A stretch of 64,000 bases of DNA from a virus (IMGVR_UViG_3300032103_000073), one strand, 5' to 3'; shown: positions 1-64,000, counted from the stretch's first letter. The notes: generated by a model from the sequence alone, not told the origin. Made by a program: numbers and translations.

Positions 1-25
1 AAGATATCTAAACATAAATATAAGA

Positions 26-475
26 ATGTTTAAATTATCTGCTACATTTTATTCTGCAATTTTCTTCATCGTAATAGGCATTTTATTTTTTAGCATGTCT
101 CTATCATTTGAATTTGGGACAGCTAGCAACATGGGCCCTGCTTATTTTCCAAGAGTATTAAGCGTAATTTTAGTATTCATAGGAATATTAAATTTAATAA
201 AATCTTTTCTAGTTAAATCAAAAGATAGTGTAGAATATTTTTCTATCAGGCCGGCGATATTTGTAATTGCAGCTAGTATATCGTTCGGATTTTTAATCAA
301 TGTTGTTGGACTTCTAGCATCTACAGCTATATTAGTAGTGTTAGCCAGTAATGCAATTAGGATAGAAAATAAAAAACAAATTTTGTTTTTGTCCTTGCTA
401 TTGTCAGCATTTGCTGGTGTTGTTTTTTATGGCGTACTTAATATGCCTTTTAAATTATTAGCTTGGGGGTTTTAA
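26..475 (+). CDS. tctB: Tripartite tricarboxylate transporter small membrane subunit (TctB family)
   Basis: 4 hydrophobic segments, MGPAYFPR motif, directly upstream of TctA. Confidence 0.8.
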   Translation: MFKLSATFYSAIFFIVIGILFFSMSLSFEFGTASNMGPAYFPRVLSVILVFIGILNLIKSFLVKSKDSVEYFSIRPAIFVIAASISFGFLINVVGLLASTAILVVLASNAIRIENKKQILFLSLLLSAFAGVVFYGVLNMPFKLLAWGF

Positions 476-1984
476 ATGACTCTAGTTGATAATTTATTAC
501 TTGGGTTTAGTGTTGCTTTTACATTACAGAATATAACCTATGCATTAGTCGGATGTTTATTAGGAACACTTATCGGTGTGTTACCCGGAATAGGTCCGTT
601 AGCAACAATTGCAATGCTGTTGCCAGCGACTTATTCGCTGTCTCCTATATCAGCTTTGATAATGCTAGCAGGAATCTATTATGGAGCCCAATACGGTGGA
701 TCTACAACTGCTATTCTTGTAAATTTACCAGGAGAAGCATCGAGTGTAGTTACAACATTAGACGGTTATAAGATGGCACAGTCAGGTCAGGCAGGACCTG
801 CACTATCAGCTGCTGCTATCGGATCATTTTTTGCAGGTACCGTTGGAACTTTAGCTATTGCAGCATTCGGCCCACAATTAGTAGATCTTGCTTTTGAGTT
901 CGGTCCTGCAGAGTACTTTTCATTAATGATATTTGGATTAGTCGGCTCGTTGGTTCTATCATCCGGTTCATTAATCAACTCAATCGGTATGGTAATAGTT
1001 GGTTTGTTACTGGGATTGATTGGCACGGATATTAACACTGGGTTAATTAGATTTTCTTTTGGCGTACCAGAGTTAGCAGATGGCATTAATTTTGTTGTGC
1101 TTGCAATGGGGATATTCGGATTAGCAGAAATAGTAAACAATTTAACAACTAGCTCTTACAATAATAGCATCACTAAAACTTCTAATTTAAAACTTTATCC
1201 ATCTATACAAGATATTAAAAAAATAATACCTGCAATTTTACGAGGCACCGGAATTGGATCGTTGTTAGGAATTCTCCCAGGTGGCACTGCAATGCTTTCT
1301 TCTTTTGCTTCTTATGCCGTTGAGAAAAAAGTTAAGTTAAAAGATAACGAAGAGTTGCTAGGTCAAGGAAATATAAGGGGTGTTGCAGGTCCAGAAGCGG
1401 CTAATAATGCTGCCGCACAAACTTCATTTATTCCTATGTTAGCATTAGGATTGCCTTCTAATGCTATAATGGCATTAATGATAGGTGCTATGACTATTCA
1501 CAATATACAACCAGGTCCGCAAGTTATGACAACAGATCCGTCGCTGTTCTGGGGATTGATCGCAAGCATGTGGATAGGCAATTTAATTTTGCTTGTATTG
1601 AATTTGCCTTTAGTAGGAGTTTGGATTAAACTTCTATCTGTTCCCTATAAATTTCTATTTCCTGCAATTATACTTTTCTGTACAATAGGAGTATATTCTA
1701 CAAGCAACAATGTTTTTGATATTTGGTTGGTTGCAGTGTTTGGCTTATTAGGTCTTATGTTTTTAAAGTTAAGATGTGAGCCAATTCCAATGTTGCTAGG
1801 ATTTATATTAGGTCCTATGATGGAAGAGAACTTTAGGAGAACCTTACTAATATCTAGAGGAGATTGGAGTGTATTTTTTAATCGACCTTTAACGTTGTCA
1901 TTGTTGATAGCGACTTGCATTTTAGTATTGTTTATACTAGTGCCAAGTTTTAAGTCAATTAGGAATAATTTACACGAAGATTGA
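476..1984 (+). CDS. tctA: Tripartite tricarboxylate transporter large membrane subunit (TctA)
   Basis: GVLPGIGP, IYYGAQYGGS, GPEAANNAAA motifs; 502 aa polytopic protein. Confidence 0.95.
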   Translation: MTLVDNLLLGFSVAFTLQNITYALVGCLLGTLIGVLPGIGPLATIAMLLPATYSLSPISALIMLAGIYYGAQYGGSTTAILVNLPGEASSVVTTLDGYKMAQSGQAGPALSAAAIGSFFAGTVGTLAIAAFGPQLVDLAFEFGPAEYFSLMIFGLVGSLVLSSGSLINSIGMVIVGLLLGLIGTDINTGLIRFSFGVPELADGINFVVLAMGIFGLAEIVNNLTTSSYNNSITKTSNLKLYPSIQDIKKIIPAILRGTGIGSLLGILPGGTAMLSSFASYAVEKKVKLKDNEELLGQGNIRGVAGPEAANNAAAQTSFIPMLALGLPSNAIMALMIGAMTIHNIQPGPQVMTTDPSLFWGLIASMWIGNLILLVLNLPLVGVWIKLLSVPYKFLFPAIILFCTIGVYSTSNNVFDIWLVAVFGLLGLMFLKLRCEPIPMLLGFILGPMMEENFRRTLLISRGDWSVFFNRPLTLSLLIATCILVLFILVPSFKSIRNNLHED

Positions 1985-1989
1985 CATTC

Positions 1990-2253
1990 ATGAACTATTA
2001 TTACGAAGTTAATGACCTTGCGGTAAACTATTTCGGTGGAAAGTATTTTGCTGTCTATGATCGATCCGGCCATTTAATGGCTGGCGGTTGGCAATTGACC
2101 CAGATGAGCGACAGAGTCTGGAGGGAAACTTCAGACGGAGTTTTCTTTATAAAGAATAGATTTGTCAGTCCTTATAATCACGGTTATCTTAATCTAACGG
2201 ACATGGAAGAATTTTTTATGATCAAGTTGAAAGCAAAAACATATGCAGGATGA
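1990..2253 (+). CDS. Hypothetical phage protein
   Basis: ORF overlapping the next gene. Confidence 0.55.
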   Translation: MNYYYEVNDLAVNYFGGKYFAVYDRSGHLMAGGWQLTQMSDRVWRETSDGVFFIKNRFVSPYNHGYLNLTDMEEFFMIKLKAKTYAG

Positions 2254-2461
2254 AAGCAATAAACCTGTAAGCGAGCAAAGTCTCGTGTTTCGTTTGCGTA
2301 AGCGAGCAGAGATCAGACGAAACAACAAGGATCGCAAAAGTGTGCAAGAAGGTGCCGCCGATCGTATCTCAGACTTGTTAGAAGAAGCTGCTGAAGAAAT
2401 CGAACGTCTTAACGACCAAATAGAACAAATGCAAATCGATGCTGCTGGCGAAGATTGGTAG
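2243..2461 (+). CDS. Hypothetical phage protein
   Basis: ORF, RLRKRAEIRR / DLLEEAAEEIERL coiled segment. Confidence 0.65.
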   Translation: MQDESNKPVSEQSLVFRLRKRAEIRRNNKDRKSVQEGAADRISDLLEEAAEEIERLNDQIEQMQIDAAGEDW

Positions 2462-2479
2462 CAAGATATAAGTAGTTGC

Positions 2480-2623
2480 ATGAGCAAGAGACAAGACACG
2501 TTCACTAAGGCATATGGAAACATTCCTCGCGAACCTCTGCCTTGGTTTGAGCTAGACCTTGTTCCTTTCCGAGGACTTAAATTTTATTGGTTAAAGTTCT
2601 TGAGAAAATTGCAAGGAAGATAA
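2480..2623 (+). CDS. Small hypothetical protein (47 aa, MSKRQDTFTKAYG...)
   Basis: Read manually; below the ORF-track cutoff. Confidence 0.5.
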   Translation: MSKRQDTFTKAYGNIPREPLPWFELDLVPFRGLKFYWLKFLRKLQGR

Positions 2624-2652
2624 TTGACATAAATAACTTACTTTGCTATAAT
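2624..2652 (+). promoter_or_regulatory. sigma70-type promoter P1 of the RNA operon
   Basis: TTGACA-17nt-TATAAT. Confidence 0.85.
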
Positions 2653-2711
2653 AGATACTTAGTTAGACATTGTTAGCAAAGAAATTTTGTTAGCCAAGGC
2701 AGCAAAAATAG

Positions 2712-2740
2712 TTGACACAAAATAACTAAGCATGTATAAT
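2712..2740 (+). promoter_or_regulatory. sigma70-type promoter P2
   Basis: TTGACA-17nt-TATAAT with extended TG. Confidence 0.85.
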
Positions 2741-2766
2741 ACATGCATACGCTAAGAAATTAGCAA

Positions 2767-2782
2767 GGCTCTTTAAAAATTT
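2767..2782 (+). promoter_or_regulatory. rrn-type boxA antitermination element
   Basis: GGCTCTTTAAAAATTT vs boxA consensus TGCTCTTTAACA, just downstream of P2. Confidence 0.65.
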
Positions 2783-2815
2783 GTTGCAGTTGATAAAATT
2801 ATTGCAACAAATTAG

Positions 2816-2844
2816 TTGACACATATCGATGTGTTTGCTATAAT
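2816..2844 (+). promoter_or_regulatory. sigma70-type promoter P3
   Basis: TTGACA-17nt-TATAAT. Confidence 0.85.
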
Positions 2845-2879
2845 AGAAGCTTAGTTAGTTGCAACAGCACTAACTGAAT

Positions 2880-2895
2880 TGTTCTTTAAAAATTT
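2880..2895 (+). promoter_or_regulatory. rrn-type boxA antitermination element
   Basis: TGTTCTTTAAAAATTT downstream of P3. Confidence 0.7.
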
Positions 2896-2990
2896 AAATG
2901 ATATGACGTCCTTGCAAGACAACACAACGCACGATAACGCTGCCGAGTGATAACAGTCCGTAATCTTGTGAAAGAACACGTAGCAAGGAG

Positions 2991-3073
2991 TCATATAAAA
3001 ATGCACATTAGTTTGAAGCTCCGAAAGGCTATGCACGAGTAGGGTAGTATTGCTTTTGTGTGTTTTTATATGA
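2991..3073 (+). ncRNA. Stem-closed small RNA cassette A
   Basis: 17-bp terminal stem TCATATAAAAATGCACA / TGTGTGTTTTTATATGA (2 G-U), internal hairpins. Confidence 0.6.
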
Positions 3074-3077
3074 TAGA

Positions 3078-3168
3078 GAGTCAATGTTAAAAGTGGGTAC
3101 TCAGAATATCCGCCAGTCAGTTGCAAATGCTGTTCAGCCTAGGTGGACTGTAATAAAAACATAGACTC
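3078..3168 (+). ncRNA. Stem-closed small RNA cassette H
   Basis: GAGTCAATGTT / AACATAGACTC closing stem, 1 mismatch. Confidence 0.4.
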
Positions 3169-3169
3169 G

Positions 3170-3244
3170 TCATATAAAAATACAATAACCTCGTGGTGAG
3201 TGCGAGTTAGGAAATGATTGCCTGTGTATTGTATTTTTATATGA
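3170..3244 (+). ncRNA. Stem-closed small RNA cassette B
   Basis: Perfect 18-bp inverted repeat TCATATAAAAATACAATA around a 39-nt interior. Confidence 0.65.
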
Positions 3245-3254
3245 TTAAGTTCAT

Positions 3255-3339
3255 GCCCTGGTGGCGAAATTGGTAGACGCACCAGATTTAGGTTCTGGCG
3301 CCGCAAGGCGTGACGGTTCGAGTCCGTCCTAGGGCACCA
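3255..3339 (+). tRNA. tRNA-Leu(TAG)
   Basis: Cloverleaf, CCAGA-TTTAGGT-TCTGG, long variable arm, encoded CCA. Confidence 0.95.
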
Positions 3340-3420
3340 TATTGAAATACATTAACTAACCTGGAGTGCGGTCACAGGGCATCGTAAGGTGTGGTAGCCG
3401 TGTTAGTGTATTCCAATATG
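3338..3420 (+). ncRNA. Stem-closed small RNA cassette C
   Basis: 19-bp stem CATATTGAAATACATTAAC / GTTAGTGTATTCCAATATG (1 A.C, 1 G-U), two internal hairpins. Confidence 0.6.
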
Positions 3421-3431
3421 GTAAAGAATAT

Positions 3432-3524
3432 AGTGACGTGGATGAGAGGTTGAAATCGGCACCCTGCTAAGGTGTTTGTCATCTAAACAATGGCACGTGG
3501 GTTCGAATCCCACCGTCACTGCCA
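3432..3524 (+). tRNA. tRNA-Ser(GCT)
   Basis: Cloverleaf, loop CTGCTAA, long variable arm, GCCA end. Confidence 0.95.
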
Positions 3525-3533
3525 AAGTAAAAA

Positions 3534-3609
3534 GCCTGGGTGCGTAGAGAGGTGATACGTCTCCTTTACACGGAGAGCGATACTGGTTCGAGTCCAGTCC
3601 CAGGTACCA
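3534..3609 (+). tRNA. tRNA-Val(TAC)
   Basis: TCTCC-TTTACAC-GGAGA, TTCGA T-loop, ACCA. Confidence 0.93.
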
Positions 3610-3616
3610 AACAAAT

Positions 3617-3690
3617 GCGGGATTAGTTTAATGGTAAAACGAGATCCTTCCAAGTTCAAGTCAGCGGTTCGATTCCGCTATCCCGCTCCA
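3617..3690 (+). tRNA. tRNA-Gly(TCC)
   Basis: Gly-type acceptor GCGGGAT/ATCCCGC, loop CTTCCAA, TCCA end; anticodon stem partly mispaired. Confidence 0.88.
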
Positions 3691-3824
3691 AGTTTATGTA
3701 AGGGACTTTGCAGAATCCTTAAGAATACTAGTAAACCTTTCCCTGCGAGTCTTCAACAACAATGCACATATTATAGTGGTTTAATATTTTATACAAAAAC
3801 TGTGCCTTACATAATTTAATTTTT

Positions 3825-3851
3825 GCTCCGATGGTGAAATAGGTAGACACA
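3825..3851 (+). pseudogene. 5' stub of a tRNA-Leu-type gene (acceptor 5' strand plus D arm)
   Basis: GCTCCGATGGTGAAATAGGTAGACACA resembles a Leu 5' end and stops just before the HNH promoter. Confidence 0.65.
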
Positions 3852-3870
3852 TAACTATGTCTTTTCTTTG

Positions 3871-3898
3871 TGTTTAGTATAAATAAACATAGGAGAAC
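3871..3898 (+). promoter_or_regulatory. T4-like late promoter TATAAATA in the loop of an SD-sequestering hairpin
   Basis: TGTTTA-GTATAAA-TAAACA stem extending over GGAG; TATAAATA at 3878-3885. Confidence 0.65.
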
Positions 3899-3901
3899 AA
3901 C

Positions 3902-4378
3902 ATGATTGATATTACCGAATTTATCGCTCTTAGCAGAGAAGAACGCAGAGCACACTTAAACTTAGAAGACCGTTGTTGCGAACGTGGTGGTAACTCCACT
4001 AATCACAAAGGCGTGTTGGCTCAATACTTAGACACGACAATACCGTCGGGTAGAATCTTATTGTGTCATGCTTGTAATAATAGTAAGTGCAGTAATCCAA
4101 AACACCTATACTGGGGTACAGATTATGATAATATTGTTATTGATGGATCAGAATTTGGAACACATAAAAATCCGTTCGAACGTCGTGTTGAAAAATACGG
4201 ATATGAAAAAGCATCTGCTATGAATAGTAAAGTGATGGCAGGAAACACAAACGGTTCCGGCAATAAAGGTAAACCCAAATCAGAAGAACACAAGAAAAAG
4301 ATTGCAGAAGCAATCAAGAGAAAGTATAATGAAGGTGCTTACACAGATAGTAAGCCTGGAAGAAAAAAGCGACTGTAG
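3902..4378 (+). mobile_element. HNH homing endonuclease with NUMOD3-like tail
   Basis: CHACNNSKCSNPKHLYWGT HNH motif, KSEEHKKKI; stop codon lies inside tRNA-Leu(TAA). Confidence 0.85.
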
Positions 4379-4458
4379 CCGAATTGGTCTAGGCACCAGA
4401 CTTAAAATCTGGCGATTCCGAAAGGGTCCTGTGGGTTCGAGTCCCACCAGTCGCACCA
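4369..4458 (+). tRNA. tRNA-Leu(TAA)
   Basis: GCGACTG/CAGTCGC acceptor, CCAGA-CTTAAAA-TCTGG, variable arm, ACCA. Confidence 0.93.
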
Positions 4459-4464
4459 ATGTTC

Positions 4465-4596
4465 AGTCAGTTAAAAGATGCAGTCTCCATTAACTGACTT
4501 TTAGAAGTTGCATAGAGCTTTAGGTAAACTGCAAGTAGCCCAAATGAATCACTAGCAAAAGTCGTTAAGTCGATGATTGTGGTGCAAGCCCATTAA
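4465..4596 (+). ncRNA. Two-T-loop structured RNA, copy 1
   Basis: Shares a 33/34-nt core and hairpin layout with 8197-8329. Confidence 0.65.
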
Positions 4597-4603
4597 GAAT
4601 TTA

Positions 4604-4680
4604 GCACCGTTAGATCAGTTGGTTAGATCGTCTGCCTGTCACGCAGAAGGCCAGGGGTTCGAGTCCCCTACGGTGCGCCA
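4604..4680 (+). tRNA. tRNA-Asp(GTC)
   Basis: TCTGC-CTGTCAC-GCAGA, GCCA end. Confidence 0.95.
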
Positions 4681-4772
4681 AATATTTGAATAGTTAGATA
4701 AATAGTTTCACGGGGGGGGAGAGCGTAGAGAACGAGTAATTCGCATAAATAAATGCGATAGTGGAGAACTCT

Positions 4773-5279
4773 ATGAATAACGGCAAATACTATACCCCAG
4801 AGTATAAACAAAAGCAAGAAGCAAAGATAGATAGACTATACGGTCCTGTAATAAAGCACAAAAAAGTCTGCCAATGTTGCGGTGAAGAGTTTATATTCGA
4901 AGGTAGATTAAAAACTAAGAAGTATGAGGACGCAAAGTTTTGCTCCAGAAGTTGCGCTAATAATAGGCAATCTTGGTGGAATGACAATGCTACTCATTAT
5001 AGAACAATAGCATTACAGCATCATGATGAAAAGTGTGTTGTGTGCGGGTTTGATAAGATTGTTGCTATTCATCACATAGATGAAAACAGGCAAAATAACA
5101 ATCCATCAAATTTAATACCGTTATGTCCAAATCATCACGAAATGGTACATAGCAAATGGAAAGATGAGATTATTCCTTACATTAAAGAATGGCAACGGGG
5201 GATTGGTATAGTTGGGAACACAGTAGCTTTGCAAGCTTCAGTCAGCGGTTCGACCCCGCTATCCTCCACCAAACACTAA
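4773..5279 (+). mobile_element. HNH homing endonuclease; 3' end reads through tRNA-Ala
   Basis: CQCC/FCSRSC Zn motifs; IHHIDENRQNNNPSNLIPLCPNHH; GGAG SD and ATAAATA at 4745. Confidence 0.88.
5197..5271 (+). tRNA. tRNA-Ala(TGC)
   Basis: GGGGGAT/ATCCTCC acceptor with G3-U70, loop TTTGCAA, ACCA. Confidence 0.92.
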
Positions 5280-5286
5280 ATGTAAT

Positions 5287-5310
5287 GTTCGATCCCGTTT
5301 ACCTCCACCA
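5287..5310 (+). pseudogene. 3' stub of a second tRNA-Ala (T-loop, acceptor 3' strand, CCA)
   Basis: GTTCGATCCCGTTTACCTCCACCA duplicates the end of the tRNA-Ala just upstream. Confidence 0.65.
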
Positions 5311-5316
5311 TTTTAT

Positions 5317-5392
5317 AGCGGGTAGGGTCTGGTCACCACTTCAGTCTCATAAGCTCGGAGCATCCCTGGTTCAAATCCAGGACCCGCATCCA
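5317..5392 (+). tRNA. tRNA-Met(CAT), with a 1:72 mismatch
   Basis: Loop CTCATAA; A1.A72 mismatch; irregular anticodon stem; TCCA. Confidence 0.8.
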
Positions 5393-5465
5393 ATTAACCT
5401 GCCGTGTGAAGGCAGAGGCATTCGCAAGATATAAGTCCTCCCCTATACATAGCACAACGAATTAT

Positions 5466-5542
5466 TCCTCGATAGCACAGTTGGTAGTTGCGCTTGACTG
5501 TTAATCAAGATGTCCGTGGTTCGAGCCCACGTCGGGGAGCCA
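5466..5542 (+). tRNA. tRNA-Asn(GTT)
   Basis: CTTGA-CTGTTAA-TCAAG, GCCA. Confidence 0.95.
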
Positions 5543-5546
5543 AATT

Positions 5547-5622
5547 GCTGGATTAGCTCAGTTGGTAGAGCACTCGCCTTGTAAGCGAAAGGTCGTCAGT
5601 TCGAACCCGACATCCAGCACCA
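5547..5622 (+). tRNA. tRNA-Thr(TGT)
   Basis: Loop CTTGTAA, ACCA. Confidence 0.95.
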
Positions 5623-5636
5623 AAGTTAGATTATTT

Positions 5637-5711
5637 GCTCCGTTCGTCTATCGGCTAGGACACCAGCCTTTCACGTTGGTAAGATGGGTTCGATTCCCAT
5701 ACGGAGTACCA
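5637..5711 (+). tRNA. tRNA-Glu(TTC)
   Basis: CCAGC-CTTTCAC-GTTGG, ACCA. Confidence 0.92.
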
Positions 5712-5716
5712 TGTTT

Positions 5717-5793
<77 letters not shown>

Positions 5794-5860
5794 AGTTTAT
5801 GAGTTCGTCTAGAAACCGGTAAATTGTAGTTTAGTCTACAAGCTCGTAATTAATTTAAAT

Positions 5861-5946
5861 GGAGATGTAGGAAAATTGGTAACCCCAGTGGACTGTAAAT
5901 CCGCCGCCTTATGGCACTACTGGTTCGACTCCAGTCGTCTCCACCA
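5861..5946 (+). tRNA. tRNA-Tyr(GTA)
   Basis: GTGGA-CTGTAAA-TCCGC, variable arm, ACCA. Confidence 0.95.
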
Positions 5947-5985
5947 AATACTAAAATATTTTGGTAAACAAGTTAAAAGAATTTG

Positions 5986-6014
5986 TTGACACAATAAGAA
6001 GTATTTGCTACAAT
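5986..6014 (+). promoter_or_regulatory. sigma70-type promoter for the large-RNA unit
   Basis: TTGACA-17nt-TACAAT. Confidence 0.8.
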
Positions 6015-6133
6015 AGATACATGTTAAGAAATTAACAAAACAGAAAAGTTGTTCGCTGTAAAGAAAACACTCGTGCTAGTCCTGAAAATTTGCGGTAATG
6101 ATTATAATCCGCGAGCATGGACCTGCTAATCAT

Positions 6134-6148
6134 TGTTCTTTAAAAATT
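6134..6148 (+). promoter_or_regulatory. rrn-type boxA element
   Basis: TGTTCTTTAAAAATT upstream of the large RNA. Confidence 0.7.
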
Positions 6149-6162
6149 AAAGCTAAGAATTT

Positions 6163-6279
6163 TCTTAGCATTGTTGAGCAAGTTGATTCTCAAACGCAAC
6201 GACTAGCCCGAACGGGACTTTACTAGTGGGATCTGCAGATCAACTGGCGAAAATGACAGCTTGTTCAACAATGTTAAGA
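6163..6279 (+). ncRNA. Stem-closed small RNA cassette G
   Basis: 23-bp fully paired stem (3 G-U) around a 71-nt structured interior. Confidence 0.6.
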
Positions 6280-6280
6280 T

Positions 6281-7165
6281 TTCAAGGGCAGCTTATTGTC
6301 CTACAGAGTATGGTTCGCCCAGCTTTGTGAAGAATAACTCCTGTGAGGGAGCCAAAGGATGTATGCCTACATAAGTCCGCTGGAAACAGTGCAGATAAGC
6401 AAGCCTGCTCACTACCGCGAGGTAGCGATCACTGATAAGACCGGTGGTTGTAACAGCAAAGCTGATGTAGTGGAAAGAACGCTAGCTTACAAGCCCGCAA
6501 GGGGAACTTGAGTTGGCGGAAAGAAACAGGTGGTGCTGTCTTCACTACAAAACCAATCAGTCAACTGGTATGAGAAAGGGTAGTATATAGGTTCGAGGTG
6601 TTGCAGCCAAGAGCTTGTGTGCAGTTTTAATGGTTGGTGGATATGTATGGTAACAGGCATATACATTGATCGTGAAAGACGACTGAGTAGTCCGCAAGAC
6701 AAAAGGTATGGGTCGTGTTGTATTCTGTATGCCAAAAGCATATGGAGCAATTGGAGCAGCACGAACCGGTAGGTTAAGTAGCACAATGGTAGTGCAGTTC
6801 CCTTTTAAGGAATAGGCTGTTGGTTCAAATCCAACCTTATACAAAAACGCAAAGACTGCTCCTGACAATGTTGAAAGTGGCCTAAAACTGGACCGCAAGG
6901 AATTCAGTTGCTCAAATGCCGCAAGCAAATGAGTATTGATTAGGATAGTTTCGTAAGAGTTTAGCGACCCTGAACTGCTCGCAAGGTAGACGGAACCTGA
7001 ATAGTTGAATAGACATTGTTGTAATAGGAAACGCAACCTATCAAATGCGGCCATGACTCGATACTTGAATATCGCAAGAGTTCAAGTGGATGAAGAAGGA
7101 AAGTTTCCCGCAAGGAAATCATAATCTTCCGAAGACGAGTTGCGATCCCATGTAATCTCAGTGGT
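6281..7165 (+). ncRNA. Large ornate ncRNA, GOLLD-like
   Basis: ~885 nt without a credible ORF, 7 C-GCAA-G tetraloop hairpins, within a phage tRNA cluster; 3' GAAGGAAA..ATAATCTTC..TGTAATCTCAG resembles GOLLD as I recall it (not searched). Confidence 0.7.
6769..6842 (+). tRNA. tRNA-Lys(TTT)-like element embedded in the large RNA
   Basis: D arm GCAC/GTGC, GTTCC-CTTTTAA-GGAAT, T arm GTTGG-TTCAAAT-CCAAC; bulged acceptor, no CCA. Confidence 0.75.
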
Positions 7166-7169
7166 ATCA

Positions 7170-7209
7170 TTATTTCAAAGCGTATTTGGTCAAGTGTGTT
7201 TTGAAATAA
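7170..7209 (+). repeat. Empty member (F) of the stem-cassette family
   Basis: TTATTTCAAAGCGTATTT-GGTC-AAGTGTGTTTTGAAATAA; arms resemble those of cassettes D/E. Confidence 0.55.
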
Positions 7210-7255
7210 GTAGATTACAAGACTAAAGGTATAAATACATAGAAGGAAACACAAA

Positions 7256-7939
7256 ATGTTCTATGTTTATATGCTGTTAGATCCAAGAAAAAGCAATCAA
7301 CCGTTTTATGTAGGTAAAGGCACTGACGACAGATGGAAAGACCATTTGTTAGAAACTGCTGATACTTCTATCAACAAACGCAAGTTCAACACCATTCAAA
7401 AAATCAAAGCCCTTGGCTTAGATGTAGGCGTTGAGTTTGTTCGATACTTTGAAGATGAAAATCAAGCATACGACCTTGAGGAGCAACTAATCGCTCGGTA
7501 TGGAAGAAAGGGTTATGACCCCGATGGCATACTGACCAACATTTGCGAGGATTCAAGACCGCCTAACTGGCATCAAGGACCCAACGCAAGTGCCATAAAC
7601 CAAAAGATTCGCCAAACAAAGTTGGAGCAAGGTAGTTCGCATACTCCGGAATCTAAAGCAAAGATTTCTGCTCAGCTAAAGGGTAAGAAAAAGCCCCCAA
7701 GATCTGAAGCACACAAATTAGCATTGAGCAAGGCCAAAAAAGGCAAGCCGCTGTTAACGCCCTGTAGCGAAGAAACAAGGCAAAAGCGTAGCCAAAATCA
7801 AACTGGAAAGAAAGCATCAAAGGAAACACGGAAGGCAATCAGCGAAGGTCTCAAGGGTAGAGTGTTGTCAGAAGAACACAAAGCAAGGATCAAGGCTGCT
7901 ATGCTAAAACGAAAGTTAGCAAAAGAAAGTAATACTTGA
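7256..7939 (+). mobile_element. GIY-YIG homing endonuclease with NUMOD3 repeats
   Basis: FYVYML...FYVGKG..RWKDH; HTPESKAKIS/SEETRQK/SEEHKARI repeats; TATAAATA at 7230. Confidence 0.9.
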
Positions 7940-7956
7940 GTATTACATTTTTCTGG

Positions 7957-7985
7957 TTGACACAAATTCGTTTTGGACATATAAT
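7957..7985 (+). promoter_or_regulatory. sigma70-type promoter
   Basis: TTGACA-17nt-TATAAT. Confidence 0.8.
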
Positions 7986-8017
7986 ACATACATAGCGTAA
8001 CAAAACAGGAGTTGAAG

Positions 8018-8182
8018 ATGGTCGAAGTTGGTAAAACATACATTGGCTGTCACGATCACGTTGCTAAAGTCACTGCAATTGCAGGTGGCAAAGTTTATTA
8101 TCGTGACGAGCACGGCATTTGTTTTAATCAAGCAATCGACCTGTTTAATACGATTTATATCAAGCGTGGTAAAGCCGTTTGA
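8018..8182 (+). CDS. Small hypothetical protein (54 aa, MVEVGKTYIGCHDH...)
   Basis: AGGAG SD, immediately after a promoter; read manually. Confidence 0.65.
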   Translation: MVEVGKTYIGCHDHVAKVTAIAGGKVYYRDEHGICFNQAIDLFNTIYIKRGKAV

Positions 8183-8196
8183 TACAATGATTTTTC

Positions 8197-8329
8197 AGAT
8201 CGGTTACTGGTGCAGGCTCCGCTAGCTGATCTTTTAGAATTTGCATAGAGCCTTGCGTGACCTGCAAGTAATGTAAGTGAATCACTAGCAAAAGTCGTTT
8301 AGTCGATGATTTAGGTGCAAGCCCTAATA
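8197..8329 (+). ncRNA. Two-T-loop structured RNA, copy 2
   Basis: See 4465-4596; stems covary between the copies. Confidence 0.65.
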
Positions 8330-8406
8330 CTATTATAAAGCACATTGTGGGTGACATAGACTGCACCAAGCATTGGAAGTTTGCGACAGTGTGTTTCATA
8401 ATAGTA
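8328..8406 (+). ncRNA. Stem-closed small RNA cassette D
   Basis: 20-bp stem TACTATTATAAAGCACATTG / CAGTGTGTTTCATAATAGTA (1 A.C, 2 G-U). Confidence 0.65.
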
Positions 8407-8433
8407 ACCGCAGTCAATGCGATACTATACGGT

Positions 8434-8632
8434 GTGTTCAGCATCGTGAGAGGCAAAAGTTGGATACAAGCTGAGAAGCGTTTATTGTGTATGTTCAATC
8501 TGCGTCACTAAATATCTGGTACTCCAGACGGTGATTGAAACTATCAACACAGTAGAGATAAGCAGAGCAGAATGGGAATTGATCACCCTGAACGTTCTAG
8601 TCAGCCAAGTTGTAACGCCGACAACTGAACAC
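8434..8632 (+). ncRNA. Putative ~200-nt structured RNA
   Basis: Closed by GTGTTCAG/CTGAACAC; several internal hairpins; no ORF. Confidence 0.45.
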
Positions 8633-8757
8633 TATTTTAAAGCACATTTGAAACTGTAGGCTCAGACCCGTAATTCAGTATATGGTGGCAACACTATATG
8701 AGCAGGCAGAAATTCCTGCGTGTAGGACGATCCCCGCCAAGTGTGTTTCAGAATAGT
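8631..8757 (+). ncRNA. Stem-closed small RNA cassette E
   Basis: 20-bp stem ACTATTTTAAAGCACATTTG / CAAGTGTGTTTCAGAATAGT (1 A.C, 3 G-U); interior GCAA hairpin. Confidence 0.65.
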
Positions 8758-8761
8758 TTAT

Positions 8762-8838
8762 GGTCGGGTACCAGAGTGTTTAATGGCTCCGGTTGCAACC
8801 CGGTTGATTCGTAGGTTAAAATCCTACCCCGACCTCCA
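8762..8838 (+). tRNA. tRNA-Cys(GCA)
   Basis: GGTCGGG/CCCGACC acceptor, U73, loop TTGCAAC; atypical T-loop TTAAAAT. Confidence 0.85.
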
Positions 8839-8844
8839 AATTAC

Positions 8845-8868
8845 AAAGGCTCTTCGGAGCCTTTTTTT
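8845..8868 (+). terminator. Intrinsic terminator closing the RNA operon
   Basis: AAAGGCTC-TTCG-GAGCCTTT plus T-tract. Confidence 0.9.
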
Positions 8869-8894
8869 ACGACTGCATTTTTATAAATACAAAA

Positions 8895-9827
8895 ATGAAA
8901 AGCCCTATAAAGATCCAACAAAAGAAACCTACTATTAATATATACTGGAAGTTAACCGATCTTTGTAATTTTAAATGCAATTACTGTTTAGATTCTCTCC
9001 ATTCTGGAAATTATGCAACAGGAAAAATTCCAGGTTTTAGTTCAAATAAAGATAACTTATACTTTTTAAATACATTACAGCAGCATGTTAATAACGGGAA
9101 ACACTTAAATTTACAATTTAGTGGCGGCGAGCCTACGTTGCATCCAGATTTTATCCACATGATAAAGAGTATATATTCCGACAACGTACACATCGGAGTT
9201 ATAACTAATGGTTCTCGAGGAGAGGATTGGTGGCAAGAAGCTATAAATTATATCGATACCATTACTATCTCGCTGCACCCAGAATTTACTAACCTAGACA
9301 AAATAAATTCCATCGGAAACTTAATTATTAACGCAAACAAGAATTTAATATTTAACCTTAGCCTTGATCCAACTAGGTGGAATGATGTATTAAAAATGTA
9401 CAATGGTTTAGACGATCATCTCAAACCATTTGTATCCCTGAAAATTTTAAATCATCTTGATACTACAAAGGAAAACTATACATATTCACAAGAACAACAC
9501 GAGTGGATAAAGTTAAATTCAAATAGACCGATGGTGTCTAGTAATAAATTTATAAACTCAACTATTCATTTTAATGATGGAAGTTCAGAGCCTGTGCTGT
9601 TAAGCAGGATAACTTTTAATAAATGGAACAATTTCAAAAACTGGAGATGCAAAGTTTCTAGTCAAAGTTTATTGATCGATTTTGACGGTACGATTTACGC
9701 GGGCATTTGTAAAGTAAAACATTTAGGACACCTTACTAATTTTAATTTAACTACAACCGATGTAATATGCCCGTTTTCTTTTTGTCCTTGCCCTACTGAC
9801 ATTCGTTCTGAAAAAAACATAGAATAA
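8895..9827 (+). CDS. Radical SAM protein with a C-terminal Cys-rich (twitch/SPASM-like) region
   Basis: CNFKCNYC, FSGGEPTLH, CPFSFCPC; TATAAATA upstream. Confidence 0.9.
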   Translation: MKSPIKIQQKKPTINIYWKLTDLCNFKCNYCLDSLHSGNYATGKIPGFSSNKDNLYFLNTLQQHVNNGKHLNLQFSGGEPTLHPDFIHMIKSIYSDNVHIGVITNGSRGEDWWQEAINYIDTITISLHPEFTNLDKINSIGNLIINANKNLIFNLSLDPTRWNDVLKMYNGLDDHLKPFVSLKILNHLDTTKENYTYSQEQHEWIKLNSNRPMVSSNKFINSTIHFNDGSSEPVLLSRITFNKWNNFKNWRCKVSSQSLLIDFDGTIYAGICKVKHLGHLTNFNLTTTDVICPFSFCPCPTDIRSEKNIE

Positions 9828-9865
9828 TATCATTAAATATTAGACAGTTACTAGAAGAGGAAATT

Positions 9866-10093
9866 ATGACTGACCAAGAAAAAATTAATTTTATCGCAGA
9901 AGCGTTTACAAATTTGTTTAAAAAAACAGCTCCTGAAATTACACGAGACATGAGTATCATGGATTTGGGGTTAGACAGCTTAGACATAGTTGAACTACAA
10001 ATGGAATTTGAAAAGAAATACAATGTAGAGGTTCCTGATCCTGTTGGAGAAATTAGGACTGTTGGCAATTTACTAGATCACTTAACTGTCTAA
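9866..10093 (+). CDS. acpP: Acyl carrier protein
   Basis: DLGLDSLDIVEL phosphopantetheine motif, 75 aa, acidic. Confidence 0.9.
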   Translation: MTDQEKINFIAEAFTNLFKKTAPEITRDMSIMDLGLDSLDIVELQMEFEKKYNVEVPDPVGEIRTVGNLLDHLTV

Positions 10094-10094
10094 C

Positions 10095-10925
10095 ATGCAA
10101 TCGACAGACGACTTTTACAAAAAACTTATTAAGCCCATTAGAGATAAACATGTTTCTAAAGTAATCGCGTCTGTTGATAGCAGCACGTTTAGCCCCTACG
10201 ATCAACAGCTTAACTGGCAAGAACGGTTGTCTCCTGTTAAACAACTTAGAGAACAATTTACAGAATGGTCTAAAAGTCAGTTGCAGGGTTTAGACAAGTT
10301 TCCTTACATGTATGTTATGAACGGAAATACTGATTATCTAAACCTGCTATTTAATAAAATTAAAAATCTAGCTTGGAAAAAGGGAGACTACAGCTACTAT
10401 AGCTATTGGCATTCAGCAGCAGGCCTTCCGTTAAATGAACTAGAACATGCAAGAAGTGTGCAAGACTTTTTAGTATCATGGCCTGGATACTCACACGGCG
10501 ATCAAACTGAATTAGACTTTGCGCTAGCATGTAATGCAGACCGGCTTCACTTAGACTGTGCTTATTTAGGTCTAGTCGAACCTGCAGAATTAGACGTAAG
10601 TATATTTGAAACTGCCAGCTTTAGTTTTAGTAAAACACTGGCAATACCTTATAACAGAATTTCTATCATGTTTTCTAAAACAGAAATACCGGAAATTGCC
10701 CTATTAAATAGACTAGGTTATGTTAATCTCGCCGGAGTCAGACTTGTTAATCAGTTGCTAGACAACATTAGTATAGACTACTGGTGGGAAACATATGGGT
10801 CTAATCGCTTGATAGATTTATGCAAGCAATACGATCTAACTGCAACCAAATCAATTTTGTTTGCCTATGAAAAAGAAAAAAGAATAGGCCTTGCGCCTCA
10901 CTGGAATTTAAATGGAACTTTCTAA
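10095..10925 (+). CDS. PLP-dependent aminotransferase-fold protein
   Basis: SFSKTLAIPYNRIS resembles the class I/II S-x-S-K...R-I-G PLP-lysine motif. Confidence 0.55.
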   Translation: MQSTDDFYKKLIKPIRDKHVSKVIASVDSSTFSPYDQQLNWQERLSPVKQLREQFTEWSKSQLQGLDKFPYMYVMNGNTDYLNLLFNKIKNLAWKKGDYSYYSYWHSAAGLPLNELEHARSVQDFLVSWPGYSHGDQTELDFALACNADRLHLDCAYLGLVEPAELDVSIFETASFSFSKTLAIPYNRISIMFSKTEIPEIALLNRLGYVNLAGVRLVNQLLDNISIDYWWETYGSNRLIDLCKQYDLTATKSILFAYEKEKRIGLAPHWNLNGTF

Positions 10926-11550
10926 TATTGCATATATTGTACCGAACTTACCGAGGTACACTGTAGATAAAGAAAAATTTTGGGCTTGGTGGAAAGAAGT
11001 TAGCATACCAATCGATCGAATACAAAAAGACAGCAGGGGGAATGGCGGCGGATATGCTGGCGAGTTTTGGGACGGGCTAACCATATGGCAAAAGCCAACT
11101 TACCAAAATACTATTGTTTGGAAAGTAAATTATCAGCCAAATGAAGAATTGTTCGGGGAATTAGTTGAAAGATTGCATAAAGAATTACCATGGTTTGATA
11201 TACAAGGACTAACATTATGGTCAAATAAAACATATATCCCGCCGCATCAAGACGGGCAACCTCGTGATGAATTTCCTAGTGCTCCGAGAATCGCTCTGTT
11301 CGACGAATGCGAAAACGATACATTCTTTTTAGTTTCTAAGAAAAAACTTAAAAAGATTTATCCTAATATGCGCTCTGGTTCTAATTTATTTACATTTAAT
11401 AACGAAAACTTTTTTCACGGCGCAGATGCACCTATTAACGGAAAAAAAGTGTTAATGAGAATTGATGGACCGTTGGTGGACCCAGAAGGACTGAAAAATT
11501 TCATAAATAATCAAATAGCATCAGGTGCGCACTACGAAGGTATAATATAA
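10912..11550 (+). CDS. 2OG-Fe(II) oxygenase-like protein
   Basis: PPHQDG ... FFHGAD facial triad. Confidence 0.6.
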   Translation: MELSNIAYIVPNLPRYTVDKEKFWAWWKEVSIPIDRIQKDSRGNGGGYAGEFWDGLTIWQKPTYQNTIVWKVNYQPNEELFGELVERLHKELPWFDIQGLTLWSNKTYIPPHQDGQPRDEFPSAPRIALFDECENDTFFLVSKKKLKKIYPNMRSGSNLFTFNNENFFHGADAPINGKKVLMRIDGPLVDPEGLKNFINNQIASGAHYEGII

Positions 11551-12197
11551 TGGAACATAAAGAAGAAAATTTAATTTGGACTGCGTTAGATACGCCTAGC
11601 GTTTATCCAAAAGACTGGGACTTGTTTTGGTCAGCATGGAATCAACATTCCGGATCTAGTCATATTATCAAAAGTGATCCTGCCGGAAATAACTATTCTG
11701 AAACTTCTAAAGATGTTGATTTTTTCAGGGGATTGGATATCTATGCAAAAGAACCGATCTTGCTAACAGACAACCATTGGAAAGTTCCTTTTTTAAACTA
11801 TACTGAAATTTTTCCAAACTTGCTAGATGATCTAAACACTGCGTTCCCTTGGGCAGATATTCTTTTCTGTAGATTATGGATGAGCAATATGCCTATCCCA
11901 TGGCACAGAGATCATACCAGCGAACCCGGAACACTGCGAGCTATGATTTATGACGAAAACCCGCAGCCAACTTTTAAAATTTTTAATGCTAAATCCGGAG
12001 TGCAGTTTATCGATTTACCTGACGAAACAAATACTTTCATGTATAATAATAAGACCTGCTTACACGGAAGTGACAGGCAAGAAGGAATCAACAAGATTGT
12101 GCTGATCATTATTCATAAAAATAAAGATCCAGCACAGTTAGCAGAACTATTAGAACGTAGTGCAACTAAATTCCCAGGCCGTTGTAAATATCTTTAA
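11550..12197 (+). CDS. 2OG-Fe(II) oxygenase-like protein
   Basis: PWHRDH ... CLHGSD. Confidence 0.6.
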   Translation: MEHKEENLIWTALDTPSVYPKDWDLFWSAWNQHSGSSHIIKSDPAGNNYSETSKDVDFFRGLDIYAKEPILLTDNHWKVPFLNYTEIFPNLLDDLNTAFPWADILFCRLWMSNMPIPWHRDHTSEPGTLRAMIYDENPQPTFKIFNAKSGVQFIDLPDETNTFMYNNKTCLHGSDRQEGINKIVLIIIHKNKDPAQLAELLERSATKFPGRCKYL

Positions 12198-12376
12198 TTT
12201 TTTCGGGGGAGCGAGTTGATTCTATCTACAATTTGTTTTCGCTGCGAATTATCTAGCTTGGGCCAAGAGACAACTTCTTCACGTGTCCTATGACAGCCCG
12301 AGCAAACTTCGTCTTTAAATTTACAAATACTCTTGCAAGGATTAGGAATTAATTTCATTTTATGTATAAGAATCAA
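12194..12376 (-). CDS. DUF1289-like Cys-rich small protein
   Basis: PCKSICK...CSGCHRTREEVVSW. Confidence 0.8.
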   Translation of the reverse strand: MILIHKMKLIPNPCKSICKFKDEVCSGCHRTREEVVSWPKLDNSQRKQIVDRINSLPRKN

Positions 12377-13537
12377 GCAATAACTTGGACTGTAGATCCC
12401 GTACTAGATGCAATTTATGAAGATCTACGAAAAAAACATTACGTTAATGTTGGGCATAGATTATATAAAAACTATAGCAACAATCACGTTAATGAAGTTA
12501 GCGCTAAGACTATTTATTGGGGACACTCTGGAGAACCCGAGATAGTGTGCAGCATACTAGCAAGGCCCTGCTGGCCTGAAAATACCTACAGAATTTTAAA
12601 TAGGTTGTGGAAGCCAAAGATGCTAACTGGTCCTATATTTGATATCAGCGAAGGTTTTGCCAAAGTACTAGAAGATCAATTAAATTGGTGCCAGCTTCGC
12701 AATGCTGCTGGCGTTTTTATGAGCAGGGAGGGCGACGGAAATTGGCAACAATGGGCAGGGGAACGCCTAAGTGCAATGACTAACTTAGAGTTTGCTATGC
12801 CCGAAGAAAAGTTTTTAACCTGCAATAACGAGCAAGATACTAGTTGCTGGCAACGAATACTTTATCACGGTGACGAAACAGTATTAGAAAATTGGTCAAA
12901 ACAGTCCGCAGTTAAAAATGGTCTGCATCGTTTGACCCTAGATGATTATGAACAGCTTAATGATCTAGTTAATACCAAGGCCATAGTCAAAGACGTAGTT
13001 GCAGACGATCTCGGGTATATTTTACGCTATAGAAAACTGTGGATCGAGGGCATGAAGAAGCATTACTTAAAAGATTCCAAAACACATTACATGTATGGCT
13101 GGTTTGAAAATAATCTGCTAGTTAGCTGCATGAGCTGGCGTTGCGATTTACCTGACTTGTGGAGTGACAGTTGGGTAGTAGGCAACTTAAAAAGTCGCCC
13201 GGGCTACAGTATTAAAACAAACGGTATGCTACAACTCTGGACAAAGATGTTTGAAATCTGCGAAGGGCTAGGGTTAAAAAGGTGGCATATGGTCATCCCG
13301 CAAAATAACAGTCGCAGGTATCAAGCAGTAGCAGATAGATATTTCAAAGACATTGACAGTAGTTATGATTATCAATGGAGTATAATTGTACCCCCAAATA
13401 CGCAACCTGAGATAGATTGGGTCTGGGGAACAATGGGTAGGCAACTACTAAATAGCGAAGTAAGAGTAAGAACCGGCACTAAAAAATGGGAAAACCTAGT
13501 GCCAACAACATATAATTGGAAAAAAGACAATGCTTAA
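12362..13537 (+). CDS. Two-domain GNAT-like acyltransferase
   Basis: YMYGWFENNLLVSCMS strand, VGNLKSRPGY; predicted two GNAT-like halves. Confidence 0.45.
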   Translation: MYKNQAITWTVDPVLDAIYEDLRKKHYVNVGHRLYKNYSNNHVNEVSAKTIYWGHSGEPEIVCSILARPCWPENTYRILNRLWKPKMLTGPIFDISEGFAKVLEDQLNWCQLRNAAGVFMSREGDGNWQQWAGERLSAMTNLEFAMPEEKFLTCNNEQDTSCWQRILYHGDETVLENWSKQSAVKNGLHRLTLDDYEQLNDLVNTKAIVKDVVADDLGYILRYRKLWIEGMKKHYLKDSKTHYMYGWFENNLLVSCMSWRCDLPDLWSDSWVVGNLKSRPGYSIKTNGMLQLWTKMFEICEGLGLKRWHMVIPQNNSRRYQAVADRYFKDIDSSYDYQWSIIVPPNTQPEIDWVWGTMGRQLLNSEVRVRTGTKKWENLVPTTYNWKKDNA

Positions 13538-14342
13538 AACACTAACAGCGAGCGAATTCGTTAAGAGAACATTTAAATATAAAACTTTATGGGGAGGTTT
13601 GGTCCCTATGAACATCATTGCCGTTACTGCAATCGTAGCAGCTATAATGGGACACTGGGCTACAATCAATTGGTTATATCTTGCGTTAGGTTACTTCTGC
13701 ATTATGATACTAGGGGTTACTATCGGGTATCATAGATATGTTAGCCATAAGAGTTTTGAAACATACAAGCCTATTCGTTATATACTGTTGTTCTTTGCAG
13801 GCCTAGCAGGGCAAGGCAGTCCTATCTTCTGGACCGGAATACATAGAGATTTACATCATCCTTATAGCGATGGTGATCGAGATCCTCATACGCCTAACAA
13901 GGGCATTTTTACCAGCTGGTTCCTATGGCTTTGGAAAGTAGAAGAAAATGATATCAATTTTAGAGATATCGTCGATTTGTTAAAAGTAAAAGAATATAAT
14001 TTCATACACAAACACTACATGGAATTATACTGGGCTGCTAACTTAGTCATCGCACTGATTAGTTTTGATTTTTGGATTTGGTTTTGTATTGTACCTAGCT
14101 TTATCACATTCCATAGTTATGCCGCTACAAACTGTTTAAATCACTTTAAGAGTCTAGGTTATAAGAACTACGATACTACCGATAACAGCGTAAATGCTCC
14201 TATACTATTTCCTTTTGTTCTAGGCGAGTGCTGGCATAATAATCATCACGGCGATGTTAAAGCCTATCACTTTGGTCGTGTTAATTGGTGGGAAGTAGAT
14301 CCAAGCGGTGTTGTTATCGAACTTATTAAAAAGAGAAACTAA
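13530..14342 (+). CDS. Membrane fatty-acid desaturase (delta-9 / OLE1-like)
   Basis: His boxes HRYVSH, HRDLHH, HNNHH; TM helices. Confidence 0.92.
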   Translation: MLKTLTASEFVKRTFKYKTLWGGLVPMNIIAVTAIVAAIMGHWATINWLYLALGYFCIMILGVTIGYHRYVSHKSFETYKPIRYILLFFAGLAGQGSPIFWTGIHRDLHHPYSDGDRDPHTPNKGIFTSWFLWLWKVEENDINFRDIVDLLKVKEYNFIHKHYMELYWAANLVIALISFDFWIWFCIVPSFITFHSYAATNCLNHFKSLGYKNYDTTDNSVNAPILFPFVLGECWHNNHHGDVKAYHFGRVNWWEVDPSGVVIELIKKRN

Positions 14343-15478
14343 TGGCAGAAATTAAAATTTACAAAGAAGAAGTTCCTATCAACAGAACATGTCACTTATA
14401 TATAGAAGAAAAATTTAATCTAATTAAACAAATGAACAGGCTAACTCCTAAATATAACGGGAAAGACTTGATTAGATTAAAATTAGATTTAGATGTTGAT
14501 AAACTGCTACCTAATGTTCTTGCTGCAACAGACAAGTATAAATGGTGGGGTTGGATTAACAAAAATGCAGATACGCAATTAACAGAGCATGATAAGCTAC
14601 GCCGAGAAAACGAAGGTGTAGATTTTTTAACCAGGGGCAGTTATTACGGGGGTTGGAGTATCAAAAGCAACTCTGTTTATTGTGCTAGCCAAGGACTTGC
14701 ACCGGAAAGCGCAGGTATGGGCGAATTGCCGAGCCCTATCAGTTGGTTCTTGTATTCTAGTCTCGGCGGAGAAATTTATAAAAAATTAGAAGAAAGCCAA
14801 CACCTTCTTACACTAACTAGGATTGCAGTTGAACAAGGATATAAACAAGTTATTCGTCATTTAGTTGAGCATAAACTTATTACACTAGAACAGGCTTTTG
14901 AAATTAAAATCCCAAAAGAAGAAAAATTAAGTGAGTTCCATAAAGAAAAAGATGGCTATCACGACACTTGGAGTTTTACAGATTGGACAAATGCTGCCGT
15001 AGAAAGTGGTATTAAAGATATTACAAATAGTGCCAACTGCCAACTATTAAGAAGCAGAGTAGCATGGCAACGCGGTGAATTCAGGGACTATAGAACCGAC
15101 GGTGACTACGAAGGTAAAAACGACAGATGGACATGGCACAGCGACGAGTCTGTTGTTCATAACGTTCGTGTAATTATTCCTATTCAAACTAGCAATGCAT
15201 ATGGAATGGAGATTAAACCTCACCCTCCTAGAATATTAGAAAAGGGTTATGCATATACTTGGGATACCAATATCGTGCATAGACAAATGCAGTTAGATAA
15301 TTCTAGTCAACTAGATAGAATTTTTGTAGTTCTCGGTTTTAACCCATGGTTTAATTGGATACCAGAAGAACAAGCATGGGTCTCTAACGAATTCTACGGT
15401 AAAGTACATCCATTAGACATGATGGTAGATGGTCTTGTCTTGCCGCATGTCAAGTTCGACAAAGTTATAACCGAATGA
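14342..15478 (+). CDS. 2OG-Fe(II)/Asp beta-hydroxylase-like protein with an N-terminal extension
   Basis: TWHSDES, VRVIIPIQTS, WDTNIVHR. Confidence 0.6.
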   Translation: MAEIKIYKEEVPINRTCHLYIEEKFNLIKQMNRLTPKYNGKDLIRLKLDLDVDKLLPNVLAATDKYKWWGWINKNADTQLTEHDKLRRENEGVDFLTRGSYYGGWSIKSNSVYCASQGLAPESAGMGELPSPISWFLYSSLGGEIYKKLEESQHLLTLTRIAVEQGYKQVIRHLVEHKLITLEQAFEIKIPKEEKLSEFHKEKDGYHDTWSFTDWTNAAVESGIKDITNSANCQLLRSRVAWQRGEFRDYRTDGDYEGKNDRWTWHSDESVVHNVRVIIPIQTSNAYGMEIKPHPPRILEKGYAYTWDTNIVHRQMQLDNSSQLDRIFVVLGFNPWFNWIPEEQAWVSNEFYGKVHPLDMMVDGLVLPHVKFDKVITE

Positions 15479-16026
15479 ATGTAGATAATTTTTATTTTCA
15501 ATATTTGGATATTGATTTTGACTCTAGCGAAATTACTCGTTTGTTAGAAAGATTTCCATTGACTAGCTCAAAGTTTAGCAAAGAAGACTTAAATGAAATT
15601 AAAAGTCTTATGCCAAGCCTGTTTGCGTGGTTTGAACAGCAGGATATGAAACCAGTATTGGCTATTGTAATCAATCATGGTCCGGGTTTTAAACAAAATA
15701 TTCATGTAGATAATATTGCAAACAATACATCCGGTTTAGCAGTTAATATCCCACTTAACAATCTTGCAAAAGATTCAATAACTAGAATGTACAGGCTTAG
15801 AAATAACAACCAACTGGGACAGACTGCATCTAGAGATACAAACTTACCGTATTTTAAATTTAATCCAAACGAGGTCATCAAGTATACCGAATACACTTCT
15901 CATAAACCTGTACTAGTTAATATAACAAAGCCGCATAGTGCCTGGAATAATACTGACTATAACAGAGGAGTGCTGACCATTAGATTTGAAACTAATCCAA
16001 TACATTTAATAAAGGAACTAACATGA
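15475..16026 (+). CDS. 2OG-Fe(II) oxygenase-like protein
   Basis: IHVDN, AVNIPL, KPHSAWN, RGVLTIRF. Confidence 0.6.
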   Translation: MNVDNFYFQYLDIDFDSSEITRLLERFPLTSSKFSKEDLNEIKSLMPSLFAWFEQQDMKPVLAIVINHGPGFKQNIHVDNIANNTSGLAVNIPLNNLAKDSITRMYRLRNNNQLGQTASRDTNLPYFKFNPNEVIKYTEYTSHKPVLVNITKPHSAWNNTDYNRGVLTIRFETNPIHLIKELT

Positions 16027-16775
16027 AGGGCCTAAACGGAAAGCCATTTATAGATTGTCAAGAACATATTGACATGCAAACATTAAAAGATTTAAATTTA
16101 GAAATATGTATGGGTATTGCAGCTAGTGATATTCGAGCAGGTATCTACGGACCAGGGGTTGTCGAAAGCGAACGCTATGGCAACTTTATGCTAATGAAAA
16201 GTAAGTTGGCAAAGGATCCAGCTAGCGATGAGTTTGGCTGGAATCGTATGACTCACAATCAACAAAATATCTTTGCTAAATTGTATTTTAATTTATATAA
16301 TCCCAGCACTACAGTTTACCTACGAGAACCTAAAAAGGGTGTTGACGGGCTAGTTGCTTATCGTAAAAAAGCCTATGCAGAGTTATTTGAATGGACTAAT
16401 AATACTAAAAATTTCCCCAAGCTAAAAGTATGGTTAGATAGTCTAATAGGCACAGTGTTTAAAGAATATGGTCGTATTATTTTCTTCTTACACGAACACG
16501 ATTGTAAGCTACCAGTACACCGCGATGGGCTTGCTAGCGTTCCTCACTCTAACGAATTTTTATGGCTTAACCCGCAAGGTATTAAGAAATTCTATGTTTA
16601 TGATGAAAATACCACTGAACGCCACGATGTGAATAGTCCTGCTGTATTCTTTAATGACTTAGATATGCATGGGGGAGATACAAACGAGTCAATGACGTGG
16701 AGTTTGCGTATAGATGGTGTCTTTACCGATGAATTTAAAAAACGCATCGGTTTAGAGGGCATAACCGTTTATTGA
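16023..16775 (+). CDS. 2OG-Fe(II) oxygenase-like protein
   Basis: PVHRDG, DMHGGD, WSLRIDG. Confidence 0.6.
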   Translation: MKGLNGKPFIDCQEHIDMQTLKDLNLEICMGIAASDIRAGIYGPGVVESERYGNFMLMKSKLAKDPASDEFGWNRMTHNQQNIFAKLYFNLYNPSTTVYLREPKKGVDGLVAYRKKAYAELFEWTNNTKNFPKLKVWLDSLIGTVFKEYGRIIFFLHEHDCKLPVHRDGLASVPHSNEFLWLNPQGIKKFYVYDENTTERHDVNSPAVFFNDLDMHGGDTNESMTWSLRIDGVFTDEFKKRIGLEGITVY

Positions 16776-17122
16776 TTGATAACTTCTAGTTCGATAGAGT
16801 AGCCGCTAGGATCATTTTCTAGCTGCTGCTTTTTGTCAGTATATTTGGTAACTAATTCGTCTGCAATAGCCAAAGCCTTTTCAGAGTCTGTTTCTGTTAT
16901 GTGCAATACAGTTACCCAATTTACACCCGGCTTTTTAAATTGTTCTACTCGAATTGGATAGTTTTTAAAACGATCAAAACCTTCGATTGCTTCGTCGATA
17001 CTTTGCCCGCCGGTTTCAATCAAATGCTCTGTGGCACTTTTCTTTTTGTTTGGATTAAACATGCTAGGCGCTTGATCATCCCATTCCGGTCCGCCGATCC
17101 AATAAACATTTATTGTATACAT
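16769..17122 (-). CDS. Hypothetical protein
   Basis: ORF with GAGG SD and upstream TTAAATA. Confidence 0.65.
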   Translation of the reverse strand: MYTINVYWIGGPEWDDQAPSMFNPNKKKSATEHLIETGGQSIDEAIEGFDRFKNYPIRVEQFKKPGVNWVTVLHITETDSEKALAIADELVTKYTDKKQQLENDPSGYSIELEVINQ

Positions 17123-17200
17123 AATTACCTCGTTAAGTGTTATACGAGTATTTAATAGTAGTTGCCATAAAAATTATTCGACTAGGTTTACCAAAATGTA

Positions 17201-17229
17201 TTGACACTATCAGAAGTATTTGCTACAAT
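17201..17229 (+). promoter_or_regulatory. sigma70-type promoter
   Basis: TTGACA-17nt-TACAAT, nearly identical spacer end to the 5986 promoter. Confidence 0.8.
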
Positions 17230-17235
17230 AGAAGC

Positions 17236-17560
17236 TTAAGTTAATAAGTTTTGGCGGTGTGCGAAAGCTAACCGCCCGGGGAAAGAGAAGGATAGAGGAC
17301 TAACGTAACTCATTGTACTTTTTTATAGAAGAACAATGATCATAAATCTAGCAATCGGAATTTATTCCGATCGTGCTTGCGTGAACTGGACCCTATAACC
17401 TAATCAACTTTGTGATTTGCTCTCCAGGAATATGCAGGTCTCTGTGCTTTGCACTTTGTGACTTGTTGGTAAATTAGTTTACCTGTCAATTGTCCTGTTG
17501 GTTACTCGCTTTCTTGACTCCGTTATATTTTTGTTGTATAATTTGTTTTTAAAGGAAAAA
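17236..17560 (+). ncRNA. Long structured leader or ncRNA
   Basis: Hairpins GGCGGT/ACCGCC, ATCGGAA/TTCCGAT, GGTAAA/TTTACC; repeated CTTTGTGAYTTG. Confidence 0.4.
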
Positions 17561-17564
17561 GAAA

Positions 17565-17729
17565 ATGGCATACGATCCCCGAGCAGTTAAACTACCCAAA
17601 AGCGTCAAACGCCGTGCAGCTACTATTGCAGATGCACACGAGCGCGGCGCTGTAATTCGCAGCTTTGTTAAGATTCTCGAAGCAGAGCAGTTCGCAAGCA
17701 AAAACCGTCATAAAAAGGACAAACAATGA
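17565..17729 (+). CDS. Small hypothetical protein (54 aa, MAYDPRAVKLPK...)
   Basis: AAGGA SD; ATGA overlap with the next gene; read manually. Confidence 0.7.
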   Translation: MAYDPRAVKLPKSVKRRAATIADAHERGAVIRSFVKILEAEQFASKNRHKKDKQ

Positions 17730-26978: not shown

Positions 26979-27483
26979 TCAAAAACTTGCAAGAAAAGTC
27001 GGCGATAGATTAGATCTTGGCGTTGTTTACCATATCGATCATACAGGCGAACACAACTTTAGCCCAATGCTCGACATTGTACAGGGTCGCAGGCTAGTTA
27101 TCTTTGGCGGCCCTGCACCGTTTAGTCGGTTAGATACACTACAAGCAACTCGTTATGCAGAACTTAGCCAAGCTATGATGAAGCATGTGGATCTTGTTTA
27201 TGGTATCTATGTACAAGATGCCTTTGTTTGCCGTGCATTTGAGGATAAGATTGATGCTGCCGTAGGTGAAAATCCTCTAGTTATTCTAGCAGATGGCGAC
27301 TCGTTTTTCCTTAAAAATTCACAGCTACAAGAAGACTTTACTAATCATGGATTGGGCATTCGTAGCTGTCGGTGGGCTTCTGTGGTCAACGATGGCGAGA
27401 TCGAATACATTGCAGGCGATCCTTATAGTATGGTAGACCAAACCAGCGCAGATAGTCTGCTCAAATATCTAGAATCAAAATGA
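26959..27483 (+). CDS. Peroxiredoxin (Prx5/AhpE-like) homolog lacking the peroxidatic Cys
   Basis: LVIFGGPAPFSRLD aligns to VIFGLPGAFTPTC; ADGD, GLGIRSCRW. Confidence 0.7.
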   Translation: MDLKMIDQKLARKVGDRLDLGVVYHIDHTGEHNFSPMLDIVQGRRLVIFGGPAPFSRLDTLQATRYAELSQAMMKHVDLVYGIYVQDAFVCRAFEDKIDAAVGENPLVILADGDSFFLKNSQLQEDFTNHGLGIRSCRWASVVNDGEIEYIAGDPYSMVDQTSADSLLKYLESK

Positions 27484-28016
27484 AACCAAAATTCCAAGAG
27501 CTTTATCGAAATATTGCTCGCGAAGTAGCCAAAATGAGTCATGCTCGTCGCAGACAAGTCGGCGCAGTTATTGTTAAAGATGACCGTGTTATCAGCATGG
27601 GTTATAACGGCATGCCAGCTGGCTGGGAAAACAACTGCGAAGATCGAATTTATAACACTCGATTCGAACAACAAGCAGACTTTAGTTGGATGTGCCCTGT
27701 ATCTTACAAAGTTGTCGATATCGAAGACTATTATCCTCTTGTCGATGACGAAGGTAAGAGGTATTATCTAAAAACCAAACCAGAGGTATTGCATGCAGAA
27801 CGAAATGCGTTGGACAAATTAGCAAAAGGAAACGAATCCGGACTCGGCTCAGTTATGTTTATCACATGCGCTCCATGTTTAGAGTGTGCAAAAAGCATAT
27901 TCGGAGCAGGAATATCTCGAGTATTCTACAGCGATGATTATAATTCAGAAGACGGCATATATTTCCTAAAAAAATGCGGCGTTGTAGTGGAAAAATTAGT
28001 GTTTAGTGATAAATAA
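27480..28016 (+). CDS. dCMP deaminase
   Basis: RRQVGAVIV, GYNG, LHAERNA, PCLECAK. Confidence 0.93.
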   Translation: MKPKFQELYRNIAREVAKMSHARRRQVGAVIVKDDRVISMGYNGMPAGWENNCEDRIYNTRFEQQADFSWMCPVSYKVVDIEDYYPLVDDEGKRYYLKTKPEVLHAERNALDKLAKGNESGLGSVMFITCAPCLECAKSIFGAGISRVFYSDDYNSEDGIYFLKKCGVVVEKLVFSDK

Positions 28017-28040
28017 AGTTTTACATGCCGAGGCACTTTC

Positions 28041-28682
28041 ATGAAACATAAACACCACATCATTCCTAAACATATGGGCGGAACAGACGATCCTTCTAAT
28101 TTGATAGAACTTTCTGTAGAAGAACATTCCCAGGCACATCTTAAACTATATGAACAGTACGGAAAGAAAGAGGATCTGTGTGCATACTATATGCTATCCG
28201 GCAAATCTCAAGATCCCGAGTTTAAAAAACTAGTATGTTCATTAGGAGGCACTGCTCTTGCTAAAAAGAGAAAAGAATCTGGAGAAAAGTGGGGTTTCGG
28301 ATTAATGAATCCAGACGAATTATTTGAAATGCAATCTGCAAATGGAAAGTTACAGGGGAAAAGAAATGCAGAATCCGGGCACATGCAAAGAATACAGAAA
28401 TTATCAGATCCCGTCGCAGCTGGCAAAAAAGGCGGAGCAACTACGATAGCAAGAGGAAAAGGATCTTTCGGTGATCCAAAAGAAAGACTAAAGTCTGCAA
28501 GTAAAGGCGGAAAAACACAAGGGAAAAGAAATGCAGAATCCGGGCATTTACAGCGTATCGCACTGCTACCAAATAAACGAAGCAAAGGTAAAATGTGGAT
28601 CACTAATGGAGTAAAAAATAAGATGATATTACCCACTGATACTATTCCCGAAGGTTATAGAAAAGGAAAAATACAGAAATGA
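28041..28682 (+). mobile_element. HNH homing endonuclease
   Basis: HKHHIIPKHMGGTDDPSNLIELSVEEHSQAH; duplicated GKRNAESGH; ATAAATA at 28009. Confidence 0.88.
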
Positions 28683-28695
28683 ACAAATTAATTCC

Positions 28696-28893
28696 TTGGC
28701 AGAATTGGCTAGAAGCACTGAGTCAGGTCTCGGTGCTGATCTATTTATCACTACTGCTCCTTGCCTTGATTGTGCCAAACTTATCTTCCAATCAGGAATA
28801 TCGCGTGTTTGGTACAGTGACAGTTATCGCGATGATGCTGGGGTTCGTTTCCTTAAGGCTTCGGGAGTCGAGGTTATCAAACATGAAGAATAA
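28696..28893 (+). pseudogene. Displaced 3' third of a dCMP deaminase gene
   Basis: LAELARSTESGLGADLFITTAPCLDCAKLIF aligns with the C-terminus of 27480-28016. Confidence 0.88.
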
Positions 28894-29113
28894 AACTTGG
28901 ACATTAGATGTAAAAGAAGATCCTACTACGGGAGATGCTATAATAGAGTTTCCCGAGGATTTTTTAGAAGAAACTAAATGGCGAGAAGGCGATAGACTAC
29001 GCTGGATTGACAACAAAGACGGGTCTTGGACTTTGAAAAAAGTAGAAGACGACGGAGTAACTGCCGAAGAGGAAGAAGCTTGGCAGGCACTTGAAAAACA
29101 ACAAAAGAAATAA
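28883..29113 (+). CDS. AbrB/MazE-like small protein (MKNKTWTLDVKED...)
   Basis: IEFPEDFL..WREGDRLRW; GAGG SD. Confidence 0.7.
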   Translation: MKNKTWTLDVKEDPTTGDAIIEFPEDFLEETKWREGDRLRWIDNKDGSWTLKKVEDDGVTAEEEEAWQALEKQQKK

Positions 29114-29114
29114 T

Positions 29115-29678
29115 ATGGATATAATGCTCGATTTGGAAACGTTTGCAACAACGCCAGATGCAGTAATCATTACACTAGGTGCTATTAGGTTTGACCCTTT
29201 TGCAGACGATAGGGAAAGTTTCGAAGGCGATAAAATCCTAATGGATACTTTTTATCGACGAATTGATCCAGCAAGCTTCGAAGGCATACAGCATAATATC
29301 GATGACAACACACTAGCATGGTGGTCAAAACAAGCGCCCGAAGTACAGCACGAAGCCTTTACAGATGATGATCGACATCCTATACAAGACGTTTTAAAAG
29401 ACTTTCATGTATGGTGTAAAAGTTTTGATAACGTATGGGCTAACGGTCCTGCGTTTGACATTGTAATACTAGAACACTGTAATAGAGAACTTAAACGAGG
29501 TTATCCTTGGAAATATTGGCAAGTTAAAGATGCTAGAACTGTTTATGGACTAGTCGAGCACGAACGTCCAAATCCCAGGCTACATCATGCTGCTTGGGAC
29601 TGTTGGAGTCAGATCGTTGCCTTACAAAGTTGTTTTAGAAATCTAGGACTTACAAAGTATCCGGAGCGTAAGCGATGA
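29115..29678 (+). CDS. DEDD 3'-5' exonuclease (DUF5051/DexA-like)
   Basis: IMLDLET, WANGPAFD, HHAAWDC. Confidence 0.85.
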   Translation: MDIMLDLETFATTPDAVIITLGAIRFDPFADDRESFEGDKILMDTFYRRIDPASFEGIQHNIDDNTLAWWSKQAPEVQHEAFTDDDRHPIQDVLKDFHVWCKSFDNVWANGPAFDIVILEHCNRELKRGYPWKYWQVKDARTVYGLVEHERPNPRLHHAAWDCWSQIVALQSCFRNLGLTKYPERKR

Positions 29679-30526
29679 GTGAAAGCAGTTTAGGTCCGGT
29701 AGCATGGTTACATGGTTTAGAGGATTATTTCGAATTCACAAAAGACGAGCAGTCTAGACAATATGTACGATTTATTTTAAAACTCGTATACGCAGATAAC
29801 ACAGTTATCGAGATTAAAGAAAACGGGTGTATGCAAGAATTTGTATACACCCTTAGAAAATTTGCTACTTCTCCTATATTAGATATACTATACAAATACT
29901 ATAGAAAAGAATACGATCCTGTAGCAGTGCAAGATGCCTTTAGCCGCGGGCAAGTTAAAAGTAAAATTTGGTTAGCAACTGAATTAGAAAAGATAAAAAC
30001 AAATTTTAATGCGGTATTTTTACTAGGCGGATGGTACGGCCAGTTATTAAAATACTTCGATGCTGTTGATATAGAATATAAAAAAGCCAGGATTATTGAT
30101 ATAGATAAAACAGCATGCCAAATTAGCGACACTGTATTTAATTTAAATCGACTTACTAATTTTGACGTTAAATCTGCAGAAACAAACATAAACGACATCG
30201 AATGGACTAAAACTGGTGCACTGTACAAAGTTACCGACTATAATAAAGAGAAGCAATACAACGAATCTCTTATGCCAGATCTAATTATTAATTCGAGTGC
30301 AGAGCACATGTCGGATGATTGGTTCTTTAATATCAAGTTTAAAAATTATACATCCGATCCAATCATAGTGATACAAACTAATAATTTATTTGATATCCCC
30401 GAACATATTAATTGCGTCCATAGTGTAGACCATATGAAGAAAAAGTTTCCGATGAGGGACATTTTATATCAAGGCGAACTACAGCTATCGGGCTACAAGC
30501 GATTTATGTTGATCGGCAGGCCTTGA
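29675..30526 (+). CDS. Class I SAM methyltransferase-fold protein
   Basis: FLLGGWYG, IIDID, IINSSAEHM. Confidence 0.55.
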   Translation: MSESSLGPVAWLHGLEDYFEFTKDEQSRQYVRFILKLVYADNTVIEIKENGCMQEFVYTLRKFATSPILDILYKYYRKEYDPVAVQDAFSRGQVKSKIWLATELEKIKTNFNAVFLLGGWYGQLLKYFDAVDIEYKKARIIDIDKTACQISDTVFNLNRLTNFDVKSAETNINDIEWTKTGALYKVTDYNKEKQYNESLMPDLIINSSAEHMSDDWFFNIKFKNYTSDPIIVIQTNNLFDIPEHINCVHSVDHMKKKFPMRDILYQGELQLSGYKRFMLIGRP

Positions 30527-30551
30527 CAAAATACTGAATACCGAGTATAAT
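30523..30551 (+). promoter_or_regulatory. sigma70-type promoter of queD
   Basis: TTGACA-17nt-TATAAT. Confidence 0.8.
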
Positions 30552-30557
30552 TACTCA

Positions 30558-30596
30558 AGCGGCGCTAGGACATTCATCCCGCTATATAAATTCTGC
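30558..30596 (+). promoter_or_regulatory. preQ1-I-like leader RNA (candidate riboswitch variant)
   Basis: AGCGG/CCGCT stem, loop CGCTAG..ATC, A-rich tail, then CTG; begins at the predicted TSS. Confidence 0.4.
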
Positions 30597-30632
30597 ATGT
30601 CATCAAACTTGCTACTATAAAGGAGACTAGAG

Positions 30633-31136
30633 ATGGCAAATCAACCACGTACATACAAGTACACCAGCACTAAAGAATACATTGATGCGTTCCCTTGTGC
30701 TTATCGCCAATGGCGCGCCGACAGCCACTGCAATTTAAATCACGGCTATTCATTTAGCATGAAGTTCTATTTTGGAACAGATGATTTAGATGTTCGCAAT
30801 TGGGCTGCTGACTACGGCGGACTTAAAGAACTAAAGAAAATACTAGAAGATCAATTTGACCATACTACATTGTGTAGTTCCGATGACCCAGAACTTGATT
30901 GGTATAAAGAAGCAGAAAAGCGTGGTCTTATGAAGTTGACTATACTACCAAAGTTAGGCTGCGAAGCACTAAGTGATATGCTTTACAAATACGTCAATGG
31001 TGTTTATATTCCCGACATGTGGGGCGACGGTGAAGCTAAACGTCTTTGGTGCTATCGCGTAGAAGTACGTGAGACCCAGTCAAATATGGCTTTTAGAGAA
31101 GGTCACCGCGAATGGAACGAAAACTTATTTGAGTAA
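30633..31136 (+). CDS. queD: 6-pyruvoyl-tetrahydropterin synthase / QueD-like
   Basis: HCNLNHGYS, DYGGLKELK..QFDH. Confidence 0.85.
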   Translation: MANQPRTYKYTSTKEYIDAFPCAYRQWRADSHCNLNHGYSFSMKFYFGTDDLDVRNWAADYGGLKELKKILEDQFDHTTLCSSDDPELDWYKEAEKRGLMKLTILPKLGCEALSDMLYKYVNGVYIPDMWGDGEAKRLWCYRVEVRETQSNMAFREGHREWNENLFE

Positions 31137-31263
31137 ACAATGTATAATACCGAGCTAAGTAATCTAATAACCGAATACTTGAGTGCAGGTGGACTTTTCA
31201 ATCCAGAACTAATGGATCACGAGAAGGTCAGAGATTTACTCATCGACATAAAAAAGTACTTAG

Positions 31264-31422
31264 ATGAACAAACTTTGGCGACTATGGGCTAAAGCTCTTG
31301 GTGATAAGTCTGGTGCTACTGACAAAGAAGCGGACCAAATTGCTCTAGTCCGCTCTTGTATAGTTTTATGCTATATTATAACTAACTGTTTTATCGTAGC
31401 AGGAGTGATCCGTCATTGGTAG
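31264..31422 (+). CDS. Small membrane protein (MNKLWRLWAKALG...VIRHW)
   Basis: Read manually; 52 aa; motif typical of T4-like aquatic phages. Confidence 0.7.
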   Translation: MNKLWRLWAKALGDKSGATDKEADQIALVRSCIVLCYIITNCFIVAGVIRHW

Positions 31423-31579
31423 TGCAGTGTTTGCACGTACAGTCCGGACAAAAGTCGCATTCTGGACATCCTGTGTTGCAATGGTGCTCACATTTACAAG
31501 TGGTGCATTTACACACGCTTTTTAAACGTGTGTATGCATCATAGTCGTCCATGTAATCTTCGTATATGTCATTGCTCAT
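31391..31579 (-). CDS. Cys-rich, metallothionein-like peptide
   Basis: 10 Cys and 3 His in ~30 aa; overlaps the upstream gene. Confidence 0.55.
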   Translation of the reverse strand: MSNDIYEDYMDDYDAYTRLKSVCKCTTCKCEHHCNTGCPECDFCPDCTCKHCTTNDGSLLLR

Positions 31580-32195
31580 ATGCTACCTTAAAATCTCTAC
31601 TAGTTCTGTACATTTGAGGCACCAGGTTTCCTTCTTTAATTATTAACTGTTCTAAGTCTGCAAAATCATTAGCATAGTCAGCAGCTTTGAGTGCATTTAG
31701 TACTAGTTCAACACAACTAACTCTGCTAGAATCAGCCAAGTCAAACAAATCGTCATACTGTTTACCTTGTTGTTTAACCGCAGCGTCAATGATTACAGTC
31801 CATTCTTCGTTGCTTACTTGTGCAGGACTTAATAAACAAACATAATCGCAATTAAACACCTGATCAAATGTGCTAGGATGCACGCCTGCACTAGTTGCTT
31901 CTACAAACTTAAAACTGTTCCTATCATCTGGGTTAGTAATATTATCGCAATTTAACAGAACATGGCTATATTTTGCCCATGTTCCTGTTTTAATCCAGCT
32001 TAACAAACTAACAATCACACTGCTTAAATGACTAGTGCTGCCCGTTAAAATAATATAATATCCCTGTGCTAACTTTTCCGCTAGAATAAGTCGTTGCTGC
32101 TCTGTTAATTTTCCCTGGCGTCTCCAGGAAATTTTAGCAGGCAAGCTGGCCAGAGTATTGTATATTTTATACCATAGTGTTGTATACTTGTCCAT
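31569..32195 (-). CDS. Permuted papain-like amidase (YiiX/YaeF family)
   Basis: YSHV ... GKQYDDLF ... SCVELV. Confidence 0.75.
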   Translation of the reverse strand: MDKYTTLWYKIYNTLASLPAKISWRRQGKLTEQQRLILAEKLAQGYYIILTGSTSHLSSVIVSLLSWIKTGTWAKYSHVLLNCDNITNPDDRNSFKFVEATSAGVHPSTFDQVFNCDYVCLLSPAQVSNEEWTVIIDAAVKQQGKQYDDLFDLADSSRVSCVELVLNALKAADYANDFADLEQLIIKEGNLVPQMYRTSRDFKVAYEQ

Positions 32196-32833
32196 TAGTG
32201 TTGCTCAAATAAACTAATAGCATCATTCCAATGATGAATACGATCAGCTAGGCCAATTGTGCCGCCGTTGATTCGTTTGCTGAGTAGAACAACATCGCCT
32301 TTGTCGCAAATATCGTTTAGTCTATTCTTGTGCCAAAACCAGCAGGCAGTTAAGATAGCATAAGCAGGAGTAGTCGAAACGACATCCGGATCTTCTACTA
32401 GCGTGTCGTCCCCAAATAAATCTCTGCTGCATTGAGTATAGTTAGCACGACCTGTAAGTTGTACAATACCGCGACCTCTAAAAGTCCAGCCGTCTCCGCT
32501 GGCTTCGTCACCGTTGCCCATACGGTTAGCATAAACACGGTTGGCAATCATTTCCGGCTTACGCTCGTATTGTTTTGCAACTGCATCGTTGGTAAAATAC
32601 TTGCCAAATATTCCCCTGAGTCCTTTGGCGCTGTAGTTTAAGTTTTCTGTTAAAACAGTAAAGTCAGCACTTTCGTGTTGGCACTGACTGATAAACCCTG
32701 CAACTCTAGCCGGGGTAACGATTGCAAACTTTGGCAATTCTTCGTATAATCCCTCAAACCATTCTTGAGAGTTTTTATTCTTTTTAATAAGTTTTGCTAG
32801 CTTGTCTGCGGTGAAATCAAATGTAAATTCCAT
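32195..32833 (-). CDS. Glycoside hydrolase family 19 endolysin
   Basis: QCQHES, ENLNYS, FRGRGIVQLTGRANY, INGG. Confidence 0.92.
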   Translation of the reverse strand: MEFTFDFTADKLAKLIKKNKNSQEWFEGLYEELPKFAIVTPARVAGFISQCQHESADFTVLTENLNYSAKGLRGIFGKYFTNDAVAKQYERKPEMIANRVYANRMGNGDEASGDGWTFRGRGIVQLTGRANYTQCSRDLFGDDTLVEDPDVVSTTPAYAILTACWFWHKNRLNDICDKGDVVLLSKRINGGTIGLADRIHHWNDAISLFEQH

Positions 32834-32903
32834 GACTTACTCCTTTTGAGTATTTATCTACCAAAATTTGATAAATACTAGTATAATTACGCAAGGATCT
32901 AAC

Positions 32904-33179
32904 ATGGACTTTTTAAAACTAGTAGCCGAAGTAGGCTTTCCTATCGCAGCAGCCTGCGGTGCAGGGTATTTTGTGTTTTTAACACTAAAATTTATTCTTG
33001 CTGGCGTAACTAGCAGTGTAAATGGCATGGGCGGTATTATTAAAGGCCTAGACGGTCGCGTTGATACTATGACTAACCAGCTACAGCGCATCGATGTTAA
33101 AGTTAGTCATGCACTAGGATTGCAACCAGACTATGATAGAATTAGCCGTGCTGAACAATCAGATCAAAGGAAAGACTGA
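32904..33179 (+). CDS. Small membrane/coiled-coil protein (GFPI family)
   Basis: EVGFPIAAA TM segment; AAGGA SD; ATAAATA upstream. Confidence 0.7.
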   Translation: MDFLKLVAEVGFPIAAACGAGYFVFLTLKFILAGVTSSVNGMGGIIKGLDGRVDTMTNQLQRIDVKVSHALGLQPDYDRISRAEQSDQRKD

Positions 33180-33361
33180 TGACAAAATATATAGACTTTG
33201 ACTGGGAAATGGATGCTATGGGAATTCGTTTAGACACCGATCTAGATGTACAAAAATTAGGCTGGCAAGAAGGCGATTACTTTAAACTAATAAAAGTTGA
33301 TGATAAGCTACAATTAGTTAAGGTAGAAGAAGTAGAAAAATTTTTAAGAAAGTGGGATTGA
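33179..33361 (+). CDS. AbrB-like small protein
   Basis: LGWQEGDYFKL. Confidence 0.55.
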   Translation: MTKYIDFDWEMDAMGIRLDTDLDVQKLGWQEGDYFKLIKVDDKLQLVKVEEVEKFLRKWD

Positions 33362-33362
33362 T

Positions 33363-33710
33363 ATGGATTTAGCAGGAATGATTAACAAATACGGCTTTCC
33401 GATTATAGCTGCATTTGGACTAGGTTATTTTGTTTATTACGTATGGACTTGGGTAACAACCGAAATTAAACCAGTTATTAGCAGTGCCAACTCAACGCTA
33501 ATTGCCCTAATAGATCGTATTCGTATGCTAGACAATGACTTGATTAGACTAAACCAAAAAGTAGAAACAGTCATGGAGCTCAGGGGTAAGACTATTGAGC
33601 AGGAAAGAATACAAGCTGAATTAGAAATCAATAAAGCATCCGAAGAAGTACCAATCGGGAAACGTCGAGCAACTAGAAAAGAAATACAAGAAGCTGCTGG
33701 AGATGATTAA
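33363..33710 (+). CDS. Small membrane/coiled-coil protein (GFPI family paralog)
   Basis: KYGFPIIAA TM segment; RIRMLDNDLIRL. Confidence 0.7.
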   Translation: MDLAGMINKYGFPIIAAFGLGYFVYYVWTWVTTEIKPVISSANSTLIALIDRIRMLDNDLIRLNQKVETVMELRGKTIEQERIQAELEINKASEEVPIGKRRATRKEIQEAAGDD

Positions 33711-33713
33711 TTA

Positions 33714-33737
33714 AAAAGGGACTTTAAAGTCCCTTTT
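33714..33737. terminator. Bidirectional terminator
   Basis: Perfect palindrome AAAAGGGACTTTAAAGTCCCTTTT between convergent genes. Confidence 0.85.
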
Positions 33738-33740
33738 ATT

Positions 33741-35804
33741 TCACTTCGAAGTGGCTTTATATGTACCGTCCCAATCTTCAGGGAGATCTCTTGTACGCAT
33801 ATCTGCAATACGTTCTATCCAGATGTCATAATAGTCATCCATCTTACCATCAAATTCGCCTTTTAGTGCATGACAGTGATCGACAGCACGATCCCATTGT
33901 TGAGACCTATATAGAGACAGCATAAAGTTATGATCTTCCCTGGCCATGATCCAGTCAGCCGCTACAGTTGCATCTGGATTATAAAATACTGTATAGATGT
34001 TAACGCCTATACTTTTACCTTTAACTGCAATACAATCTAACGGAATAGTAAAGAATGATTCATTGACACGTTTCTCAGTGAATTCGCTGATAATAATCAA
34101 CTGTCCATAATTCTTAGTCTGACCTTCTAAACGAGCCGTCAAGCTAACGCTGTCACCCAATACATCATAACCAAAGCGGTCCTTACTACCAATATTACCA
34201 ATTAGCGTAGGTCCAGTGTTTATACCAAGCCCCATACCTACACGCGGTTTGCCTTCTTTTTCTAGTTCTATGTTAAACAACTCAACAGCATGAATCATTT
34301 CTAAACCTGTGCGGACAGCGGCATGTGCATGATCAGGATCTTGAGCTTCTTGAATAGGGGCACCGTGTACGTGCAAACTTGCATCGCCGATAAACTTAAT
34401 TAAACATCCATTGTTGCGTAGGATAGGTTCGGCGATAGCAGTCATATAACGGTTCATAGTATCTGTAAATGCAACAACGTCATCACCATAAGTCTCGCCA
34501 AGGCCTGTAAAGTTTCGCATGTCGCTCATGATGATTGTTAGGTCTTTCTTTTCGCCGCCTAGTTTGATAAAGCTAGGGTCTTTCTGTAAACGTTCTACAA
34601 TAACAGGATTGACATATCCGCCAAACTGTTTCTTTATCTGTTGCTTTTGTAAGAACTCGCCGACAAACTTAACCATGTAGGCATGTGTAGCAACTAATAA
34701 CAAACCAACTGCGGGCAATGTTGCATCGAACAAGAACAAGAGTTCGCTGTAGGCCAACATGCTGCCTGCAATAGTGCCTAGAATAATAACCGCAGTAGCA
34801 GCTAGTCCTATATAGGTCCACTGCATTAGGAAAATCAATACAATGCCTGCTAGGGCAATAACGCCCAGCTCTAAATCATCAGCATAACCAGGACGTTGAA
34901 TATTTGTACCTGTTAGCAATGTCCCTAGTACACTAGCCTGCATGTCTTGTGGCCATACTTCACCGCGACTTGTTGCTACAGGGTTAGCTAAACCTGCTGC
35001 ACTAATACCAACAATGACAATTTCTTTATTAAAGTCTTCAGGTAGTTTAGCTAGGCTGTGCTCTGTTGGCTTCTTACTCCAGTCAACCCAAATACGACCT
35101 ATATCGTCTGTAGCAATTTTACCAAACTGCGGTACACGCACAGCTTCTACACCCATGTCGCCAATCTTAATTTGGAAGCTGGGGTCGCCGGCTGCTACAC
35201 GCAATACTTCTAGTGCCAGTGCAGGATGCAATTGTTCCTTACTGTAGATTACAAGAGGCATACGTCGAACGACACCGTCTACTTCCGGGAATGTGTTAGC
35301 AACACCAACGCCTGCTGCATTATTTGTTAGTAAAGGAATATTAGAGACTAGACCCGGGTATTCTACTACTAATCCTGCGGGATCTCCGCCTACGATACTA
35401 ACGCCTTGTTTACGTGGTATGTTCTTTTCCGTTGTGCTGCCTACACTAGGCAATACAACAGGCAATTGTTTCATTATAGCTGCTAGCTGGCCGTCTTCTT
35501 TAAAGCGGTCAAACTCCGGCATCATCACGTTACACACAACCAAGCCTGCATTTCTATCATATAAGTCTTTAATGATTTCAGCGTAGGTGCCGCGGGGAAA
35601 TGGGAATTGTCCGTATTTGTCTAATGCTGCTTCGTCAATATTCACAGTGTGTACTGGAATATCCACAGCAGGTTGGCTTGTGATTAGTTGGTCAAAGTAG
35701 CGAAGCCTAACGGACTCTACAAAACTTGGGTCCCATAGTCTGACCAACAGAACTAGGGCAAGTGTGACCAGGGCGGTCCATGGATTAAGTAGTAGCTTTT
35801 TCAT
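33741..35804 (-). CDS. CHASE2-domain class III adenylate/guanylate cyclase
   Basis: CHASE2 (NIDE..GQFPFPR, DGVVRR), 3 TM, SDMRNFT, KFIGDA, GINTG..GNIGS..YDVLGD. Confidence 0.93.
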   Translation of the reverse strand: MKKLLLNPWTALVTLALVLLVRLWDPSFVESVRLRYFDQLITSQPAVDIPVHTVNIDEAALDKYGQFPFPRGTYAEIIKDLYDRNAGLVVCNVMMPEFDRFKEDGQLAAIMKQLPVVLPSVGSTTEKNIPRKQGVSIVGGDPAGLVVEYPGLVSNIPLLTNNAAGVGVANTFPEVDGVVRRMPLVIYSKEQLHPALALEVLRVAAGDPSFQIKIGDMGVEAVRVPQFGKIATDDIGRIWVDWSKKPTEHSLAKLPEDFNKEIVIVGISAAGLANPVATSRGEVWPQDMQASVLGTLLTGTNIQRPGYADDLELGVIALAGIVLIFLMQWTYIGLAATAVIILGTIAGSMLAYSELLFLFDATLPAVGLLLVATHAYMVKFVGEFLQKQQIKKQFGGYVNPVIVERLQKDPSFIKLGGEKKDLTIIMSDMRNFTGLGETYGDDVVAFTDTMNRYMTAIAEPILRNNGCLIKFIGDASLHVHGAPIQEAQDPDHAHAAVRTGLEMIHAVELFNIELEKEGKPRVGMGLGINTGPTLIGNIGSKDRFGYDVLGDSVSLTARLEGQTKNYGQLIIISEFTEKRVNESFFTIPLDCIAVKGKSIGVNIYTVFYNPDATVAADWIMAREDHNFMLSLYRSQQWDRAVDHCHALKGEFDGKMDDYYDIWIERIADMRTRDLPEDWDGTYKATSK

Positions 35805-35819
35805 GCTACTATTTATAGA

Positions 35820-36239
35820 TCAGGATTCAGGCGAAGCTAGGACAAAGTCTCTTCCGTCTTGGTGTAAGGTCCAATTTGGTAGTAGCTTTTTTGCCATTCT
35901 AGCATACAGGGACTGTCTTGAGTCTTCTTTAGCCGAGAAGGTTAGTGTCTCGATCTTATCTTTATACTGGTCCAAAAATGCTCGCATAATGTCAACTACT
36001 GTACTCATCACTTCAGTACTGTTGCCTGTACCAGATAGTCCAAACTTCTGTGATCTATCTAACTTGCTTCCGTGACGCTTGAACTCAACTTCCCAAGTGC
36101 CATCTGTGCCATATGCATGAAACACATAACGCTCTTCGCCGACTTGGAAAACTGCTACTGCTTCTTCGCTGCCTCGAAAGCTCCACTCCCACTTTTTACC
36201 AGGCTGGAATAATTCGTTAATAATTTCTTGTAATCTCAT
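35820..36239 (-). CDS. Hypothetical virion-type protein (MRLQEI N-terminus)
   Basis: 139-aa ORF. Confidence 0.65.
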   Translation of the reverse strand: MRLQEIINELFQPGKKWEWSFRGSEEAVAVFQVGEERYVFHAYGTDGTWEVEFKRHGSKLDRSQKFGLSGTGNSTEVMSTVVDIMRAFLDQYKDKIETLTFSAKEDSRQSLYARMAKKLLPNWTLHQDGRDFVLASPES

Positions 36240-36240
36240 A

Positions 36241-36894
36241 TTAGTATACCAAACTGTCTATTCTTTTATAGCGGATGTTAAAGGCATTCATCAGCAGTTC
36301 AACTTCACGCAAACATTCGTTTCTACCACCACCCACAATGTAAGCACCACTGAAACGTTTTAGTTGAGCAACACTCGTCCATTCTACGATTAAAGGATCT
36401 CCATCCATTTCTTCTATAGCACCTTGTATTAGAGACTGCGTTGCAGTACGCTGATTAAACGGCGGAAATTCTAGTTCTCGTGTATCATTTACTCGCTGTC
36501 TATACAATTCTCTAATCGTTGCAATAATTGTGGATTCTTCTACACCGCGATCCATCCAGGCCCTGAAGTACCCGTAGCCTTTGTCTACAACTTGAAAACG
36601 ATTCCAGTTTATTGCACCCTGAGGTTCTTTGTAATAATAGTCGCCGTTTTCGTCTTCGCCCTCTTCTTCTGGCTGATAGCCCGGAGCACGCTCTTCCCAG
36701 TACTGTGCAATATCTGACAAGTGATCATCTGTTGTGCCCGTGTCCTGTGCGTTAACAAAGAATAGCACAGGGCCAGTTTGCTTGGTTACAAAGTTAATGA
36801 TCTTTTGATTAACAGGATTGTCGTACGCAGGCTGTACATCTACACAAATAACAGGATAGTTCAGGCCTTCTAAAATTATATCCGATACTTTCAT
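36241..36894 (-). CDS. Hypothetical, isochorismatase-like fold (MKVSDI N-terminus)
   Basis: ICVDVQP, IVGG..ECL; CTAAATA upstream. Confidence 0.5.
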   Translation of the reverse strand: MKVSDIILEGLNYPVICVDVQPAYDNPVNQKIINFVTKQTGPVLFFVNAQDTGTTDDHLSDIAQYWEERAPGYQPEEEGEDENGDYYYKEPQGAINWNRFQVVDKGYGYFRAWMDRGVEESTIIATIRELYRQRVNDTRELEFPPFNQRTATQSLIQGAIEEMDGDPLIVEWTSVAQLKRFSGAYIVGGGRNECLREVELLMNAFNIRYKRIDSLVY

Positions 36895-36910
36895 ACTACT
36901 ATTTAGCGGT

Positions 36911-37111
36911 TTAAAGTTTCCACTTGGGCGCAGGCCTGCGAGTACCCAAGAGCTTTTTAAGCTCTTCTTGTTGTTTTATATTTTCAGTATGATCCTGTGA
37001 TCGTTCTTCTAGTGTTTTAGATTTAATGCCTAGCAGTGCTTGAAGTCGACGATTTCTCTCTATTACATCGTCGTACTTCTTTTGGTTCTCTGGACTAAGA
37101 CTCCAATCCAT
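36911..37111 (-). CDS. Hypothetical protein
   Basis: ORF coupled to the upstream gene. Confidence 0.5.
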   Translation of the reverse strand: MDWSLSPENQKKYDDVIERNRRLQALLGIKSKTLEERSQDHTENIKQQEELKKLLGTRRPAPKWKL

Positions 37112-38829
37112 TACTTGTTCCTAATAACACTTACACTACAGCCGGCAGGGTTTGTACAGGTCTGTTGTAAACTATAAGTATCTCCCGTGCCTGTTTGTAC
37201 AACACTAACGGTATTTTTGTTACCTATTAAGTTTAGTAACGTACTATGTCCGGTTCCAGTTTGGCTAACAGTTGCAGAATTATTATCTCCGCTTATGTTA
37301 ATAATACTTAAATTGTTAGCACCGTTTTGAGTATCATTGACGGTATTCCAGTTTCCATTTATAGAAACGTAACTAGTATTACCTAGACCGCCTTTTTGTG
37401 TTAGGTTAACAGTGTTTATATCATAGGTCATTTTAATGCTAGCTGTGTTGGTATTACTTTCTTGCTTGAGTACAGTTGCATTACCGTTGCCAAAAGATTC
37501 TAGGTTTAAGATGTTATTATTCACATCAGTAGTTGTTGTACCTTGTTGTACGTTGATGTTATTACCCCAAGCGTTCATCTTTAAACCTACAATATTGCTC
37601 TGTCCTGATTGCTTAACTGTAATTAAGCTGCCATTGCCATCAACTGTTGCCCAGCCGCTATCTGTTCCAGTGATGGCATTGTTGTTACCGTTTTGTTCTA
37701 GTGTTACTTGTGTGTTGTTCCATGCATACACTTGTTTAACGTAGATACTATTCCCTGCTATGTTAGGAGCAGCACGAGAATAAGTAGGTGCTGTGCCTAA
37801 CGTAGGTGTTATAGTATATGTTGTGACACTGGTACTAGTAGGAGTCCCGTTGCTGGTTGTAGTGCTGCCATCGCTGTAAGTTGTAGTTGTAACTGGAGTG
37901 GTTGTAGTTGTTGTTACAGTAGCAGTTCCTATATAAACGTTTGTATAATTACCAGTTGTTGTTGGATTAGTAACTGTAATGCTACCGGTATTAGAACTAG
38001 AACTAGAACTAGAAACACTATTAGTAGTCGATGTACTGGTTACAGTAGGAGCAGAAGGAGCTGTACCTGCTGTTGCTCCGGTACCTGCATTAGTCGTTGT
38101 CATTGTATTGTTGTATCCGCCAGCAGTACCCGATGTTGTGCCACCATTAGCATCGGGTCCACCGCCGTTTGCGTTAGCAACTAATCCAACTGTGCTAGAG
38201 CCCGGCACACCATCACTGTTAACAATACAGGCATTTGAACCTCCCCATGCGCCTTGACATGCGCCAAAGCCTGGACTACTTGTCCAACCTTGTGCTGTTA
38301 CGTTGTTGTATGGCCCGAACTCTGGGTTATAAGCTAAGTTGCCGCCGCCATTTAATGTAAAAGTAGGAGCACGGTACCATGGTCCATAATCGCCAGCCCA
38401 ATAACTTCCGTCTATACCATACATACTAATCTTAGCATAGGCCACTGTTGCAGCCTGCGCGGCTGTCAGCGTTATGCTAGTCGACAGGGTTGTCCACGGG
38501 ACCGCAGTATCAATACAAGGATTACCGCATACCGCATTTGGGTTTGGGAGGTTAGCAGAATAGGACGAATTAACGCTGGTAACCAAGGCATTAGCTGATG
38601 TGTAGAATTGTATCTTTACGTTTGCTGTATCACTTTGGCCAGCACGGCCTCCACCGTTGTGTGCTAATACACTAAAGTTAAATGTTCCGCCTTGTTGCAT
38701 AGTGCTGTTAAACACTACGTTTTGGCTAATAGTTGTTGTTACATAGGCGGTGGCAATGGCGTTATAGTTTGTCTGAGCAAACACACTAGAACACATTAAC
38801 AATAAGAAGGGAAAAAATATTCTAATCAT
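37111..38829 (-). CDS. Secreted protein with a Thr-rich linker and C-terminal curlin-like repeats
   Basis: Signal peptide; repeated Q-x-G-N/x-x-N units. Confidence 0.75.
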   Translation of the reverse strand: MIRIFFPFLLLMCSSVFAQTNYNAIATAYVTTTISQNVVFNSTMQQGGTFNFSVLAHNGGGRAGQSDTANVKIQFYTSANALVTSVNSSYSANLPNPNAVCGNPCIDTAVPWTTLSTSITLTAAQAATVAYAKISMYGIDGSYWAGDYGPWYRAPTFTLNGGGNLAYNPEFGPYNNVTAQGWTSSPGFGACQGAWGGSNACIVNSDGVPGSSTVGLVANANGGGPDANGGTTSGTAGGYNNTMTTTNAGTGATAGTAPSAPTVTSTSTTNSVSSSSSSSNTGSITVTNPTTTGNYTNVYIGTATVTTTTTTPVTTTTYSDGSTTTSNGTPTSTSVTTYTITPTLGTAPTYSRAAPNIAGNSIYVKQVYAWNNTQVTLEQNGNNNAITGTDSGWATVDGNGSLITVKQSGQSNIVGLKMNAWGNNINVQQGTTTTDVNNNILNLESFGNGNATVLKQESNTNTASIKMTYDINTVNLTQKGGLGNTSYVSINGNWNTVNDTQNGANNLSIINISGDNNSATVSQTGTGHSTLLNLIGNKNTVSVVQTGTGDTYSLQQTCTNPAGCSVSVIRNK

Positions 38830-39947
38830 TTGTAACTCTGATTGATAATAATAGTGCCTTGCGGCTTGCCGTATAACCCGCTAAAGTTCATAGCATCTGT
38901 TAACCTATCCTGCGTTACAACTACTAAGGCCTTTGTATCGTTCGCTAGTGTAACTGCTGTGAAGTTATTTCCGCTTGGGCTTAAGCTCATATATGCCCAG
39001 CCTATTTGATTTAACATAGGGTTATCGTTTTTATAAATTCTGACCACGTGTTCGTTTTCGTTTATACTTGCCTTAACTTCGACACCTTTATCTTTAAGTT
39101 CAGTTAAAGTTGCCAGGGCCTTATCTTCTTCTGCTTGCGCAGTTGCTCTTTTAACCTGCTGTGTTTTCTGCTGATCATCTGTTGCTTTAGCTTCTTCTGC
39201 AGAAACAGACGAGTTATCTCTTTTACTATCGCCTGTTTTATCTGCTGCATTACGAGCAGCGGCTTGTATAATAACTCCAGAAGTTGCCAAAGGAGGACGT
39301 ATCAGTAAGTTATTACCAATAGCAGTGTTAGATAAATTTACAATAACAGGAGGTAAAGGAGCATTAGCCGTTGTTTCTACAATAGTTGCTTGGTATGGTT
39401 GATCTAATGTAACAATTGTATTGCCGCTGTCAACATCGATACGTCCACTTCCGCAGATTAATCCTTTAAGGTTAATGTTGTGGTCTATTTCACAAGTAGG
39501 CATTAACATAATAAGACTCTTGCCTGTTTCATCCACAGCCACAACAAAGTCTGTTCCACGAACAGCGATGGCCGCAGTAGGAGTATTAATTTTTACACTG
39601 TTTGGATTGTTGTGTGCAATATTACCAGATACATAACGAACTGTACCTGCTGCTGCCTTTAGGTTTAACTTGCCGCCTGCGGCATTTTTAGGATCATAAA
39701 CAAAGTCGTCGATTACAAGAGCACTGTTCTCTGTAACTTTGACCGTTGTATTGTCTTTAAACTTGATATTAACAACACCGTTTTTTGTCTCTACTTTGTC
39801 GTTAGTTTCAATAGTAGTGCCCTTGGTAACTGTGATAGTTTCTTTCGCTCGCTTGATAATGGCCGTGCCAGAAAGGTCAACAACAGAACCAATCTCGGCA
39901 CAGGCCACTGAACTAGCTAACAATAAAGTTAATAGCCACGATTTCAA
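38826..39947 (-). CDS. FecR-domain secreted protein
   Basis: Signal peptide; DNTTVKVTENS, TPTAAIAVRGTDF. Confidence 0.85.
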   Translation of the reverse strand: MKSWLLTLLLASSVACAEIGSVVDLSGTAIIKRAKETITVTKGTTIETNDKVETKNGVVNIKFKDNTTVKVTENSALVIDDFVYDPKNAAGGKLNLKAAAGTVRYVSGNIAHNNPNSVKINTPTAAIAVRGTDFVVAVDETGKSLIMLMPTCEIDHNINLKGLICGSGRIDVDSGNTIVTLDQPYQATIVETTANAPLPPVIVNLSNTAIGNNLLIRPPLATSGVIIQAAARNAADKTGDSKRDNSSVSAEEAKATDDQQKTQQVKRATAQAEEDKALATLTELKDKGVEVKASINENEHVVRIYKNDNPMLNQIGWAYMSLSPSGNNFTAVTLANDTKALVVVTQDRLTDAMNFSGLYGKPQGTIIINQSYK

Positions 39948-39959
39948 CAGAGTCTCCGA

Positions 39960-40766
39960 TTAACGACTACGCTGAATAATATTAAAGCTGCCACCACTAG
40001 CTTGCGCACTGATGTTAGCTACATTGCTATAAGTTCCTGTTTGGCTTACATTAAAAGTAGTTCCGCCGCTGCCAGTTTGTGTTAACACTAAACTGCTTAA
40101 ACTTGCACTAGTCTGTGTAACGTTAATAGTATTGTTATCACTAGCTGTTAGGTTGATCAATGCTTGTTGACCAGCAGTGCTAGTTTGTTGCATAGCAATA
40201 GCGTTACCATTGCCAGTTACATAAACTGCTGCTTGTAGTGCAGGACCATTACCAGTATAGTTAAAACTGTTACTGTTTCCTGTAAAGCGAGTATCTAATG
40301 CCGCTGTGTTTGTATAAGTCTGTGTAGCGCTGGCGCTGGTTGTTTGACCCACACTTACGTTTGCACTGTTACTGTTACCGCTTTGTAACAAATAAACGCT
40401 AGCTGCATTACCTGTAACTTTTAATGTGTTGATAACGTTTAAGTTACCTGTTTGGTCGATAGTAACCACTTGGTTATTACCATTTAACACCATGCTGTTG
40501 ATAGAACCACTAGCATCTGCACCAGCGCGGTTACTGTTACCGTCTTGGTTGATACTAACTGTAGGAGTTGATCCTGTTTGTTCTAAATAGATAATGTTTG
40601 TTGTTGCAGCATTTAAACTTGCTGTTACACCTGCTGCAAAACGAGTCGTAGACTGTGTTGTAATTGCAGGTGCCGCTGCTTGTGTTGGTGCAGTTGGTGC
40701 CGTTTGTGCAAATACACCACCAGCCGCAATACCTGTCACTAACGTTGCGATTAATGTCTTAGTCAT
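39960..40766 (-). CDS. Curlin-like (CsgA/CsgB-type) repeat protein
   Basis: Signal peptide; QDGNSN/QTGNLN/QSGNSN repeats. Confidence 0.75.
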   Translation of the reverse strand: MTKTLIATLVTGIAAGGVFAQTAPTAPTQAAAPAITTQSTTRFAAGVTASLNAATTNIIYLEQTGSTPTVSINQDGNSNRAGADASGSINSMVLNGNNQVVTIDQTGNLNVINTLKVTGNAASVYLLQSGNSNSANVSVGQTTSASATQTYTNTAALDTRFTGNSNSFNYTGNGPALQAAVYVTGNGNAIAMQQTSTAGQQALINLTASDNNTINVTQTSASLSSLVLTQTGSGGTTFNVSQTGTYSNVANISAQASGGSFNIIQRSR

Positions 40767-41566
40767 TTTGTAGACTCCTCTTTAAATTTCCATAGACCCA
40801 ATTGCTCTCCTCGTTTAACTAATTCAACAATACCTTGTTCTATTGCAGAACGGAGAGCATAATTTCCCGGCTCGTTAAAAGTTTGACTAGAATCAAATTC
40901 AAACGATCGTGTTCCTTGATTGTAAAACTTCATCACAGTAGCACCGTCTTGTGTGCTTAATAAATTCTTTTCAATCGTTACACTTGTTAAGACTTCACCT
41001 GTTTGCACACTGACTAGTCTTAAACTAATTACAACTTGGTCCTGGGTGTATTGTGTATATGGTCCGATACCAAATACTGCAACACCTGTGCCACCTGTCA
41101 AAACGTTGCTGTTGTAATCAACAATGCCGCCTTCTAAAATAACACCTGCTAGTGTTAAAGGAGGCAGCGGTTTAGCGTTGGCGCCTTCGTAGATCTCACG
41201 AGTTTGCTTGATCATTTGGCGCTCTTTTAATAAGTTATCTAGGTTTACACGCTCGACAACTGTAAACCACTGGCGGTTGCCTGCTTCGGTTAGGCTTTTA
41301 ATCAAATAGCTTTCGGCGCCCTGTGTTACTGCGGTACTGAATAAACTAAGTGTTGTGCTGTTTTTTCTCTGACCTGTTACATCTTTGAAACCATAGACCG
41401 CAACCGAGATCTTAGGCCCTGCAGGAGCAGGTAGCTGATTAATTTCTTTAATAATAGTTTGACTAACTTTTGGTACATCTTTTACTCCTATTTCACCTAA
41501 TGGACGAACTGTCGAACAGCCAGCTAGTGCTAGCGCTAAGGATAATATTGTTAATGTTGTTTTCAT
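40763..41566 (-). CDS. csgG: Curli secretion channel CsgG
   Basis: Lipobox LAGC; FKDVTGQRK, STAVTQG, WFTVVER..LLKERQ. Confidence 0.93.
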   Translation of the reverse strand: MKTTLTILSLALALAGCSTVRPLGEIGVKDVPKVSQTIIKEINQLPAPAGPKISVAVYGFKDVTGQRKNSTTLSLFSTAVTQGAESYLIKSLTEAGNRQWFTVVERVNLDNLLKERQMIKQTREIYEGANAKPLPPLTLAGVILEGGIVDYNSNVLTGGTGVAVFGIGPYTQYTQDQVVISLRLVSVQTGEVLTSVTIEKNLLSTQDGATVMKFYNQGTRSFEFDSSQTFNEPGNYALRSAIEQGIVELVKRGEQLGLWKFKEESTK

Positions 41567-41576
41567 TTATTGCTCC

Positions 41577-42065
41577 TTAAAAACTAAAACTGCTAACAGG
41601 CACAGTGATCGTCTGTGTCGGACTGGCGTTTGCTACAAATGTTCCGTTGCTGTTTTTTATTCCATCAAATACTGTTAAGGTAACGTTACCATTTAGCTTA
41701 ACCCATTGTATTTGTTGTGTTTCGCTGACCATAAATTGCCCGTTAGTGCAGCTGGCTCCTGCGCCGGCGACACAGTCTTTAAATAGATTATTTGTTAGTT
41801 GAGTAGCCAATTGACTGTAAACTTGTCCCGTAAACAGTGTCATAAATTTCGCCAATGGAGTATTGGCCGCTGCTGCTTCAGCTGCACTTTTGTCTGCTGC
41901 TGCTTTAGACTCTTGCTGGCTTTTTGCGCTTTGGCGCATTTGTTCTACCGTAAGAACTTGACTTGCCCAACCTTGTCCGCTAAACGTTGGGTTTTTAAAT
42001 TGCTGAACGAATTCTGCGTGGGCAAATACCGGTAAAAGGGCTATTGCACAGATAAGTTTTTTCAT
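41577..42065 (-). CDS. csgF: Curli assembly factor CsgF-like
   Basis: Signal peptide, then EFVQQFKNPTFSG; upstream of csgG. Confidence 0.75.
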   Translation of the reverse strand: MKKLICAIALLPVFAHAEFVQQFKNPTFSGQGWASQVLTVEQMRQSAKSQQESKAAADKSAAEAAAANTPLAKFMTLFTGQVYSQLATQLTNNLFKDCVAGAGASCTNGQFMVSETQQIQWVKLNGNVTLTVFDGIKNSNGTFVANASPTQTITVPVSSFSF

Positions 42066-42127
42066 GACTCTGCTCCATTTTCTGCTCAGTTATTTAAACA
42101 GATTTTGGACAGAGTTAAGTGAGTGCT

Positions 42128-42493
42128 TTATGCCACCAAATACCAAACAATGGCTAGATAAGACAACTGATGAGCTAGTTGATCTAGACCAAATTGGTTC
42201 CAAAATAACGGCTTAGTATTGTCTTTACAACCAAATTTTACTTTGGTAAAATCAACCATATAGTGATATATGCCTTCTACCAGTGCAACCACTATGATAG
42301 AAGCTACGCTAATAGGAAAAAACCAGCTGGCTACTAATAAGGCCAACATTGTACACCACATGTGATCTAGCGTATGGCTAACGCCGATAGGATCCAACCA
42401 TACACCTTTTTTAACAGTCTGCATGTAGGTTTGGATTTTAAAATCGGCATACCAATGCTTGATTTGCAGCAAAATTAATATTAAAATATCCAT
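42128..42493 (-). CDS. DUF3307-like membrane protein
   Basis: HWYADFKIQ, HYMVDFTK, GLDQLAH. Confidence 0.8.
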   Translation of the reverse strand: MDILILILLQIKHWYADFKIQTYMQTVKKGVWLDPIGVSHTLDHMWCTMLALLVASWFFPISVASIIVVALVEGIYHYMVDFTKVKFGCKDNTKPLFWNQFGLDQLAHQLSYLAIVWYLVA

Positions 42494-42555
42494 AATATAT
42501 GTGGTTATTTAGTAGCAATAAATTGTTTTCTAAAGACCCTGAACTAAATAAACTT

Positions 42556-42870
42556 ATGAAACACCTACTTTTGGTAATTGCAGGACTGCTAGCAGCGGTA
42601 GCCGCTTGGGCACTAACTACTGTTGATAAACCAGTTTATTGCGACGAACCAAAAAAGATCATAAGTTCATTGGTAGGGCAAGAGTATCAAGAAGTCCCAG
42701 TTTGGATGGGTATGAGCGAATCCAACGATTCTCGATATATTTTAATGATGAACTCAACAACAAAAAGCTGGACAATAATCCAGATGAATCAGCAGGTTGC
42801 TTGCATTTTGGGCACAGGTGATCGGGGGCAATTAGCTCCAAAAACAACCAGTGCCAGAAACATTATGTAA
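42556..42870 (+). CDS. Secreted hypothetical protein
   Basis: Signal peptide; CTAAATA upstream. Confidence 0.65.
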   Translation: MKHLLLVIAGLLAAVAAWALTTVDKPVYCDEPKKIISSLVGQEYQEVPVWMGMSESNDSRYILMMNSTTKSWTIIQMNQQVACILGTGDRGQLAPKTTSARNIM

Positions 42871-42879
42871 CCATTTTAA

Positions 42880-42908
42880 TTGACACAGGGTCAATTAACT
42901 GCTATTAT
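42880..42908 (+). promoter_or_regulatory. sigma70-type promoter
   Basis: TTGACA-17nt-TATTAT. Confidence 0.65.
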
Positions 42909-42959
42909 TACTTTATATCTGCAAAGATATTAGTAATTCACAGCGTAAAAGGAGATCAT

Positions 42960-43514
42960 ATGCTACGCATAGTAAAATTTGCGTTGATTACAGTTGTTGC
43001 CTTTCTTTTGGCAATGGCTACTTACAAAGTAATCAATTACAAACTAGATACATTACGAAATGCAGATTCTGCAGAAACAAGCGAAATTACCGCAGGGGTA
43101 AGAGAACGTCAATTGCAGTGTCTTGCACAAAACATTTATCACGAAGCCGGAAGCGAGCCATTCGAAGGCAAAGCCGCAGTAGCACAAGTTACACTAAATC
43201 GAGCAGACAGTGGCAAATTCCCAGATGATATTTGTAAGGTTGTTTATCAAAAGAACATTGTATATGACCGTGTTCTTTGCCAGTTTAGCTGGTACTGCGA
43301 AGGCAAAGGCGGAGTTAAGCCAAAAAATAACGTTGCCTACGAACAAAGTATGGAGGCTGCAAAGAAAGTTCTCCTAGAGGGATTCCGTTTGCCTAGTTTA
43401 ACAAATGCCATGTATTATCATGCAGACTATGTTAACCCAGGATGGAATAAAGAGAAGGTGGCCAAAGTTGGTCGTCACATTTTTTACAGCGATAAACCAG
43501 GAAAGAAAATATGA
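42960..43514 (+). CDS. Cell wall hydrolase (SleB/Hydrolase_2)
   Basis: CLAQNIYHEAGSE, VAQVTLNR, QFSW, YYHADYVNP, HIFY. Confidence 0.92.
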   Translation: MLRIVKFALITVVAFLLAMATYKVINYKLDTLRNADSAETSEITAGVRERQLQCLAQNIYHEAGSEPFEGKAAVAQVTLNRADSGKFPDDICKVVYQKNIVYDRVLCQFSWYCEGKGGVKPKNNVAYEQSMEAAKKVLLEGFRLPSLTNAMYYHADYVNPGWNKEKVAKVGRHIFYSDKPGKKI

Positions 43515-43837
43515 TTAAAGAAATCATCGATCAAGCAAATAAGTTTGCAGTGAATAGTGCTACCAGCATTAAAGAACATTTGGTTGCAGTTAGTGCCGAA
43601 ACACTAGGTTGGATTGCAGTTATTCTCATTCACCTCAGCACAATTCCTACTCTAGTAGCAATCATGACAGGACTTACAGAAAAGACGCCACCAGTTGATC
43701 TAGTACTAGCAACATGGGCTGGCTTATTTTTGTTTTTTATCAAAGCAGCTATCAGTCGTGATCTACTTAATATTGTTACCATCGGGCTTGGATTTTTTAT
43801 CCAAGCAGGATTGATGGCACTTATTTTATTCAAATGA
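43511..43837 (+). CDS. Small membrane protein
   Basis: 3 hydrophobic segments. Confidence 0.65.
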   Translation: MIKEIIDQANKFAVNSATSIKEHLVAVSAETLGWIAVILIHLSTIPTLVAIMTGLTEKTPPVDLVLATWAGLFLFFIKAAISRDLLNIVTIGLGFFIQAGLMALILFK

Positions 43838-44079
43838 CTCGAGTAGTCTTTAAGACCCTTAAGCTCGGGGATGTGGAAGATCCCGATGTTTATATAGGTG
43901 CAGCAGCATGGGATTGGTTCCAAACTGAACACGGGGCATGGGTTCGAGACCATGCACGTGATTTAGTCTATATACAAAGTATAGACCCAAATTCGCTAGG
44001 CTATGCATATAAAATCGCAGGGCTACTAGACGAAGAGGACGAATTTTTATATAAAATAAAATGGGGCGATGTCATCTAA
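43834..44079 (+). CDS. LRWS-array protein 1
   Basis: Ends DEEDEFLYKIKW. Confidence 0.65.
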   Translation: MTRVVFKTLKLGDVEDPDVYIGAAAWDWFQTEHGAWVRDHARDLVYIQSIDPNSLGYAYKIAGLLDEEDEFLYKIKWGDVI

Positions 44080-44405
44080 CACCTGTTGCCCGTTGGAACT
44101 CCGGTAAATGCTTATGGGAAGTTCTAATAGAAGAAGCCCAGGGTGACAGATATGCTAGCGTGTACAGACCGGCTAACACTGCACACAAAATGCTCAAAGA
44201 CCAGGGTATTAAATTTGTAGAAGTAAGTAGCGATTATAAACATCGCAGTTTGATGCTAATAACCGACTGGGACTTTTGGATAGATAATGAAAGTAGTATC
44301 ATCAAATGGTTCACTGAATCAAATTTACAATACAGCAGATCTGGAATGATACTAGAGTTTGTTAGGCAAGAAGATAAAATGATGTTCAAGTTGAGGTGGG
44401 CGTGA
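44061..44405 (+). CDS. LRWS-array protein 2
   Basis: Ends FVRQEDKMMFKLRWA. Confidence 0.65.
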   Translation: MGRCHLTPVARWNSGKCLWEVLIEEAQGDRYASVYRPANTAHKMLKDQGIKFVEVSSDYKHRSLMLITDWDFWIDNESSIIKWFTESNLQYSRSGMILEFVRQEDKMMFKLRWA

Positions 44406-44728
44406 CTTACGACCCGAAATTAGCAGCCAAGGTCACTGACACAGGGCAAAAGATATTACTTCCTCTGCTCAGGACGGTATTGCCTAACCTTATGGCACAA
44501 CAAATTGTAGGTGTGCAGCCAATGGATGCAGATACTGGTAGTTTATTTGGTAAGGTGTTTAACACAAAGTACTGGCCGCATCAATACTATGTAAACTATT
44601 TAGATCGCAAGGAAGTTGAGCGTTGGTGCTATGATAACTTCAAGAGCCGTAATTGGAATAGCTATCGCAATCAGTTTGTATTCAAGCGTAAAGAAGATGC
44701 TATGTTATTTGCGTTGAGGTGGTCGTGA
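44402..44728 (+). CDS. LRWS-array protein 3
   Basis: GTGA overlap start; ends FKRKEDAMLFALRWS. Confidence 0.65.
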   Translation: MTYDPKLAAKVTDTGQKILLPLLRTVLPNLMAQQIVGVQPMDADTGSLFGKVFNTKYWPHQYYVNYLDRKEVERWCYDNFKSRNWNSYRNQFVFKRKEDAMLFALRWS

Positions 44729-44958
44729 TTAGAATTAAGATATTTGAAGAAGATCGCCACCCATCTGAAATCCCGAAATGGTGGTATAACTTTTGTCCAG
44801 ATAGTTATGGTGAGGAAGAAATCAATCATGCTCTCATGGATTGGTCGGCAAACTTTTGGGTAGCAAAACCTATAAATCCGTTAAGCGGCTACGGTGACAG
44901 ATACCTTGATTTTTATGATGAACATGCGGCGTTTATGTTTATGCTGAGGTGGTCATAA
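44725..44958 (+). CDS. LRWS-array protein 4
   Basis: Ends FYDEHAAFMFMLRWS. Confidence 0.65.
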   Translation: MIRIKIFEEDRHPSEIPKWWYNFCPDSYGEEEINHALMDWSANFWVAKPINPLSGYGDRYLDFYDEHAAFMFMLRWS

Positions 44959-45221
44959 TGGTAGCAAACAGTCATCCTCCTCCTACTCGTAAACATTCAC
45001 TTGATGAGTGGCGTTTTGATTACAATCCCGACAAAGAACGCTGGGAAACTTATCGCACACCAATAGATTGGCCCTTTGGATTGTATGGCTGGTTATGGGC
45101 GCTTGGCAACCCACTCAGTGATCTAGCAGGCAATGAATCCAGTGACTGGGACTATCACGGCGGCTGGATTTATCTGTATAATGAAGAATCAGTCATGTTG
45201 TTTTTATTAAAGTGGTCATAA
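44958..45221 (+). CDS. LRWS-array protein 5
   Basis: TAATG overlap; ends YNEESVMLFLLKWS. Confidence 0.65.
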   Translation: MVANSHPPPTRKHSLDEWRFDYNPDKERWETYRTPIDWPFGLYGWLWALGNPLSDLAGNESSDWDYHGGWIYLYNEESVMLFLLKWS

Positions 45222-45418
45222 TGGAAGTGTTTTACATTACTTGGCAAATAGAAGATCACCGCCGTTGGTGTGTAACTTGCCCTAGTTTGCCCGAGACTGA
45301 CCAGTTTGAACGAACTAAGTGGTGTTGCGAACACAGAATGGACTTTGTAAACGTCGGCGTTAGATTTTGGTTTGCAGAAGAACAAGACGTAATGTTGTTT
45401 AAATTGAGGTGGTCGTGA
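45221..45418 (+). CDS. LRWS-array protein 6
   Basis: Ends FAEEQDVMLFKLRWS. Confidence 0.65.
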   Translation: MEVFYITWQIEDHRRWCVTCPSLPETDQFERTKWCCEHRMDFVNVGVRFWFAEEQDVMLFKLRWS

Positions 45419-45570
45419 TATACAAAGAAAGTCGCTGGGAAATTAAAAAGATAGACGAGGGGTGGCGTGCTACTCACTTCTTTATTTCAGTCTATGGCAC
45501 ACAAGGGTATGTCTATAACGATTTTGATACAGAGTATGAAGCATTGATTTATATGTTGGGATCTAAATAA
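45415..45570 (+). CDS. LRWS-array protein 7 (51 aa)
   Basis: GTG start; ends FDTEYEALIYMLGSK; read manually. Confidence 0.55.
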   Translation: MIYKESRWEIKKIDEGWRATHFFISVYGTQGYVYNDFDTEYEALIYMLGSK

Positions 45571-45809
45571 TGGATTTAGAATTAGTAAGACGACTAATGA
45601 TAAAATGGGCCACAGATGAAGGCATAAAAGCAACTTGCCCACCCGAAGCAAGATTTGTCACAGGCGATCATAAAAAAGACGGTATGTTGCACCACTTTCA
45701 AGTTGCCAGCGGATTAGCAGTAGAACTTACAGAAGATTTTTCTAATGTAGAAGAATGTAAAATAGTAGACCAAGAAAAGTTTATGATGTTTATGCTGAGG
45801 TGGTCGTAA
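45570..45809 (+). CDS. LRWS-array protein 8
   Basis: Ends IVDQEKFMMFMLRWS. Confidence 0.65.
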   Translation: MDLELVRRLMIKWATDEGIKATCPPEARFVTGDHKKDGMLHHFQVASGLAVELTEDFSNVEECKIVDQEKFMMFMLRWS

Positions 45810-46054
45810 TGAGTAATGATCAACTTTGGATTAGAGACTTGACCCATTGTCATATCCAACCCCAATTAGACAATGCATATCAAGCATGGAGAAGTGGAAA
45901 ATTTGGTTCAGGACCTTGGTACGTTTGGTTCGAGCATCATGCCGAAATAAATCTTGGCATAAAATGCGAAATCAACTACGATAATAGAACTGCATCCAAT
46001 ATCAACGTCATCGACGAAGAAAAGTTTATGATGTTTATGTTAAAGTATTCATGA
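45809..46054 (+). CDS. LRWS-array protein 9
   Basis: Ends VIDEEKFMMFMLKYS. Confidence 0.65.
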   Translation: MSNDQLWIRDLTHCHIQPQLDNAYQAWRSGKFGSGPWYVWFEHHAEINLGIKCEINYDNRTASNINVIDEEKFMMFMLKYS

Positions 46055-46380
46055 AAGAACAAGTGCTAACAACATTAAAATTCCCAGTCGATGTTTATTG
46101 CGGCAATGGCGGCGACTATGAATTTATGAGAGACCGACACTATTGGTATGTTTGGCTACGACATAACATGCCGGATGCCAACGTGACGATAACCGATCAT
46201 GCTAGTGATTGCGACAAAGCACATATTTGGTTTAGTAGCGCCGAAGATGTTTTTATTTTTAATTTGAAATTTACCAATTTTCGAGGCGATGCAAATCATG
46301 CTCAACTGCCATGCATAACATGGTGGGATGTTGAAAAAGAATTAGAATTGGATTTTATGAGCAAACAGCTTGGTGCATGA
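46051..46380 (+). CDS. LRWS-array protein 10 with a C-terminal extension
   Basis: Internal FSSAEDVFIFNLKF. Confidence 0.6.
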   Translation: MKEQVLTTLKFPVDVYCGNGGDYEFMRDRHYWYVWLRHNMPDANVTITDHASDCDKAHIWFSSAEDVFIFNLKFTNFRGDANHAQLPCITWWDVEKELELDFMSKQLGA

Positions 46381-46502
46381 GTTTATTAAAAATAGGCTAA
46401 AGAGTTAAATACTATTAGAATTGCATCAGTAGATGCAGTCTTTTGATCCTCTAGGACTCCGGCGAGAGTTTCCTCAGAGGCTCGTTTTAAAAAGGAAATA
46501 TC

Positions 46503-46802
46503 ATGCTAAAGAAAATTTTAGATTGGTTTTTTGGTAAGAACGAGCAGCCAGCAGAGCCGGCAGCTCCATATAAAGTAGAAGCACCTGTAATTGTGCCGAC
46601 CGCTGATGCACCGTTTCCGATTGTAGAAACACCTGCTCCGATAGTTGAAATTGCACCTGTTACAGTTAAGGCCAAATATAAAAAAGCGGACCTAAACAAG
46701 ATGACTAAAAAAGAACTAGTTGAGTTAGCTGCTAAACACAGCGTCGAAATCAAGGCTCGTGCTACTAAAGAAGAACTAGTAAAAGTTCTTGCTAAAGTTT
46801 AA
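46503..46802 (+). CDS. Protein with a C-terminal Rho-N/HeH-like domain
   Basis: LNKMTKKELVELA..KATKEELV; AAGGA SD. Confidence 0.7.
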   Translation: MLKKILDWFFGKNEQPAEPAAPYKVEAPVIVPTADAPFPIVETPAPIVEIAPVTVKAKYKKADLNKMTKKELVELAAKHSVEIKARATKEELVKVLAKV

Positions 46803-46852
46803 AAACTTTGTTATAATGTAAAGGAGCAGTGCTCCTTTACTCTTAAATTTAA

Positions 46853-47092
46853 ATGACTACAAAACCTACTGCAAGTTTAGAACAACGTTTTAACGAACTG
46901 TTAGAACAAGAACGTTCTATCATTAAAAAAATGAACACTGCTCTTAGGGCAGGCGCTAATCCTACGATTATTGGACAGTTTGAGTTTATGCTAGAAGAAT
47001 GTAAATTCCAACAGCAAGAAGTTAGAGTATTGCAGCAAAATGCAGCCCAAGAAGGCAAGACTGACTTTGGCAATTTCTTAAGCATTGGCTAA
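46853..47092 (+). CDS. Hypothetical helical protein
   Basis: ORF coupled to the dnaE fragment. Confidence 0.6.
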   Translation: MTTKPTASLEQRFNELLEQERSIIKKMNTALRAGANPTIIGQFEFMLEECKFQQQEVRVLQQNAAQEGKTDFGNFLSIG

Positions 47093-47574
47093 TGATAACA
47101 AAAGACGGATTCATGTTAGTAGAAGAACAAGACATTATAGAACTAATGCTGGCTAATCGTCGGGTAAAAATATTACCCAGCAATAAAACAGCATTTGGCA
47201 CATTTGCAAAACAGTGCAAAACATACGGTTTAAACTTACCGTTTTCTTTAGCAGAAGAAAAAGATGTTATGCAATGGAACATGCCAGATGAATTTAAAAT
47301 ATTAGATTTAGAAAAGTTTATTGATTCTCAACATCCTAAATTGGACAAGAAACAATGGGCAAGAGTTAAATCAGAGCTAGCAGAGTTTGAGCAACGAGGG
47401 CTAAATGACCTACTAAGGTTTTTGTGCTATTTTGTATCTGTTCTTAGAACTAACAACATTATATATGGCGTAGGTCGAGGTAGTAGTATTGCCAGCTATG
47501 TGCTATTCTTAATAGGCGTGCATAGGATCGACAGCTTTAAATTTAATCTAGACATTAAGGAATTCTTAAAATGA
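47092..47574 (+). CDS. Stand-alone fragment of DNA polymerase III alpha (DnaE)
   Basis: SELAEFEQRG..YFVS.., GVGRGSSIASYVLFLIGVHRID..L. Confidence 0.85.
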   Translation: MITKDGFMLVEEQDIIELMLANRRVKILPSNKTAFGTFAKQCKTYGLNLPFSLAEEKDVMQWNMPDEFKILDLEKFIDSQHPKLDKKQWARVKSELAEFEQRGLNDLLRFLCYFVSVLRTNNIIYGVGRGSSIASYVLFLIGVHRIDSFKFNLDIKEFLK

Positions 47575-47939
47575 GCAAACATAAAACCAGCCGAGGGCGC
47601 GAGTTTAACATGCAGGCCTTTGTCACAACACAAGGCGACAAAATTGCAGTTGGCAATAGCAGCAGAAATGCTCGCGGAGACCTGCTAGGACCCGGCGGGA
47701 CTGTTATTGCTACCAAGCAGGAAATTGCCAGCCGGGTGCACGAGCAAAATACAAGACCTGCTGCTAGCAAGGTTAAACTAAATCCATTAGACCAAGAAGT
47801 CAATAGAAAAGAAGTTGTCGGTGCTGATGGTGTTAAGCGAACAGAAATTACCTATGCTGATGGCAGCGTAGAAATTGTTGTTGCAGAGACAGCTAAATCT
47901 CAAGACAACGAAAACATTGATTTTGGAGACTTAAATTGA
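47571..47939 (+). CDS. Hypothetical protein
   Basis: AVGNSSRNARGDLLGPGG. Confidence 0.65.
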   Translation: MSKHKTSRGREFNMQAFVTTQGDKIAVGNSSRNARGDLLGPGGTVIATKQEIASRVHEQNTRPAASKVKLNPLDQEVNRKEVVGADGVKRTEITYADGSVEIVVAETAKSQDNENIDFGDLN

Positions 47940-48304
47940 TTATTCATCCTTTACCGGGTAATATTTTTGCAGTGTTGCAGCTAGGCGAACGTGTGAGCCA
48001 AGGCGGCATTGTGCTTATGGACGATAATGGAAAAAACAGCGGTATCAGACCTCGCTGGGCAAAGATTTGGAAAGTAGCCGAAGATATTACAGATGTCAAG
48101 CCAGGACAATGGGCACTTTGCGAACACGGGCGCTGGACTATGCGTATCAAAATCAAAGACGAAAACAATCAAGATTTTGAGTTTGTAAAACTTGATCCAA
48201 ATGGCATATTGGCTGTCCAAGATGAAGAACCACAGGATCAACAAATCGGTGATACTTTTGACAGCGGCTCATCTGTTCGTCCTGAAGACTTTGGCGCTCG
48301 CTAA
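47936..48304 (+). CDS. groES: GroES-like co-chaperonin
   Basis: IHPLPGNIF, GGIVL, DVKPGQWAL. Confidence 0.75.
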   Translation: MIIHPLPGNIFAVLQLGERVSQGGIVLMDDNGKNSGIRPRWAKIWKVAEDITDVKPGQWALCEHGRWTMRIKIKDENNQDFEFVKLDPNGILAVQDEEPQDQQIGDTFDSGSSVRPEDFGAR

Positions 48305-48306
48305 AG

Positions 48307-48335
48307 TTGACTTTTCTTATAACTTACTATACAAT
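48307..48335 (+). promoter_or_regulatory. sigma70-type promoter
   Basis: TTGACT-17nt-TACAAT. Confidence 0.7.
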
Positions 48336-48341
48336 TAGTCT

Positions 48342-49286
48342 ATGACTACAAATAACTATCTTTGGATTGAAAAGTATCGTCCTTCTACAATGAAGGACTA
48401 TGTTTGGATTGAACCTGCACAAAAACAAATGGTCGAAGGCTGGATCAAAAACAAAAATATTCCTCACTTGCTATTAAGCGGACCGCCGGGTACAGGTAAA
48501 ACTACTCTAGCAAAAATGCTATGCAACGAGCTAGAAGTGCAACGTGCAGACATTATGTTCATCAACGCCAGTCACGAAACAGGTGTTGATAATCTACGTG
48601 ATAAAGTCAGCAACTTTTGTCGTAGTATGGCGTTTGGCGACTTCCGTGTTATTATCCTAGACGAGGCTGATTACTTAAGTCCCAACGCACAAGGTGTATT
48701 GCGAGGCATGCTAGAACAATATGCCAGTGTTGCTCGCTTTATCTTAACTTGCAATATGCCTCACAAGATTATGCCAGCACTGCACAGCCGTTGCCAGGGG
48801 TTTAGTTTCCATCATTTAGACGAAACCGAGTTTATGGTTCGTTTGGGACAGATTCTAGCAGATGAGGGTTGTGATTTCGATGTAGAGACACTGCAAAGTT
48901 TTGTTAAAGCAACTTATCCGGATTTGCGCAAGGCAATCAACACAGCTCAACAATACAGCTCAACAGGCACTCTAGTATTGCCGCAGGCTGGACAAGCAAC
49001 TGATACTAGCGAATGGAAGCTAGAAGCAATTGCTATGTTCCAAAATGGTAAAGTAAGACAAGCCCGTGAACATATTTGCAAAAAAATTACGTTGGAGGAG
49101 TACGAAGAAGTTTATCGCTTCTTGTATCGTAATTTAGAGTTTTGGGGCGACGATGAAGATACTCAAGACGCGGCAATCATCTTGATTAAAGAAGGTATGG
49201 TCAATCATACCATGTGTGCAGACCCGGAAATAAATCTCAGTGCGACGATTGTCAAACTTGACCGTCTGCGTAGAGGTATATTTTAA
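48342..49286 (+). CDS. Sliding-clamp loader (RFC small subunit / T4 gp44-like)
   Basis: WIEKYRP, GPPGTGKT, INAS, LDEAD, SRC. Confidence 0.95.
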   Translation: MTTNNYLWIEKYRPSTMKDYVWIEPAQKQMVEGWIKNKNIPHLLLSGPPGTGKTTLAKMLCNELEVQRADIMFINASHETGVDNLRDKVSNFCRSMAFGDFRVIILDEADYLSPNAQGVLRGMLEQYASVARFILTCNMPHKIMPALHSRCQGFSFHHLDETEFMVRLGQILADEGCDFDVETLQSFVKATYPDLRKAINTAQQYSSTGTLVLPQAGQATDTSEWKLEAIAMFQNGKVRQAREHICKKITLEEYEEVYRFLYRNLEFWGDDEDTQDAAIILIKEGMVNHTMCADPEINLSATIVKLDRLRRGIF

Positions 49287-49322
49287 ACTGTGGTTGCAAG
49301 ACCCAAGAGCCTGACAGTTTAA

Positions 49323-50042
49323 TTATTCACCGTATATTTTCAATACCTCTGCTACAGCAGGGTGGCGTTCTACGTCTCTCTGCTCAAATTCAGCTACTCC
49401 GATCATCTTACTAGATGTAGTAGTCAAACGTGCAATAAAGTCCTTTAGACCGTTGGCTTCAAAGCCCCGGTCATGTTGGGCTAAGTCTCCGGTACAAAAT
49501 ATTCTACTGTTATTGCCGATGCGAGTTAGTAGCATCTTCATTTGACTTGGTGTAGCGTTTTGCATTTCATCTGCTAATAGGATTGCGTTTTCGAATGTTC
49601 GTCCCCTCATATAGGCTAAAGGTGCCACCTCAATAACATTCTCCTCAATCATATTTTCAATATATTTCGGGCTCCAGTATTGCTCGAATACATCAAAGAT
49701 TGGGCGTGTCCAAGGTGCCATCTTGTCGATAAGCGTGCCAGGCAAGAAACCATGTTGTTCGTCAACACTTACTGCTGGTCTTGTAATTACAATTTTTTGA
49801 ATTCTGCCCGCCTTTAACTCTCGTACTGCTAGTAAACAAGCCAACAGAGTTTTACCCGTACCTGCTGGTCCGATGGCAAAAACTATGCTTTTTCGTTGAT
49901 CTTCTAACAGAGCAAGATAATCTTCCTGACGTATGTTTTTAGGCAGGATTTCTACTTGCTTTTGGCGTTCTTTGCGATATTTCTCAATGTGCAGAACTGC
50001 TGCGTGTTCCTGTGGTTGAACACGTTGTTTTCGTTTAGTCAT
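49323..50042 (-). CDS. phoH: PhoH family ATPase
   Basis: GPAGTGKT, GFLPG, MRGRTF, DEMQN, TGDLAQ; GGAGGAG SD places the start at 50042. Confidence 0.95.
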   Translation of the reverse strand: MTKRKQRVQPQEHAAVLHIEKYRKERQKQVEILPKNIRQEDYLALLEDQRKSIVFAIGPAGTGKTLLACLLAVRELKAGRIQKIVITRPAVSVDEQHGFLPGTLIDKMAPWTRPIFDVFEQYWSPKYIENMIEENVIEVAPLAYMRGRTFENAILLADEMQNATPSQMKMLLTRIGNNSRIFCTGDLAQHDRGFEANGLKDFIARLTTTSSKMIGVAEFEQRDVERHPAVAEVLKIYGE

Positions 50043-50174
50043 TCTAACTCCTCCATTATTGGAATGTTTAGTCTGACTCTTGGTCTTGCTTTCCACAATA
50101 GTATTTAACCTCGTCTTTAGTTTCCTAGCCATTATAGTATATTTTTCGGTAAATACATAAAATAGGAAACTTTC

Positions 50175-51974
50175 ATGGGAATAATCCATCATAACAATTT
50201 TGCATATTTAAAAGGGCCTAAAGGTGACAGGGGCTCTATCGGTCCCGCCGGTGACCGAGGCTTAAAAGGTGATAAGGGAGATCGTGGCGACCGCGGACCG
50301 CAAGGGCTAGCTGCTGATAATAGTATTATTAGAGGCTTAATCAGCGGCACTGCTCCTATCATCTATAACGAAATCACCGGTGAAATTAGTTTTGATATTG
50401 CATCATACGCTACTAAAGAATACGTAGATACTAGTGTAAATAATAGCTTATTGTTAAGTACCGACGATCTAGTAGAAGGCAATTTAAATTTATACTATAC
50501 AGATGCTAGAACTAGAACAGCCCTGCTCGGCGGCACTGGTGTTATATATAATCCATCAACTGGGGAAATTGCTATAGGGCAAAGTGTTGCAACTACAGAT
50601 AACGTTATATTTGCAGATATTCGCGCATCAGGATCTGTACAAATCGACGGTGACTTAATTGTCAGCGGAACAACTGTTACCGTAAATGCAACTAACTTGT
50701 CTGTTTCTGATAATTTAATTTACTTAAACGACGGAAATGCAACTGCTAACCCAGACTTAGGTTTTGCAGGTAATTATAACGATGGTAATTATGCTCATGC
50801 TGGATTTTTTAGAGATGCTACCGATGGTTATTGGAAAGTATTTGATAGTTATACATTAGAACCCGATGCTAGTCTTTATTTAGATATCACACATCCTAGC
50901 TTTAACCTAGCTAAAATACAAGCTACCGAATTTAAAGGTCTAGCAACTGCTGCTGCAAAATTAAATGTTGCTAGAACTATTAGCGGAGTTGCTTTCGACG
51001 GAACAGAAAATATTTCCCTAACTACAGATAATATAGCGGAAGGAACTAATCAATATTTTACCAATGCTAAAGCAAGAACAAGCATAAGTGTTGCAGGCTC
51101 GTTAAACTATAACCCAACAAGCGGGGTTATCAGTTATACAGCTCCAACTTATTCTACCGTTGCTACTACGGGTAGTTATAGTGATTTAACTAACAAGCCA
51201 GTGTATTCTACAGTTGCTACTACTGGTAGCTACAGTGACTTAACTAACAAGCCTACATTAGCAACAATTGCTACAACTGGTAATTATAGTGATTTAACTA
51301 ACAAGCCGGTGTATTCTACAGTTGCTACTACTGGTAGCTACGTTGACTTAACTAACAAGCCTACATTAGCAACAGTTGCTACTACGGGTAGTTATAGTGA
51401 TTTAACTAACAAGCCGTTTATACCAGCTTACTTAACAGATTTAAGTATAGTAGATGGATCAAACGGACAAGTATTAGGTACAAATGGTGCCGGCCAATTT
51501 ACATTTGTCAGCATCGAACCTAGTATCCCAGTCAATGGTACAATACAAGGGGAAGAAATCGTATTCGGAGATAATCCAAGTATCGGCGGAACTTATCTCA
51601 ATACACTACACCCTGTTGCTACTAGCGGCAACTATAATGCACTGAATAATTTGCCCTCTATTCCTAGCGCAGTTAGTCAATTGGCCAATGATAGCGGCTA
51701 TATTACCAGCGTATCATGGACGCAGGTTGCCGGGAAACCAGTATTTGCAGATGTTGCTACAACCGGTAGCTATACAGATCTAGCTAATAAACCTTTTATT
51801 CCTAGCGATTTAAATCAACTTACAGATTTGACAGGAATTATCGCCAATTTACGTCCAGGATCATGGAACGACTTAACTGACAAGCCAGAAGTAATTAGCT
51901 TAACTGATTTAAAAACCATTGTAGCAGCCAGCAACGATTTTGCCGACTTTAAGACTAGAATTGCAAATCTATAA
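50175..51974 (+). CDS. Fibre/structural protein with collagen and SYSDLTNKP repeats
   Basis: G-x-x collagen run; TDDLVEG..LYYT motifs; tandem 18-aa repeats. Confidence 0.75.
   Translation: MGIIHHNNFAYLKGPKGDRGSIGPAGDRGLKGDKGDRGDRGPQGLAADNSIIRGLISGTAPIIYNEITGEISFDIASYATKEYVDTSVNNSLLLSTDDLVEGNLNLYYTDARTRTALLGGTGVIYNPSTGEIAIGQSVATTDNVIFADIRASGSVQIDGDLIVSGTTVTVNATNLSVSDNLIYLNDGNATANPDLGFAGNYNDGNYAHAGFFRDATDGYWKVFDSYTLEPDASLYLDITHPSFNLAKIQATEFKGLATAAAKLNVARTISGVAFDGTENISLTTDNIAEGTNQYFTNAKARTSISVAGSLNYNPTSGVISYTAPTYSTVATTGSYSDLTNKPVYSTVATTGSYSDLTNKPTLATIATTGNYSDLTNKPVYSTVATTGSYVDLTNKPTLATVATTGSYSDLTNKPFIPAYLTDLSIVDGSNGQVLGTNGAGQFTFVSIEPSIPVNGTIQGEEIVFGDNPSIGGTYLNTLHPVATSGNYNALNNLPSIPSAVSQLANDSGYITSVSWTQVAGKPVFADVATTGSYTDLANKPFIPSDLNQLTDLTGIIANLRPGSWNDLTDKPEVISLTDLKTIVAASNDFADFKTRIANL
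51150..51416 (+). repeat. Five tandem 54-bp repeats (x-STVATTGSYSDLTNKP)
   Basis: Read directly; the last four units alternate V-YST / T-LAT as a 108-bp higher-order pair. Confidence 0.9.
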
Positions 51975-52000
51975 GCTAGGCCTTTTAACTAAATATACAT

Positions 52001-52546
52001 ATGATTGATATTGATCTAATTTACACTACACTAGACGACGTTTATGGAAACGAAAACGTTCTAGATATTCTTGTCGAATTCGAACGAGTCTTCGACGAGT
52101 TAGACGTTTACGTTTATAAAAATTGGCTAAAAGGTGAAATCGTAGAAGGTCCGAAAATCGACCGCTATTGGATCACTGTTAGCTTAATGTATCCGGAAAA
52201 ACTAATGCCTGATCCAGAAGGAGCTATGCGTTTAATCGACCATGGTTGTAAAGTATGGATGGGCAAAGATACGCTCAAGCACGTGGCTAAAATCACAGGT
52301 GATGATAGTCTAGAACAGGATCCCGAAACAGGCAAACAACAAGCTAAAATTATAGAAAGCCCGGTTTGGATCGTAAAAGTCACAATGCCTAGACACTTTG
52401 TTGACGAAGTACAAACAGATCAGGTACAAGCAGGCGATACAACTATTGACATGGACGCCGTCTCGGACGCTTATGACGAGAATTTAAACAGCGATGAAGC
52501 AGCTAAAGGTAATGCAGCAGATGAAACAGAACAACCAGCTCAATGA
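52001..52546 (+). CDS. Hypothetical large-phage protein
   Basis: YVYKNW..GEIVEGP...MPDPEGA; CTAAATA upstream. Confidence 0.75.
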   Translation: MIDIDLIYTTLDDVYGNENVLDILVEFERVFDELDVYVYKNWLKGEIVEGPKIDRYWITVSLMYPEKLMPDPEGAMRLIDHGCKVWMGKDTLKHVAKITGDDSLEQDPETGKQQAKIIESPVWIVKVTMPRHFVDEVQTDQVQAGDTTIDMDAVSDAYDENLNSDEAAKGNAADETEQPAQ

Positions 52547-53063
52547 ACACCTAAGTGAAAATGACCTTAAATGGTTAGTAGACGATTGTGTTCTTATTGA
52601 TATGCACAAGACAAAACTAGGCGAGGACCGTGACTATATCGTTCTCAGTATTGCAGTAAATGATCGAACACCTGCGCATGATCTAGCTAGATTTGTAGAA
52701 AACAGCGTTTACAAGTATGAAGATGTCGAAGTAAGTCCGGCAACAGATAGTCGAGGGCGTTATCTTGTTTATATCGAAATGAAGCGAGACTCGTCTGTCT
52801 TTGAATCTATCAATGGCATTCTATCCGATAGCAATAAACTAACCGGCATCGAGCAATGGAAGTTTAAAACTATGGGTGTAAATGAACCCGTTGATTTTGA
52901 CCAAGAAACTTTTAATCAATTAGTCAGTACAGATCCCGCAGATTACGATCAGCGTCATCCAAAACAAGAAGAACCAGCAGAAGTAGAACCTGCATTAGAA
53001 CCAGTCGAGCCAACTGTAGAAGAATCAATTAAGTCTCGATTGAAATTTTTGATGAATTATTAA
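52494..53063 (+). CDS. Hypothetical protein
   Basis: [21 protein letters not shown]; start uncertain. Confidence 0.65.
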
Positions 53064-53287
53064 TGAGCAAAGAAGATTTAATTAAAATTAAAGGGCGTGT
53101 TGTAGAGTGTTTGCCAAACGCCACTTTTAGAGTAGAGTTGGAAGATATCAAAAAAGTCGTACTTGCAACTATATCAGGTAAAATTAGAAAACATAACATA
53201 AACATATTAAAGCACGATTTAGTCGAGATCGAATTAAGCACATATGATCTAACTAAAGGACGCATTACATTTAGGTATAAATCATGA
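53063..53287 (+). CDS. infA: Translation initiation factor IF-1
   Basis: [40 protein letters not shown]. Confidence 0.95.
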
Positions 53288-53793
53288 GTCAATTAATATG
53301 GATGATCGATCTAATTCCCAATTGGTTTTGGACATTAGTTCTATGTACAGGACTACTAGCACTAGTTGCTTCATATTTGCTAGGGAAAATTCCTCTAGTC
53401 AGTCAATATAAAATTCCTTTAAGAGTCGGCGGCGTAGTTGCCACTACAATAGGAATTTATTTTTACGGTGTTATTGCCAACGAAGCCAAATGGCAAGCAA
53501 GAGTAAAAGAACTAGAACAAAAGGTTCTAGTAGCAGAAGCAGAAGGCACTAGTGCTAACCAAAAGCTAGCATCTACGCTAGAACAAAATAAACAACTAGC
53601 CAAAGAAAAGGGGCAGGCTGTTATTAGGTATATCGACAAATGGCGCACTAAAGAAATTGTTAAAGAAGTACACGGCGAAGAACGAGTCAGGGTTGAGGAA
53701 GTTATCAAGTACGTGGAAAATTGCCCTGTTCCAAAAGAATTTATAGATATCCATAATCAAGCAGCCGAACGTCCAAAAGGAGCTGCAAAATGA
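53284..53793 (+). CDS. Inner-membrane spanin (Rz-like)
   Basis: N-terminal TMs plus coiled coil, followed by a lipoprotein gene. Confidence 0.6.
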
Positions 53794-54056
53794 AACCAAT
53801 TGTTTTACTTTTAGCGCTATCGTTAAGTGCCTGCACTAGCTTCTTGCCAAGTAAACCAAAATTCCCAGAACCTACTGCGGGCTTAACTGAACCTTGTCCA
53901 GATTTAAAAAAACTACAAAGTAACGCAGTTGCAATAACCGATCTCTTGCGTAGTGTTGCAGAAAACTATACCATGTACTATCAATGCAGTTTAAAAAATG
54001 ATGGGTGGAATGAATGGTATCGTACCCAAAAAGAAATTTACGATCGAGTAAAATGA
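53790..54056 (+). CDS. Outer-membrane lipoprotein spanin (Rz1-like)
   Basis: LSAC lipobox, Pro-rich, Cys pair. Confidence 0.6.
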   Translation: MKPIVLLLALSLSACTSFLPSKPKFPEPTAGLTEPCPDLKKLQSNAVAITDLLRSVAENYTMYYQCSLKNDGWNEWYRTQKEIYDRVK

Positions 54057-54310
54057 AAATCCTATCACTAGCCAGCTTGGTCGTTTTAACAGGTTGCGCA
54101 ACAGCTGATCCAAACTATCTCCAATATTTAGAACAAACGCAACGTCAATCAGCGGGACAATTGGCAGCAGAATCTGCGTGTCTTTTGGTTTTGGCCGAAG
54201 GAATTAAGCAGGCCGATAACCAAACCAAAACTATACTTGCTAGCCAAATTGATCGTTGCCGAAAAGAACCTGTTAAAATAATGCCGCCAAAAAACTGGTT
54301 AGGTTTATAA
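54053..54310 (+). CDS. Small lipoprotein
   Basis: LTGC lipobox. Confidence 0.6.
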   Translation: MKILSLASLVVLTGCATADPNYLQYLEQTQRQSAGQLAAESACLLVLAEGIKQADNQTKTILASQIDRCRKEPVKIMPPKNWLGL

Positions 54311-54339
54311 TTGACAACGCTAGTCTAATCGTGTATTAT
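54311..54339 (+). promoter_or_regulatory. sigma70-type promoter of clpA
   Basis: TTGACA-17nt-TATTAT. Confidence 0.7.
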
Positions 54340-54389
54340 TACACTATAACGGTTAGTTTAGCCAAACGTTTTTAAAAAGGAAGTAAGTA

Positions 54390-64000: not shown

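Follow-up and report, generated by a model that had tools for sequence, protein, structure and literature searches.

A phage family of small RNA cassettes with one shared closing stem and many differing inserts

Between the tRNA genes of an uncultured giant lake phage sit small hairpins with long terminal stems, which raises the question of whether these elements belong together and what they might do within a tRNA operon. Seven of them (units A to G) had been described in an earlier note on the window, by which is meant the whole stretch of 64,000 nucleotides analysed, from a 142-kb record (IMGVR_UViG_3300032103_000073). They lead to a large, phage-only family in which a single stem of about 20 bp is shared and many differing small inserts are folded inside it. 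The family is real, its stem is strand-specific and covarying, its payloads are modular and it is attached to tRNA CCA ends. It is apparently without prior description in the literature, and a literature search found no published paper describing a clamp-stem cassette family.

A shared, strand-specific and covarying stem

All seven units fold into the terminal stems claimed for them, with z-scores from -3.5 to -6.1 and at most one of 200 shuffles folding as well, and their coordinates proved right to within 1-2 nt. Between positions 2600 and 8900 of the window there are 11 long stems (at least 17 pairs with at most one mismatch), against a mean of 0.43 and a maximum of 3 in 30 dinucleotide shuffles, so that such stems are about 25 times commoner in this RNA array than in shuffled sequence. 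The two tRNA arrays of the record, 16.1 kb together, hold 21 long stems compared with 12 in the other 126 kb. Since the arrays carry these 21 on the tRNA strand and only 9 on the opposite strand, G-U pairs matter to the stems.

A covariance model, R1, was built from 41 cassettes, all from other contigs and with this genome left out. Applied to the 142-kb record, it returned nine members, every one within the two tRNA arrays and every one scoring higher in sense than in antisense; for the window units the better-scoring strand is always +, that of the tRNAs. Units A to E, at 28-52 bits (E 1e-8 to 2e-3), form one sequence family, and the second array, outside the window, contributes four clear members and a borderline one. 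The family consensus arms are TACCATATAAAAACACATT ... AGTGTGTTTCTATATGGTA, frequently with a central A.C mismatch, and their core reads AAACACATT / AGTGTGTTT, which bears out the shared left-arm core noticed earlier. AAACACA / GUGUGUUU is near-invariant, also outside the seeded positions. A pattern search in which only two 9-nt cores were fixed gave 128 viral and 120 cellular-genome matches; same-sequence outward extension of at least 8 bp was found in 101 of the former and 5 of the latter. Family members are present in at least 100 IMG/VR contigs and in one cultured cyanophage, with cellular genomes nearly devoid of them, and conservation of the arm sequence is strong even among deeply diverged phages.

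The stem is most often 19-21 positions long (59 of 91 distinct cassettes), with a span of 17-25 positions in the window. Compensatory changes affect 15 of its 20 pairs, and none of 500 shuffles reached the observed covariation. When cassettes were selected by a rule blind to strand, the 116 that lie near tRNAs all on one strand were, without exception, in the tRNA sense. Two positions in these oriented cassettes are strand-specific, -2 being U.G in 106 and -10 being A.C in 58, and a non-Watson-Crick central position recurs in about 60% of members. The A.C mismatch that C, D and E had been said to share is indeed at one place, position 10 of the family stem. Intrinsic terminators were considered and rejected: no unit is among the + strand terminator-like sites, the arms are rich in A+U, and the stem itself contains the U run.

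What the stem encloses is highly variable. Among 188 cassettes there are 124 unrelated interior clusters, interiors as short as 9-23 nt occur, and no two interiors within this record are alike. Exchange of interiors, which the earlier note had proposed to look for, is evident from six unrelated interiors at the tRNA-Lys to tRNA-His junction of different contigs and from one interior at differing junctions; interiors are swapped between junctions. The payloads display internal covariation of their own and are conserved at about 96% between phages whose neighbouring radical-SAM protein, in the contigs retrieved, is at most 57% identical to that of this phage. Unit B has a payload 96% identical to that of cassettes in contigs L011 and L080, while five compensatory double changes separate its arms from theirs. 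These comparisons support the view that the stem is constant and the cargo modular and variable. No Rfam family matched the interiors of the window units, which disposes of the possibility raised earlier that they belong to known families. A decoy or sponge role, also suggested in the earlier note, finds no support, in that a search of the interiors for anticodon-loop mimics gave none and a T-loop-like or T-arm-like hairpin adjoins the 3′ arm in just 8 of 170 interiors (1.1 expected).

Placement among tRNAs and other operon RNAs

Where a same-strand tRNA lies upstream, 76 of 134 cassettes start 2-6 nt inside its called 3′ end (NCCA); where a tRNA lies downstream, about 70 of 144 end within -4 to +9 nt of it. 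In folds that include the flanks, the cloverleaf abuts the clamp and the CCA is fully paired. The 5′ arm occupies the discriminator and CCA in cassette C (Leu UAG) and, in the second array, in three members that follow Lys UUU, Thr UGU and Asn GUU; of the five window members, A, B, D and E come after other RNAs and no tRNA. The 3′ arm keeps its pairing with ACCA, with compensatory changes where the CCA is absent. The choice of upstream tRNA is strongly biased towards Lys(UUU), Gln(UUG) and Glu(UUC); tRNA-Lys(UUU) is 12 times more frequent there than expected, an excess that spans 36 distinct tRNA-Lys sequences (median identity 69%).

All features of the window described here are on the + strand. 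Three tandem sigma-70-type promoters at 2624..2844, consensus matches only (12/12 each), face the operon of A, B and tRNAs. Cassette A (2990..3074) has an 18-bp clamp stem, GTCATATAAAAATGCACA / TGTGTGTTTTTATATGAT, around an interior of about 49 nt and is preceded by a conserved RNA of about 110 nt (fold z -3.5; R1 28.2 bits, E 1.6e-3; sense above antisense); its homologue in contig L127 has a longer interior and an additional tandem cassette. Cassette B (3169..3245) closes a 39-nt interior of two hairpins with a 19-bp stem (z -4.5; 38.6 bits, E 9e-6). Next comes tRNA-Leu(UAG) at 3255..3339, identified by ARAGORN, Rfam and its fold; its discriminator and CCA supply the basal part of the stem of cassette C (3336..3422; 44.3 bits, E 5e-7). 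This 21-position stem, with the A.C mismatch at position 10, starts on the ACCA end and stops 9 nt before tRNA-Ser (3432), and when folded with its flanks leaves zero unpaired nucleotides between cloverleaf and hairpin. Further on, a promoter at 7957-7985 (12/12, consensus match only) precedes cassettes D and E. Cassette D (8328..8406), located after the second copy of a duplicated RNA, has a 21-position stem, TACTATTATAAAGCACATTGT / ACAGTGTGTTTCATAATAGTA, with the A.C mismatch (z -3.95; 51.6 bits, E 1.4e-8; antisense 32.6 bits). Cassette E (8631..8757) ends 4 nt before tRNA-Cys (8762) and combines a 20-position stem, again with the A.C mismatch, with an interior of 87-91 nt in three to four hairpins (z -4.0; 31.8 bits, E 2.7e-4; antisense 15.4 bits).

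The seven-unit family of the earlier note holds for A to E, whereas G is borderline and F falls short. Unit G (6163..6279) shares the architecture, with a 24-pair stem around a 67-nt branched interior, but its arm sequences differ from those of the family and it is no member by sequence; its fold is strong (z -5.9), and R1 gives it 21.6 bits (E 0.04), a borderline score obtained on structure alone. Unit F (7170..7209) has no interior, being an 18-bp hairpin closed by a 4-nt loop, with four G-U pairs (z -6.1), and keeps the 3′ core AGTGTGTTT of the family; since it scores just 11.7 bits (E 5.7), the model does not establish its membership. The two units bracket a GOLLD RNA, whose conserved 3′ region at 6710..7164 matches RF02032 at 181 bits (gathering score 150) and which carries a tRNA-Lys(UUU) at 6772-6843 in its variable linker according to ARAGORN. 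The model match covers 6710-7164 only; F begins 6 nt past its end, and G lies between a promoter at 5986-6014 (11/12, consensus match only), which precedes both G and GOLLD, and the presumed GOLLD 5′ region that the model does not cover. The 5′ region of GOLLD is less conserved (PMC12286853). Long stems with unrelated arms bracket another RNA in the same operons too, in the form of a perfectly paired 24-bp stem that encloses a tRNA-like gene. Homing endonuclease genes are present within the same arrays.

Proposed excision from operon precursors and competing readings

The reading we favour, and place just on the probable side, is that the units are transcribed spacer hairpins excised from long, promoter-driven precursors of noncoding-RNA operons, with host RNase III as the likeliest cutter. 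Briefly, a double-stranded stem of some two helical turns (about 19-21 bp) would begin on the discriminator and CCA of the tRNA before it, or right after another structured RNA, and would finish a few nucleotides short of the next RNA. The clamp would lock the 3′ end of the upstream RNA in a duplex serving as a processing signal for the putative cutter, the double-strand-specific RNase III of the host; both the nuclease and the cut site are what we infer. Trimming would shorten the leftover trailer to CCA, release of the following tRNA would fall to RNase P, and the excised product would be a small hairpin RNA bearing one of more than 100 interchangeable structured payloads.

Cleavage by RNase III would fit the stem length of 19-21 bp, the RNase III dimer accommodating about 22 bp of double-stranded RNA (PMC6212723). 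In six phage contigs (L017, L022, L073, L048, L091 and L037) the intervening sequence of a permuted tmRNA is built of the same arms, and in these cases the cassette must be excised; the intervening sequence is missing from the mature two-piece tmRNA (PMC11915505). The same source ascribes cleavage of the permuted tmRNA precursor to tRNA-processing enzymes rather than to RNase III, an attribution that counts against the RNase III reading (PMC11915505). The enzyme would have to come from the host, because a search for PF14622 (RNase III) and the dsrm domain in this record, about 40% complete, and for PF14622 in five further phage records with cassettes (three complete), gave no match; control genomes including Synechococcus elongatus carry PF14622. 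The sequence preference of RNase III is weak, and the conservation of the arm sequence is therefore a hint of a sequence-specific partner or another constraint. The preference for Lys(UUU), Gln(UUG) and Glu(UUC) also counts against the favoured explanation, as a generic punctuation role leaves it unexplained.

A rival proposal is a clamp that acts in cis. Here the stem would be a folding aid, insulator or gate that is uncut within itself and is removed by RNase E, G or Z, exonucleases and RNase P; stacked on the acceptor stem, it would hide the CCA and delay or order the maturation of the Lys UUU, Gln UUG and Glu UUC tRNAs, the interior being a mere stabilising cap. The start of the stem right on the discriminator, without an intervening unpaired nucleotide, the retained pairing with ACCA, the 12-fold excess of Lys(UUU) across diverse tRNA-Lys sequences, the existence in unit F of a stem without cargo and the report that tRNA-processing enzymes remove tmRNA spacers (PMC11915505) all speak for this proposal. 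It nonetheless appears unlikely to us, given that payload conservation and internal covariation exceed the needs of a filler and that most window members do not follow a tRNA. Moreover, from what is established about RNase T, PH and E, a 19-bp duplex should block single-strand-specific nucleases and 3′ exonucleases, so that some double-strand cut or unwinding would still be needed.

Emphasis can instead be placed on the cargo, the family being a library of stable small RNAs whose conserved stem docks a specific host or phage protein, like the Ro-binding stem of Y RNAs, with the tRNA array as an expression platform only. Conservation of the arm sequence and not of pairing alone, the recurrent non-Watson-Crick centre, the covariation seen within the more than 100 payload types and the excess of T-arm-like hairpins agree with such a role. 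We hold it to be rather improbable, because no unit matches the Rfam Y-RNA-like models, a TROVE/Ro gene is absent from the (incomplete) record and no candidate partner was found, because empty or very short interiors exist, and because the anchoring on CCA is left unexplained. Least credible, and very improbable in our judgement, is a DNA-level origin in which the arms are ends of small mobile elements or PeSL-like recombination linkers and RNA folding is incidental. The arms are indeed terminal inverted repeats, interiors are exchanged at constant arms and recur at different junctions, homing endonuclease genes share the arrays, and recombination could act through the roughly 19 bp of identical sequence on either side. 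However, flanking direct repeats (k = 3-8) sought as target-site duplications in 172 cassettes were at control level, orientation is fixed to the transcribed strand, G-U pairs restrict the stems largely to the tRNA strand, arms around the same payload differ by compensatory double changes, and the interiors in the record are all different. A MITE-like element, the refutation envisaged in the earlier note, was rejected on the missing duplications, the single orientation and the diversity of interior clusters.

Beyond excision as a processing step, a wider and distinctly speculative reading, which we doubt, would make the clamp a phage-specific, sequence-recognised gate that times the release of defence-critical tRNAs (Lys UUU foremost, then Gln UUG and Glu UUC) and releases a repertoire of more than 100 interchangeable small RNAs for host takeover or counter-defence. 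Such tRNAs are of the type that is destroyed by anticodon nucleases of the host, PARIS AriB among them. If this reading is true, the cassettes would be a new, modular class of RNA expression element that relies on tRNA processing.

Relation to known systems

Several known systems resemble the cassettes in part. In phage T4, rnaC and rnaD (species 1 and 2) are annotated as small stable RNAs of unknown function in the tRNA cluster, adjoining a homing-endonuclease gene, and are likewise co-transcribed with phage tRNAs. Their predicted folds, however, are without a closing stem of 19-20 bp and they are single genes and not a modular family; R1 found no match in T4 70908-71171, its best score in the 10-kb region being 14 bits elsewhere. 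The PeSL (promoter-early stem-loop) cassettes of T4-type phages, in which, as reportedly described by Arbiol et al. in 2010, conserved short stem-loop sequences flank variable segments, share the modular shuffling between phage genomes. By that description PeSLs carry a promoter and flank protein genes, whereas the cassette arms pair across an RNA payload with RNA-type covariation and are tied to the tRNA CCA. The YrlA Y RNAs bound by Ro/Rsr have a long closing stem, a conserved irregularity and a variable module, and a few cassettes are similarly tRNA-like, but most payloads are not; RF02553 (YrlA) matched none of the units and gave only a weak 22 bits (gathering score 69) on tRNAs at 5661-5768, and a TROVE search of the record returned no match.

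Another parallel is the intervening sequence of permuted tmRNA, which also starts right after an encoded CCA and ends at the 5′ end of the next piece, and which in the six phage contigs is an actual family cassette. An ARAGORN scan of the window found no tmRNA, and its cassettes lie instead between ordinary tRNAs and other RNAs; to our knowledge, described intervening sequences are not recognised as a conserved-stem family with variable cargo. The RNase III processing stems, such as the leader-trailer helices of 16S and 23S rRNA and the R sites of T7 early mRNA, offer a further parallel, a stem of about two turns between polycistronic RNAs. Such stems sometimes hold an internal mismatch, and cutting them releases the enclosed or flanking RNAs. 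In the cassettes, where cleavage is predicted, the sequence of the stem itself is conserved over at least 100 phage contigs, the stem starts on the tRNA CCA, and what it encloses is a set of interchangeable payloads rather than one fixed RNA.

A clamp-stem family in two tRNA arrays

The window corresponds to minus-strand sequence of an IMG/VR virus record of 142,045 bp, whose completeness is put at about 40% by CheckV, so that the full phage genome should be much larger. Two RNA gene arrays share this strand, one of 15 tRNAs at window 2600-8900 and one of 29 tRNAs located 9.6-19.2 kb upstream of the window (minus strand of L001, the locus of this second array). A promoter scan returned consensus matches to sigma-70-type promoters facing the window array at 2624, 2712, 2816, 5986, and 7957, and genes for HNH and GIY-YIG endonucleases are scattered between the tRNAs. 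A motif, (T)TCTTTAAAAATT, at window 2769-2783, 2882-2895, and 6134-6149 and on the minus strand of L001 around 15755 and 15490, stands a few tens of nucleotides 3′ of consensus promoters and immediately 5′ of the structured RNA that comes first in each operon. TctB and TctA of a tripartite tricarboxylate transporter are encoded at window 26-1984 (Pfam E 1e-15 and 5e-151), an unusual pair of auxiliary genes to find beside an RNA array.

The hairpin cassettes at window 2991-8757 (units A-G) had been described as long terminal stems (here termed clamps) closing variable interiors, and all seven units fold in this way (z-scores from -3.5 to -6.1). Window 2600-8900 has 11 stems of 17 pairs or more, whereas dinucleotide shuffles average 0.43; the 16.1 kb of arrays have 21, the other 126 kb of the record 12. 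Reading the arrays on the opposite strand yields only 9 such stems instead of 21, which implies that G-U pairs contribute. The same scan revealed more cassettes sharing the arm motif in the upstream array.

A search pattern made of the two 9-nt cores only (AAACACATT, 30-60 nt, AGTGTGTTT) matched in at least 119 IMG/VR contigs. Outside the cores, the helix extends by at least 8 bp in 101 of 128 viral matches, with the near-constant sequence TACCATATA / TATATGGTA, versus 5 of 120 matches to the same pattern in cellular genomes (596 Gb), a proportion expected by chance, so the cellular matches are almost all fortuitous. One exact consensus cassette occurs on L141, a contig of only 1.5 kb that was binned with the MAG of a freshwater actinobacterium, Ca. 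Planktophila; the contig is probably mis-binned phage DNA, and its cassette could hint at the phage host. Alignment of 41 cassettes with unrelated interiors gave a 20-bp helix with changes on both sides in 15 pairs, a level of covariation reached by none of 500 shuffles; these rows were picked for pairing, and the unbiased evidence is the outward extension of the helix.

The earlier note had placed all seven units in one family. A covariance model (R1) trained on these 41 sequences, none from this phage genome, upheld this for A-E (D 51.6, C 44.3, B 38.6, E 31.8, and A 28.2 bits), while G scored 21.6 bits (E 0.04) on structure alone and F 11.7 bits (E 5.7). Four members at 36-56 bits were found in the upstream array, and at E ≤ 0.1 the whole record contained no match beyond the two arrays. 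Among cultured phages, Synechococcus phage BUCT-ZZ01 carries a clear member (49 bits) immediately 3′ of tRNA-Lys(UUU), the two together occupying ON615601 123,301-123,472; apart from this one, megablast and blastn against deposited phage genomes returned tRNA matches only. No description of the family was found in a literature search. The units correspond to no Rfam 15 family: searches over the region at gathering thresholds and at E ≤ 1 matched no cassette interior and returned only tRNAs, GOLLD, and chance matches (mir-590 at E 0.71; plastid and YrlA models on tRNAs). A hairpin sharing the family core (ATTTCAAAACACATT / AGTGTGTTTTGAAAT; R1 30 bits) is present at 5807-5892 of L039, a comparison locus, with 13 near-identical prophage-derived IMG/VR loci; it lies within the leader of an mRNA, in a prophage-like region that also has an Aggregatibacter sRNA family and a C4 antisense RNA but no nearby tRNA. 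The arms of F are similar to those of this variant hairpin.

Attachment to tRNAs and exchange of interiors

Of 91 distinct cassettes, 59 have a stem of 19-21 positions. When cassettes were re-chosen by a strand-symmetric rule and orientation was taken from the adjacent tRNAs, all 116 pointed the same way relative to the tRNAs. Position -2 is U.G in 106 of the 116, and the A.C mismatch reported for C, D, and E recurs across the family, the central position -10 being non-Watson-Crick in about 60% and A.C in 58.

Many cassettes fit closely against tRNAs: 76 of 134 start 2-6 nt within the called 3′ end of the upstream same-strand tRNA, which corresponds to the discriminator and CCA, and the 3′ boundary falls within -4 to +9 nt of the downstream tRNA in about 70 of 144, although the contigs are related and were fetched via the motif, so that such tRNA-association counts are not independent samples. 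In the predicted folds of tRNA-Leu-C-tRNA-Ser and tRNA-Lys-cassette-tRNA-His, the clamp sits directly against the cloverleaf with the CCA wholly paired, and the next tRNA follows after about 8 unpaired nucleotides. The upstream tRNA in the 80 abutting cases is Lys(UUU) in 40 (3.3 expected), Gln(UUG) in 9, and Glu(UUC) in 8. Among these 40 tRNA-Lys genes there are 36 distinct sequences, whose median identity is 69%, and the link to Lys(UUU) is thus not recent co-inheritance.

The interiors are diverse, falling into 124 clusters among 188 cassettes, with inner hairpins that also covary within clusters. Interior swapping was observed: six unrelated interiors occupy the Lys(UUU)-to-His junction in different contigs, and the same interior recurs at different junctions, that following tRNA-Thr in this record being found after tRNA-Glu in contig L017. 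The payload of unit B is 96% identical in L011 and L080, with arms differing by five compensatory double changes, and the A homologue in contig L127 is enlarged in its interior and accompanied by an additional tandem cassette. Such swapping likely arises by recombination between the conserved arms. The suggestion that the cargo acts as a decoy was not borne out for anticodon loops, since a CUUUUAA-type loop occurs in no interior and T-loop-like hairpins in only 8 of 170.

Conserved sequences also flank the cassettes. An RNA of about 110 nt immediately 5′ of A (window 2883-2996; L127 473-592, minus strand) retains 87-88% identity in a distant relative, and its closing stem (ATATGACGTCCTTGC / GCAAGGAGTCATAT) has a GTCATAT segment in common with the 5′ arm of A, which makes the two helices mutually exclusive there. 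The A-B spacer (window 3075-3112) is 87-96% conserved right after cassettes at L008 9122-9149, L101 6585-6621, and L023 978-1015, a sequence pattern suggesting that it may be a further conserved RNA module moving with the cassettes.

Long stems around other RNAs of the operons

A GOLLD RNA (RF02032; Rfam, 181 bits) occupies window 6710-7164, preceded by a likely 5′ region of GOLLD, about 430 nt long (6280-6709), that lies outside the Rfam model. Its variable linker harbors a tRNA-Lys(UUU) without encoded CCA (6772-6843); the GOLLD linker tRNA is thus also the preferred tRNA of the cassette family. G (24 pairs) lies between the promoter at 5986-6014 and the presumed GOLLD 5′ region, F begins 6 nt past the end of the GOLLD model, and in the upstream array a perfect 24-bp stem surrounds a tRNA-like gene and stems of 20-26 pairs with unrelated arms surround other RNAs. 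These operons thus generally place a long stem around or next to each of their RNAs, and the conserved-arm family is the most widespread form of this arrangement.

Further structured elements accompany these RNAs. The perfect 24-bp stem, on the L001 minus strand at 15551-15746 (window -15745 to -15550), encloses about 150 nt including the tRNA-like gene (15582-15655; Rfam tRNA 46 bits), to which ARAGORN assigns a four-base anticodon (gtaa), and which may be a decayed tRNA or one of the frameshift-suppressor type. A structured RNA of about 94-130 nt is present in two copies of 85% identity, at window 4498-4591 before tRNA-Asp and at 8231-8324 before cassette D. Stretches rich in GNRA-like motifs in the upstream array (L001 minus strand, about 15250-14640 and 10400-10040), with no Rfam match and no convincing coding frame by eye, may be additional large structured RNAs.

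Probable excision and comparison with known systems

In six contigs the intervening sequence of a permuted tmRNA gene is built from the family arms, which there extend the tmRNA acceptor stem. A duplex of clamp length would stop single-strand nucleases and 3′ exonucleases. The intervening spacer is by definition not present in the mature two-piece tmRNA (PMC11915505). Likewise, where a cassette separates the CCA of one tRNA from position +1 of the next, both tRNAs can function only if the cassette is removed. The best-supported reading treats the cassette as RNA-level punctuation, with the two-turn duplex as the cutting signal. RNase III, the dimer of which holds about 22 bp (PMC6212723), would be the obvious candidate for cutting the clamp duplex. 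For the permuted tmRNAs, the site of RNase P is within a continuous helix, which would presumably have to be opened first. No RNase III gene was found in this record (about 40% complete) or in five more cassette-bearing records, three of them complete, so a host enzyme would do the cutting; the same 40%-complete record yielded no gene for a dsRBD or Ro protein.

Were the cassettes instead DNA-level elements with MITE-like ends, target-site duplications would be expected; none are present, the orientation is fixed, and the changes in the arms are compensatory, so that this explanation fares poorly. Two RNA-level alternatives, in which the clamp is a cis-acting gate or the cassette a small RNA that docks a protein, are less likely but draw on three features that punctuation does not explain: the strong conservation of arm sequence, the frequent central mismatch, and the preference for Lys(UUU).

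Phage tRNA arrays are usually viewed as tRNA lists. In at least 100 uncultured phage contigs and one cultured cyanophage, many of the spacers are filled by a conserved RNA element, which connects tRNA 3′-end maturation, the spacer of the phage two-piece tmRNA, and a large pool of small structured RNAs. The PARIS defence system cuts tRNA-Lys(UUU), and infection is rescued by a phage tRNA-Lys (PMC11464382); the Lys(UUU) link therefore raises a concrete, testable question of how phages deploy replacement tRNAs, for which BUCT-ZZ01 on S. elongatus PCC 7942 offers a tractable system. Searching for the constant stem could also be a practical way to uncover further phage small RNAs in metagenomic data.

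Among known elements, the RNase III site mapped 5′ of E. coli dicF does not belong to the family (R1 8-9 bits only, no BLAST match), nor do T4 rnaC and rnaD, which are analogues of the cassettes by position only. Processing or spacer stems are of a known kind; the modular cargo and the anchoring to CCA are the new traits of the cassettes.
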